Shown piece after piece: positions 1-39,839 of a stretch of DNA of 39,839 bases. This stretch comes from a virus. Its lineage: Duplodnaviria > Caudoviricetes. Under the pieces are notes generated by a model, which was not told the DNA's origin, ran no database searches, and saw nothing but the letters and a program-made list of their open reading frames with translations. The DNA lies in IMG/VR virus record IMGVR_UViG_3300030095_002782, positions 1 to 39,839 of that record. The stretch is one strand, 5' to 3'. The number at the start of each line of letters is the position of its first letter. Position 1 is the stretch's first letter. Made by a program: the position numbers and the translations under genes.

Positions 1-98
1 AAACCTGTTACTTTGTTTGATGCCATAGCGATATCGCCTGACATAGTATCACCTGTTTTAGACACCTTAGTATCCGTATAAGCTTTTGTAGACGCGTC
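1..98. repeat. Contig-terminal direct repeat, copy 1 (identical to 39741-39838)
   Basis: AAACCTGTTACTTTG...GTAGACGCGTC is identical at both ends; the next base differs (T at 99, A at 39839). Confidence 0.95.
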
Positions 99-509
99 TT
101 GTGCAGAGACAGGGTCGGCAACGTTTACGATCTTTAATGACTTAGCATCCCAATTTGTACCGCCTACTTCCGTTTGAAGAGACGCTTCATTTAACTCACC
201 TATCTCTTCGTTTAAATAAAGATTGTGAAGGTAACTATCATCCAAGTTCTTTTCGGTTAATACCGATCCATTGACGAAATCAACGAACGCTATCGCGGCG
301 TTTGAGTCGCGTCTAACTCGTATCTTTTGACCCACGGTAGCACCAGCGTTAAGAACAACTTTAGTGGACGGTGAAGTCACGATTGAAAATGCGGTAGAAG
401 CAACGCCGTCTATTTCGACAACGACGTGTGCATCTTCGAGGTAAGGAAACGAAAACGCGAAGTCCGTCTGCGAAGCCGTTGCTGTGTAATCGACGTATGT
501 ATTAGGCAT
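1..509 (-). CDS. Tail fibre protein, N-terminal part (T7 gp17-like adaptor domain); continues across the contig junction into 38705-39839
   Basis: Hand translation from ATG at 509 gives MPNTYVDYTATASQTDFAFSFPYLEDAHVVVEIDG...IRVRRDS...VDFVNGSVLTEKNLD, typical of the gp17 N-terminus; the frame is open to base 1; it follows the internal virion genes. Confidence 0.9.
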   Translation of the reverse strand, partial: MPNTYVDYTATASQTDFAFSFPYLEDAHVVVEIDGVASTAFSIVTSPSTKVVLNAGATVGQKIRVRRDSNAAIAFVDFVNGSVLTEKNLDDSYLHNLYLNEEIGELNEASLQTEVGGTNWDAKSLKIVNVADPVSAQDASTKAYTDTKVSKTGDTMSGDIAMASNKVTG

Positions 510-528
510 GATTTTTTATATCTTTATG

Positions 529-3500
529 TTATTGGTTAAGTAATGGACGAAGAGAAGGAGACACCATATTAGACGGTAGTTCTTCTCCTTCTATTTGTTT
601 TTGTTGTAATTCGCCTTGGTAATAGTATTGATCTAAGAGTTCTGGGTATTCATCAATAAGTTCCCCAAATGCTTGTTCTCTATATTGATACAACACGTTA
701 TTAATTGTTTCCTTTTGTAAATCTCTTAAAGGAGAGCTAGAACGGACGCTAGACATCTGTTGAAAGTCTGGGTTTTCATAAGCTTCAATTACAGCTTCTT
801 TAACGTCAGATTGCGAGTATATTTGTTTCCAGCGATCATAAAGCGACTGCTTAGTCCCTGGAACTTTAATAGCCTTTAAGTCTAATCCTGGAATCTTTTT
901 ATCGGCTGGGGGAAAGTCATAACGCCCTGGTATCTCATTTATAATCTGAGACGCTTTATCGGTCGTTGTTTCGGTAATAGCCAACGGACTAATTGAGTTT
1001 ACTTGACGCTGTATTGAACTACCCGCTGATGGTTGGGGCTGTCCAAACGCATCTCTTTCAGGATCAAGCGTTTCTGCAAATCCAGGAAGACGATTTAACA
1101 ACGCTTCAAACGGTCCGTTTACTTCACGCATAACTGGATCATTACTACGATTAAGAGCGTTTAAAATAGCTGGTGTATTTCCTCGTACTATTTCTTCAAG
1201 AAATGAATTTAACCAATTAGCGTCATCAGCGTCTACTTGACCATTAGTCAACGCCTGTAACGCGCTTCCTACAGTTTCTAAATAACTCTTCTGTCCAACA
1301 GCGCTTGTCATCGCCATCATAGCAGTATTACCTAAATAAGCTACTACCTCTTCGGGCATGTCGTTATCTTCGTTTAATCTTAATAAGTCAGCAGATAAAC
1401 CTGTAATTGTAGCTAACGGGTCAGCGCGTTGTAGACTAACGTATATATCTCCAGGTTGATCGCCTTGGCTGTCTCCTGTTTTCCACATACGTTGAGCGGC
1501 GGTTACATTAATAGCATTAGGCTTCCAACCTGTGTTCTTTTTGTTCTGTAGTTCTTTGTAATCTTGCGGACCACTTCCTGTTATAATCTGTTGATCGGCT
1601 AAATATAAAGCACTCGACCAAAGACCAGCACCTACCAACTGCCTTCCTCTTGCTTGAGCGCGTATTAACGGATTATCGCTGTTAAATTCAGCTTTACTAC
1701 GCGCCCACAGTTTACCAATTACAGGAGTCTCGGCAAATAAACTTGCTGAACCACCAGCTTCTTTAAAGATGTTAACAGGTGTCTTAATAAACGGCATGAT
1801 GTACTGCACAACAAAACTTTTGTTACGAGCGTCTTGTACACGTGAACCCATACTTTCAAACAATCCATAATCTTTACTCAAGTCTTGTTGAAATGTAATG
1901 CGGTCACCAAAGTCACGAAGATACTCCATCTCGCTTGAAAGTTTATTATTCCAGTTATCGCTTGTGTATTGTTTGACAAAGTCAACTGCTTCATCGCCTT
2001 CTAAACCTTGTTCACGTGCCTGAGTAACGGCTTCCATGTTAACATCTTCTTTTGTCTTATAGCGTTGACCATCAACAAAATAGCGTGACATTTTACCTTC
2101 GATGTATTCATCAAGCTTACCTACAGGAGCGTTACCAGACTTAATAAGTTGATTATATTCTTCAGTTAGTAGCGACTTAACTTGCGCTTTTGCAAATAAG
2201 TGACGATAAAACTCATCTTGAAAAACAAGACCTTTAGGACCAAACGCTACAAGCTCACCGAAGTTTTCTATCGACTCACCTAAAGCGCCTTTGATGCCTG
2301 TTTCTTCCATCGACAAAGCTTTACCGCCTATCTTCTCGTAATGAGAGTTTAAAGCCATTTGACCTTTAGAGTTCTTAGCCGCAACTTTCGCCGCGTTATA
2401 AGCGTCGGGTAATGAAAACAATAAATTCTTTGCCGTGTTTACAGCCATTCTTGTTGCTTGTAAGTTACCTGTCAATAAACCGCCTATAGCTTGGTTAGAC
2501 AACGAGTATAAACTCATCAAACTATTACCCATAAAAGCCGCGCCTTGGGTTGTTGGAGCGCTTAACATCATGTCGTAACGCAATTCAACGTAAGCTTCTT
2601 TGATCTTTTCAAACGGACCTTTACGACTTATCTCTAATAAGCGACCAAGTTTAGCGGGGTCACGAACAAGTCTAAGCTCATTCATAAAACCACGAAGCGC
2701 TTTAAGACCTCCAAGTTTTTCTAATTGTTCTTTTAGTTGTTCAGGTTTTAAATCTTTCGAGTATTTAGTAAGTTCTCCTGTAAGTTCTTTTTCAACCTTC
2801 TTAGATTGTTTTTCCATTGTACTTACAACAGCGGCGATTTGATCGCGAAATACCTTACGGCTCTGTAACAACTTACCAGCAGAACTTCCTATCGTACCTG
2901 ACGCTTCAGCAAACTCACCAAGTCGATCTAAGTCCGCCATTAAATCGTTTATGACTTTTGGATCGTCAAAGTTCAAACCGCTTGCCATCTTTTTATTCCA
3001 ATCTTTAAACGCGTGGAAAGTCATAGAATCAGCAACAACAGTTTTAAATATTATATCTTCTGATTCTTTTGCGATCTGCTTCGAGTAATCTAACGGATTA
3101 ACTGACGGGTCGAGTTGACTACGCAGTTTAGCCGCTTGTTCAATTAAAGATTTTTTATCGGTCTTAATACGACGTTTCTTAAAACCTTGTTCAACTTGTT
3201 CTAAGACAGCCGCCATCGAACGTTGTATATCTTCAGAGTCAGTAAACGCTCCAATGTTAACAGGTAGAATGTCGGTCTTACCGTCGATAAAGGCGGTCAA
3301 GTCATCGTCGCTCATATTCATGCGATCAAGCGCTTCGAGCTTCTGTTCCTTGGTAAGTTTAGAAGGCTGTTTAGGTGCGTCAACGTCTTCGGCTTGCTTT
3401 GCTTTTAATTCTTTTAACTTCCGCTGACGACGATCTTTACCATAACTAGATGTTGTTTCATTTATTTCTTTTTCTAATCGTTCTATTTGAGTAGCAATCG

Positions 3501-4737
3501 GAGCTTCGTCTATGACTCCTACAGGTATCTTTTTTATTCCCGCCGCTTTTGCGGCTAAAGCGCGATTGCGACCGTCTTGTGACCCTTTATCTTTATCAAT
3601 GTACGGTAAAGGAAACTCGTCACCTTTCTTCATCGCCTCAATATAAGGAGCGCGATCCTCGGCGGATAGACGATTAGACGCAAGCCATCCTTCATAACTT
3701 CCTCCTAAACGCCCGTCGGTCACTTCCCACGCTTGTTTTAAATATTCGTCGGGGGTCATGTAGACCGTTCTACTTATCCGTTCGTCAACCTCGCTATCAC
3801 CTGTTGTTTTCTTAAAAGGCGCGTCAACGGCTTCGTCTCCTTCGGGTCTTAACACCGTGTCTTCGCCGACCTTCGGTTGTTCTTGGTTAGCCTTTTGGAA
3901 ATCGTCAAACTGTTTTAAAATCTTATCTTTTTCTTCTTGTGCCTTTGCTCTTAAACTTTCGATGTATTCTTTATCGGTTTTCGATACGACGGTTAATTGT
4001 TCGGTTAAGTCTGCCTTTTCTTTTCTTAAAAGCTTACCCATCTCTCCGTCTTTAAGCTCTGGACTTCTTTTAAACAAGTTATCAATTCTTGTAATACGTT
4101 CAGCTACAGCGCCTTCCATACGTTGTTGTATCTTCTGTGCATCGCTTGTAGACACGCCCATACGATTAATCATACTTGACGCTTCAATACGTCCTAATCC
4201 AGAGCCTATACTACCGCCTATTACGCTTCCAAAACCTATTTCAAAAGGACTCAAGTTTTCTCTACTTCCTTCCATCATTTCTAACGACTGACGGAATAAA
4301 GCTTCACCACCACCCATAAATGCGCCTTCAGTGCCTCTTGCAGCTACTGTTCCTAACTTACCTAACTTGGCGACTTTAGCGGCGCTAAAACCTGGAATAG
4401 CAGAGAACGCTCCCGCCGCCGCACCTTCGGGTACGTTGTAGTCCGCTTCGGGGTCTCTTATTTTTTGAGCGCCGTAGTTCGAGCTTAATCCACTTGCTAG
4501 TTGAATACCGATGTATCCCGCCCAACCAAGAGGTCCACCAGCTAATAGAGGAGAAGCGGCAATACCCGTCGTCATAGGCGCGCCTACTTCGAGAGCCATC
4601 GCGCTTCCTTCGCGCCAAAGGTTTGATGCTTCTTCCGTTTCGGGATCAACATAAGGTTTTTCGTTACGGGGCTGAGTGGAAGTACTGTCAGCGTCTCGAA
4701 ACTCAGGCAAGCTATCAAAAAATAATTTATCAGACAT
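529..4737 (-). CDS. Large internal (ejected) virion protein, T7 gp16 position, with an inserted ParB/Srx-like module
   Basis: 1402 aa; last gene before the tail fibre; C-terminal PFIKTPVNI and ITGSGP...GWKP motifs typical of podophage internal proteins. Confidence 0.8.
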   Translation of the reverse strand: MSDKLFFDSLPEFRDADSTSTQPRNEKPYVDPETEEASNLWREGSAMALEVGAPMTTGIAASPLLAGGPLGWAGYIGIQLASGLSSNYGAQKIRDPEADYNVPEGAAAGAFSAIPGFSAAKVAKLGKLGTVAARGTEGAFMGGGEALFRQSLEMMEGSRENLSPFEIGFGSVIGGSIGSGLGRIEASSMINRMGVSTSDAQKIQQRMEGAVAERITRIDNLFKRSPELKDGEMGKLLRKEKADLTEQLTVVSKTDKEYIESLRAKAQEEKDKILKQFDDFQKANQEQPKVGEDTVLRPEGDEAVDAPFKKTTGDSEVDERISRTVYMTPDEYLKQAWEVTDGRLGGSYEGWLASNRLSAEDRAPYIEAMKKGDEFPLPYIDKDKGSQDGRNRALAAKAAGIKKIPVGVIDEAPIATQIERLEKEINETTSSYGKDRRQRKLKELKAKQAEDVDAPKQPSKLTKEQKLEALDRMNMSDDDLTAFIDGKTDILPVNIGAFTDSEDIQRSMAAVLEQVEQGFKKRRIKTDKKSLIEQAAKLRSQLDPSVNPLDYSKQIAKESEDIIFKTVVADSMTFHAFKDWNKKMASGLNFDDPKVINDLMADLDRLGEFAEASGTIGSSAGKLLQSRKVFRDQIAAVVSTMEKQSKKVEKELTGELTKYSKDLKPEQLKEQLEKLGGLKALRGFMNELRLVRDPAKLGRLLEISRKGPFEKIKEAYVELRYDMMLSAPTTQGAAFMGNSLMSLYSLSNQAIGGLLTGNLQATRMAVNTAKNLLFSLPDAYNAAKVAAKNSKGQMALNSHYEKIGGKALSMEETGIKGALGESIENFGELVAFGPKGLVFQDEFYRHLFAKAQVKSLLTEEYNQLIKSGNAPVGKLDEYIEGKMSRYFVDGQRYKTKEDVNMEAVTQAREQGLEGDEAVDFVKQYTSDNWNNKLSSEMEYLRDFGDRITFQQDLSKDYGLFESMGSRVQDARNKSFVVQYIMPFIKTPVNIFKEAGGSASLFAETPVIGKLWARSKAEFNSDNPLIRAQARGRQLVGAGLWSSALYLADQQIITGSGPQDYKELQNKKNTGWKPNAINVTAAQRMWKTGDSQGDQPGDIYVSLQRADPLATITGLSADLLRLNEDNDMPEEVVAYLGNTAMMAMTSAVGQKSYLETVGSALQALTNGQVDADDANWLNSFLEEIVRGNTPAILNALNRSNDPVMREVNGPFEALLNRLPGFAETLDPERDAFGQPQPSAGSSIQRQVNSISPLAITETTTDKASQIINEIPGRYDFPPADKKIPGLDLKAIKVPGTKQSLYDRWKQIYSQSDVKEAVIEAYENPDFQQMSSVRSSSPLRDLQKETINNVLYQYREQAFGELIDEYPELLDQYYYQGELQQKQIEGEELPSNMVSPSLRPLLNQ
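3373..3391. repeat. 19-bp direct repeat (codes DVDAP), one boundary of the inserted module
   Basis: AGGTGCGTCAACGTCTTCG matches 3817-3835 at 17/19 positions. Confidence 0.75.
3817..3835. repeat. 19-bp direct repeat (codes AVDAP), other boundary of the inserted module
   Basis: AGGCGCGTCAACGGCTTCG, 444 bp (148 codons, in frame) from the first copy. Confidence 0.75.
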
Positions 4738-4739
4738 AA

Positions 4740-6569
4740 TTAAAGTTGTTTATTTATATAATCGTTAAGGAAAGCTCGTCGTCCCTTTTTGTCTTTTTCA
4801 TCAAACCCCATCTTAGTTAATATGTTAGGAATTGTGTCTAGGTCTTTCCTGCTGTTGTAGTTTTCAAAATCCGTACTAGTTAAACCGATATTAAAATTAC
4901 CTGTTTTTAAACGCTCTTTTACACGTTCTTCAATTTTAAGTTCTAAACTGCTGTATACGTCACCCACTCCTTCGTCTATTTTCTTGTATAATTCATCGGG
5001 TGTAATGTTCGGTAGCTGACTTATGCGATCTCTGTAGCGTCGTAACTCATTACTCCACATAGATTTAATATCAGCGCTTAACACTTGTAAGCCTTGTGGC
5101 GCGACGTTATCCCTTTTACTAAGTCCAAGCAGTTCTTTAACGTAGTTCGTGTCTTTATTATTAATAGGAATACTACCTTTAATCGTCGTGTTACTAAAAT
5201 CTGTTTCAATTATATCCGTGTAATCACGCACAGCGAATCGAGACATAACATTCTTTTGAAAGTCAGTTTCGTTACCGTTAGCTTTTAATAGTTCTTTATA
5301 ATCAGTAAGTGACAACTCGTCTTTATAACTTTCTAGATTGTCGCTTACATCAAGACCTAATTCTAATTGTTTACGAATCTCCGCATACACATCAGGGTTA
5401 GTGACAACATTAGCTTCGCTTTCTCTGTTATACGTTTTATTCGCTTCTTCTCGCATCTGTGCAATTAAGCGTTCTGCGTCTGAAGGTTTAACGTTATTCT
5501 CGGTAAAGGATGTACGAACACGTGTTGACCAGTCGTTTAAAAACGCATCTGTTATTGGTTCATCGTTATTTAAACGCTGTTGGAACTCAGCTTCAAAAGG
5601 TTCTGATACGTTTGTTTTATTCGTGTTATAACTCGTAATAGCTAAGTTAGTGAAATATTGACCGTTAGATAATATACTGCGTTCAAGCTCATCTAAACTG
5701 TTTAAAATTTCCGTGTTAGCAAATTTTGCTCCCTTATCATTAATCTTCCACTTCTTTAATTCCATGACCTTTTTCATCGCACCAGCCGTGTTACCTTGTT
5801 CAACCATATCCGTAATGGCGGGCTTAAATAAGTTATCAAGTGCGTACTTACGACTACCTTTAAAAGAACCAGCACCGTCGTCTATCCACTCTTTAAATAC
5901 AGGGTCGTTAATGTCGAATTGATTACGCGTCCAAGCGCTTACTTCGTCGCTTATAGAACCTAACCAATCCGTCTTACCTTGAGCGATTGCCATGTCTTGC
6001 TCGCGTCTTGTAACGGTACTTATGAACTCATTTGAAATTGAATCAAGTAACGGTTTAACTGACTCACGCGCGTAGGCGCTGTCTATACTATCGTAAAAAC
6101 CTTTGACCGCGTCTTGTGCGTACCCTACAGGATCATCTGATTGTAAAGCTTCTGGGTTGGTTAATAACTGACGTCTAAATTCTTTAGCCTTTGACTTACT
6201 ACTTGCCGCTTTAATGCCTAATAAAAAGTCAGGATTAGATCGTTCGTCTATTACGCCTTTTTCTGCAAGTTTTCTTAATTGTTGTTTAGTTTTACTTCTA
6301 CGAGCATCTAAAGACGCTATTGCTTTTTCTGGGTCTTCTACAAAGAATTGTTCACCCTTACCTTTTTGATAATCGCCCTCTTCTTTTTTAAACGCCGCGT
6401 AATTCTGTAAGATCGGATTAACTTTTTCCAACGACCTAGCAAGCTGTAACATCTTATTATCACCCGCCTGTTGAACGGCTACACGATAGTTACCACCGCT
6501 CTGTATCGTCGCTTGAAGTTTTGGGGCGTCCGCTAAGTCAGCGACTTGTACTCTTTTATTGGTAGCCAT
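4740..6569 (-). CDS. Internal virion protein (T7 gp15 position)
   Basis: ~610 aa helical protein between the gp14-like and gp16-like genes; start moved to MATNKRV directly after the upstream stop. Confidence 0.7.
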   Translation of the reverse strand: MATNKRVQVADLADAPKLQATIQSGGNYRVAVQQAGDNKMLQLARSLEKVNPILQNYAAFKKEEGDYQKGKGEQFFVEDPEKAIASLDARRSKTKQQLRKLAEKGVIDERSNPDFLLGIKAASSKSKAKEFRRQLLTNPEALQSDDPVGYAQDAVKGFYDSIDSAYARESVKPLLDSISNEFISTVTRREQDMAIAQGKTDWLGSISDEVSAWTRNQFDINDPVFKEWIDDGAGSFKGSRKYALDNLFKPAITDMVEQGNTAGAMKKVMELKKWKINDKGAKFANTEILNSLDELERSILSNGQYFTNLAITSYNTNKTNVSEPFEAEFQQRLNNDEPITDAFLNDWSTRVRTSFTENNVKPSDAERLIAQMREEANKTYNRESEANVVTNPDVYAEIRKQLELGLDVSDNLESYKDELSLTDYKELLKANGNETDFQKNVMSRFAVRDYTDIIETDFSNTTIKGSIPINNKDTNYVKELLGLSKRDNVAPQGLQVLSADIKSMWSNELRRYRDRISQLPNITPDELYKKIDEGVGDVYSSLELKIEERVKERLKTGNFNIGLTSTDFENYNSRKDLDTIPNILTKMGFDEKDKKGRRAFLNDYINKQL

Positions 6570-6570
6570 A

Positions 6571-7086
6571 TTATCTTTTAAGTTCGAGACCCGAACGATA
6601 TCCACTTATCGCGCTACTACCGACGCTTAAGGCGCCTTCAAGGAAGCTAGGTTTATTTACAGGTCGATTAATTCCAATCTGATTGTTCATCGTGCGAAAA
6701 CCAGCGTCCGTCAACGCAAGTCCAGTTTGTACGTCTTTCATCTCCTGTTGACGAGTAATACCCATGTTATACGCAAGTGATTGATTTTCATAATCCGTTA
6801 ATAACGCATCCACAGACACTCCTGATACACCCGCTTCACCAGCGCTTACCTTTGCGGTAGACACGGCTTCACGCGCCTTCTTAGACATCTCATTGATCTC
6901 ACGTGCAGTCGCTTCCTGTTCCTGACCTTGACGCATACGGATAGATGTCTGTTCTTGTTGAGCGCGTTGCTGTTCGGCAATAGACGCTTGTCTTTGATAA
7001 GCTATTTGTTGTTTCGCCTGTTGGCGTTGACCATAGAATTGAGCGCCCGCTTGGAGTCCGCTTAATATTGCTACTGGATTACACAT
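6571..7086 (-). CDS. Internal virion protein B (T7 gp14-like)
   Basis: MCNPVAI N-terminus, Q/A-rich helix, GEAGVSGVSVD motif, synteny. Confidence 0.85.
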   Translation of the reverse strand: MCNPVAILSGLQAGAQFYGQRQQAKQQIAYQRQASIAEQQRAQQEQTSIRMRQGQEQEATAREINEMSKKAREAVSTAKVSAGEAGVSGVSVDALLTDYENQSLAYNMGITRQQEMKDVQTGLALTDAGFRTMNNQIGINRPVNKPSFLEGALSVGSSAISGYRSGLELKR

Positions 7087-7089
7087 AAT

Positions 7090-7590
7090 TTAAGAATTGT
7101 TATTTTTGTAAATATGAAATTGTTTATAACCGTCGATGTCAACGTTACTGAAGGTCGCCCCTAACCACGTTAACCAACGGACTGAAAGTTCATTTGATTC
7201 CATGACATAGTTTGTAAGTACGTTATAATCGCCCATAAGTCGTTCTATCCATTGTCTGGAATGTTTAATAAAAGTCTTTTTAATAAGATGCATACGATGC
7301 GTTCCAAGTAACCATATAACACCGACGCTCGGTTGTCTTATAGCTTGTGACACACCAAAGCTTCCAACAATGCGCAAGTCAGGCATATGTATCGTCCATG
7401 CTTCTTCTGATATATTATAACTTTCTTGAAGCGCTAATCTTGGATGCTGTCCTAATCCTATTATTTCTAACATATCTTGAGTACGCATATCTTCGTACAA
7501 AGGTAACCAATCAAATTCGCCTACGGCTGGATGTATTGAACAGTCCGAATAAGTATATACCTCGTCAACTATATCGTCTTGATCGGGCAT
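7090..7590 (-). CDS. T7 gp13-like protein (GNAT-like, DUF2833-type)
   Basis: MRxQDxxE, GVIWLLGT and NYVxxxNxxSVRWLxWLGA motifs; downstream of tail tube B. Confidence 0.75.
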   Translation of the reverse strand: MPDQDDIVDEVYTYSDCSIHPAVGEFDWLPLYEDMRTQDMLEIIGLGQHPRLALQESYNISEEAWTIHMPDLRIVGSFGVSQAIRQPSVGVIWLLGTHRMHLIKKTFIKHSRQWIERLMGDYNVLTNYVMESNELSVRWLTWLGATFSNVDIDGYKQFHIYKNNNS

Positions 7591-10405
7591 GTATAAAGCT
7601 TTCAAACTCTGCTGATAATAAATGAGCGGGTAATGCAGATGAAGATTTAAGTTTAATAGTTACGTCATCGTGATTAGCATGGACAGGAAAACGAAAACTA
7701 CCACTATCTAATATTAAAGAACCTACAACTGAATCAGCACCTAAAGAAGAAGGGTTAAAAGCGTATGAATAAGTATCTCGATATTGCGGGGTTACCTCAA
7801 TTGTAAAATGTCCTGTATCTGCGTATTCAACTGATCCATTTTTTAACATTTGCTTAGTAAAATTACTTGAACTACGTCCGCCTTTTTCTGTCGGTTGTTT
7901 AAGCGTCTGTACGGAGAACTCATATTCCATATCGTATTCAAGACCTACGAAAAAAGTCGTACTTGATAAGTCGCCATTAACCGTAAAAGACGAGCTTGAA
8001 ACGCGTGTAATCGAAAAACGAGCGCCATCAATTGTATAGACAACAGCGTTAACAGGATCGTAAGGAACGCTTGTAACCGTTGTTAGTTTTGTTATTGCGC
8101 TGTATGATTTACTAAGCGTGGAAGAATTAACTTTACGGTCGAGTAGTATCGGATAAGTCTTACCTGTTTCTGCCTGTCCAGTAGCAAGTTCTAAAGTTTC
8201 AAGACAACGTTTAGAACCGTCATGTGTAATTAAGTAAACAGTCGATTCAATACTACACATACCAAGTATATCATTAGCAAAGTCAAAACGTTGCCAAGCC
8301 GATTGTATCTTATCTTTTCCTTGCCAGAAGAATCTATAAATGAATAACTGTTTTGAATTAACAGCAGACCTAGCTATTATTGTATTTTCACTCGCGCTTC
8401 CAATAATGTCAGGCGATATACGCGGAATATAAGAAGGTACTTGAGCCGTTAAATCAACTGCGTCATAAGTTTCGGAATCTTTATCGACATAATATTCGTA
8501 TAGTCCTGAGTAATGTCCACCAGCCGTTGTACCTCGTTTATAACCAAAGTAAAGAAAGTTAGAAAGCGCAAATGGATTTGATAAATCTTCAATTTCATAT
8601 TCTGTAACAGGCGATATATTGACCGTTTTAGGCGTCAATAAATCACTACCTCGTAAAACAAATTGTGTATTAGCACTGAACAACATTAATTTTTCTTGGA
8701 AAGGTACAGCATGTTGTAAAAGTGATACTTTTGTATGGCTAATACCTACGTCGATAGGAGCGGAGTCCAAAAGCGATTGAGTGGTAGTACGCCAAAAATT
8801 AAAATATTCATCAGCTTCGCTAAAAACGACGCTTGATTCCGTTAAAAGTCCTAACCTGTTTTTATAGAAGAAAATGTCTTTTATCTGTTTACCTACAAAA
8901 GACGGCGCTGGATTGGTTATCTTATCCCCCGCTTTTCTAACAGCCCACGCAGTTGTAGCTGCTGTTTCGCCTGTTAATTCTCCAGTATAGCTTGTTATTG
9001 AATCACCTGTAAAATTAGGTACAATCGTTATTGGCATGGTCGTATTATTAAAATCTAATGCAATACCTGTAGATTGTCCTGTTGGTATAGCGTCAGAAGT
9101 CCATCCGTTTGTTTCTACCCATGAACCTTCGCCAAAACTTTCGCTGTCTTTTGTTTGAAATTCGACATAATAATCATCTTGTACAAGTTCTGCATCACCT
9201 CTTACTTTTACACGAAAACCATTAAAACATTTCTTAGGTAAATCGGTAATAAAATCTACTTCTTTATAAACAACGCCTAGACCTGTATCACTTAAACCGT
9301 CGGATGCACTTATACTAAAATCCGTTCCTTGTGCATTTGTTATTTTTAAAAGGTTTCCTTGACGTTCCGCTGTGATTGTAGCGCCCGCTGTTATTTGTCC
9401 ACCACTTACAGAAAATGTAGCAGAAGTATTTGGAGTTGGAAAACTACCTGTAGCTAAATATATTGAACTACCAAAAAAATCTGATAAATCGTACCAATTA
9501 CCGTTTACAAAACCGTATTCTTTAATTGTAAAAGTCAGAGGATAAGTAGCTGTGTCGCTATCATACCCGCTTCCGCCGTGTGTCATACTAATACTTTGTA
9601 TTGCACCGCCACTTATAACAGCTTCTCCTTTTGCTCCGTTTCCACCGTTAGATTGTGATACTTCAACAACGACTTTATAATCTGTAAGCGTTGAAGCATT
9701 AAGATTTAAAATGCCATAACCTGTCCACGCTGATACGTTGTAATTACTACCGCCAGAAGTAACAGTTATACCTGTAAGGTAATTACCACTACTGGGGAAA
9801 GCTGTACCTAACGCCGTTTTAAGCGCTTCAGCTATTACTTCAGAATCAGCATCAGGAGCAGTCCCGCCCGACGTATGTAACGCTGTTGAGTTGTTAACGT
9901 TTACATTATACTTCGTATTAAACGCACCTTGTTTTACAAACACTAAAGCTTCTTTTTGTAGCGGTGTTGAAATCGTTGTCCCTTCCGCTACTGTTTTTAA
10001 TGTATTTACTACAAAGGTATAATCGGAAACGGTTAATATTTTTAATTGAGCTTCTGGTGATAATGCCGTGTTTAAATAGGTTTGCGCACCTGTTGACATT
10101 GTTACTGGTATATCCGCTCCAGTTGCTAAATTCTTAGCTTCAACGTTTGCTACTGATGTGTTATGTGTAAATATAAATGCGTGTTTATTAAATGTATCAC
10201 GATTAAATAAATGCGTTTTACCTGTTGTTGAAGCAATTGTTCCCATCTCTGCTACATGCGCAGTATTAGGACGCTTTGTAAGCCCATCTACAACGGAGCT
10301 AATTGCGTTTACTTGGCTTTCAGCTTGTCCAGGATGTCTTAAATTGTCAGGTTGTTGCGATACACCTTGAACAAGGTTCGGTACAGAAGTAGTTAGTAAC
10401 GGCAT
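7565..10405 (-). CDS. Tail tubular protein B (T7 gp12-like)
   Basis: MPLLTTSVPNLVQGVSQQPD start, GLTKRP, PSFVG..IxDIFFYKNRLGLL, QSAW motifs. Confidence 0.95.
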   Translation of the reverse strand: MPLLTTSVPNLVQGVSQQPDNLRHPGQAESQVNAISSVVDGLTKRPNTAHVAEMGTIASTTGKTHLFNRDTFNKHAFIFTHNTSVANVEAKNLATGADIPVTMSTGAQTYLNTALSPEAQLKILTVSDYTFVVNTLKTVAEGTTISTPLQKEALVFVKQGAFNTKYNVNVNNSTALHTSGGTAPDADSEVIAEALKTALGTAFPSSGNYLTGITVTSGGSNYNVSAWTGYGILNLNASTLTDYKVVVEVSQSNGGNGAKGEAVISGGAIQSISMTHGGSGYDSDTATYPLTFTIKEYGFVNGNWYDLSDFFGSSIYLATGSFPTPNTSATFSVSGGQITAGATITAERQGNLLKITNAQGTDFSISASDGLSDTGLGVVYKEVDFITDLPKKCFNGFRVKVRGDAELVQDDYYVEFQTKDSESFGEGSWVETNGWTSDAIPTGQSTGIALDFNNTTMPITIVPNFTGDSITSYTGELTGETAATTAWAVRKAGDKITNPAPSFVGKQIKDIFFYKNRLGLLTESSVVFSEADEYFNFWRTTTQSLLDSAPIDVGISHTKVSLLQHAVPFQEKLMLFSANTQFVLRGSDLLTPKTVNISPVTEYEIEDLSNPFALSNFLYFGYKRGTTAGGHYSGLYEYYVDKDSETYDAVDLTAQVPSYIPRISPDIIGSASENTIIARSAVNSKQLFIYRFFWQGKDKIQSAWQRFDFANDILGMCSIESTVYLITHDGSKRCLETLELATGQAETGKTYPILLDRKVNSSTLSKSYSAITKLTTVTSVPYDPVNAVVYTIDGARFSITRVSSSSFTVNGDLSSTTFFVGLEYDMEYEFSVQTLKQPTEKGGRSSSNFTKQMLKNGSVEYADTGHFTIEVTPQYRDTYSYAFNPSSLGADSVVGSLILDSGSFRFPVHANHDDVTIKLKSSSALPAHLLSAEFESFIHARSRRYS

Positions 10406-10406
10406 A

Positions 10407-10982
10407 CTATCGATCTATGACTCGCAAGACATCGAAGTTATCAAAGATGTTTCGGTCTGCGTTTTCGCTGTCGCTGTCTATCGCTGTAGCTTTTGCATTA
10501 ATCTCGTCACGAAGCGTAAAGCTCTCGATCTCAGGAGACCCAAGAAAGCGATTAGCAAACTTACGAGCAGAGCGTATCGTGATGTAGTTTCTAAATTGTT
10601 GTGGTAGTTCTTCAAAGGTAAGTTCAAAAGTGATAGAAACGTCTAAGTCTTCGCTAAAGACGTCGGTATGGTTCTTCCTGTCGTACAATGTAGTACCACG
10701 CTGTACAAGGTCTATATCGTTATACTTGTCGATTGGAACGTCGATTTTAAGCGTGTTAGAAGGAAGATTAAATTTGTTGGAAGAGTCGCGTACAAGTGGA
10801 TAAATATGTTCAGTATTATAATGCCATCCTTCCGATTGTACTTCTCTATTGACTTCATCAAGGACGTTTAAAGCGGTTACCACGGAAACGGGTAAACTGC
10901 TACCGCTGATTGAATTGATAGGACTTTCGCCTATTACGCCAATCATTGTGTTTACTGCTTCAAGCTTTGATGTAAGTGCCAT
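10407..10982 (-). CDS. Tail tubular protein A (T7 gp11-like)
   Basis: LEAVNxMxxxIGESP, VQSEGWxYN, LYDR, FEELP motifs; follows the capsid gene. Confidence 0.95.
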   Translation of the reverse strand: MALTSKLEAVNTMIGVIGESPINSISGSSLPVSVVTALNVLDEVNREVQSEGWHYNTEHIYPLVRDSSNKFNLPSNTLKIDVPIDKYNDIDLVQRGTTLYDRKNHTDVFSEDLDVSITFELTFEELPQQFRNYITIRSARKFANRFLGSPEIESFTLRDEINAKATAIDSDSENADRNIFDNFDVLRVIDR

Positions 10983-11020
10983 ATGTATAAATAATAAAGT
11001 TTAAGATAATATGATTGCGA

Positions 11021-11067
11021 GAGGGAAGCGAGGTCAAAACGAAATGATAAAAACCCTCACTTCCCTC
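11021..11067 (-). other. 13-bp RNA stem-loop downstream of the capsid gene (processing site, stabiliser or terminator)
   Basis: Minus strand GAGGGAAGTGAGG...CCTCGCTTCCCTC with one G-U pair; no U-tract follows. Confidence 0.6.
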
Positions 11068-11089
11068 AACACAACCAAAACAGAAAAAA

Positions 11090-12154
11090 CTACTTCTGTA
11101 ATTCAATAGCACATTCTGGACGGAGTATTCCGTGTCCCATAGCGTACTTTGCAATGAAGAGAGTTCCTTGGCGCTCCATCTGATACTCGGACTCGGTCGC
11201 AAGATCAAGAAGCTTAACTGTTCCAACAGCGGCTGGGTGAGCAACAATACCAAGCGAGTTGGTGAAGTTACCATTGTACCCTACTCCGTTTGAACCGAAT
11301 ACATCGTTAGAAGCGGCTCCGTCACCTGTAGAGGTGGAAGACAAATCAGTCGATGGAAGGTGAGTAGACTTATAGATGCTGATACCAGCAACCTGTGCGA
11401 TAGAACCAGAAGCAAGTGATCCAGAACCACCAACGTCTTGATTAGACGCAGAAGTCGAGATAACGAGCGATCCGCTACCACCAGTGATAAGCTTGTAATA
11501 CTCTTGAGGACGAAGAACACAGAATCTTCCATCGGAAGGAACGTCGTTCTCATCGAGCTTTTGAGCGGCTGTAAACAACGCAGCAACAAGTTCTGCTCCT
11601 GTTGGATCAGTATTGTCGGAGTCGTCAGAACCATCAGCGGGTGTTCCCATCGCGTTAGCAGATACGTCAAGTACTCCACCAACTTTACCACCAGTAACGC
11701 CTGGAGTAGCTTCGCGAGCGGCGGCGATAAACACTTTAGCAATCGCTTCATCGAAACGTTTAGCAAGCGCTTTACCTAGCTCAGAAGCATAGACGGAACG
11801 GATGTCGTAATGATTCTTTACATCGTCGATAGAACTGAGGAATGTCGAAGAAAGAAGTACGTCGTCAATAGTGATGACTTTCTCGTTCTTCTTGATGTCG
11901 CTCAAGTAAGAATTACCACCGTCGGCAATGTTCTGTCCAGGAGTATAGTAGTTAGCGGAAGCAATACCTGTTACAGGAAATTGAGCGCTTTTACCATTCT
12001 CGATAGTACGGATAGTATGTAAAGGTTTGAAGACGTTATTTTCTTCAAAGGTCGTTAATATTTCGCCAGCAAACTTCTTCAAGAAAAGAGCATCAACTGC
12101 TCCACTTGAATTAATCTGACCGACGCGTGAGGGAGTTGTATCTCCATTAGCCAT
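11090..12154 (-). CDS. Major capsid protein (T7 gp10-like)
   Basis: ALFLKKFAGEILTTF, RTIxxGKSAQFPVTG, ITIDD, YAMGHGILRPECA; AGGAG RBS upstream. Confidence 0.97.
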   Translation of the reverse strand: MANGDTTPSRVGQINSSGAVDALFLKKFAGEILTTFEENNVFKPLHTIRTIENGKSAQFPVTGIASANYYTPGQNIADGGNSYLSDIKKNEKVITIDDVLLSSTFLSSIDDVKNHYDIRSVYASELGKALAKRFDEAIAKVFIAAAREATPGVTGGKVGGVLDVSANAMGTPADGSDDSDNTDPTGAELVAALFTAAQKLDENDVPSDGRFCVLRPQEYYKLITGGSGSLVISTSASNQDVGGSGSLASGSIAQVAGISIYKSTHLPSTDLSSTSTGDGAASNDVFGSNGVGYNGNFTNSLGIVAHPAAVGTVKLLDLATESEYQMERQGTLFIAKYAMGHGILRPECAIELQK

Positions 12155-12220
12155 AATTAAGTTCTCCTATTTATATAGAGTTAATATTAGTGTTAGTATT
12201 ATTAGTCGTTGCTAGTCGGT

Positions 12221-12243
12221 CAGTTGTCCCGCGCACGGGGCTG
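12221..12243 (-). promoter_or_regulatory. GC-rich hairpin element upstream of the capsid gene
   Basis: Minus strand CAG-C-CCCG-TGCG-CGGG-ACAA-CTG within an otherwise AT-rich leader. Confidence 0.4.
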
Positions 12244-12268
12244 TCTTTTGCTTCGTCTAAAAAAAGTG

Positions 12269-12733
12269 TTATCTTCGTCCTCCAGGCGTGAAGTAAAACC
12301 CCACGATCATTGGCAAGACTACGGTCGCTTGAAAGAGCGCGATATGTCCTGTTGTAACAACCAAAGGGGCTTGGCTTGCTTGAAGACTGATGAGTCCGAA
12401 TAATAGTTCGTTCCGTCCTTCTCCTGTGATGTTGGTGACGGAGACAAGGGGGACGGTTGGATAAACGGCTGTGATGCACGTGACGAATGAGAGCGTTGAC
12501 ATCCCGATAAGAGCAAGCATACGACGAGTACCACGGACAAAACCGCCAGCATCCCCGCTATTGATAGATTCTTGAAACTTAACTGCTTGTTCATTATTAC
12601 GTGCTTCCCTTGCCATTTCTAATTCAAACCGATGTTGACGGCTGTCTACCAACGCGCCAAATACTCCTTTTAACACACTTCCCATCGCGGCGCTTCCACC
12701 GCCTGTAAGAAAGAGTGTTAAGAGTTCAAACAT
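12269..12733 (-). CDS. Membrane protein, putative holin-like (3 hydrophobic segments)
   Basis: Hydrophobic N-terminus, charged linker, TR-containing TM segment, C-terminal VGFYF..GGRR. Confidence 0.5.
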   Translation of the reverse strand: MFELLTLFLTGGGSAAMGSVLKGVFGALVDSRQHRFELEMAREARNNEQAVKFQESINSGDAGGFVRGTRRMLALIGMSTLSFVTCITAVYPTVPLVSVTNITGEGRNELLFGLISLQASQAPLVVTTGHIALFQATVVLPMIVGFYFTPGGRR

Positions 12734-12734
12734 A

Positions 12735-13487
12735 TCAGATATTGGATACCGCCAATCGACGGTCTACCTCGGCGTGATACGCCTTATCGCCGCTTTTATA
12801 TCGTGGGTCTTGCATTGCTCGACTTACTTCTTGCATAGATTGATACGGCATTGTCGATGTACCTGTCGTATTGCCCGTGACAAGCTTTGGTCCTTGACCA
12901 CCTGTCTCGTTCTTATAACGCGCATACAAACCGCTTACAGCGAGCTTTGCGTGTTCAACAGCACCATTGTTTACAACGTCGTTAAAAGTGTTCATTTCTT
13001 CGTCCGACAACACTTCGCCCGCCCATTCCGACATAGTATCGTATTCACCATTTGCAGCGCCTTTAATCGCAACTGATTCGCTGTCTTGTAGAGCCGCTTG
13101 ACCACGCGCAAAGCTATCGACCAACTCGCGGTTAAGACCGACTTTAGCAAGCGCTTCATATGTTTCATCTGCAAGTTTACCATCATTTTCAAAAAATTCC
13201 TTTGATGCATCTGTAATTAAAGTTTGTGCTTCGTTTGATTCCGTTGAAGGTTCAGTCTCCGTTACTTCTTCTTCTTCGACTTCTTGTTCTTCGTCAGGTC
13301 TGCCCATTTTGGACTCAAGTTCTCCGTAGGCTTTGACGAGGTCTTCTGCTGATTTAAATTTCTCTGGTAGCCATTCTGGGCGTTCTTGCTCGACTTGAGG
13401 TTCTTCAACCGTCTCTGTTTGCTGTTGATCGGGTTCAATCTCGTTTGGTGCTTTTTCGTTTATTTCGACTTTTTGGTACTCTGCCAT
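12735..13487 (-). CDS. Capsid scaffolding/assembly protein (T7 gp9-like)
   Basis: Acidic; RPEWLPEKFKSAEDLxKAYxELE and AMQDPRY...D.AY..EV motifs; between portal and capsid. Confidence 0.93.
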   Translation of the reverse strand: MAEYQKVEINEKAPNEIEPDQQQTETVEEPQVEQERPEWLPEKFKSAEDLVKAYGELESKMGRPDEEQEVEEEEVTETEPSTESNEAQTLITDASKEFFENDGKLADETYEALAKVGLNRELVDSFARGQAALQDSESVAIKGAANGEYDTMSEWAGEVLSDEEMNTFNDVVNNGAVEHAKLAVSGLYARYKNETGGQGPKLVTGNTTGTSTMPYQSMQEVSRAMQDPRYKSGDKAYHAEVDRRLAVSNI

Positions 13488-13509
13488 GATCTTTCACTTT
13501 TGGTTGTTA

Positions 13510-15051
13510 TTATTCTTGTGGTTGTTGTTGTGCAATAGCGTTTATAGTCGGCGCTACAGCGGGCGCTCCAAGCTTCATCATCATTTCTTGTTGTTGAGCC
13601 TGTTGCATTTGTTGTTGAATTTCTTCTTCCGACTTAATCAATCCTTCGGTCTCGATACCCAACGCGGTAGCACGTCGTTTAAAGTAATCACTTACATTGA
13701 CGTACTGCATAACGGAGTCAGGACCGACGACTTGTGACGCTCCAGCAAGGAACATATCAAGACGATTAAGATCATTACCACGACCAAGCGCTTCAACGCC
13801 TGTTACTATGGTAGGTTTAACAATGTCCTTCGGAAGTTTAGGAAGGCGATCCTTCTTACTCATTCGCTCCATTAAGCGCGATACAAGCGGAAGTTGAAAC
13901 TCCTGTGAAAGTATTGAATAGAGTCCGCCCAATGCCGCTTCAAGTTCTTGGGATAACATTCGTATTTCCTCGGCGGTCACTCGCTCGGCATCACGCACCA
14001 CGGAACTATTCAAAAGAAAGGCGTGAGATAAACGGTCTTGTATTTTAGCACTTACCGATTCAGCTACACGAAAATCATTAAACTTATTAAGTTGTAAAAC
14101 GGATACATCGCCGTCACTACCTTGTACAATCGCACCGTTAGGCGCTTCAGCCAATGTACGCGCGCGAGTAGTACCGTTAGGATTAATCATAAACAACACC
14201 TTAGCGGCGGCGGCACTGCCTTCTACAATTGCTTTAGTCAGCGCTTCAAGCGATTTAAGATCGCCTATGTACTCTTCAACAAATCCACGTCCGTAATCTT
14301 CGCCGTCAATACGTGTATAACGCAACGGTATCCAAGGTGATTTATCAACGGAATATGATCCTTTTGACTCTTCAATGACAATTCCTTTGACGTCCTGTTG
14401 AACGATGAACTTGTCGCCTTCACGAACAATACTCGTGTATAAGTCGCAATTGTTATCTTTTGATTCTTTGTAAACTTCGTCGCGTACTTCTTCGGGAAGC
14501 ATGAACGGTGCAACAGTTTCTTTCACGGCTATATGCGTGACATTGCCCATGGCATCGCGTTTAACGACGTATCTGTCTGGACGGAACACACGCATACCAC
14601 CATCGTCAGGCATGTATAAAAGCGTGTTACCACTAACCAATAAATTCTTTAATGCTTCAAACACACCGACTCGAAACGCTTCCACTTCGACCTCTTGACT
14701 TACTGCTCGTTCAACGTCGCTTAAAGCTTTTTCAAGATCGGTGCGTAACTGTTCGCCTTGCTCATCGCCCATTTCGGCTTTCGCTTTTTCAAGCTCGTAT
14801 CGGTCGATGACCAAACGAAAGAAAGATGCGTTAGGCGGTAGTAAAGCGAGTAATAACTTAGACGCTAGGTTGTTTACACCACGCGCACCTATACCTTGAT
14901 AAGGCGTGTAGTACTTCGTATGAGGACCGTGTCCTTCGGGTGGAAGAACGTAAGGTATCGTCAACTCAGCAGACGTTCTAGCGCGATCTAAGAACGACCA
15001 ACGCTGTCCTTCAAGCTGCGTGTATAGGCTTTGAGCCGTTTCGTATTGCAT
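13510..15051 (-). CDS. Portal / head-tail connector (T7 gp8-like)
   Basis: PYQGIGARGVNNLASKL, GEDYGRG.VEEY.GDL.SLE, RDAERVTAEEIR, TGVEALGR. Confidence 0.97.
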   Translation of the reverse strand: MQYETAQSLYTQLEGQRWSFLDRARTSAELTIPYVLPPEGHGPHTKYYTPYQGIGARGVNNLASKLLLALLPPNASFFRLVIDRYELEKAKAEMGDEQGEQLRTDLEKALSDVERAVSQEVEVEAFRVGVFEALKNLLVSGNTLLYMPDDGGMRVFRPDRYVVKRDAMGNVTHIAVKETVAPFMLPEEVRDEVYKESKDNNCDLYTSIVREGDKFIVQQDVKGIVIEESKGSYSVDKSPWIPLRYTRIDGEDYGRGFVEEYIGDLKSLEALTKAIVEGSAAAAKVLFMINPNGTTRARTLAEAPNGAIVQGSDGDVSVLQLNKFNDFRVAESVSAKIQDRLSHAFLLNSSVVRDAERVTAEEIRMLSQELEAALGGLYSILSQEFQLPLVSRLMERMSKKDRLPKLPKDIVKPTIVTGVEALGRGNDLNRLDMFLAGASQVVGPDSVMQYVNVSDYFKRRATALGIETEGLIKSEEEIQQQMQQAQQQEMMMKLGAPAVAPTINAIAQQQPQE

Positions 15052-15054
15052 AAA

Positions 15055-15273
15055 TTAAGAAGGATTCCATTCGTCAGTAGATACTATAGCTAGAATTTCA
15101 GCATGGTTATATTGTGTTTTACCTTCTAAAAAACTAGGCGTTATGTCGCTATCGAATTTTACAACTGTTTGCGAGTTATCCACTTTCCATCGCAGGGAAT
15201 CTGCGTTATTTTCAATAACTTGGCTAAAATCGATTGATGAGGTGTCGCTTTGGTTTAATATTACATATTTCAT
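15055..15273 (-). CDS. Small hypothetical phage protein
   Basis: 72 aa ORF tightly packed between neighbours; IDFSQV...SLR...VKF...PSF...W pattern. Confidence 0.75.
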   Translation of the reverse strand: MKYVILNQSDTSSIDFSQVIENNADSLRWKVDNSQTVVKFDSDITPSFLEGKTQYNHAEILAIVSTDEWNPS

Positions 15274-15275
15274 AA

Positions 15276-16439
15276 TTAAGCGGGTAAGTCGGTGGAATAA
15301 GTCGTACCTGTCAAAGTCCCATTATTTGAACCTTGTGAATCGTTTGAGTTGTCCTCGAAGCGATACCAATGTTTGAGGTCTCCATTTCCAGAACCTACAA
15401 AACTAGTCAAATCGCCTGGCGTTCCATTAGTACCGCCTGATCCGCCATTCGCTTCTCCTTTGTAAATGTTTGCTATTTGTGCAGTCGATAGTGTTTCACT
15501 AAAAATGGCATATTCGTCCATAAGTCCAAGGAAGTATTTACTATTATTACCCCTTGCCCCAATTTTAAATCCGTCACCTGTACTACTGCCTGTTGAAGCG
15601 CTACTCGTAGCTATGGTTACTTCAGGGCTTGCATTTCCATCGACATAAATTTTTGCAGAGCTTGACCCAAAAGTAACTACGATGTTGTGCCATGCGTTTT
15701 GTGAAGGACGATAAGAAGTATAAGCATTAGTCCCAGCACCTGTCGAAAAATAACCATTCGTAGAATAAAAAGATAAACCAAAACTTGTACCATCTGCACC
15801 AAATCTGTGAGTTTCAGCGGCGGCATTTGTATTGGTATCTTTTTCCCACCAACTTAGCGAATAAGTAGAAGCTGAATTGAGTGCTGTAATATTTCCTAAG
15901 TCGACTCTATCATCAACTCCATCCATGCTTAAAGACTTACTATTTGCGTAGATAAATAAAAAGTCTACATCACCTTCTATACTGTATGTATCCGTTCCTG
16001 TAGGCACTAAGTTAACTACACCATGCTGTCCAATAACGGCATTTGGCATATTAGCACCAGACGTATAACCATTAATTGTTGACCCACTCGCCATTATTCT
16101 AACTCGTCCGCTTCCGCCTTGAACAAAGCGACAGTTAAATCCGCTTAACAAACCCGAAGGAATTGTAACATCGATACGACTACTAGAATTACAAAACACA
16201 ACCTTTCCATTTTCTGTATTAGCAAGAGTAAAAGAAGCTGTCTTTGTCGTTATATCGTTATGTAAAGTAACCGCTCCAGTACGTCCTGCTACCGATTGAA
16301 CGGGTGCCAACGTCATTAAGTTAGTAGCTGTTACTTTTTTAGTTGTTGCCGTACCCGCAATGTCATCGACAATTGCAAGAATATCTGCACCAGCGGGACT
16401 CGCTAGGTTGCTTAAATCTGTAAATTTTTTATTAGCCAT
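15276..16439 (-). CDS. Fibre/adhesin-like protein with C-terminal LamG/concanavalin-A-like domain
   Basis: VQSVAGRTGAVTL fibre motif; SLSMDGVDD...WHNIVVTF...IYVDG...FLGLMDEYAIF LamG signature. Confidence 0.8.
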   Translation of the reverse strand: MANKKFTDLSNLASPAGADILAIVDDIAGTATTKKVTATNLMTLAPVQSVAGRTGAVTLHNDITTKTASFTLANTENGKVVFCNSSSRIDVTIPSGLLSGFNCRFVQGGSGRVRIMASGSTINGYTSGANMPNAVIGQHGVVNLVPTGTDTYSIEGDVDFLFIYANSKSLSMDGVDDRVDLGNITALNSASTYSLSWWEKDTNTNAAAETHRFGADGTSFGLSFYSTNGYFSTGAGTNAYTSYRPSQNAWHNIVVTFGSSSAKIYVDGNASPEVTIATSSASTGSSTGDGFKIGARGNNSKYFLGLMDEYAIFSETLSTAQIANIYKGEANGGSGGTNGTPGDLTSFVGSGNGDLKHWYRFEDNSNDSQGSNNGTLTGTTYSTDLPA

Positions 16440-16444
16440 AATTA

Positions 16445-16633
16445 TTAAGTAGGTTCAAAGAGTAATACATCGCCCAGTTCGGTTACTAAAGGTTCTGAAA
16501 GCTCTGTTAATAAAGCTCCATCTATTATATTAATAGCATCAAAACCATACAGCGTACCAAAAGCTGGTCTTACTAGTTCCGAAGGAATGGGAATTAATTC
16601 ACTCGGTTTAACAAGCTCGTCTGTAAATTCCAT
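16445..16633 (-). CDS. Small hypothetical protein (probably structural)
   Basis: 62 aa; LLTE..EPLVTE.GD motif; packed in the operon. Confidence 0.7.
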   Translation of the reverse strand: MEFTDELVKPSELIPIPSELVRPAFGTLYGFDAINIIDGALLTELSEPLVTELGDVLLFEPT

Positions 16634-16636
16634 CGG

Positions 16637-16957
16637 TTAGAGAGATGCTGTAGTACCAGTAGCAAAAACGCTGTAAGTACCATCGGTTCTAGCGGATACG
16701 TTACCACGAATCTTTTCATAATGTCCGTGGTCGTCTCTTACTGTTACATTGCCATCGGCTGTTACAGCTTGACTATGTATAGCGCGCCAACTACCGCCGA
16801 TATACGCTTCAACATCTACAGTCCCGCCCGTCGTAACCGACGAAGACGCGATGGTAAATGTCCAGCCTTTCGAGCGTTCAACGCTAAAGGAACTGCCCGC
16901 ACCTGTCGCTGATTGAGCCGACAAGAGCGTGATTTTCTGGAGTGATAATAATGACAT
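16637..16957 (-). CDS. Small beta-rich hypothetical protein (probably structural)
   Basis: 106 aa, S/T/G-rich, in the operon. Confidence 0.7.
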   Translation of the reverse strand: MSLLSLQKITLLSAQSATGAGSSFSVERSKGWTFTIASSSVTTGGTVDVEAYIGGSWRAIHSQAVTADGNVTVRDDHGHYEKIRGNVSARTDGTYSVFATGTTASL

Positions 16958-16984
16958 GATTATTCTTTCTATATATATTATTTA

Positions 16985-17188
16985 TTAACTAGGTAAATTC
17001 ACACCTGTACCGCCGTAGCTTCCGCCCATTTTTGGGCTACGATTGAGCTTGATTGTTCCTACTCGTCGATTAACTTTAGATTTTCCTACTTTCGCTTTAG
17101 GCGTTGCAGTAGTTGCTACTTGTGAAGGTGGTGGCGGTGGTGGTGGCGGCTCTGGTGGCGGCGGTATCTTAGGACTGAGAAAGCACAT
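16985..17188 (-). CDS. Small proline-rich virion protein (T7 gp6.7/7.3 position)
   Basis: MC start, poly-Pro, basic C-terminus ending GTGVNLPS. Confidence 0.65.
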   Translation of the reverse strand: MCFLSPKIPPPPEPPPPPPPPSQVATTATPKAKVGKSKVNRRVGTIKLNRSPKMGGSYGGTGVNLPS

Positions 17189-17193
17189 ATGAT

Positions 17194-17394
17194 TTATTCC
17201 TTGGGACTTATTAATGTTGTATGTTGTTCGTCATACGTATCTTTCAAGAACTCGATGACTTTTCTTTGACCGACCTTGATCCATATCTCGCGTTCACTAT
17301 CTTTTATATCGGGTAAACGAAGCGGAAATCGAGCGTCTAAAACGTCGATTAAATCGCGGCTCAAGTCGGGAAGTTTTCTAATAGGATTAGTCAT
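17194..17394 (-). CDS. Conserved hypothetical podophage protein
   Basis: LIxxLDxRFP...IW..VGQR.VI.FL pattern; directly after the exonuclease. Confidence 0.7.
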   Translation of the reverse strand: MTNPIRKLPDLSRDLIDVLDARFPLRLPDIKDSEREIWIKVGQRKVIEFLKDTYDEQHTTLISPKE

Positions 17395-17398
17395 CAGC

Positions 17399-18250
17399 CT
17401 AAAAACTAAGCGGTTCAAACGGCTTTTGTCGAGACAAATCTTCGTCTAAATTACCAGTAACTTGATGGATTAAATGGCTGTATTTTCGTTTTTGTTTTTC
17501 GTCAAAACACGACGGCATCCATAGATATTTAATCTGTTTATGTTTATTATTATATTCATCCTTGCGAATAAGATACGCCATCCAAGCGTTCATAAGCGCA
17601 TCTTGTTCGGTCATAAACGCCTTCTTATATGCGTTAAGTACGGTGTCCCAAGTTGCGCCGTGGGCGTCGAGTAACTTCTCTGCTGACTTAACCCCGATCT
17701 TAGGTACGCCTTTGTATCCGTCAACTGGATCGCCCGCAAGTGTTTGTATTAAATGGTATCGATCAGCTTGTTCTTCCGTTGTCTCGTGTAACTCACCACG
17801 ATTAAAGTCGTAGAACGCACAAGGTACAGATTTAAAATCTTTATCTATACTAACGATGATACGTTTGTCCTTTCGGTTCGGTCGTTCCGTCGCTAGGATT
17901 GCGAGTACATCGTCAGCTTCTAAGTTAGGATATATCACCGTACCGTATTCTTCGGCAAGCCAAGCGCGTATCAGGTCGAGTCCTATAGGTGCAAACTTAG
18001 ATCGTCTGTTTGCTTTGTACTCGTGGTTAAGCTTGCGTCTGAAGTTGTTCTTATCGGAGATAGCAAGGATGAAGTCGTCCGCTTTCATACGTTTTTTAAA
18101 CGTTTCAAGTCGATCAACAATCCATGTTTTCGCAATAGCAAGGTCAGTATGTACCGTCCATAATTCTTCTTTCCATTGGATGTTAGCTTGCGCTGTGAAC
18201 GCAGATTGATACGCCAATACGTCGGCGTCTATTAATAGTGTTGTTGTCAT
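17399..18250 (-). CDS. 5'-3' exonuclease (T7 gp6-like)
   Basis: LLIDAD, YKANR, LEADD, SIDKD, GDPVDGYKGVPKIG motifs. Confidence 0.95.
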   Translation of the reverse strand: MTTTLLIDADVLAYQSAFTAQANIQWKEELWTVHTDLAIAKTWIVDRLETFKKRMKADDFILAISDKNNFRRKLNHEYKANRRSKFAPIGLDLIRAWLAEEYGTVIYPNLEADDVLAILATERPNRKDKRIIVSIDKDFKSVPCAFYDFNRGELHETTEEQADRYHLIQTLAGDPVDGYKGVPKIGVKSAEKLLDAHGATWDTVLNAYKKAFMTEQDALMNAWMAYLIRKDEYNNKHKQIKYLWMPSCFDEKQKRKYSHLIHQVTGNLDEDLSRQKPFEPLSF

Positions 18251-18648
18251 TGTTTATAAAATAAGCTCCAGTTGTTTTGATATTGTTTATACTTTGCTTT
18301 TGATAAAGGAGATGGACACAGGTTAATCGTTTGACTGTTACCTACATGCTTTCTTGGTATAATCCACCAAATGTCAATCGGCATTACATAACACGCAAAC
18401 ACATCTACATCGTAACTCGTAATATCTTTTCCTGTATGTCCAACGCCTGTCACAACCTTATACGCACTTCCATGCTTACTATTTGTACATTTCACCTGTA
18501 CCTTGTGAAGTCCCGAAGGACATGTAACTAGAAAATCCCACGGCATAGGTGTCGTTGTGGGATGTGGTTCAAAGCTACGTTCAAGGCATTGACGTACAAA
18601 TGCAACTTCGGCAATCGTTCCTACGCGTTGTGATTCAGACGATGGCAT
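18247..18648 (-). CDS. Free-standing PD-(D/E)XK endonuclease (group I intron-associated type)
   Basis: G..AE..F, PWDFLV, KVQVK, Y.VDVFACY...WWIIP pattern. Confidence 0.75.
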   Translation of the reverse strand: MPSSESQRVGTIAEVAFVRQCLERSFEPHPTTTPMPWDFLVTCPSGLHKVQVKCTNSKHGSAYKVVTGVGHTGKDITSYDVDVFACYVMPIDIWWIIPRKHVGNSQTINLCPSPLSKAKYKQYQNNWSLFYKQ

Positions 18649-18652
18649 GGTT

Positions 18653-20512
18653 TTAGTGTGTTTCTGCCCAGTTATTACCTATCTTATATTCGCCGTCCAA
18701 TGGGCATTTCATCTTTAAATAACGACCAGCTTCCCTTATTGCAATACATGCTGTTTTACCAAATTGATCTGCAAGTTCTGGTTTAACTTCCGTTTGAAAC
18801 TCATCATGTATATTAGCTACAAATGTATAGTCTTGCACAGCTCGCCATTTATTACGTGCTAGATGTGTGTTTAAACCTACTAATGCTTGCTTCATTACAA
18901 CTGCTCCCGCCGATTGTAACAGCGTGTTAAGCGCTGAATGTTCAGAGCGTATCGGTAGTATGCGACCGTCTAATCCTTTTAAAAATCCACTACGTTTGAC
19001 CTTCGCTTCCACGGCTTTTTTCAACGCTTTTAAAGCGGGAAGAGATGTAAGGAATCGCTGTTTTAACGCACGTCCTTCTCTTGCTGTACCACCTACAATC
19101 TCTCCAATCTTTGCGTCGCCAGCACCGTATAAAAATGCGTAGATAAATGTCTTCGCTTGATCGCGTGTTTTTAATCCAGCCGCTTGTTGGTTGACCGTGT
19201 GAATATCTCCTTCTAATAGTTGACGTCCATATTGTCCACCGTCGAACCCAGCAAGGTAATGCGCAAGCATACGAAGTTCAAGACCACTCGCATCACAACC
19301 GACAAGGACGTAACCCTTACGCGCTATGAATAACTCACGACACTCCTTACCGTATGGTGCGCGTACTGCTGGTACTTGTGCGATATTAGGATAGCTATGA
19401 GTACAACGACCTGTGACTGTTCCGTTGGTGTTTACCTTACCGTGTATACGTCCTTTACGAACTCGCTTAATCCATGCATTGTCGCCTTCGGCTAACATAC
19501 CTAGACGTTTAACAACCATTAAGTATTCTAGTAGAAGATCAGCCGACGGATGCTTGACGCTTTTAAGCACGGCTTCATCGATCTTTGGTTTACCATCGGG
19601 TGTGAAGTGTACAGGTTTCCAACCTAGTTCTTTTAATCGATCTGCTATCTGATCACGACTGCCTGGATTAAAAGGTATGGACTTAGTTTTGTTACCTAGC
19701 TTTGTCGCCTTGTTAGCGAGTGCTTGTACTTGTCCTTCTTCTTTAAGCATCTTCTTCAACGCCGCTTTAGTCTCCCCGAAGTATTGCTTCCCGTCAACTT
19801 CTACTTCCCATCCTTCGGGTGTCTTCATCTCTTCAACAACAGGTGGAAACGTCTTCTGTAAATCGTCGAGTAGTTCAGCACGTCGGGTAGTCAATACTTG
19901 TATTAACTTGTCCGCCTTATCTTCGTCAAAAGCAAACCCAGCAAGTTCCTGTTTACGCATTAGCGTAGCAAAGAAGTGTTCAAGATTTAACATTCGATTA
20001 TCAGGTTCCTGTTTTTTTACATACGCACCTACAGAATGCGTCACCATTACATCGCGCTCACAATACTTACGCATCTCTTCCGTATACACATCGAAGTTAT
20101 CGGAATCAAACTCCATTTTAGACACGCCTAAACGATTACCCCACGCCTTTAAACTATGCGATCCCCATAGGTCTTTAGGAAAATCCTTACGTACCATATC
20201 GAGTTTAAACAAATCAGAATGTATGCACCTTGTCGTTACTGCTGTGTCTAATACACGCGCTCTAGGCATCCACCCATATAACTTAGCAAGTGCTGGTATA
20301 TCAAAGCCAATGACGTTGTGACCCACGATTGTTTCAGCGCTGTCGAGTAAGCGTAAACCTTGTTGCATACTAGTGTCTGAAAAAGTCAACATCTGTTGTT
20401 TAATCGGATTATAAACGCTCAAGCAATGAACAATTTTTAAATCATCAAGCGTTACGAAGTCTTCCAATCCGTTCGTCTCGATGTCGAAATACAATGTTTT
20501 GTTCATGTTCAT
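18653..20512 (-). CDS. polA: Family A DNA polymerase with 3'-5' exonuclease (T7 gp5-like)
   Basis: FDIETNG, GHNVIGFD, DASGLELR, AKTFIYAFLYG, NIHDE; ATGA overlap with the upstream stop. Confidence 0.97.
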   Translation of the reverse strand: MNMNKTLYFDIETNGLEDFVTLDDLKIVHCLSVYNPIKQQMLTFSDTSMQQGLRLLDSAETIVGHNVIGFDIPALAKLYGWMPRARVLDTAVTTRCIHSDLFKLDMVRKDFPKDLWGSHSLKAWGNRLGVSKMEFDSDNFDVYTEEMRKYCERDVMVTHSVGAYVKKQEPDNRMLNLEHFFATLMRKQELAGFAFDEDKADKLIQVLTTRRAELLDDLQKTFPPVVEEMKTPEGWEVEVDGKQYFGETKAALKKMLKEEGQVQALANKATKLGNKTKSIPFNPGSRDQIADRLKELGWKPVHFTPDGKPKIDEAVLKSVKHPSADLLLEYLMVVKRLGMLAEGDNAWIKRVRKGRIHGKVNTNGTVTGRCTHSYPNIAQVPAVRAPYGKECRELFIARKGYVLVGCDASGLELRMLAHYLAGFDGGQYGRQLLEGDIHTVNQQAAGLKTRDQAKTFIYAFLYGAGDAKIGEIVGGTAREGRALKQRFLTSLPALKALKKAVEAKVKRSGFLKGLDGRILPIRSEHSALNTLLQSAGAVVMKQALVGLNTHLARNKWRAVQDYTFVANIHDEFQTEVKPELADQFGKTACIAIREAGRYLKMKCPLDGEYKIGNNWAETH

Positions 20513-20913
20513 AAATAGCGTACTACTTTCTTCCAATATGCTTGTGTTTCTGCTTTGTGGTAGCCATTAGGTCCACCGTTATGAATACGCGCTAAGACTT
20601 CCCAAGTTGAATCGTTTGGCGAGTGTCTGTTCCAGTAATTCATTATCACTTGTTCAGCATATACTTGATCAACACACATCGCCCAAGTGCCATTAATTGT
20701 TTGGTCAAAGTTATAAGCGTCGATCCAATAGCCAAAACTTATTTGATAAGGACCGATTGATCGACCGCTATCACCGACAGCATAAGGCGCATCATAAGCA
20801 CCACCACTTTCGACAAGACGGATCGCTCGAAAAAGCGTTGCATAATCAGAACGACTGTGACGAGGTTTCGGTAGTATTGTTATTAGTTTTAAGAAACGAG
20901 TTATCATGTTCAT
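20509..20913 (-). CDS. Lysozyme-superfamily peptidoglycan hydrolase, i-type/destabilase-like
   Basis: AIRLVES, GPYQIS..YWIDA and ARIHNGGPNG motifs. Confidence 0.75.
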   Translation of the reverse strand: MNMITRFLKLITILPKPRHSRSDYATLFRAIRLVESGGAYDAPYAVGDSGRSIGPYQISFGYWIDAYNFDQTINGTWAMCVDQVYAEQVIMNYWNRHSPNDSTWEVLARIHNGGPNGYHKAETQAYWKKVVRYL

Positions 20914-22471
20914 TTAATCTTCCTGTTGTTTGGTTAAAATAGAGCGTCGAAGCTAAACCAGTCTCACCTGAGAATCGGTTCTTCAACACTCGAATACGTG
21001 TTTGGTTTGCGTCTGCTTCTGATTGTTGATTTCGTTCTAAACCAATAACCATGTCAGACAGTTGTGGTATGGCGTGTGAACCGCGAAGATGTGCAAGCGA
21101 TGTGATCGCTCCTTCTTCGTGTCCAGCACCTGGAGGTCGCTTTAAATGACTGACTAATACCATGCCACATTGCGTCTCTTCGACGAGAGAACGTAGACGT
21201 GTCATCGTGTTGTCAATCAATCGTCGTTCATCATCACCTTCAAACCCACTTACCACTATCGATAAATGATCAAGAAATAGCCACTTACAATTTAGTCCTT
21301 TGCATAGGTATCTAATTCGATTAAGTAGATTATCACTGTCACAACTTCCGAAGTGATCGTAGGTATAAAAGCGTCCGTTTCCTACCGTCTCTTCAAAAGT
21401 AGGTCGTAACTCTTCATTGTTTATTTCTTTTTCGAGATGAAGCGGTTTGTTGATGTGTAGTCCCATTATACCCAGAGCCGTCCGCCTGACTGACTCTTCT
21501 AGCGCGATGTAACCGACTGTTTCGCCACGCTCTAATAATGAATACGCAACCTCACGACAAAACAGAGACTTCCCAATCCCGCTACCCGCGCATATCGTGA
21601 CGAGTTCTCCCCGTCGTATACCGTGTGTCATGTCGTTCAAGGATGTGTATGGGTACGGTTGAGACTCAACGTTATTTACTTCGCTTATCTTTTCCCATAG
21701 TTCTTCAGCGCCAACGATACCATCGGGTCGATACTCACGCGCTTCAAAGACTGCGGTTACAATCTCCTTTGCACGGTTCGCCTTTAACATATCGTTCGGG
21801 TCTTTAAGCGGTAGCTCTGCGATCTTTGCACGTCCAGGAGTTAGAAGAGCCGCACATTCTGCCGCCCCTGAGCGTCCTGGATCGTCCATATCAAACATGA
21901 ACACCACTTCTTCATATCGTTCAAGCCAATCGAGTGCTTGAGCGACGTGGTTCTTAGCTCCGCCAGCACCGTGCGGTACAGATACGACTGCCCAGCTATT
22001 GTTAAACGCTTGGGACACGCTTAAAGCGTCGATCTCTCCTTCGGTTACGACGACTCGCTTACCACTGTCGCGCCACAGATGTTGTCCGTATAATCCGATT
22101 AGTTCGCCACGTACCGTAAATGATTTGTTAGCGTATCTAATCTTCTGTCCACATAACTTGCCGTCACGAGTACGGTAGTTTGCGACTTGAACCATCTGTC
22201 CATCGACTTCAGCGGCTTGATAACCCCACTTCTTACACGTCTCTTCCGTTAGGTTACGACGCGTTAAAGCGGTGGTCTTGCCGTTACTTACAAACGACGC
22301 TTTATTAGTTTTGGTCGTTGGTTGTTCTTCCATTTTTTGTTTTTCATTTTTGTTGGGTTGAGTGTTCTTTCCACAGCTAAAGCAATGACTCGATCCGTCT
22401 ACGTAGGTAGATCGTCCATCACTCGAACCACAGGCGGAACAGGACGTGTGGATTTCTTTGTATTCAGCCAT
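20846..22471 (-). CDS. Primase-helicase (T7 gp4-like)
   Basis: CxxC...CFSC zinc finger, TOPRIM TEGEID and FDMD, Walker A AGSGIGKS, LDHL, LRGS, KNRFSG. Confidence 0.97.
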   Translation of the reverse strand: MAEYKEIHTSCSACGSSDGRSTYVDGSSHCFSCGKNTQPNKNEKQKMEEQPTTKTNKASFVSNGKTTALTRRNLTEETCKKWGYQAAEVDGQMVQVANYRTRDGKLCGQKIRYANKSFTVRGELIGLYGQHLWRDSGKRVVVTEGEIDALSVSQAFNNSWAVVSVPHGAGGAKNHVAQALDWLERYEEVVFMFDMDDPGRSGAAECAALLTPGRAKIAELPLKDPNDMLKANRAKEIVTAVFEAREYRPDGIVGAEELWEKISEVNNVESQPYPYTSLNDMTHGIRRGELVTICAGSGIGKSLFCREVAYSLLERGETVGYIALEESVRRTALGIMGLHINKPLHLEKEINNEELRPTFEETVGNGRFYTYDHFGSCDSDNLLNRIRYLCKGLNCKWLFLDHLSIVVSGFEGDDERRLIDNTMTRLRSLVEETQCGMVLVSHLKRPPGAGHEEGAITSLAHLRGSHAIPQLSDMVIGLERNQQSEADANQTRIRVLKNRFSGETGLASTLYFNQTTGRLNEHDNSFLKTNNNTTETSSQSF

Positions 22472-22851
22472 GATTTTGGTATCGTTTTGTCACAATATTT
22501 AAGTCCTTTTTGTTCGCAGTATTTTGCGTATGTTGTTTTAGAACCTTTGCGTATCTTGTTCGACGCATTCATAAAACAAAGACGGACATCAAGTTCGGGA
22601 TGTTGTTCTCGAATAAGAAGATGTTTTGTTCTGTCTTCACTCGTCCATAAACCTTTGGTCTCGACGATTATTCCGTTTGGTAGAATAAAGTCAGGTGTGT
22701 ACGTACTGAGTTTCTTGTATTCGATCTTCACCGTTTCGTACCCGAACTTGATGCCGTTCCGCTCTAACCAATTAGCGGTCTTTGCTTCAAATCCAGAACG
22801 ATACTTAGAAGTCCGCCGACATGGGCGTTTCTTGTTTGGTTTTCTCGGCAT
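22399..22851 (-). CDS. Endonuclease I / Holliday junction resolvase (T7 gp3-like)
   Basis: YRSGFE, YTPDF.L.NGIIVETKG, DR.KHLLIREQHPELDVR. Confidence 0.95.
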   Translation of the reverse strand: MPRKPNKKRPCRRTSKYRSGFEAKTANWLERNGIKFGYETVKIEYKKLSTYTPDFILPNGIIVETKGLWTSEDRTKHLLIREQHPELDVRLCFMNASNKIRKGSKTTYAKYCEQKGLKYCDKTIPKSWLNTKKSTRPVPPVVRVMDDLPT

Positions 22852-23446
22852 TCGGTTCTGGTTGATCGAGAGTATTCTCGAATGTTTCTCCCCCGTTTGT
22901 ATATCCACCTTCTTCGGCGGTAAATCCAAAGGATGTTGCTTTCTCGCTTGTTCCAACAGCAGCAAGTTCGAGTACTTGAACGCCTTGCGGTTCTAATCTC
23001 ATACCGAATCCATGTGCGGCGACGTACCAAAACATCACCTTCATTCCGATCTTGATACGACTACCACCACCGATGATGTCGTCGCCCTTCATCGGGTTAC
23101 CTTGGCTGTCGAACAAAGCGACGCTTAACTTATACTCGCTACCATCTTTACGCTTACCACCCGCTTTCATCTTTAACTTTACGATGTGATCTTCTCCGTC
23201 AATGACGAATGGAGAGTTCGCTTTTTTTAGTTCTTTACCTTGCTTGGTGTTCTCGGCGAGGTAAGCGGCTTCATACTCTGGTTGTAACTGTGCTTTTAAC
23301 TTATCCCAATCAGCTTTGTCTAATATCAATTCGGTTCGGTATGTTCCGTACTCTCCGTCATATTCGCCTGTCGATGGTTTAGTTAAGTAACAATATCTTG
23401 CTGTTCCTATTGGTGTGGTTATTGTCTTCATATTATATCTGGTCAT
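22805..23446 (-). CDS. ssb: Single-stranded DNA-binding protein (T7 gp2.5-like)
   Basis: TTPIG.A.Y.YL.KP, IGGGS, acidic tail ending DF; AGGAG RBS; directly after RNAP. Confidence 0.9.
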   Translation of the reverse strand: MTRYNMKTITTPIGTARYCYLTKPSTGEYDGEYGTYRTELILDKADWDKLKAQLQPEYEAAYLAENTKQGKELKKANSPFVIDGEDHIVKLKMKAGGKRKDGSEYKLSVALFDSQGNPMKGDDIIGGGSRIKIGMKVMFWYVAAHGFGMRLEPQGVQVLELAAVGTSEKATSFGFTAEEGGYTNGGETFENTLDQPEPNAEKTKQETPMSADF

Positions 23447-23470
23447 TAATCGCTCCTTTTAAGCGTCGTT

Positions 23471-25882
23471 TTATGCGAAGAAATAGTCAGAGCCTAGCAC
23501 CTCAAGCGGATCAAGAGTTCCGTAAGGAGGTAGGTCTGGTAGTTCTTCTTTGGTTTGTGTTTGGACTTCATCCTTGAATTTAAGAAGTAAGTCCTCGTTG
23601 AAAGTGTTTGCGGTTTCTCGTCGTATGATCCCGCTTAATGCTTCGCTGTTTGTAGAGTGGGTTGCGAAGCTGTCGTGTACCATAGCGAGCGAGCGGATGC
23701 CCATTTTCTTCGCTTCGTTCGTCGTCCTGTGTGCAATGGTAGCGTCAAGGCTGTGTACAAAATTAGGACTGATACCATTGGATTGACGCTTGCGATCAAT
23801 TTCATCTAACGGTTTATGCCATTTAACAAATGAAATCCTGTCGCCTAACATTGTATGAATTTGTGATCCTTTCGTGTTAAAATATTTTTGTCTTACTTTA
23901 AAACCAAGTGGTGTCGTCCATTCAATCGCCTTGTCTTCACGTGCTAGTAACCTCGCACATTGTTGTAACCACGCCATGACTGCGTTTGGTCGGCTTAAGC
24001 ATTCGTCCATCGCCTTCCACACAACCATAGATAATTGACTGACTGCGGGTGTTGTCTCACTTCCAAACGGATCGATGTCGCGCTCAAGACACACGTCTCT
24101 GAACCAATCATGTACGTAGTCACGACAGGACTGACGAGTACCGCCGTAGGGTTTGACCATGACGGGTCGCTTGGTAACCTTGCGTGTAATGCCTAGCTTC
24201 AACCATGCAGTCGCAATATGGTCGCCCTTCTTCGCTTTCTTCTTTAATTCTTCCGTTACTTGATCCGCTACAAATTGATAGAGATCGGCGGGAGCTTCCG
24301 TAGCTGATACGTTTGTAGCTCGACCGCCGATCTCATCCCTACCCAACAAAGAAAGTAATTGTATACCGTTGTTAGACGCGTCCATAGCGACGGGCAGACG
24401 GGTTTTAAATCCCCGTCCACCCATGCTTAATAACTCACCCCATTCAAAACAAAATGCTAAGAACTGCCACGGCTCATCCGCTCCCGTCCACCAGTCGTTG
24501 ACCTTCGGGTCTTTACATACTTCAAATATTTCTTGGCGTCTGTCATTGACCCACTTAACACGCTCGTCAAAAGTCACCTTGTCCATACCATAACAATTTG
24601 CACCGTGTATAGCTAACCATCGAGCGTCCGTTTCGGGTTTCCAAATCGTTTCCGACTCGCTAAATAATAACAACGACTTTGCCAAGTCAGTACCTTGTGG
24701 CGACAGGTAGTAAGGCACGGGATACATACGTCCACGAAAGTCGATCTGATGTGGGAAGTAAAAGTGTTTACCTGCATACTTATCACCTAACCATAACGTC
24801 TTTATGATTTGTAAACGCTGACTACGTAACGATATGTTTAAACTTCTAAGCACTCCGCTCTTCCGTCCAAGCTCACGCTTACGGTCTGGATCGCCTTCGG
24901 CTGTCGGATCAAACGGTGGTAGCTCGTAGTCTGTACGACGACACATCTCGCCAATCTCTCGGTCATTATCCCATGCCCATCGTGCAATCTTTAATACTTT
25001 GTCATTAACCGTCCAAGGCGTCTCTTGTACGTGATTAACCGAATCAATCACGGGTTGAAAACTTGACGTGTCAAGCTCACGCATATATTCCATGTCGTTC
25101 GACTTAATAAACGTCAAAGGTTGTAAGTCTTTATCCTTATATCCGCCTTGCCATAGACCCTTCCACGGTGCGGGCGTTTCCACCATAGGTAACCATAAAG
25201 GTTGTAAGAGTTCTTGGTTTTGATTGTAGTCAGCAATCCACTGGAATAAATCGTCGCTTGGTGTAATAACCCAACGCGTTTTATTTTTGTGTCCTAACAT
25301 GACGAAGGTAACTAAATTAGTAACTGTGCGTATAAGTTCAAGCAACCATGTACCCATAAATATTTTTTCTTTACGCGTCCATGACGTCCAAGGCTCGATG
25401 TTGCCTTTCTTTGATTCGCCTTGCTCGTGCCTTAAAAAAGCTTCACGTACTCGTCGGTAGGTTCGATCACTCCATTTCTCAACGTCCTTTTTAGCGAACT
25501 TAAATACTTCGGGATACTCTTCCTTAAGGCGATTGTATCGTGCTTCATCTTCGATGTTCGTCGCGACTCGAATCGCTGTGTTCGTCAGCGGATGTTTACG
25601 ACAGATACCATCAAGCATTGTCTTCATTGCGATTAAGCTGATGACTTCAGGTTTCATATCCCATATAAGAGGAAACCATTTTGGTACAGCCGCCACGTTT
25701 TTCTTGTGGTACTTGATTCTGTTTTGTAATTCGTCGATTACTTGCGGTAATGTACCACGTAACAATCGCTGACCATAAGGCGATTCGGATTCCTTTTCAC
25801 GACGCTTTGCAGACTCCACCTTACGGCGGTAACGGGCGATGCCCGATTGTTGCATCTCTAGGTTAAGCTCTAGCTGATCCAT
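23471..25882 (-). CDS. Single-subunit DNA-directed RNA polymerase (T7 gp1-like)
   Basis: DFRGRMY, PQG.D, DASNNGIQ (motif A), RKVTKRPVM..PYG (motif B), VHDSF (motif C), ends YFFA. Confidence 0.97.
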   Translation of the reverse strand: MDQLELNLEMQQSGIARYRRKVESAKRREKESESPYGQRLLRGTLPQVIDELQNRIKYHKKNVAAVPKWFPLIWDMKPEVISLIAMKTMLDGICRKHPLTNTAIRVATNIEDEARYNRLKEEYPEVFKFAKKDVEKWSDRTYRRVREAFLRHEQGESKKGNIEPWTSWTRKEKIFMGTWLLELIRTVTNLVTFVMLGHKNKTRWVITPSDDLFQWIADYNQNQELLQPLWLPMVETPAPWKGLWQGGYKDKDLQPLTFIKSNDMEYMRELDTSSFQPVIDSVNHVQETPWTVNDKVLKIARWAWDNDREIGEMCRRTDYELPPFDPTAEGDPDRKRELGRKSGVLRSLNISLRSQRLQIIKTLWLGDKYAGKHFYFPHQIDFRGRMYPVPYYLSPQGTDLAKSLLLFSESETIWKPETDARWLAIHGANCYGMDKVTFDERVKWVNDRRQEIFEVCKDPKVNDWWTGADEPWQFLAFCFEWGELLSMGGRGFKTRLPVAMDASNNGIQLLSLLGRDEIGGRATNVSATEAPADLYQFVADQVTEELKKKAKKGDHIATAWLKLGITRKVTKRPVMVKPYGGTRQSCRDYVHDWFRDVCLERDIDPFGSETTPAVSQLSMVVWKAMDECLSRPNAVMAWLQQCARLLAREDKAIEWTTPLGFKVRQKYFNTKGSQIHTMLGDRISFVKWHKPLDEIDRKRQSNGISPNFVHSLDATIAHRTTNEAKKMGIRSLAMVHDSFATHSTNSEALSGIIRRETANTFNEDLLLKFKDEVQTQTKEELPDLPPYGTLDPLEVLGSDYFFA

Positions 25883-25907
25883 ATTTTCGTTGTTGGTGAG
25901 TGGTTGC

Positions 25908-26180
25908 GGTCACGACATTGTCACGCCGTTACATCTACTAAGAAATGTACGAAGAGATATTATGTCAACTAAATTATTGAATTGATTGAATAAGTTAAGA
26001 AAAAAACTCGTGACCTGTACAACAAAAGGAACCCCTTTTAAGTCCCTTGTGTATACCAATTTCACCACGCCCGCTGGGCTGTAAGTGTTGGTCAGTAAGG
26101 ACTTGGGTGTATCACCTAGAATTGCTTGAGTCACGAGATTTCTTTCTTTTTCTATGTTTTGGTCACGACTTGGTCACAAC
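25908..26180. mobile_element. attP region with putative integrase arm-type repeats
   Basis: GGTCACGAC/TGTCACGCC at 25908/25919, TCGTGACC at 26008, GTCACGA at 26130, GGTCACGAC/GGTCACAAC at 26161/26172, all flanking a tRNA fragment next to int. Confidence 0.8.
26036..26074 (-). other. attP identity block: 5' half of tRNA-Leu(TAA), not a complete tRNA
   Basis: Minus strand GCGGGCGTGGTGAAATTGGTATACACAAGGGACTTAAAA gives the acceptor 5' strand, D-arm, anticodon stem 5' strand and CTTAAAA loop, then diverges. Confidence 0.88.
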
Positions 26181-27177
26181 TTTCCAACGCATCCCTTGCC
26201 TTCTCCAAAGACTTAGGTGCGAGATGAGCGTAACGTAACGTTGTACTGATCGAGCTATGTCCTAACCACTCCATAACGACGGGTAAAGACATGCCTCGTT
26301 GGACTAATCTTGACGCACACGTATGACGCAAGCAGTGCGGTACGAACTCGTCATCATTACCAAGACCAATCAGATGCTTCATCGTCTTCCAACAATGACT
26401 GAACGCATCCTGGGTGAACGTAAACAATCGCTCGTTACCTTGTTTTAAGTTGCGTTGTAACGCGTCACAAGCGTCGTGGGTAAGCGGTACAGATCGAGAC
26501 TTACCATTCTTGGTATCCCATAAATGTACGACCCGTTCTTCAAGGTTCACATCGCGTCCAAGAAGTTTAAACAACTCACCCGTACGCAATCCCGTACACG
26601 TAAGTATCTTGACGAAGTCTGCCATCTCAGTACGTCCCATCTCTTTTAACTTACCGACCATAGCCGTTTCTTCTTCCGCTGTGATCCAACGCACACGTCC
26701 TTTGGGTTCTCGCTTACGCTCGATCAACGGCATACGTGCGATGTAACCCCGTCGGTATGCGTGTTTAAGCATCTTCGATAGAGCGGCGAGACGTCGGTTA
26801 ATTGTGGCGTTTGCTTTTCCATCGCGTTCAAGCTCGTACACTAGATCATCAATCACACGTTCGTTTACATCGCGTACTGGACGACTTGCCCCGACACGTA
26901 AGTAAACATCCTTCGCGTTCCTCCACAGGCTCATCTCGGATTTACATCCACGCCAATGTCGGTTAAGCGTTTCTTCAGCGAGTTCACGTACGTTCATACT
27001 GACTGCTGTTACATTCGCGACTTCATTCGTGATGTCGATGCCAAGCTTGTCCTTTTTCTCGACCTCCTTTAACCACGTATTCGCCGCGTCATAGCTGTCA
27101 AAGCTCGGACGAAGTCGTCCTTTGGTTGTTCTGACATCAACTTGAAATCGCTGATGTCTCTGTTTTATTTGACCCAT
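26152..27177 (-). CDS. int: Tyrosine recombinase / phage integrase
   Basis: TGLRTGEL, TKNG, HCLRH, LGHSS...TLRY catalytic residues; AAGGAG RBS. Confidence 0.96.
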   Translation of the reverse strand: MGQIKQRHQRFQVDVRTTKGRLRPSFDSYDAANTWLKEVEKKDKLGIDITNEVANVTAVSMNVRELAEETLNRHWRGCKSEMSLWRNAKDVYLRVGASRPVRDVNERVIDDLVYELERDGKANATINRRLAALSKMLKHAYRRGYIARMPLIERKREPKGRVRWITAEEETAMVGKLKEMGRTEMADFVKILTCTGLRTGELFKLLGRDVNLEERVVHLWDTKNGKSRSVPLTHDACDALQRNLKQGNERLFTFTQDAFSHCWKTMKHLIGLGNDDEFVPHCLRHTCASRLVQRGMSLPVVMEWLGHSSISTTLRYAHLAPKSLEKARDALESCDQVVTKT

Positions 27178-27212
27178 ATATTTTCTCCTTTCGTTTTAAC
27201 ATGATGCAGTAT

Positions 27213-27455
27213 CTAAAGTGAAGCGTCCTCATTATCAACTTTTATTTTTATACTTTTATTAAACATCCAATTATGATTGTTAAAGCCTTGGTTCTTCGGA
27301 CGCTTACGATCCAATTCAGTACGATAAATCTTTCCATTGGCGTCTACACCTAGTTGTTTCTTCGTCCAAAAGTTGTCGTATGCTTGGGTTACTATTTTAG
27401 GGTCAATAAAAACGTCATCAATGAAAGTAGAGATTTGGTTTAAGTCGTCGCTCAT
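27213..27455 (-). CDS. Hypothetical protein
   Basis: 80 aa ORF overlapping the upstream stop by 4 nt. Confidence 0.7.
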   Translation of the reverse strand: MSDDLNQISTFIDDVFIDPKIVTQAYDNFWTKKQLGVDANGKIYRTELDRKRPKNQGFNNHNWMFNKSIKIKVDNEDASL

Positions 27456-27937
27456 AGTAATACTTTCTTGGTTATAAGGTTGTCGCTTATGCCTTGTTCG
27501 GACACGTGCTTATCGTTACTCGCTGTGAAACTTCGACGATCAAGATGCCATACTTCTCCACCTAACTCGCGTATCATCTCGGCTTCGTTGTCAAAGCGTA
27601 GATCATCGACGACCAAAGGCGTTACAGCTGAGTCGGTTAAATGCTCGATCAAGCGGACACGTAAAAGCTTAATCCATATATTTTGATCGACCATTTCACG
27701 TCCCCACTCCGTACCAAGCGTCTGTAAAAGGTATCTAGCCGTAACGTCGAAATAAGGTATCTTCTCGTCCTTCTTTTTTAACACGTACTCATTCGGGAAT
27801 ACGGACGTAAGCATGGACTTTAACGGCGTTGCAAAGCTGAACACGTGTCCATTCTTGCCCGCCAAGAACGACGCATAAGTCGATTTACCCACGCCTTTAT
27901 GTCCGCATAGTCCAATTAGTTTAGGTTGTATTGTCAT
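27452..27937 (-). CDS. Deoxynucleoside monophosphate kinase
   Basis: P-loop G.KGVGKST, FA.PLK, R.LLQTLGTEWGR, DDLRF.NE, H.SE. Confidence 0.9.
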   Translation of the reverse strand: MTIQPKLIGLCGHKGVGKSTYASFLAGKNGHVFSFATPLKSMLTSVFPNEYVLKKKDEKIPYFDVTARYLLQTLGTEWGREMVDQNIWIKLLRVRLIEHLTDSAVTPLVVDDLRFDNEAEMIRELGGEVWHLDRRSFTASNDKHVSEQGISDNLITKKVLL

Positions 27938-28419
27938 AGTTGTTCTATTGTCTCCTTAAAGTTTGAATGTAATTCTTCGTAGTTGCTGTAACCTTTAAAC
28001 TCCGTCGTAAACCAATCAATGTTGGTAAATAAACGTCGATGTCCACCTCCCCATTTATCGCATCGCCAAAGCTCAAAGACTCCAACGTCGTGCGGATCAA
28101 TTTCATAGAACAGCCAATGATGTAAACGCTCTAACTTGTAGTCATCTACGGGAAAGTTATTTTCAATCTCCCAAAACTGAAGAATAAAATCACGTTCTTC
28201 ATCGTCGTTTTCAAGTTTGATAAGACGTGTTCCATCGGGAATAAAAGGAGGGATCATGTCGCTTTTTAGTTCGTCAGTATCCCAATTTGATGTCTCGGCA
28301 TAACCTTCGACCCATTCATATGCTTCTTTAAGTCTTTTCCTTGCTCCGTTTTTTTGAATGTCTGGAAAGTGCTGACTTAGTAATTTAAAACTTTCCGCTT
28401 CAGTATATTTAAGTTTCAT
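27934..28419 (-). CDS. Hypothetical protein
   Basis: ORF from the track; start moved to MKLKYTE because the upstream part overlaps another small ORF. Confidence 0.7.
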   Translation of the reverse strand: MKLKYTEAESFKLLSQHFPDIQKNGARKRLKEAYEWVEGYAETSNWDTDELKSDMIPPFIPDGTRLIKLENDDEERDFILQFWEIENNFPVDDYKLERLHHWLFYEIDPHDVGVFELWRCDKWGGGHRRLFTNIDWFTTEFKGYSNYEELHSNFKETIEQL

Positions 28420-28549
28420 CTTCGTCGTCGTTTTCGTTGTCGTTGTCGTTAGCGTCGATATCAAAGTCGATTAAACCACGATGTCGGTTAATATCGCGTC
28501 TAAGCTCTTGTTGATATTCCGCTCTTATATCTTCGTATTCTTCGTCCAT
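28409..28549 (-). CDS. Small acidic protein (46 aa), not in the ORF track
   Basis: MDEEYEDIRAEYQQELRRDINRHRGLIDFDIDANDNDNENDDEDET*; TAATG coupling to the upstream gene. Confidence 0.7.
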   Translation of the reverse strand: MDEEYEDIRAEYQQELRRDINRHRGLIDFDIDANDNDNENDDEDET

Positions 28550-28863
28550 TATTTTGTGAGTTGAATGTGAAGCTTTTTGTTACGTACTTGGAAGACAAGC
28601 TTGTTACCCACTTCCCCATGACCACGTACTTTGGTAATCCATATACGCTTATCGCCACGTCCTTTAGCTCGGTAGCACGATACAACGCAATCAAGCGTCT
28701 CGTTGTCGATTTTAAGACGAGCATCAATCTTTTCTTTCTCGCCTACTTCTAGATCGTTGTAGTCGATGATACCTTTATTACTTAAAAGTTCACGTACGTC
28801 TTTATTGCAGTCACATATACTTTTGTTAAGCATCGTGTCGGTTATATTAATTATAGCTTTCAT
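28549..28863 (-). CDS. Protein resembling the N-terminal domain of long MvaI/BcnI-family proteins
   Basis: T.L.KSI.D....VR..L...GI.DY....G ... S.YR....GD.RIW pattern (recalled, not searched). Confidence 0.55.
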   Translation of the reverse strand: MKAIINITDTMLNKSICDCNKDVRELLSNKGIIDYNDLEVGEKEKIDARLKIDNETLDCVVSCYRAKGRGDKRIWITKVRGHGEVGNKLVFQVRNKKLHIQLTK

Positions 28864-29052
28864 TTATTTGTTGGTTGTTTTGGTTTTGTCGTATTGGTTG
28901 AATTGTTGTTTGGTTGATGTCGCGATCCACTCGTAGAAATACTTCCACGAACCATCTGCGAACGCGTAAATAAGCTCGCCGTTCTTGGTGCGTTCAAGTT
29001 TTGGTTGGATGGTAGATCGTCGGTTAGTAAATAATCCGCTTGGTATAGTCAT
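28864..29052 (-). CDS. Hypothetical protein
   Basis: 62 aa, abutting its neighbours. Confidence 0.65.
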   Translation of the reverse strand: MTIPSGLFTNRRSTIQPKLERTKNGELIYAFADGSWKYFYEWIATSTKQQFNQYDKTKTTNK

Positions 29053-29252
29053 TACAAATATTGTTCGTCTGTTGTAGTTAGTCGGTATTCCTTAAACCAC
29101 CTAGAATCTAAATCGTCAGGGTTATGGTTACGTTCCTTACAAAAATCAGCTATGACGTTACAAAGCTTTTTTTCTTCGAGCCATTCTTTAAAAATATAAG
29201 TTCGAGGTATTTCTTCGCTAAGACACGTAAGTGTAAGTATTGTTATTTTCAT
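29052..29252 (-). CDS. Hypothetical protein
   Basis: 66 aa, TAATG coupling to the next gene, A-rich leader. Confidence 0.7.
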   Translation of the reverse strand: MKITILTLTCLSEEIPRTYIFKEWLEEKKLCNVIADFCKERNHNPDDLDSRWFKEYRLTTTDEQYL

Positions 29253-29267
29253 TTTGTTTATTGGTTA

Positions 29268-29537
29268 TTATTGTTCTTCAAGTCGTTGTTCTATTTCTTC
29301 TCGTGTTATAACGTCAACGTAAATCGGCGTGCCTTCGCTCACGTACGCTGTAAACGTATTAAACTCAAGATACTCCAACGCTTCAGTCGATTTCATACCG
29401 TCGCGTTTTACAAGTATGTCGACCATCTTCCAAGCGTCGTATACAACGCGTTCAATGCCGTTAATGCGGTCGGATGTAATGCCGATTATAGCGGAATCGA
29501 ATCCGTCGGCAAAAAGCGTTTTAGGTGTGTTGTTCAT
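29268..29537 (-). CDS. Conserved hypothetical phage protein
   Basis: ADGFD.AIIG...VVYD...L...DGM...EA.EY.EFN...AY..E.TP pattern; ATGA-coupled start. Confidence 0.75.
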   Translation of the reverse strand: MNNTPKTLFADGFDSAIIGITSDRINGIERVVYDAWKMVDILVKRDGMKSTEALEYLEFNTFTAYVSEGTPIYVDVITREEIEQRLEEQ

Positions 29538-29617
29538 CGGTCGCCTTTCTCCCAATATAATAAGCCAAAGCCTAGTAGTAAGATCATGGCAAGCGTGAAT
29601 AGTGTTATAATGTCCAT
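29534..29617 (-). CDS. Single-TM microprotein (27 aa), not in the ORF track
   Basis: MDIITLFTLAMILLLGFGLLYWEKGDR*; ATGA overlap with the next gene. Confidence 0.6.
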   Translation of the reverse strand: MDIITLFTLAMILLLGFGLLYWEKGDR

Positions 29618-29636
29618 ATGTTTAGTCGGTTAATAA

Positions 29637-29867
29637 TTAGTTATAGCGTTCGCATAACGCAGTTAGTTCGTCGTCCTTATCGAGCATGGAAAGCGACTCG
29701 TCGGGATTAGTCTCGACCCAAAACGCCCATCCTTCTTTCCAATCGGATTCGTTGTAGTCGATCCAAGCGCCCGAACGCTCTCGGTTAATCTCGTTAAGAA
29801 CTTGTGACAATGTCCACGTATGAACGCGGTTGTTGTCGTGTTTGATTTTATATGTGGTTGTTATCAT
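29637..29867 (-). CDS. Hypothetical protein
   Basis: WTL..VL.EINR.RS..W.DYNESDW.EGW; start MITTTYK just downstream of a promoter. Confidence 0.75.
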   Translation of the reverse strand: MITTTYKIKHDNNRVHTWTLSQVLNEINRERSGAWIDYNESDWKEGWAFWVETNPDESLSMLDKDDELTALCERYN

Positions 29868-29875
29868 GTTTTCCG

Positions 29876-29903
29876 ACGATGTGAAAAAACGTAAAAGACG
29901 CAA
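29876..29903 (-). promoter_or_regulatory. Host sigma70-type promoter for the operon leading to int and RNAP
   Basis: TTGCGT-16 nt-CATCGT. Confidence 0.55.
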
Positions 29904-29960
29904 GCACTAATTTTTTAAAAACACGTAAACTCCGCTTAAACACTAGCGGACACGTATATA

Positions 29961-30235
29961 AAAAATTTTAGTCGGTTAGTCGGTTAAAAATTTTTAAAAG
30001 GATTTTGGACGCGAGATTGAGACCGATAAAACGCGATTGGAAAACGCAAAAAATGCGATTAAAGACGAACGATAAAACAACCTTGCCGCATATTTTTATT
30101 GAGACCGATTTGAGACCAATTTAAGACCTTGCCGCATATTGTTAAAATTGCGTTTTTAAAGTTCAAGTTTACAAGTTCAAGATGATTAAAAGAAATAATA
30201 TTAGTTATTAGATAAACTTTAAACGATTGAGACGA
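29961..30235. repeat. AT-rich intergenic region with clustered short repeats
   Basis: TTGAGAC near 30017, 30099, 30110, 30227 (variant 30121); CCTTGCCGCATATT at 30081 and 30127; TAGTCGGT twice; AAGTTCAAG twice. Confidence 0.75.
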
Positions 30236-30246
30236 AAAAAAAGTTA

Positions 30247-30274
30247 TTGACGCGATTAAGCTTTTTCACATTCT
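30247..30274 (+). promoter_or_regulatory. Host sigma70-type promoter for the plus-strand operon
   Basis: TTGACG-16 nt-CATTCT with upstream A-tract. Confidence 0.55.
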
Positions 30275-30320
30275 TGGCTTTTCACTTATATTAATACCTA
30301 ACAAAACAAAATTAATTATT

Positions 30321-30599
30321 ATGAGAGCATATCCAATATGGAATCAAGTTGACGCTTGTATCTATCAATCAAATAAATCATTTGGAGCAAAACAAGTTTC
30401 CAATATAAATGTTAAAGTTGGCACATCTGCACAGAATAGTCATGACTTCTTAACGCATTGTACTACGCATAAAGAGCATGAAAATGGAGATAAAGAGTTT
30501 CGCTTTTATGTTGATGGAAAATGTATCAAAAGAGTACTTGTAACAAAGAAAACACAAAAGCTTAAAAAACTATCTGTACGCGATATACCTAGAAAGTAA
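30321..30599 (+). CDS. Hypothetical protein (plus-strand operon gene 1)
   Basis: 92 aa, A-rich leader, no minus-strand gene here. Confidence 0.8.
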   Translation: MRAYPIWNQVDACIYQSNKSFGAKQVSNINVKVGTSAQNSHDFLTHCTTHKEHENGDKEFRFYVDGKCIKRVLVTKKTQKLKKLSVRDIPRK

Positions 30600-30606
30600 A
30601 AACATT

Positions 30607-30765
30607 ATGACAAGTAAAGAATATATAAAACGCGAGTTACTAAAACTTAAAAAATCTAAATACGCGTTAAAGGTCAAAATTATCGACAACGAAAACAATC
30701 AAACTAATTACATCAACTTAAACAAAGAATTAATAAAACAATTAAAAACAAATGAACAACGATAA
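30607..30765 (+). CDS. Small basic protein (52 aa), not in the ORF track
   Basis: MTSKEYIKRELLKLKKSKYALKVKIIDNENNQTNYINLNKELIKQLKTNEQR*. Confidence 0.7.
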   Translation: MTSKEYIKRELLKLKKSKYALKVKIIDNENNQTNYINLNKELIKQLKTNEQR

Positions 30766-30910
30766 AGATTTAACAATGCAAGATTGGTTTGAACGAGAAG
30801 AACGCGAATTAAGGCGATCAACTAAGTTCCGCTTGCAACTTTTATTAATACCAGTTGTTGCTGTGTTTGGTTGGGTCATTCTTTTGGCGTTAATGATTAA
30901 AAACAATTAA
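30752..30910 (+). CDS. Small protein with C-terminal TM helix (52 aa), not in the ORF track
   Basis: MNNDKDLTMQDWFEREERELRRSTKFRLQLLLIPVVAVFGWVILLALMIKNN*. Confidence 0.7.
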   Translation: MNNDKDLTMQDWFEREERELRRSTKFRLQLLLIPVVAVFGWVILLALMIKNN

Positions 30911-30917
30911 AATAATT

Positions 30918-31208
30918 ATGAACATTAAAATTAACGCTAGAGAAGATTCAATGGGTTGTTTAACTTTAACGCCAATTAAACAATCTTATATCGATCAAAT
31001 CATTGACTATCTAAAAGAGTTTAATGTCGATTCAGACGGTTCAGTATTCTTACAATTTGAAAGCGATATTGAATATTTTTATAACGATTGTAACGCACGA
31101 CAAAGGAAAGATATTCAATCAGGTTGGGGAGCGACTATGTTATTTGATGCATGGACATTTTTAACAATGATCGGTTGGGACGCAAACGAAGGTTTACAGC
31201 TTAAATAA
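30918..31208 (+). CDS. Hypothetical acidic protein
   Basis: 96 aa ORF in the plus-strand operon. Confidence 0.8.
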   Translation: MNIKINAREDSMGCLTLTPIKQSYIDQIIDYLKEFNVDSDGSVFLQFESDIEYFYNDCNARQRKDIQSGWGATMLFDAWTFLTMIGWDANEGLQLK

Positions 31209-31210
31209 TT

Positions 31211-31369
31211 ATGAAAGAAGGTGACACAATAGAATATAAAGACGACAACGGCGACAAATTGAAAGGTAAAGTTATATTGATATTTACTTCTCTATGCGGT
31301 CATAAATGCGTTCACATTAATAATTTCTTTCAAACTCGATTTGTTAAGGATGTAAAATTGATTCAATAA
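31211..31369 (+). CDS. Small protein (52 aa), possibly an SH3-like beta fold, not in the ORF track
   Basis: MKEGDTIEYKDDNGDKLKGKVILIFTSLCGHKCVHINNFFQTRFVKDVKLIQ*. Confidence 0.65.
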   Translation: MKEGDTIEYKDDNGDKLKGKVILIFTSLCGHKCVHINNFFQTRFVKDVKLIQ

Positions 31370-31393
31370 CTAAGACAAACAAACAAACTCATT

Positions 31394-31429
31394 AAAGCCC
31401 GTTTTAACGCGATTAAGACGGGCTTTTTT
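31394..31429 (+). terminator. Intrinsic terminator of the plus-strand operon
   Basis: AAAGCCCGTTTTAA-CGCGA-TTAAGACGGGC followed by TTTTTT. Confidence 0.85.
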
Positions 31430-31494
31430 ATGTCCGCATGTAAAAGTATGGGTTCGCGATTGAAAAGCGTTTTAAAGGCGTTATACGAAGGCAC

Positions 31495-31523
31495 AAAAAA
31501 ACCATCGCGTTTAAAACGATGGT
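31495..31523 (-). terminator. Intrinsic terminator of the first early operon
   Basis: ACCATCG/CGATGGT stem followed by a 7-T run on the minus strand. Confidence 0.8.
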
Positions 31524-31553
31524 CTTGTTGTTGGTTGTTTGGCGTTTTAAGCT

Positions 31554-31775
31554 TTAAGAGTTAACATGGTACAAGTAATCCGCCCAAAACTTCGAGTCCT
31601 CGTTTGATGTGATTTCGTCTATCGTTTTTTTAATCTCGTTTATCTTATGCTCTACGCTACCACGCGTTGCTGTTGTCAAGATATCAAACTCACGAATAAG
31701 TAAATCTTCGTAATTGCGTTTTAAAGCTTTCAATTCTTTTAAAGTCATTAAATCGAGTTGTTTCATAATTTTCAT
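31554..31775 (-). CDS. Early hypothetical protein (helical)
   Basis: 73 aa ORF with the repeated leader. Confidence 0.75.
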   Translation of the reverse strand: MKIMKQLDLMTLKELKALKRNYEDLLIREFDILTTATRGSVEHKINEIKKTIDEITSNEDSKFWADYLYHVNS

Positions 31776-31802
31776 ATTGTTGTTTGTTTCGCGTTTAGAT
31801 AT

Positions 31803-32030
31803 TTATTCTGTTGCTGTGTGCCCTGTGTAATAAGCATTGTTATTCAGCCAATTTATCAGTTCTTTTTTAGTTGTAGGTATATATTCAGTTTCTACTTCAT
31901 CGCATGAATGCCCGCTATCTCCCGCGTTTTCTTCATAATACTTTAACGCTTTTTTCGCGTTTCTTTTCGCTTCAAGTTTGTTTGCATAATAGCATTTTCT
32001 TCCATCTTCTAAGGTCATGTATATTTTCAT
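31803..32030 (-). CDS. Early hypothetical protein
   Basis: 75 aa; PTTK.ELI.WLN motif; repeated leader. Confidence 0.75.
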   Translation of the reverse strand: MKIYMTLEDGRKCYYANKLEAKRNAKKALKYYEENAGDSGHSCDEVETEYIPTTKKELINWLNNNAYYTGHTATE

Positions 32031-32050
32031 AATTGTTGGTTGGTTCGCGT

Positions 32051-32317
32051 TTAAGCTTCTTCTATTAAGGCATAAGCTTTTTCTAGTTCTATCTGTTCGT
32101 TGATTTCTTTTTGTCGTGTAAGTTCTTTGATCTCGTTTTGATCATCTTCGTTTACAATATCACAAAAGTTTTCCATTGATCTGTCGTATTCTATCTGATC
32201 ATTTGTTAAATCGTTTGTACTTATTCGAGATAAAAAATCATGTACTCGCGTTTCTAAATCATTTTCATCTGTAGCGTAAAAGTAAAGGGAATCAAAATTA
32301 ATTTCGTATAGTTTCAT
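32051..32317 (-). CDS. Early acidic hypothetical protein
   Basis: 88 aa, 24 D/E against 8 K/R; repeated leader. Confidence 0.75.
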   Translation of the reverse strand: MKLYEINFDSLYFYATDENDLETRVHDFLSRISTNDLTNDQIEYDRSMENFCDIVNEDDQNEIKELTRQKEINEQIELEKAYALIEEA

Positions 32318-32345
32318 AATAATGTTGGTTTGGTTGGTTCGCGTT

Positions 32346-32642
32346 TTAAGCTTTAATCTCGTTTATAATTTCAAACGCTTCTGAAATCTTGTTTAGCTTT
32401 TTAGTCTTTTCTCGCAGTTCATAAATAACATGTTGCAAGATTAAATAATCTTCTTTTGCTATTGCTTGTAAAGCTTCCCATCTAGTGATGTTACAAAAGT
32501 TCTCACTATCAGCCCAACGATTGAAAATTTCAACGGGTTGTAGCTTTTCATTGACTTCTATTTCTTCAATGGTCTTAGGTTTTCTTAATTTCCAATAGCG
32601 TTTGATTGATGCATCCGATACTTGATAACTTGTTTTATTCAT
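32346..32642 (-). CDS. Early hypothetical protein
   Basis: Start MNKTSYQ preceded by AGGAGA RBS. Confidence 0.75.
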   Translation of the reverse strand: MNKTSYQVSDASIKRYWKLRKPKTIEEIEVNEKLQPVEIFNRWADSENFCNITRWEALQAIAKEDYLILQHVIYELREKTKKLNKISEAFEIINEIKA

Positions 32643-32655
32643 TGTTTTGGTCTCC

Positions 32656-32820
32656 TTATGCGTTGATAACAATTCGGCAAATGTACCCAAAGTTTTTTCT
32701 GATGACTTGTGTGTGATACCCAAGTTTTGGATTGCGCCAAGCATCTGCAATTTCTTGAGCTTTTTCTTTAGTGGTAACATTTCCTATTGTGGAATCGAAT
32801 CGTTTTAATTTGTTGTTCAT
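32656..32820 (-). CDS. Early small protein (54 aa), not in the ORF track
   Basis: MNNKLKRFDSTIGNVTTKEKAQEIADAWRNPKLGYHTQVIRKNFGYICRIVINA*; its stop abuts the next RBS. Confidence 0.7.
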   Translation of the reverse strand: MNNKLKRFDSTIGNVTTKEKAQEIADAWRNPKLGYHTQVIRKNFGYICRIVINA

Positions 32821-32869
32821 GTTTTATTCAAAGTTTTTTATTATTCTTCTATCTCGGTTACTTGTTTCC

Positions 32870-33241
32870 TTAATCTAATGGAATAAATTTAAGTGGATCA
32901 CTATATTGCTCGCCATTAATTTTTACTGAGTATCTACGCCCCTCACATTCAACTATATCGCCTTGATCGATGCGTTGGGCTTTTTCCCATTCCTTGCGTT
33001 CCGCTTCTAAACTTTCGGCTTTACCTTTATAATCAGCGGAAATAACTGAGCAATGTTGAAAACACGCAAGAAATTCCCAACCATTTTTAATCGTTCTTGA
33101 TTCCGCTTCTTTTGGACAATCACCATGTTTTAAAGCATATCCACGCGGAGTAACAAGTTCGATTTTGTTTGTGAATCTAAAAGAGCGGACAACAACTTGT
33201 TGACCATGAGTAAGATTTATAATTTCGTTTTTTAATTTCAT
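32870..33241 (-). CDS. First early hypothetical protein
   Basis: Start MKLKN after a CAACAAT leader, downstream of a promoter. Confidence 0.75.
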   Translation of the reverse strand: MKLKNEIINLTHGQQVVVRSFRFTNKIELVTPRGYALKHGDCPKEAESRTIKNGWEFLACFQHCSVISADYKGKAESLEAERKEWEKAQRIDQGDIVECEGRRYSVKINGEQYSDPLKFIPLD

Positions 33242-33275
33242 ATTGTTGTTTTGTTTGGAATTAATAATGATCGCA

Positions 33276-33303
33276 ATCATGCAAAAATCTTAAAAGCTGT
33301 CAA
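33276..33303 (-). promoter_or_regulatory. Host sigma70-type early promoter
   Basis: TTGACA-16 nt-CATGAT. Confidence 0.7.
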
Positions 33304-33782
33304 ATCGATAATACTCAATACCGCATGAATACTCGCCAAGAATCTTTTCAAGCGGAAAGAGTAAAAACGATTTAAAGCTTATTGAGACGCTATTGATACA
33401 TCCCTGTATGCCGTTCAAGAATGTTTTGAAAGTGCGATTAAAGCTTGAAAGAAAAAAACAATAGTAAACACGAATATACGCTAATGATAACCGATTATCA
33501 TTAATAAGCTTTGATTTGCTTTACACGAGTAGCACAAACAAGGCTTTACCGCGTTATAACTAGTCAATGCGATAATATATCCTTTGCCTTGTCAGTATTT
33601 AAAAGAGATTGATTGTTTAGTTGTGACCATACTGTGTCCCACAGGAAAAAATCGTCAACCACTAGGGGGGAACACGAACGCTTACGTACTAGATAAGACC
33701 ATTCACACTTTTTTACCAAAACTTTTTAAGCGCATCTTTATCGCATCTTTAACGGCGCTTTAAGCGCGTTCTTATCGTCGTC
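33304..33782. other. Non-coding region probably containing the physical genome ends / terminal repeat
   Basis: Lies between the last late gene and the first early promoter, as in T7-like genomes; degenerate short tandem repeats at 33725-33790. Confidence 0.6.
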
Positions 33783-34004
33783 TTAAAACGGTTCTTCACC
33801 TGTATCGTCTTGATGGTCGTCCCAGAAGTCGTCATCCATTTCGAACTCGACATCCATCGAGCTTGATTCGAGTAAGTATTCCATCTTTACCATTTCCAAC
33901 ACGCCTACGATGGTCGCATGATTAAGGTCAAATTCGTCGCTATAACGTTTTACAACGTTTCCAACCGCGTAACAAAAAGCATCTGTTTGTTCGTTGATAT
34001 CCAT
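33783..34004 (-). CDS. Small acidic hypothetical protein after the terminase
   Basis: 73 aa; IVGVLEMVK motif and acidic tail. Confidence 0.75.
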   Translation of the reverse strand: MDINEQTDAFCYAVGNVVKRYSDEFDLNHATIVGVLEMVKMEYLLESSSMDVEFEMDDDFWDDHQDDTGEEPF

Positions 34005-34034
34005 AGGTTTAGGTGATAGTCGTAAATTTAAGGG

Positions 34035-34061
34035 TTGACAGATTGAAAAACGCGATATAAT
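34035..34061 (+). promoter_or_regulatory. Consensus sigma70-like promoter facing antisense to terL
   Basis: TTGACA-15 nt-TATAAT. Confidence 0.45.
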
Positions 34062-34290
34062 CCTATTTATAGGACGTCTATAGCGTGTCTTTGTATATAC
34101 GCGTATATAACGCGATTCAAATCGAAACGGACGTATTTATATCGCAAGTTACTACTGATGATTTAACAAACAAACTTGTATCACGAGTAAGCTTTAATAA
34201 GCGATTAACAAGTCCTTTATATCGTCCTTCATACTTAACGTTAAACCGCATTAAAATCGTTTACATTTATGTCGTCGTTTATAACGCGTG

Positions 34291-35979
34291 TTAAAGCGTA
34301 GCCATCCAAGTAGTACTACTAGTAGATTTATTGTTGATCTTGAAAGCGGCGTTTTTAAAGCGTTCTAATTCTTGTTCGAGTAGTTCTGCTTTTCTATCGT
34401 TCATTTTCAAGTCCGTGTTTACCGCCATTTGTTCGACCCAGTATACACAAGCCATACAAAGCGCATCTAAACGATCGTCTTGAAGAAGAGCGCCTTTATC
34501 GCGTGTTAAACGCGTTAGTTGGTACATCAACATGTACCTTGATTGTTGCTCAATAGGATACGTCAGAGCGCTTTGATAATCGTCTTTTATGACCTTTGAA
34601 TCGACTATTAATTTGTGTCTATTAAGTATCGGTTCAAGCGTGTCTACGATACGTTTTTCCTTTTGTATATGGTGTCTTACTTCGTTGATCGTAACGGGAT
34701 AAATCGCGTTTATAACGGGCTTAAAGAGTTCGGTAAACATACCGTCACCCATATTCGACTCGATAATAATTTCGTTGACCTTGTATTGCTTTGCGATACG
34801 AGCGAGTTGATTCAAGACGTTTTCCCCGTACCCGCCTTTTATACCGTTACAAGCGTGAACGAACAATTGACCGTTAAGCATTTTAACGACGCTATAAGCG
34901 GTTTCATCCTTACCTCGACCAGCAGGGTCAATAGACATTACTGAACCTGTGTACTCGATTAGATCGCCGTTGGTATCCAATGGACGAAAGAACTTATCGC
35001 CGTTAAATCCGACATTAGGAAGTTCTTCGATTGTTTGTTGTGGACCAGCGGCATATACATACTTTTCATACGCTAGATCGTTGTCAAGTTCGGTAACGAT
35101 TAAATCGTTGATCTTTAACGGGTACCGATCAGCGTCGCTTAATCGCGGGTTAAGCATGAACTGAAGAGCGTACCCGCTTCGTCCGTAGCTTAATCGTCTT
35201 TCTTCGAGATCAATATCGGTAAAACGTAATGGTTCTGTTGTCTTACCGATGTTGTCTTCAGTAGTGTTATCGACGATAAAGGGCGATACAGCGCCGTTAT
35301 ACACCGTTTGTACTTGATCCAATGGTATGTACTCCGATTGCCATATACGGGCGTTATAACCGCGTTCACGAAGCTTAGAATAGATACTGTCTTCACATTG
35401 GGGTGTACCTAGAAAGATAATACGACTACTATCGAGTGGTTTAACAATCGCTTCAAACTCTTTGACTTGTTCATCGAGCTTATCGCGCATTCCTTGGGTA
35501 GCACTGTTGTTAGGTACTTCGATGTCATCGGCAACGATTATGTCCGCCCGTGACCCTGTTAGCTGGGACGTGATACCAAGCGACTTGACCGAAGGTGCGT
35601 GTGAAGCGGGTGCTAAACCAACGTCAAAGCTTATCTTACTGAAGCGTTGACCATCACGTGGTTTAAGACCTTGTAACACGGGAATGTCGTTGATGATCTT
35701 CAAGGTGAACGTTGAGAAGTCGTCGGATCGCGATTTAGACGCCGACACAACAAGTATGTTCTTGGTAGGGTCTAGTAGTAGTTGATGTACGACATATGCA
35801 CTACAAATCCACGATTTACCGACGCCTCGAAACGCCATGATTACGGAACGCTTTGGACCGCCTTGGATGAAGTTAGCGATGTCGTATTGGAGAGGTGTTG
35901 GATCGGGAAGACCCAAGTGTTTCCAAACGACGAACAAGAAGTTACGAAAGTCCCGAAGTTCGGGTGGTATGTTACTCAC
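34291..35979 (-). CDS. terL: Terminase large subunit (T7 gp19-like)
   Basis: AFRGVGKSW, LTGSRAD.I.ADD.E, LGTPQ, IDPAGRGKDET, DDRLDAL. Confidence 0.97.
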   Translation of the reverse strand: MSNIPPELRDFRNFLFVVWKHLGLPDPTPLQYDIANFIQGGPKRSVIMAFRGVGKSWICSAYVVHQLLLDPTKNILVVSASKSRSDDFSTFTLKIINDIPVLQGLKPRDGQRFSKISFDVGLAPASHAPSVKSLGITSQLTGSRADIIVADDIEVPNNSATQGMRDKLDEQVKEFEAIVKPLDSSRIIFLGTPQCEDSIYSKLRERGYNARIWQSEYIPLDQVQTVYNGAVSPFIVDNTTEDNIGKTTEPLRFTDIDLEERRLSYGRSGYALQFMLNPRLSDADRYPLKINDLIVTELDNDLAYEKYVYAAGPQQTIEELPNVGFNGDKFFRPLDTNGDLIEYTGSVMSIDPAGRGKDETAYSVVKMLNGQLFVHACNGIKGGYGENVLNQLARIAKQYKVNEIIIESNMGDGMFTELFKPVINAIYPVTINEVRHHIQKEKRIVDTLEPILNRHKLIVDSKVIKDDYQSALTYPIEQQSRYMLMYQLTRLTRDKGALLQDDRLDALCMACVYWVEQMAVNTDLKMNDRKAELLEQELERFKNAAFKINNKSTSSTTWMATL

Positions 35980-36224
35980 TTGGCTTGTCTTATCGCTTCC
36001 TTGTCGGAGTCATCGTCGTCAAACGGTAGGACTGCTGCAAGCTTACCAAGAGGCGATCCTTGCTCGCTCAAGCTGACAACATCGTTGTCTTTAAGTAGCT
36101 GTCTAGCGCCGTTTAAAAGCGCCGCATTGTACTCAGAAGCACCGACCTTCATCTCCGTTATAGCTTGGGTGTAGGTGTCAGCGATGAGTACCTGTAGGTT
36201 TTCTAGTTGTTCTCGTTTCTTCAT
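35976..36224 (-). CDS. terS: Terminase small subunit (T7 gp18-like)
   Basis: AA.LN.ARQLLKDN...SPL..LA..LPF; ATGA-type overlap with terL. Confidence 0.85.
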   Translation of the reverse strand: MKKREQLENLQVLIADTYTQAITEMKVGASEYNAALLNGARQLLKDNDVVSLSEQGSPLGKLAAVLPFDDDDSDKEAIRQAK

Positions 36225-36233
36225 AATAGTTGT

Positions 36234-37364
36234 TTATCGCACGATTGTTACGTCGTTAAGGCGCGATCCTATATTAAATAAGGAAGTGTCTACATACAGG
36301 TCGCTACCGTTGGTTAATGTTGGATGTGTGTGAAAGGTTACATAGTCCTGACCATCGCCTACAGCTTGTCGTTTTTGGAAGTGTATGGTGTTATCTGCGG
36401 AGTAATGACGGATACGAAAGAAGTCGCCTACCGATACATTACCCGCTGTAAGTGCTTGAGTAGCGCCTACCCATCCTGACCCGTTGTAATTTAGAACCAA
36501 TCGAAAAGGATTGATGTTTTCAAAGTCTACATCGGAGTAGGTTAAACCGACTCTAAGCGGTGCTTGAGCAAGTTGAAACTGTACATAACCATCGGAATTT
36601 CCTCCAATCGCTTGTACGCTTGAAGCTCCAGCGTTATATCCACTTGATCCGCTTATCTTCTCGATTGTACCACCAGCATATACTTGTACCGAACCGCCTG
36701 ACACAGCGCCTTGAAATACAGAAATGCTCGCTATTGAACGAGTTCCGTGAAGTGTATCTAGTCGTATTCCCGCCATATTGTGGTCAACAACAGTATATTC
36801 TACAAAGCCAGGAGAAAGTGGTATCTGCACTACATTACCGTGCATATTACCGTCTGCCTTAACAAGCCTGAACCCTACGTTACCTGTGTTCGTATCGTGA
36901 CGTTCTATTTTAACAATGATCTTTGTGCCGATAGCTAACGAGGTATTAAACATCTGTTGTATTGCTACAGCGCCGTTTACACCATCAACCCGCCCAAGCG
37001 CTAATTGATCGGTATCTAAGGTTCCATTTTTTAATATCCAATTTGTAGGAACGGCGCTTGTAACGCTACTAAAAGTGCCGTTGGTAATCTTCTCACCACT
37101 TAGATTGATCTCGCTTATATTCGTCCAATTAACGGTCTCAGATGACATACTACCGTCTCCAGAACCTGATCCACCGCCGTTTTCTAACGTTACCAAACGC
37201 GCCGTAAGCGCCGCCATAGTTGTATCCTTAGACGTTTTATCTATTTCCAACGTGTTTAAACGTATTTCTTTTAGGTCAACACGAGAATGCGCTGCTTGAA
37301 CCTGTGCTTGATTATGATAAATAGCGTGTAAAGGTACTACGTTGTTTTTTCTGTGACGTGGCAT
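36234..37364 (-). CDS. Putative fibre/decoration protein (coiled coil plus beta-sandwich domains)
   Basis: N-terminal heptads, GGGSGSG linker, G/S/T-rich beta domains. Confidence 0.6.
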   Translation of the reverse strand: MPRHRKNNVVPLHAIYHNQAQVQAAHSRVDLKEIRLNTLEIDKTSKDTTMAALTARLVTLENGGGSGSGDGSMSSETVNWTNISEINLSGEKITNGTFSSVTSAVPTNWILKNGTLDTDQLALGRVDGVNGAVAIQQMFNTSLAIGTKIIVKIERHDTNTGNVGFRLVKADGNMHGNVVQIPLSPGFVEYTVVDHNMAGIRLDTLHGTRSIASISVFQGAVSGGSVQVYAGGTIEKISGSSGYNAGASSVQAIGGNSDGYVQFQLAQAPLRVGLTYSDVDFENINPFRLVLNYNGSGWVGATQALTAGNVSVGDFFRIRHYSADNTIHFQKRQAVGDGQDYVTFHTHPTLTNGSDLYVDTSLFNIGSRLNDVTIVR

Positions 37365-37366
37365 AA

Positions 37367-37606
37367 CTAACACTTCCAACGTCTAAGCGCTAAAGCCTTT
37401 CTTGTTGGACGTCCTTTACTGTCTTTCATCGGTCCTTTGACGCCACCCATACGCGCACAAAACGATTTCTTACGACTACCGCCTTGGGGCTGTGGTGCTT
37501 TAAGATTACTACCTGTTTTAGCGTTGTAGTACTTGCGTCCTTTCGCGGTTAAGCCGCCTTTCTTGGACTTATGTTCCTTGCGTAGTGATACTCCTTTACG
37601 ACTCAT
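37367..37606 (-). CDS. Small highly basic phage protein (DUF6321-like)
   Basis: GGLTAKGR..YN..TGSNLKAP, RKKSFCARM, ALRRWKC. Confidence 0.8.
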   Translation of the reverse strand: MSRKGVSLRKEHKSKKGGLTAKGRKYYNAKTGSNLKAPQPQGGSRKKSFCARMGGVKGPMKDSKGRPTRKALALRRWKC

Positions 37607-37734
37607 TTCTTCGGGAAGCCTTTCTTCATATTACCATAGGCTTTAGAAGATATAGTTGATTTACTTTTAGGGCGACTAATACCGAGCTTACGACGTCGAT
37701 TGATGTTTGCGTATAAACCTTTTTTCTTTTTCAT
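37603..37734 (-). CDS. Small highly basic protein (43 aa), not in the ORF track
   Basis: MKKKKGLYANINRRRKLGISRPKSKSTISSKAYGNMKKGFPKK*; ATGA overlap with the next gene. Confidence 0.75.
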   Translation of the reverse strand: MKKKKGLYANINRRRKLGISRPKSKSTISSKAYGNMKKGFPKK

Positions 37735-37742
37735 ATGTATAA

Positions 37743-37994
37743 TTACTTTTTCATTATCATCTCCATGAGACGATCTAATTTACTGTTGATTTCTTTTACT
37801 GTTGTTTCGAGTCCACTCATGCGATTTTCAACCGCTGTATCACGTTCTCTTTGCGTTGCTAATTCTACTTCAATCTTTGTTAAACGTTCTTCGTCCTTGT
37901 CTAGTCGGTCTGAGAATTTCTTGAATATCCAACCAAACACGCCAATAGCGATTGCAAGCGCCGTGTCAAGAAAGTGGGAGATTTGTTCTGTCAT
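37743..37994 (-). CDS. Single-TM plus coiled-coil protein (holin-position gene)
   Basis: N-terminal TM segment then heptad repeats; after the tail fibres. Confidence 0.6.
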   Translation of the reverse strand: MTEQISHFLDTALAIAIGVFGWIFKKFSDRLDKDEERLTKIEVELATQRERDTAVENRMSGLETTVKEINSKLDRLMEMIMKK

Positions 37995-37998
37995 TGTA

Positions 37999-38664
37999 TT
38001 AGGCGGCTATTTCGGTTATAGTCAAAGTTGTAGCTCCAATGCCTCCTAATGTTTGACTTCCACCGTTACCGTTAATCGTAACCGTTCCAGAACCTTGTAT
38101 ACCGATACGTATTTTAAACGTCGTGGCAGAAGCTGTACCCGCAGTCATGTAGTGACTAAATGGTAATGCACATGCTCCACCAGTCGCTGGACAATAGTTA
38201 GCAGTCGCCGCAAGCGCGTTTGCAGTTGAGTCTTGAAATAACGCTCCAGTAATCCAAGTAGCTGATGAACCGCCAGCTATCGTACTAAACTCGATAAGTA
38301 GTTTGTTAGATGCGTTAGCGGGCGTTATAGCGGCTGTAAGTATTTCATCTCCTTCGGTGTTCTGTGGGATTGTATTGTCGTTTGGCATTGCAGTAGTACC
38401 TGTCAGAACTGTACCTATAGATGCGTTTACAACTTGTAATACTTTACCCGCACTAACATTCGTTAAAGCTGAACCATCAACCGCTGGTAGTTTTGCTGTA
38501 CCGTCGAGTTGTACGACGTTTGAAGCTGATGTACCGACGTTTAAAGTTGCTGACGTTCCAAGAGAAGATGTATCCGCTTTAGCCGCTAAAGCTGTAGTTG
38601 TTGCGTAAGTGGAACCCGCGTCCACGTCTGATACCATGCGAGAATGTGTCTGTGTTATTGCCAT
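37999..38664 (-). CDS. Second tail fibre / fibre-associated protein
   Basis: VGT.A.NVVQLDG..KLPAVDGS.LT and GKVLQVV...ITP..ASNKLLI...EIAA patterns. Confidence 0.75.
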   Translation of the reverse strand: MAITQTHSRMVSDVDAGSTYATTTALAAKADTSSLGTSATLNVGTSASNVVQLDGTAKLPAVDGSALTNVSAGKVLQVVNASIGTVLTGTTAMPNDNTIPQNTEGDEILTAAITPANASNKLLIEFSTIAGGSSATWITGALFQDSTANALAATANYCPATGGACALPFSHYMTAGTASATTFKIRIGIQGSGTVTINGNGGSQTLGGIGATTLTITEIAA

Positions 38665-38704
38665 ATATTGTGGTGGTTAAAGATTAAATTGTTCTGTCAT
38701 TATG

Positions 38705-39839
38705 TTAAACAATATTTAAAACTCCTGAATTATTCCAGACATCTCCAGTGCTTAAACCACTAGATGAAGTCGGTAAGTTTTTCATGTTTATTGTACCTCC
38801 TGGCTTGATCGTAAAATGCTCTTCACCTGTTGTACCCGCTTCGACTATTTGAAAGTTACCGTTAGCTGACTCAATATTATAAATACCTTGAGAACCTGGG
38901 GTAGGGTTAGTGTCGTTTAGTTGAATAGTAGCGTTTCCTCTAGCATTGATTTTTAATACAGCAAGAGGTGATGATCCTGTATTCGTGTTCTCAATAGTAG
39001 CAACAGTAGAAACAGCATCACTTGAAGATATTAAAAGCTTCTCTGATGAAGTAGCTAAAGCTCCTATACCTACCGTACCGTGAGTATCGTTAACATTTAA
39101 TGTAGTATCTGTAGAACTTATCTTAGCTGAAGTAACAGCATTGTCAGCTATAGTAAGTGCAGTAGCACCTGTAACATCTCCAGTATGCGTAGCGTTAGAT
39201 ACTTTAGCCGTGTTAGCAACGACAGATGAATTGTTCGACACTTCCGTATCAAAATCAGATATAGTCGAAGCAGTTTGTGTACCTGTATGATTAGCTCTGT
39301 TCTTTAAGTTAGCGTCTGTATCGTTTGCAGTTGCGCCTGTTGCAATACCGTTTAACTTTGTACTGTTTAACTTATCGTCTGTTACTGCGTTGTCTTGTAT
39401 TAAAGCGGTAGATACAGGTGTACTTGTAACTGGTACTGCATAACCACGTTGTACAACAACAATGTTAGAACCTGTTGGGGGCGTCGATGTAAAAGTAATT
39501 GTATTTGCATCAGCATCAATAGCATACGCTACGGTTGGTTCTTGTAATACACCGTCTATAGCGACTTCGTACATTGTATCACCGTCTAAGCTAATACCCG
39601 AACTAAACGTAAAGGTTGCACTTCCAGCGCCTGTAAACGTGGTTTTAGAAGATGCAGTAGTAGAACCAGAAACAGCGTTTGCAATTTGTGTATCCGTGTA
39701 ATTCTTTGTAGACGCATCTTGTACGTTTGTAGGCTCGCTTAAACCTGTTACTTTGTTTGATGCCATAGCGATATCGCCTGACATAGTATCACCTGTTTTA
39801 GACACCTTAGTATCCGTATAAGCTTTTGTAGACGCGTCA
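38705..39839 (-). CDS. Tail fibre protein, C-terminal part (continuation of 1-509)
   Basis: Same frame as 1-509 across the terminal overlap; DASTKxYTD repeats, VAIDGVLQEP, RANHTGTQ, LPTS.SGL.TG.VWN. Confidence 0.9.
   Translation of the reverse strand, partial: DASTKAYTDTKVSKTGDTMSGDIAMASNKVTGLSEPTNVQDASTKNYTDTQIANAVSGSTTASSKTTFTGAGSATFTFSSGISLDGDTMYEVAIDGVLQEPTVAYAIDADANTITFTSTPPTGSNIVVVQRGYAVPVTSTPVSTALIQDNAVTDDKLNSTKLNGIATGATANDTDANLKNRANHTGTQTASTISDFDTEVSNNSSVVANTAKVSNATHTGDVTGATALTIADNAVTSAKISSTDTTLNVNDTHGTVGIGALATSSEKLLISSSDAVSTVATIENTNTGSSPLAVLKINARGNATIQLNDTNPTPGSQGIYNIESANGNFQIVEAGTTGEEHFTIKPGGTINMKNLPTSSSGLSTGDVWNNSGVLNIV
39741..39838. repeat. Contig-terminal direct repeat, copy 2
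   Basis: Identical to 1-98. Confidence 0.95.

Follow-up and report, generated by a model that had tools for sequence, protein, structure and literature searches.

Gene content of the window

The virus record analysed here, called the window throughout, is a single piece of 39,839 bp with a 98-bp end repeat, and thus probably represents a complete, circularly permuted genome. Comparison with PHROGs identifies a T7-like gene set, i.e., RNA polymerase (RNAP), SSB, primase/helicase, DNA polymerase, portal, capsid, tail and terminase proteins. The runs that contain the window sequence are labelled as marine, seawater or viral metagenomes, and at least half of its words are present in only 3 of the 20 runs, two of which may be where the record came from.

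The RNAP is of the single-subunit type, and the gene of a tyrosine integrase (Int) is located just upstream of it; on the minus strand the order is int, a 39-nt sequence representing half of a tRNA, and RNAP (Table 1). Int retains R198, K223, H281, R284, H307 and Y316, all invariant across an alignment of 23 sequences, and we take these six residues to have the catalytic roles assigned by the R-K-H-R-H-Y scheme. The closest annotated phage RNAP is only 38.6% identical to that of the window, which indicates that the collection searched holds no close cultured relative. A 74-codon ORF that spans the attachment site has neither a start nor homology to support it.

Helix-turn-helix (HTH), MarR and repressor families were sought in 46 window ORFs with PHROGs and in 25 and 13 window ORFs with Pfam, and none was detected; the same databases indicate no MarR- or CI-like regulator adjoining int, and a diverged regulator could escape such searches. 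This agrees with a preliminary description of the same DNA, which had pointed out the lack of a recognisable repressor.

Elsewhere in the window, a small cluster of plus-strand ORFs without family matches (30321-31369) is found within the otherwise minus-strand early region. A 27-33 nt repeat upstream of several early genes (31516-31557, 31765-31806, 32021-32053, 32328-32357 and 33231-33263) is possibly a shared expression or recombination signal. A protein of the destabilase (i-type lysozyme) family is encoded at 20509-20913, between the primase/helicase and DNA polymerase genes (PF05497, E 2e-9).

Table 1. Features of the int-RNAP region of the window
Feature	Position	Strand	Basis
Tyrosine integrase, 341 aa	26152..27177	-	PHROG 1, E 4e-59; PF00589
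T7-type single-subunit RNA polymerase, 803 aa	23471..25882	-	PHROG 414, E 2e-223
attP core, 5' half of tRNA-Leu(TAA), nt 1-39	26036..26074	-	Match to bacterial tRNA-Leu(TAA)
Predicted 7-bp crossover overlap, the anticodon loop	26042-26036	-	Inference
Left (int-side) attP arm; (C/T)GTGAC repeats at 26178-26173, 26167-26162, 26135-26130	26075..26178	-	Repeats position-conserved in relatives
Right (RNAP-side) attP arm; inverted repeat at 26009-26014, tandem repeats at 25925-25920, 25914-25909	25883..26035	-	Repeat comparison
IHF-like motifs, right arm	25987-25970	-	1 mismatch each to consensus
Weak candidate promoter for the rebuilt tRNA: GTGACT, 17 bp, TG-n-TACACC; overlaps an arm repeat	26106..26134	-	Read by eye
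Post-core hairpin AAAAGG-GGTT-CCTTTT	26039-26024 (feature 26024..26048)	-	-5.1 kcal/mol, z -2.5
TTGACA, -35-like hexamer, 65-67 bp past the core	25963..25968	-	Invariant among phage-side arms

The half-tRNA core of the probable attachment site

With one mismatch, the 39-mer is identical to the first 39 nucleotides of full-length bacterial tRNA-Leu(TAA) genes. ARAGORN places the anticodon of the full genes at nucleotide 35, so that the match stops at the last base of the 7-nt anticodon loop. The score of the 39-mer against the tRNA half of bacterial genome G291 was 38 out of 39, compared with 24 for the next-best site in the window and 26 for the best of 100 shuffled windows. These matches and controls confirm the placement of the 5' half of tRNA-Leu(TAA) between int and RNAP in the preliminary description. 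A complete phage tRNA, considered there as a competing account of this region, is ruled out, as ARAGORN called 0 tRNAs in the window. When the phage half was joined in silico to bacterial 3' halves, a full tRNA-Leu(taa) was called in the resulting attR in four cases out of four.

Islands that displace the 5' part of a tRNA gene are rare. The Islander survey counts 159 of them among 3,919, against 3,760 with a 3' fragment (PMC4383910), which bears out the initial premise that 3' fragments are the common kind. In the anticodon-centred islands of this kind crossover is assigned to subsite A, the anticodon loop, and the displaced fragment is the 5' one, as in the window (PMC4383910). The evidence supports the view that the core is an attP of this rarer, 5'-fragment type.

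Additional evidence comes from related phages. The comparison set consists of 50 non-repeated contigs, the window included; L083 (the assembly of L003), L087 (a copy of the window) and duplicates of refetched contigs were excluded. A core is present in 42 of the 50, and its isoacceptor varies (TAA, CAA or CAG). The similarity to tRNA ends exactly at the end of the loop in 44 of the 49 core copies with flanking sequence, extends by one more base in 1 and by five in 4, and 24 different 8-mers are found next to the end of the match. Termination of the match at this point in 44/49 copies supports a crossover within the anticodon loop, as had been suggested for the window alone. The 39-mer itself is unchanged across relatives whose flanks differ. 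Four close relatives (L013, L015, L161 and L164) have lost the attachment site and retain an int that matches over its full length; the site is, therefore, dispensable.

Many close relatives also encode an 83-aa protein with a weak HTH_17 match (E 0.005) between the right arm of the site and RNAP (L003:3429-3680; also L004, L005, L006, L078 and L083). The window does not encode this protein, a possible excisionase or regulator.

Arms of the probable attachment site and promoter-like elements

The whole spacer of about 270 bp between int and RNAP resembles a lambda-type attP. CGTGAC sequences are paired at both ends of the spacer, and one inverted copy lies 21 bp past the core; five sites fall within 300 bp of the att region, compared with at most 4 in any of 200 shuffled windows. 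Their positions are conserved in relatives with integrases that are 62-99% identical. The (C/T)GTGAC repeats are putative arm-binding sites of the integrase; here, as with the IHF-like motifs, the labels assume the usual consensus sequences.

On the int side of the core, the TACACC hexamer of the weak candidate promoter for the rebuilt tRNA reads TATACT in L005 and TACACT in L081, and the candidate does not appear in the list produced by a consensus scan. On the other side, the hairpin following the core is present as first described; the T's ascribed to a T-run after it turn out to be part of the stem, and a run of seven T's is found about 18 nt further. A terminator scan reports an overlapping alternative stem of 9 bp (26048-26026), with 10 sites in the window against 7.0 +/- 2.8 in shuffled sequence. 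Of the 37 RNAP-side arms, only one, that of the window itself, has the hairpin intact (1 of 14 within the window's group); on the side of the cassettes described below, 4 of 12 arms have it. A conserved terminator is thereby rejected, and the proposal that the hairpin insulates RNAP is left unsupported.

The TTGACA hexamer has a different distribution. All 37 RNAP-side arms, which represent 28 distinct sequences, have it exactly, and none of the 12 cassette-side arms does, the contigs in this count being related rather than independent samples. The four relatives that have lost the attachment site keep TTGACA directly after int. There is no canonical -10 hexamer at 16-18 bp from it; at 17 bp one finds mostly TTnnnT, without the usual A. 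The element is not among the hits of the consensus scan for sigma-70 promoters, which gave 21 sites in the window against 24 +/- 4.4 in shuffled sequence and none in the att region. The invariance of the hexamer suggests a transcriptional element that would stay with RNAP after integration. Repeat and k-mer searches did not find a promoter motif for the phage RNAP, and RNA run X20 contains only short pieces of this region, with a gap over the right arm.

Bacterial matches and the search for integration junctions

The earlier suggestion to compare the 39-mer with bacterial tRNA genes met with partial success: there are tRNA-Leu matches with one mismatch, and the whole 39-mer has 0 exact matches in 185,579 bacterial genomes. 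The closest matches come from alphaproteobacteria. The one-mismatch form occurs in 22 of 46 genomes of the alphaproteobacterial family of G291 and also in Maritalea, and the variant found in the G291 family is an exact match for another subgroup of these phages. Nucleotides 7-39 are common to 44 genomes, which differ from the phage by 1-5 bases in the acceptor stem. Two classes were sampled more broadly; a tRNA-Leu within 2 mismatches was found in 6 of 401 genomes of the class of Maritalea and in 0 of 201 of that of Sulfuritalea. For the other isoacceptors of the relatives, the CAA half has one-mismatch counterparts in 2 of 5 genomes of the family and the CAG half in 0 of 5. Matches to tRNA genes provide only broad host assignments (PMC3861242). 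None of the 46 genomes of the best-matching G291 family contains a T7-like RNAP.

All twelve metagenome matches represent the free attP form, and there are no attL or attR junctions among the matches listed for 4 runs, in which contigs cannot link across the 39-nt repeat. Together with the lack of an exact host match and the existence of close relatives devoid of the site, this could be taken to mean that the attachment site is a vestige in a purely lytic phage. Such an interpretation appears extremely unlikely, given that the catalytic residues of Int are intact, the 39-mer is unchanged where the flanks around it are not, and the arm repeats hold their positions.

In a distant provirus, G449 (Int 41% identical), RNAP marks one end, and the opposite end comprises int, a tRNA belonging to the provirus and, next to these, a 3' tRNA half of host type.

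Several other bacterial sequences deserve mention. Bacterial genome G447 contains an unrelated element that interrupts tRNA-Leu(TAA) at the same loop, the overlap being 10 bp. The two tRNA halves in G447, L109 (C5 about 3447800) and L114 (C5 about 2324250), are unrestored and lie 1.12 Mb apart on opposite strands, presumably through inversion or misassembly; they adjoin an integrase-like ORF that is disrupted by an element of the IS481/IS3 type. Bacterial genome G429 encodes a 34%-identical integrase (L116:1500-2576), after which a tRNA-like sequence begins where the contig ends, possibly the attR of a related element.

Known integration systems and the predicted effect of integration on RNAP

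The arrangement of int, half-tRNA and RNAP is not unusual and is already known from T7-like cyanophages and pelagiphages. In T7-like cyanophages, four 39-bp attP motifs have been reported directly downstream of int, each corresponding to the first half of tRNA-Leu, and integration requires both int and attP (PMC8776855). S-TIP37 and P-SSP7 resemble the window in this position and length of attP and in having no repressor; they differ in host and tRNA sequence, and also in that integration is experimental there and inferred here (PMC8776855). S-TIP37 integrates, yet produced no lysogens from about 3e9 cells, and the benefit of transient integration is left open in the accessible part of that report (PMC8776855).

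All pelagiphage attP sites likewise lie between int and RNAP, and the host tRNA is complemented by the 5' tRNA part on the phage (bioRxiv 10.1101/410191). The published attL consists of host gene, 5' tRNA-Leu and RNAP, and attR of int and intact tRNA (bioRxiv 10.1101/410191). The same source reports integration of HTVC105P at tRNA-Leu(TAA). The layout of HTVC105P is identical to that of the window, with the 5' part of tRNA-Leu(TAA) ending just past the loop; HTVC105P and HTVC109P are distinct in having a MarR gene before int, where none was detected in the window, and Int of this pelagiphage group (HTVC105P and the HTVC019P type) is 35% identical to that of the window. The published junction reads, along with provirus G449, uphold the geometry that was initially proposed for the window, in which RNAP comes to stand behind the host promoter and the tRNA is rebuilt after int.

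On the same geometry the preliminary description built a lysis/lysogeny switch, in which integration would cut RNAP off from the early promoters of the phage and put it behind the host tRNA promoter, insulated by the hairpin and perhaps tied to growth rate. Recombination-based switches reportedly exist in mycobacteriophages; in BPs, immunity is said to be integration-dependent, with site-specific recombination serving as the lysis/lysogeny decision. In that kind of immunity, integration restructures the repressor gene (PMC10865867); attP of the window is instead intergenic, in the int-RNAP spacer, and the scans detected no repressor. The geometry itself and the lack of repressor and HTH families among the window ORFs scanned are compatible with a switch, as is the proposal that RNAP of phage LUZ100 depends on readthrough from upstream (PMC10134795).

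We nevertheless regard the switch as very unlikely, on several grounds. The hairpin that would insulate RNAP is almost never preserved. RNAP does not appear to be orphaned from promoters, as had been claimed, since TTGACA is on its side of the crossover in 37/37 arms and outlives the loss of the attachment site. With a strong host tRNA promoter upstream, RNAP should be transcribed rather than silenced. S-TIP37, although it integrates and is repressor-less, forms no stable lysogens (PMC8776855), which leaves the lysis/lysogeny part of the proposal unsupported, and the best-matching bacterial family has no T7-like RNAP in any of its 46 genomes. Given that RNAP probably keeps a host-type promoter element of its own on its side of the crossover, the promoter swap would be a by-product of integration and not a switch. 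Unregulated integration of the S-TIP37 kind and a switch would both fit the absent repressor, and the former has experimental support. A literature search, with most subscription papers outside its scope, returned no title that deals with a promoter swap as a switch in phages of the T7-like kind, and the word 'promoter' is absent from the accessible portion of bioRxiv 10.1101/410191; the idea of such a switch may be unpublished.

Cassette arrays in related phages

The window represents an empty form of the site. In seven of the 42 core-bearing contigs (L078, L121, L124, L133, L135, L138 and L159), 2-3 cores occur in tandem and are separated by integrase-less cassettes of 523-1,351 bp. The order in such an array is P arm, half-tRNA, cassette right arm, cargo, cassette left arm, second half-tRNA, P' arm and RNAP. 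Arm-like repeats are found at both ends of a cassette, and every cassette includes a perfect 39-nt half-tRNA of the same isoacceptor as that of its helper phage. The cargo often includes DNA methyltransferases (C5 and N4/N6), and there are also ORFs without an assigned function. Four more contigs end inside a cassette-type region, ahead of any second core, and were typed by the similarity of their arms, so that the class of just 8 among the 12 cassette arms is independent of their sequence. In L132 and L144, the core next to RNAP is preceded by a left arm of cassette type. No multiple 5' halves were observed among 76 more distant loci, so that the arrays may be limited to this clade.

The same cassette was recovered in separate assemblies (889 bp in L121 and in the first cassette of L159, L159c1; 523 bp in L124 and L135), and the same arms may enclose different cargo, namely a C5 methyltransferase in L078 and an N4/N6 methyltransferase in L079. 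A single base distinguishes the two cores of L078, which is what arrival of the second core together with the cassette would produce. In marine run X17, contig ends that match arms of the phage type and of the cassette type are found on either side of the core, contig depth not being a measure of copy number. Neither an integrase nor transfer genes were found in the 8 cassette copies, in which the best integrase match has E 0.094 and no integrase remnant was detected.

Each copy of the C5 methyltransferase ORF (L078:255-1313 and 262-1215; also in L001, L019, L084, L123 and L130) has a second long ORF that overlaps it in the +1 frame. This recalls two-frame methyltransferases such as M.EcoHK31I.

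Alternatively, the cassettes might no longer be moved by Int and spread by homologous recombination only. In that case they would be dead remnants, left either when the attP sites of related phages recombined with each other or when attP was duplicated and part of it then deleted. Consistent with this, the right arms of cassettes are homologous to those of phages, the same methyltransferase family is found before RNAP without a second core in L019, L084, L123 and L130, and no cassette has been seen outside a phage: there was no free cassette circle, and one cassette searched against the best-matching bacterial family was absent from 46/46 genomes. The left arms are difficult to reconcile with such an origin, as BLAST matched none of them to a left arm of a phage in the loci compared and their repeats are mostly in the opposite orientation. 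The same can be said of the perfect half-tRNA of the helper's isoacceptor in every cassette, and of the lack of a detectable integrase remnant. We therefore judge an origin as dead remnants to be rather unlikely, and favor site-specific uptake by the phage attachment site.

Among known mobile elements, the cassettes resemble CIMEs, the integrase-less elements flanked by two att sites that undergo accretion and cis-mobilisation when in tandem with an autonomous element at the same site (PMC5704250); phage-ICE tandems follow a comparable accretion logic (PMC13651849). The cassettes share the structural traits in the seven contigs: they lack an integrase, are flanked by two att sites and stand in tandem with an autonomous element of the same site. 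They are distinct from CIMEs in having a T7-like phage as partner and in forming an array in a free phage genome; in addition, they are 0.5-1.35 kb long, carry a 5' half-tRNA and are known from phage contigs alone. CIMEs can also reside by themselves in a host chromosome and derive from autonomous elements by decay, whereas the one cassette searched had no match in 46 genomes. In Tycheposon tandems, as far as they are described in the accessible source, each member has an integrase. Tandem arrays in Islander are required to have an integrase per member and a length of at least 2 kb (PMC4383910); the cassettes have neither and would be missed by such surveys. No cassette arrays are described in the accessible part of the pelagiphage account (bioRxiv 10.1101/410191), and we found no description of tandem cassette arrays in T7-like phages in the literature searched. 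What is new here is thus the cassette-capturing attP seen in relatives of the window, the int-RNAP layout of attP being already known. As a sequence structure the arrays are well supported; their movement by Int is putative.

Proposed mechanism and implications

Taken together, the data make it likely that the 39-mer is the core of attP, that crossover in the anticodon loop rebuilds the host tRNA, and that integrase-less cassettes such as those of the relatives enter and leave at this same site. Int would cross over in the anticodon loop of host tRNA-Leu(TAA), rebuilding the tRNA after int and leaving RNAP behind the host tRNA promoter and a half-tRNA. Integration is presumably brief and unregulated, as in S-TIP37. 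An array would arise when the phage integrates next to a cassette that is resident in the host tRNA gene and then excises at the outer cores, carrying the cassette off; the reverse order of events would leave the cassette in the host. Alternatively, a cassette circle might insert into attP.

A broader interpretation, which we put forward tentatively and hold to be somewhat short of an even chance, is that marine T7-like phages without a repressor retain int and attP as a platform for gene capture. Miniature elements devoid of an integrase, with arms of their own and a tRNA-restoring half, would accumulate at host tRNA-Leu and be picked up or dropped by transient integration, giving rise to an integron-like array of methyltransferases and other genes before RNAP. 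If true, this would explain integration without lysogeny, and it bears on the question, still open according to the available text of PMC8776855, of why lytic marine T7-like phages retain int and attP without forming lysogens. Should Int indeed move the cassettes, brief integration would give the phage a site-specific route to anti-restriction methyltransferases and to the seeding of genes at the host tRNA.

The int-RNAP interval also contains additional genes in more distant phages. In the cultured T7-like Mesorhizobium phage Lo5R7ANS (L172:719-3814), a restriction endonuclease, a methyltransferase, a full tRNA-Leu and RtcB are located between int and RNAP, indicating that this interval takes up genes elsewhere too; a repeated core was not found there. 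In the distant relatives L232 (4483-5800) and L240 (4514-4816), duplicated 3' tRNA segments of 30 and 55 bp are observed between int and RNAP, and these are possibly 3'-type versions of the arrays.
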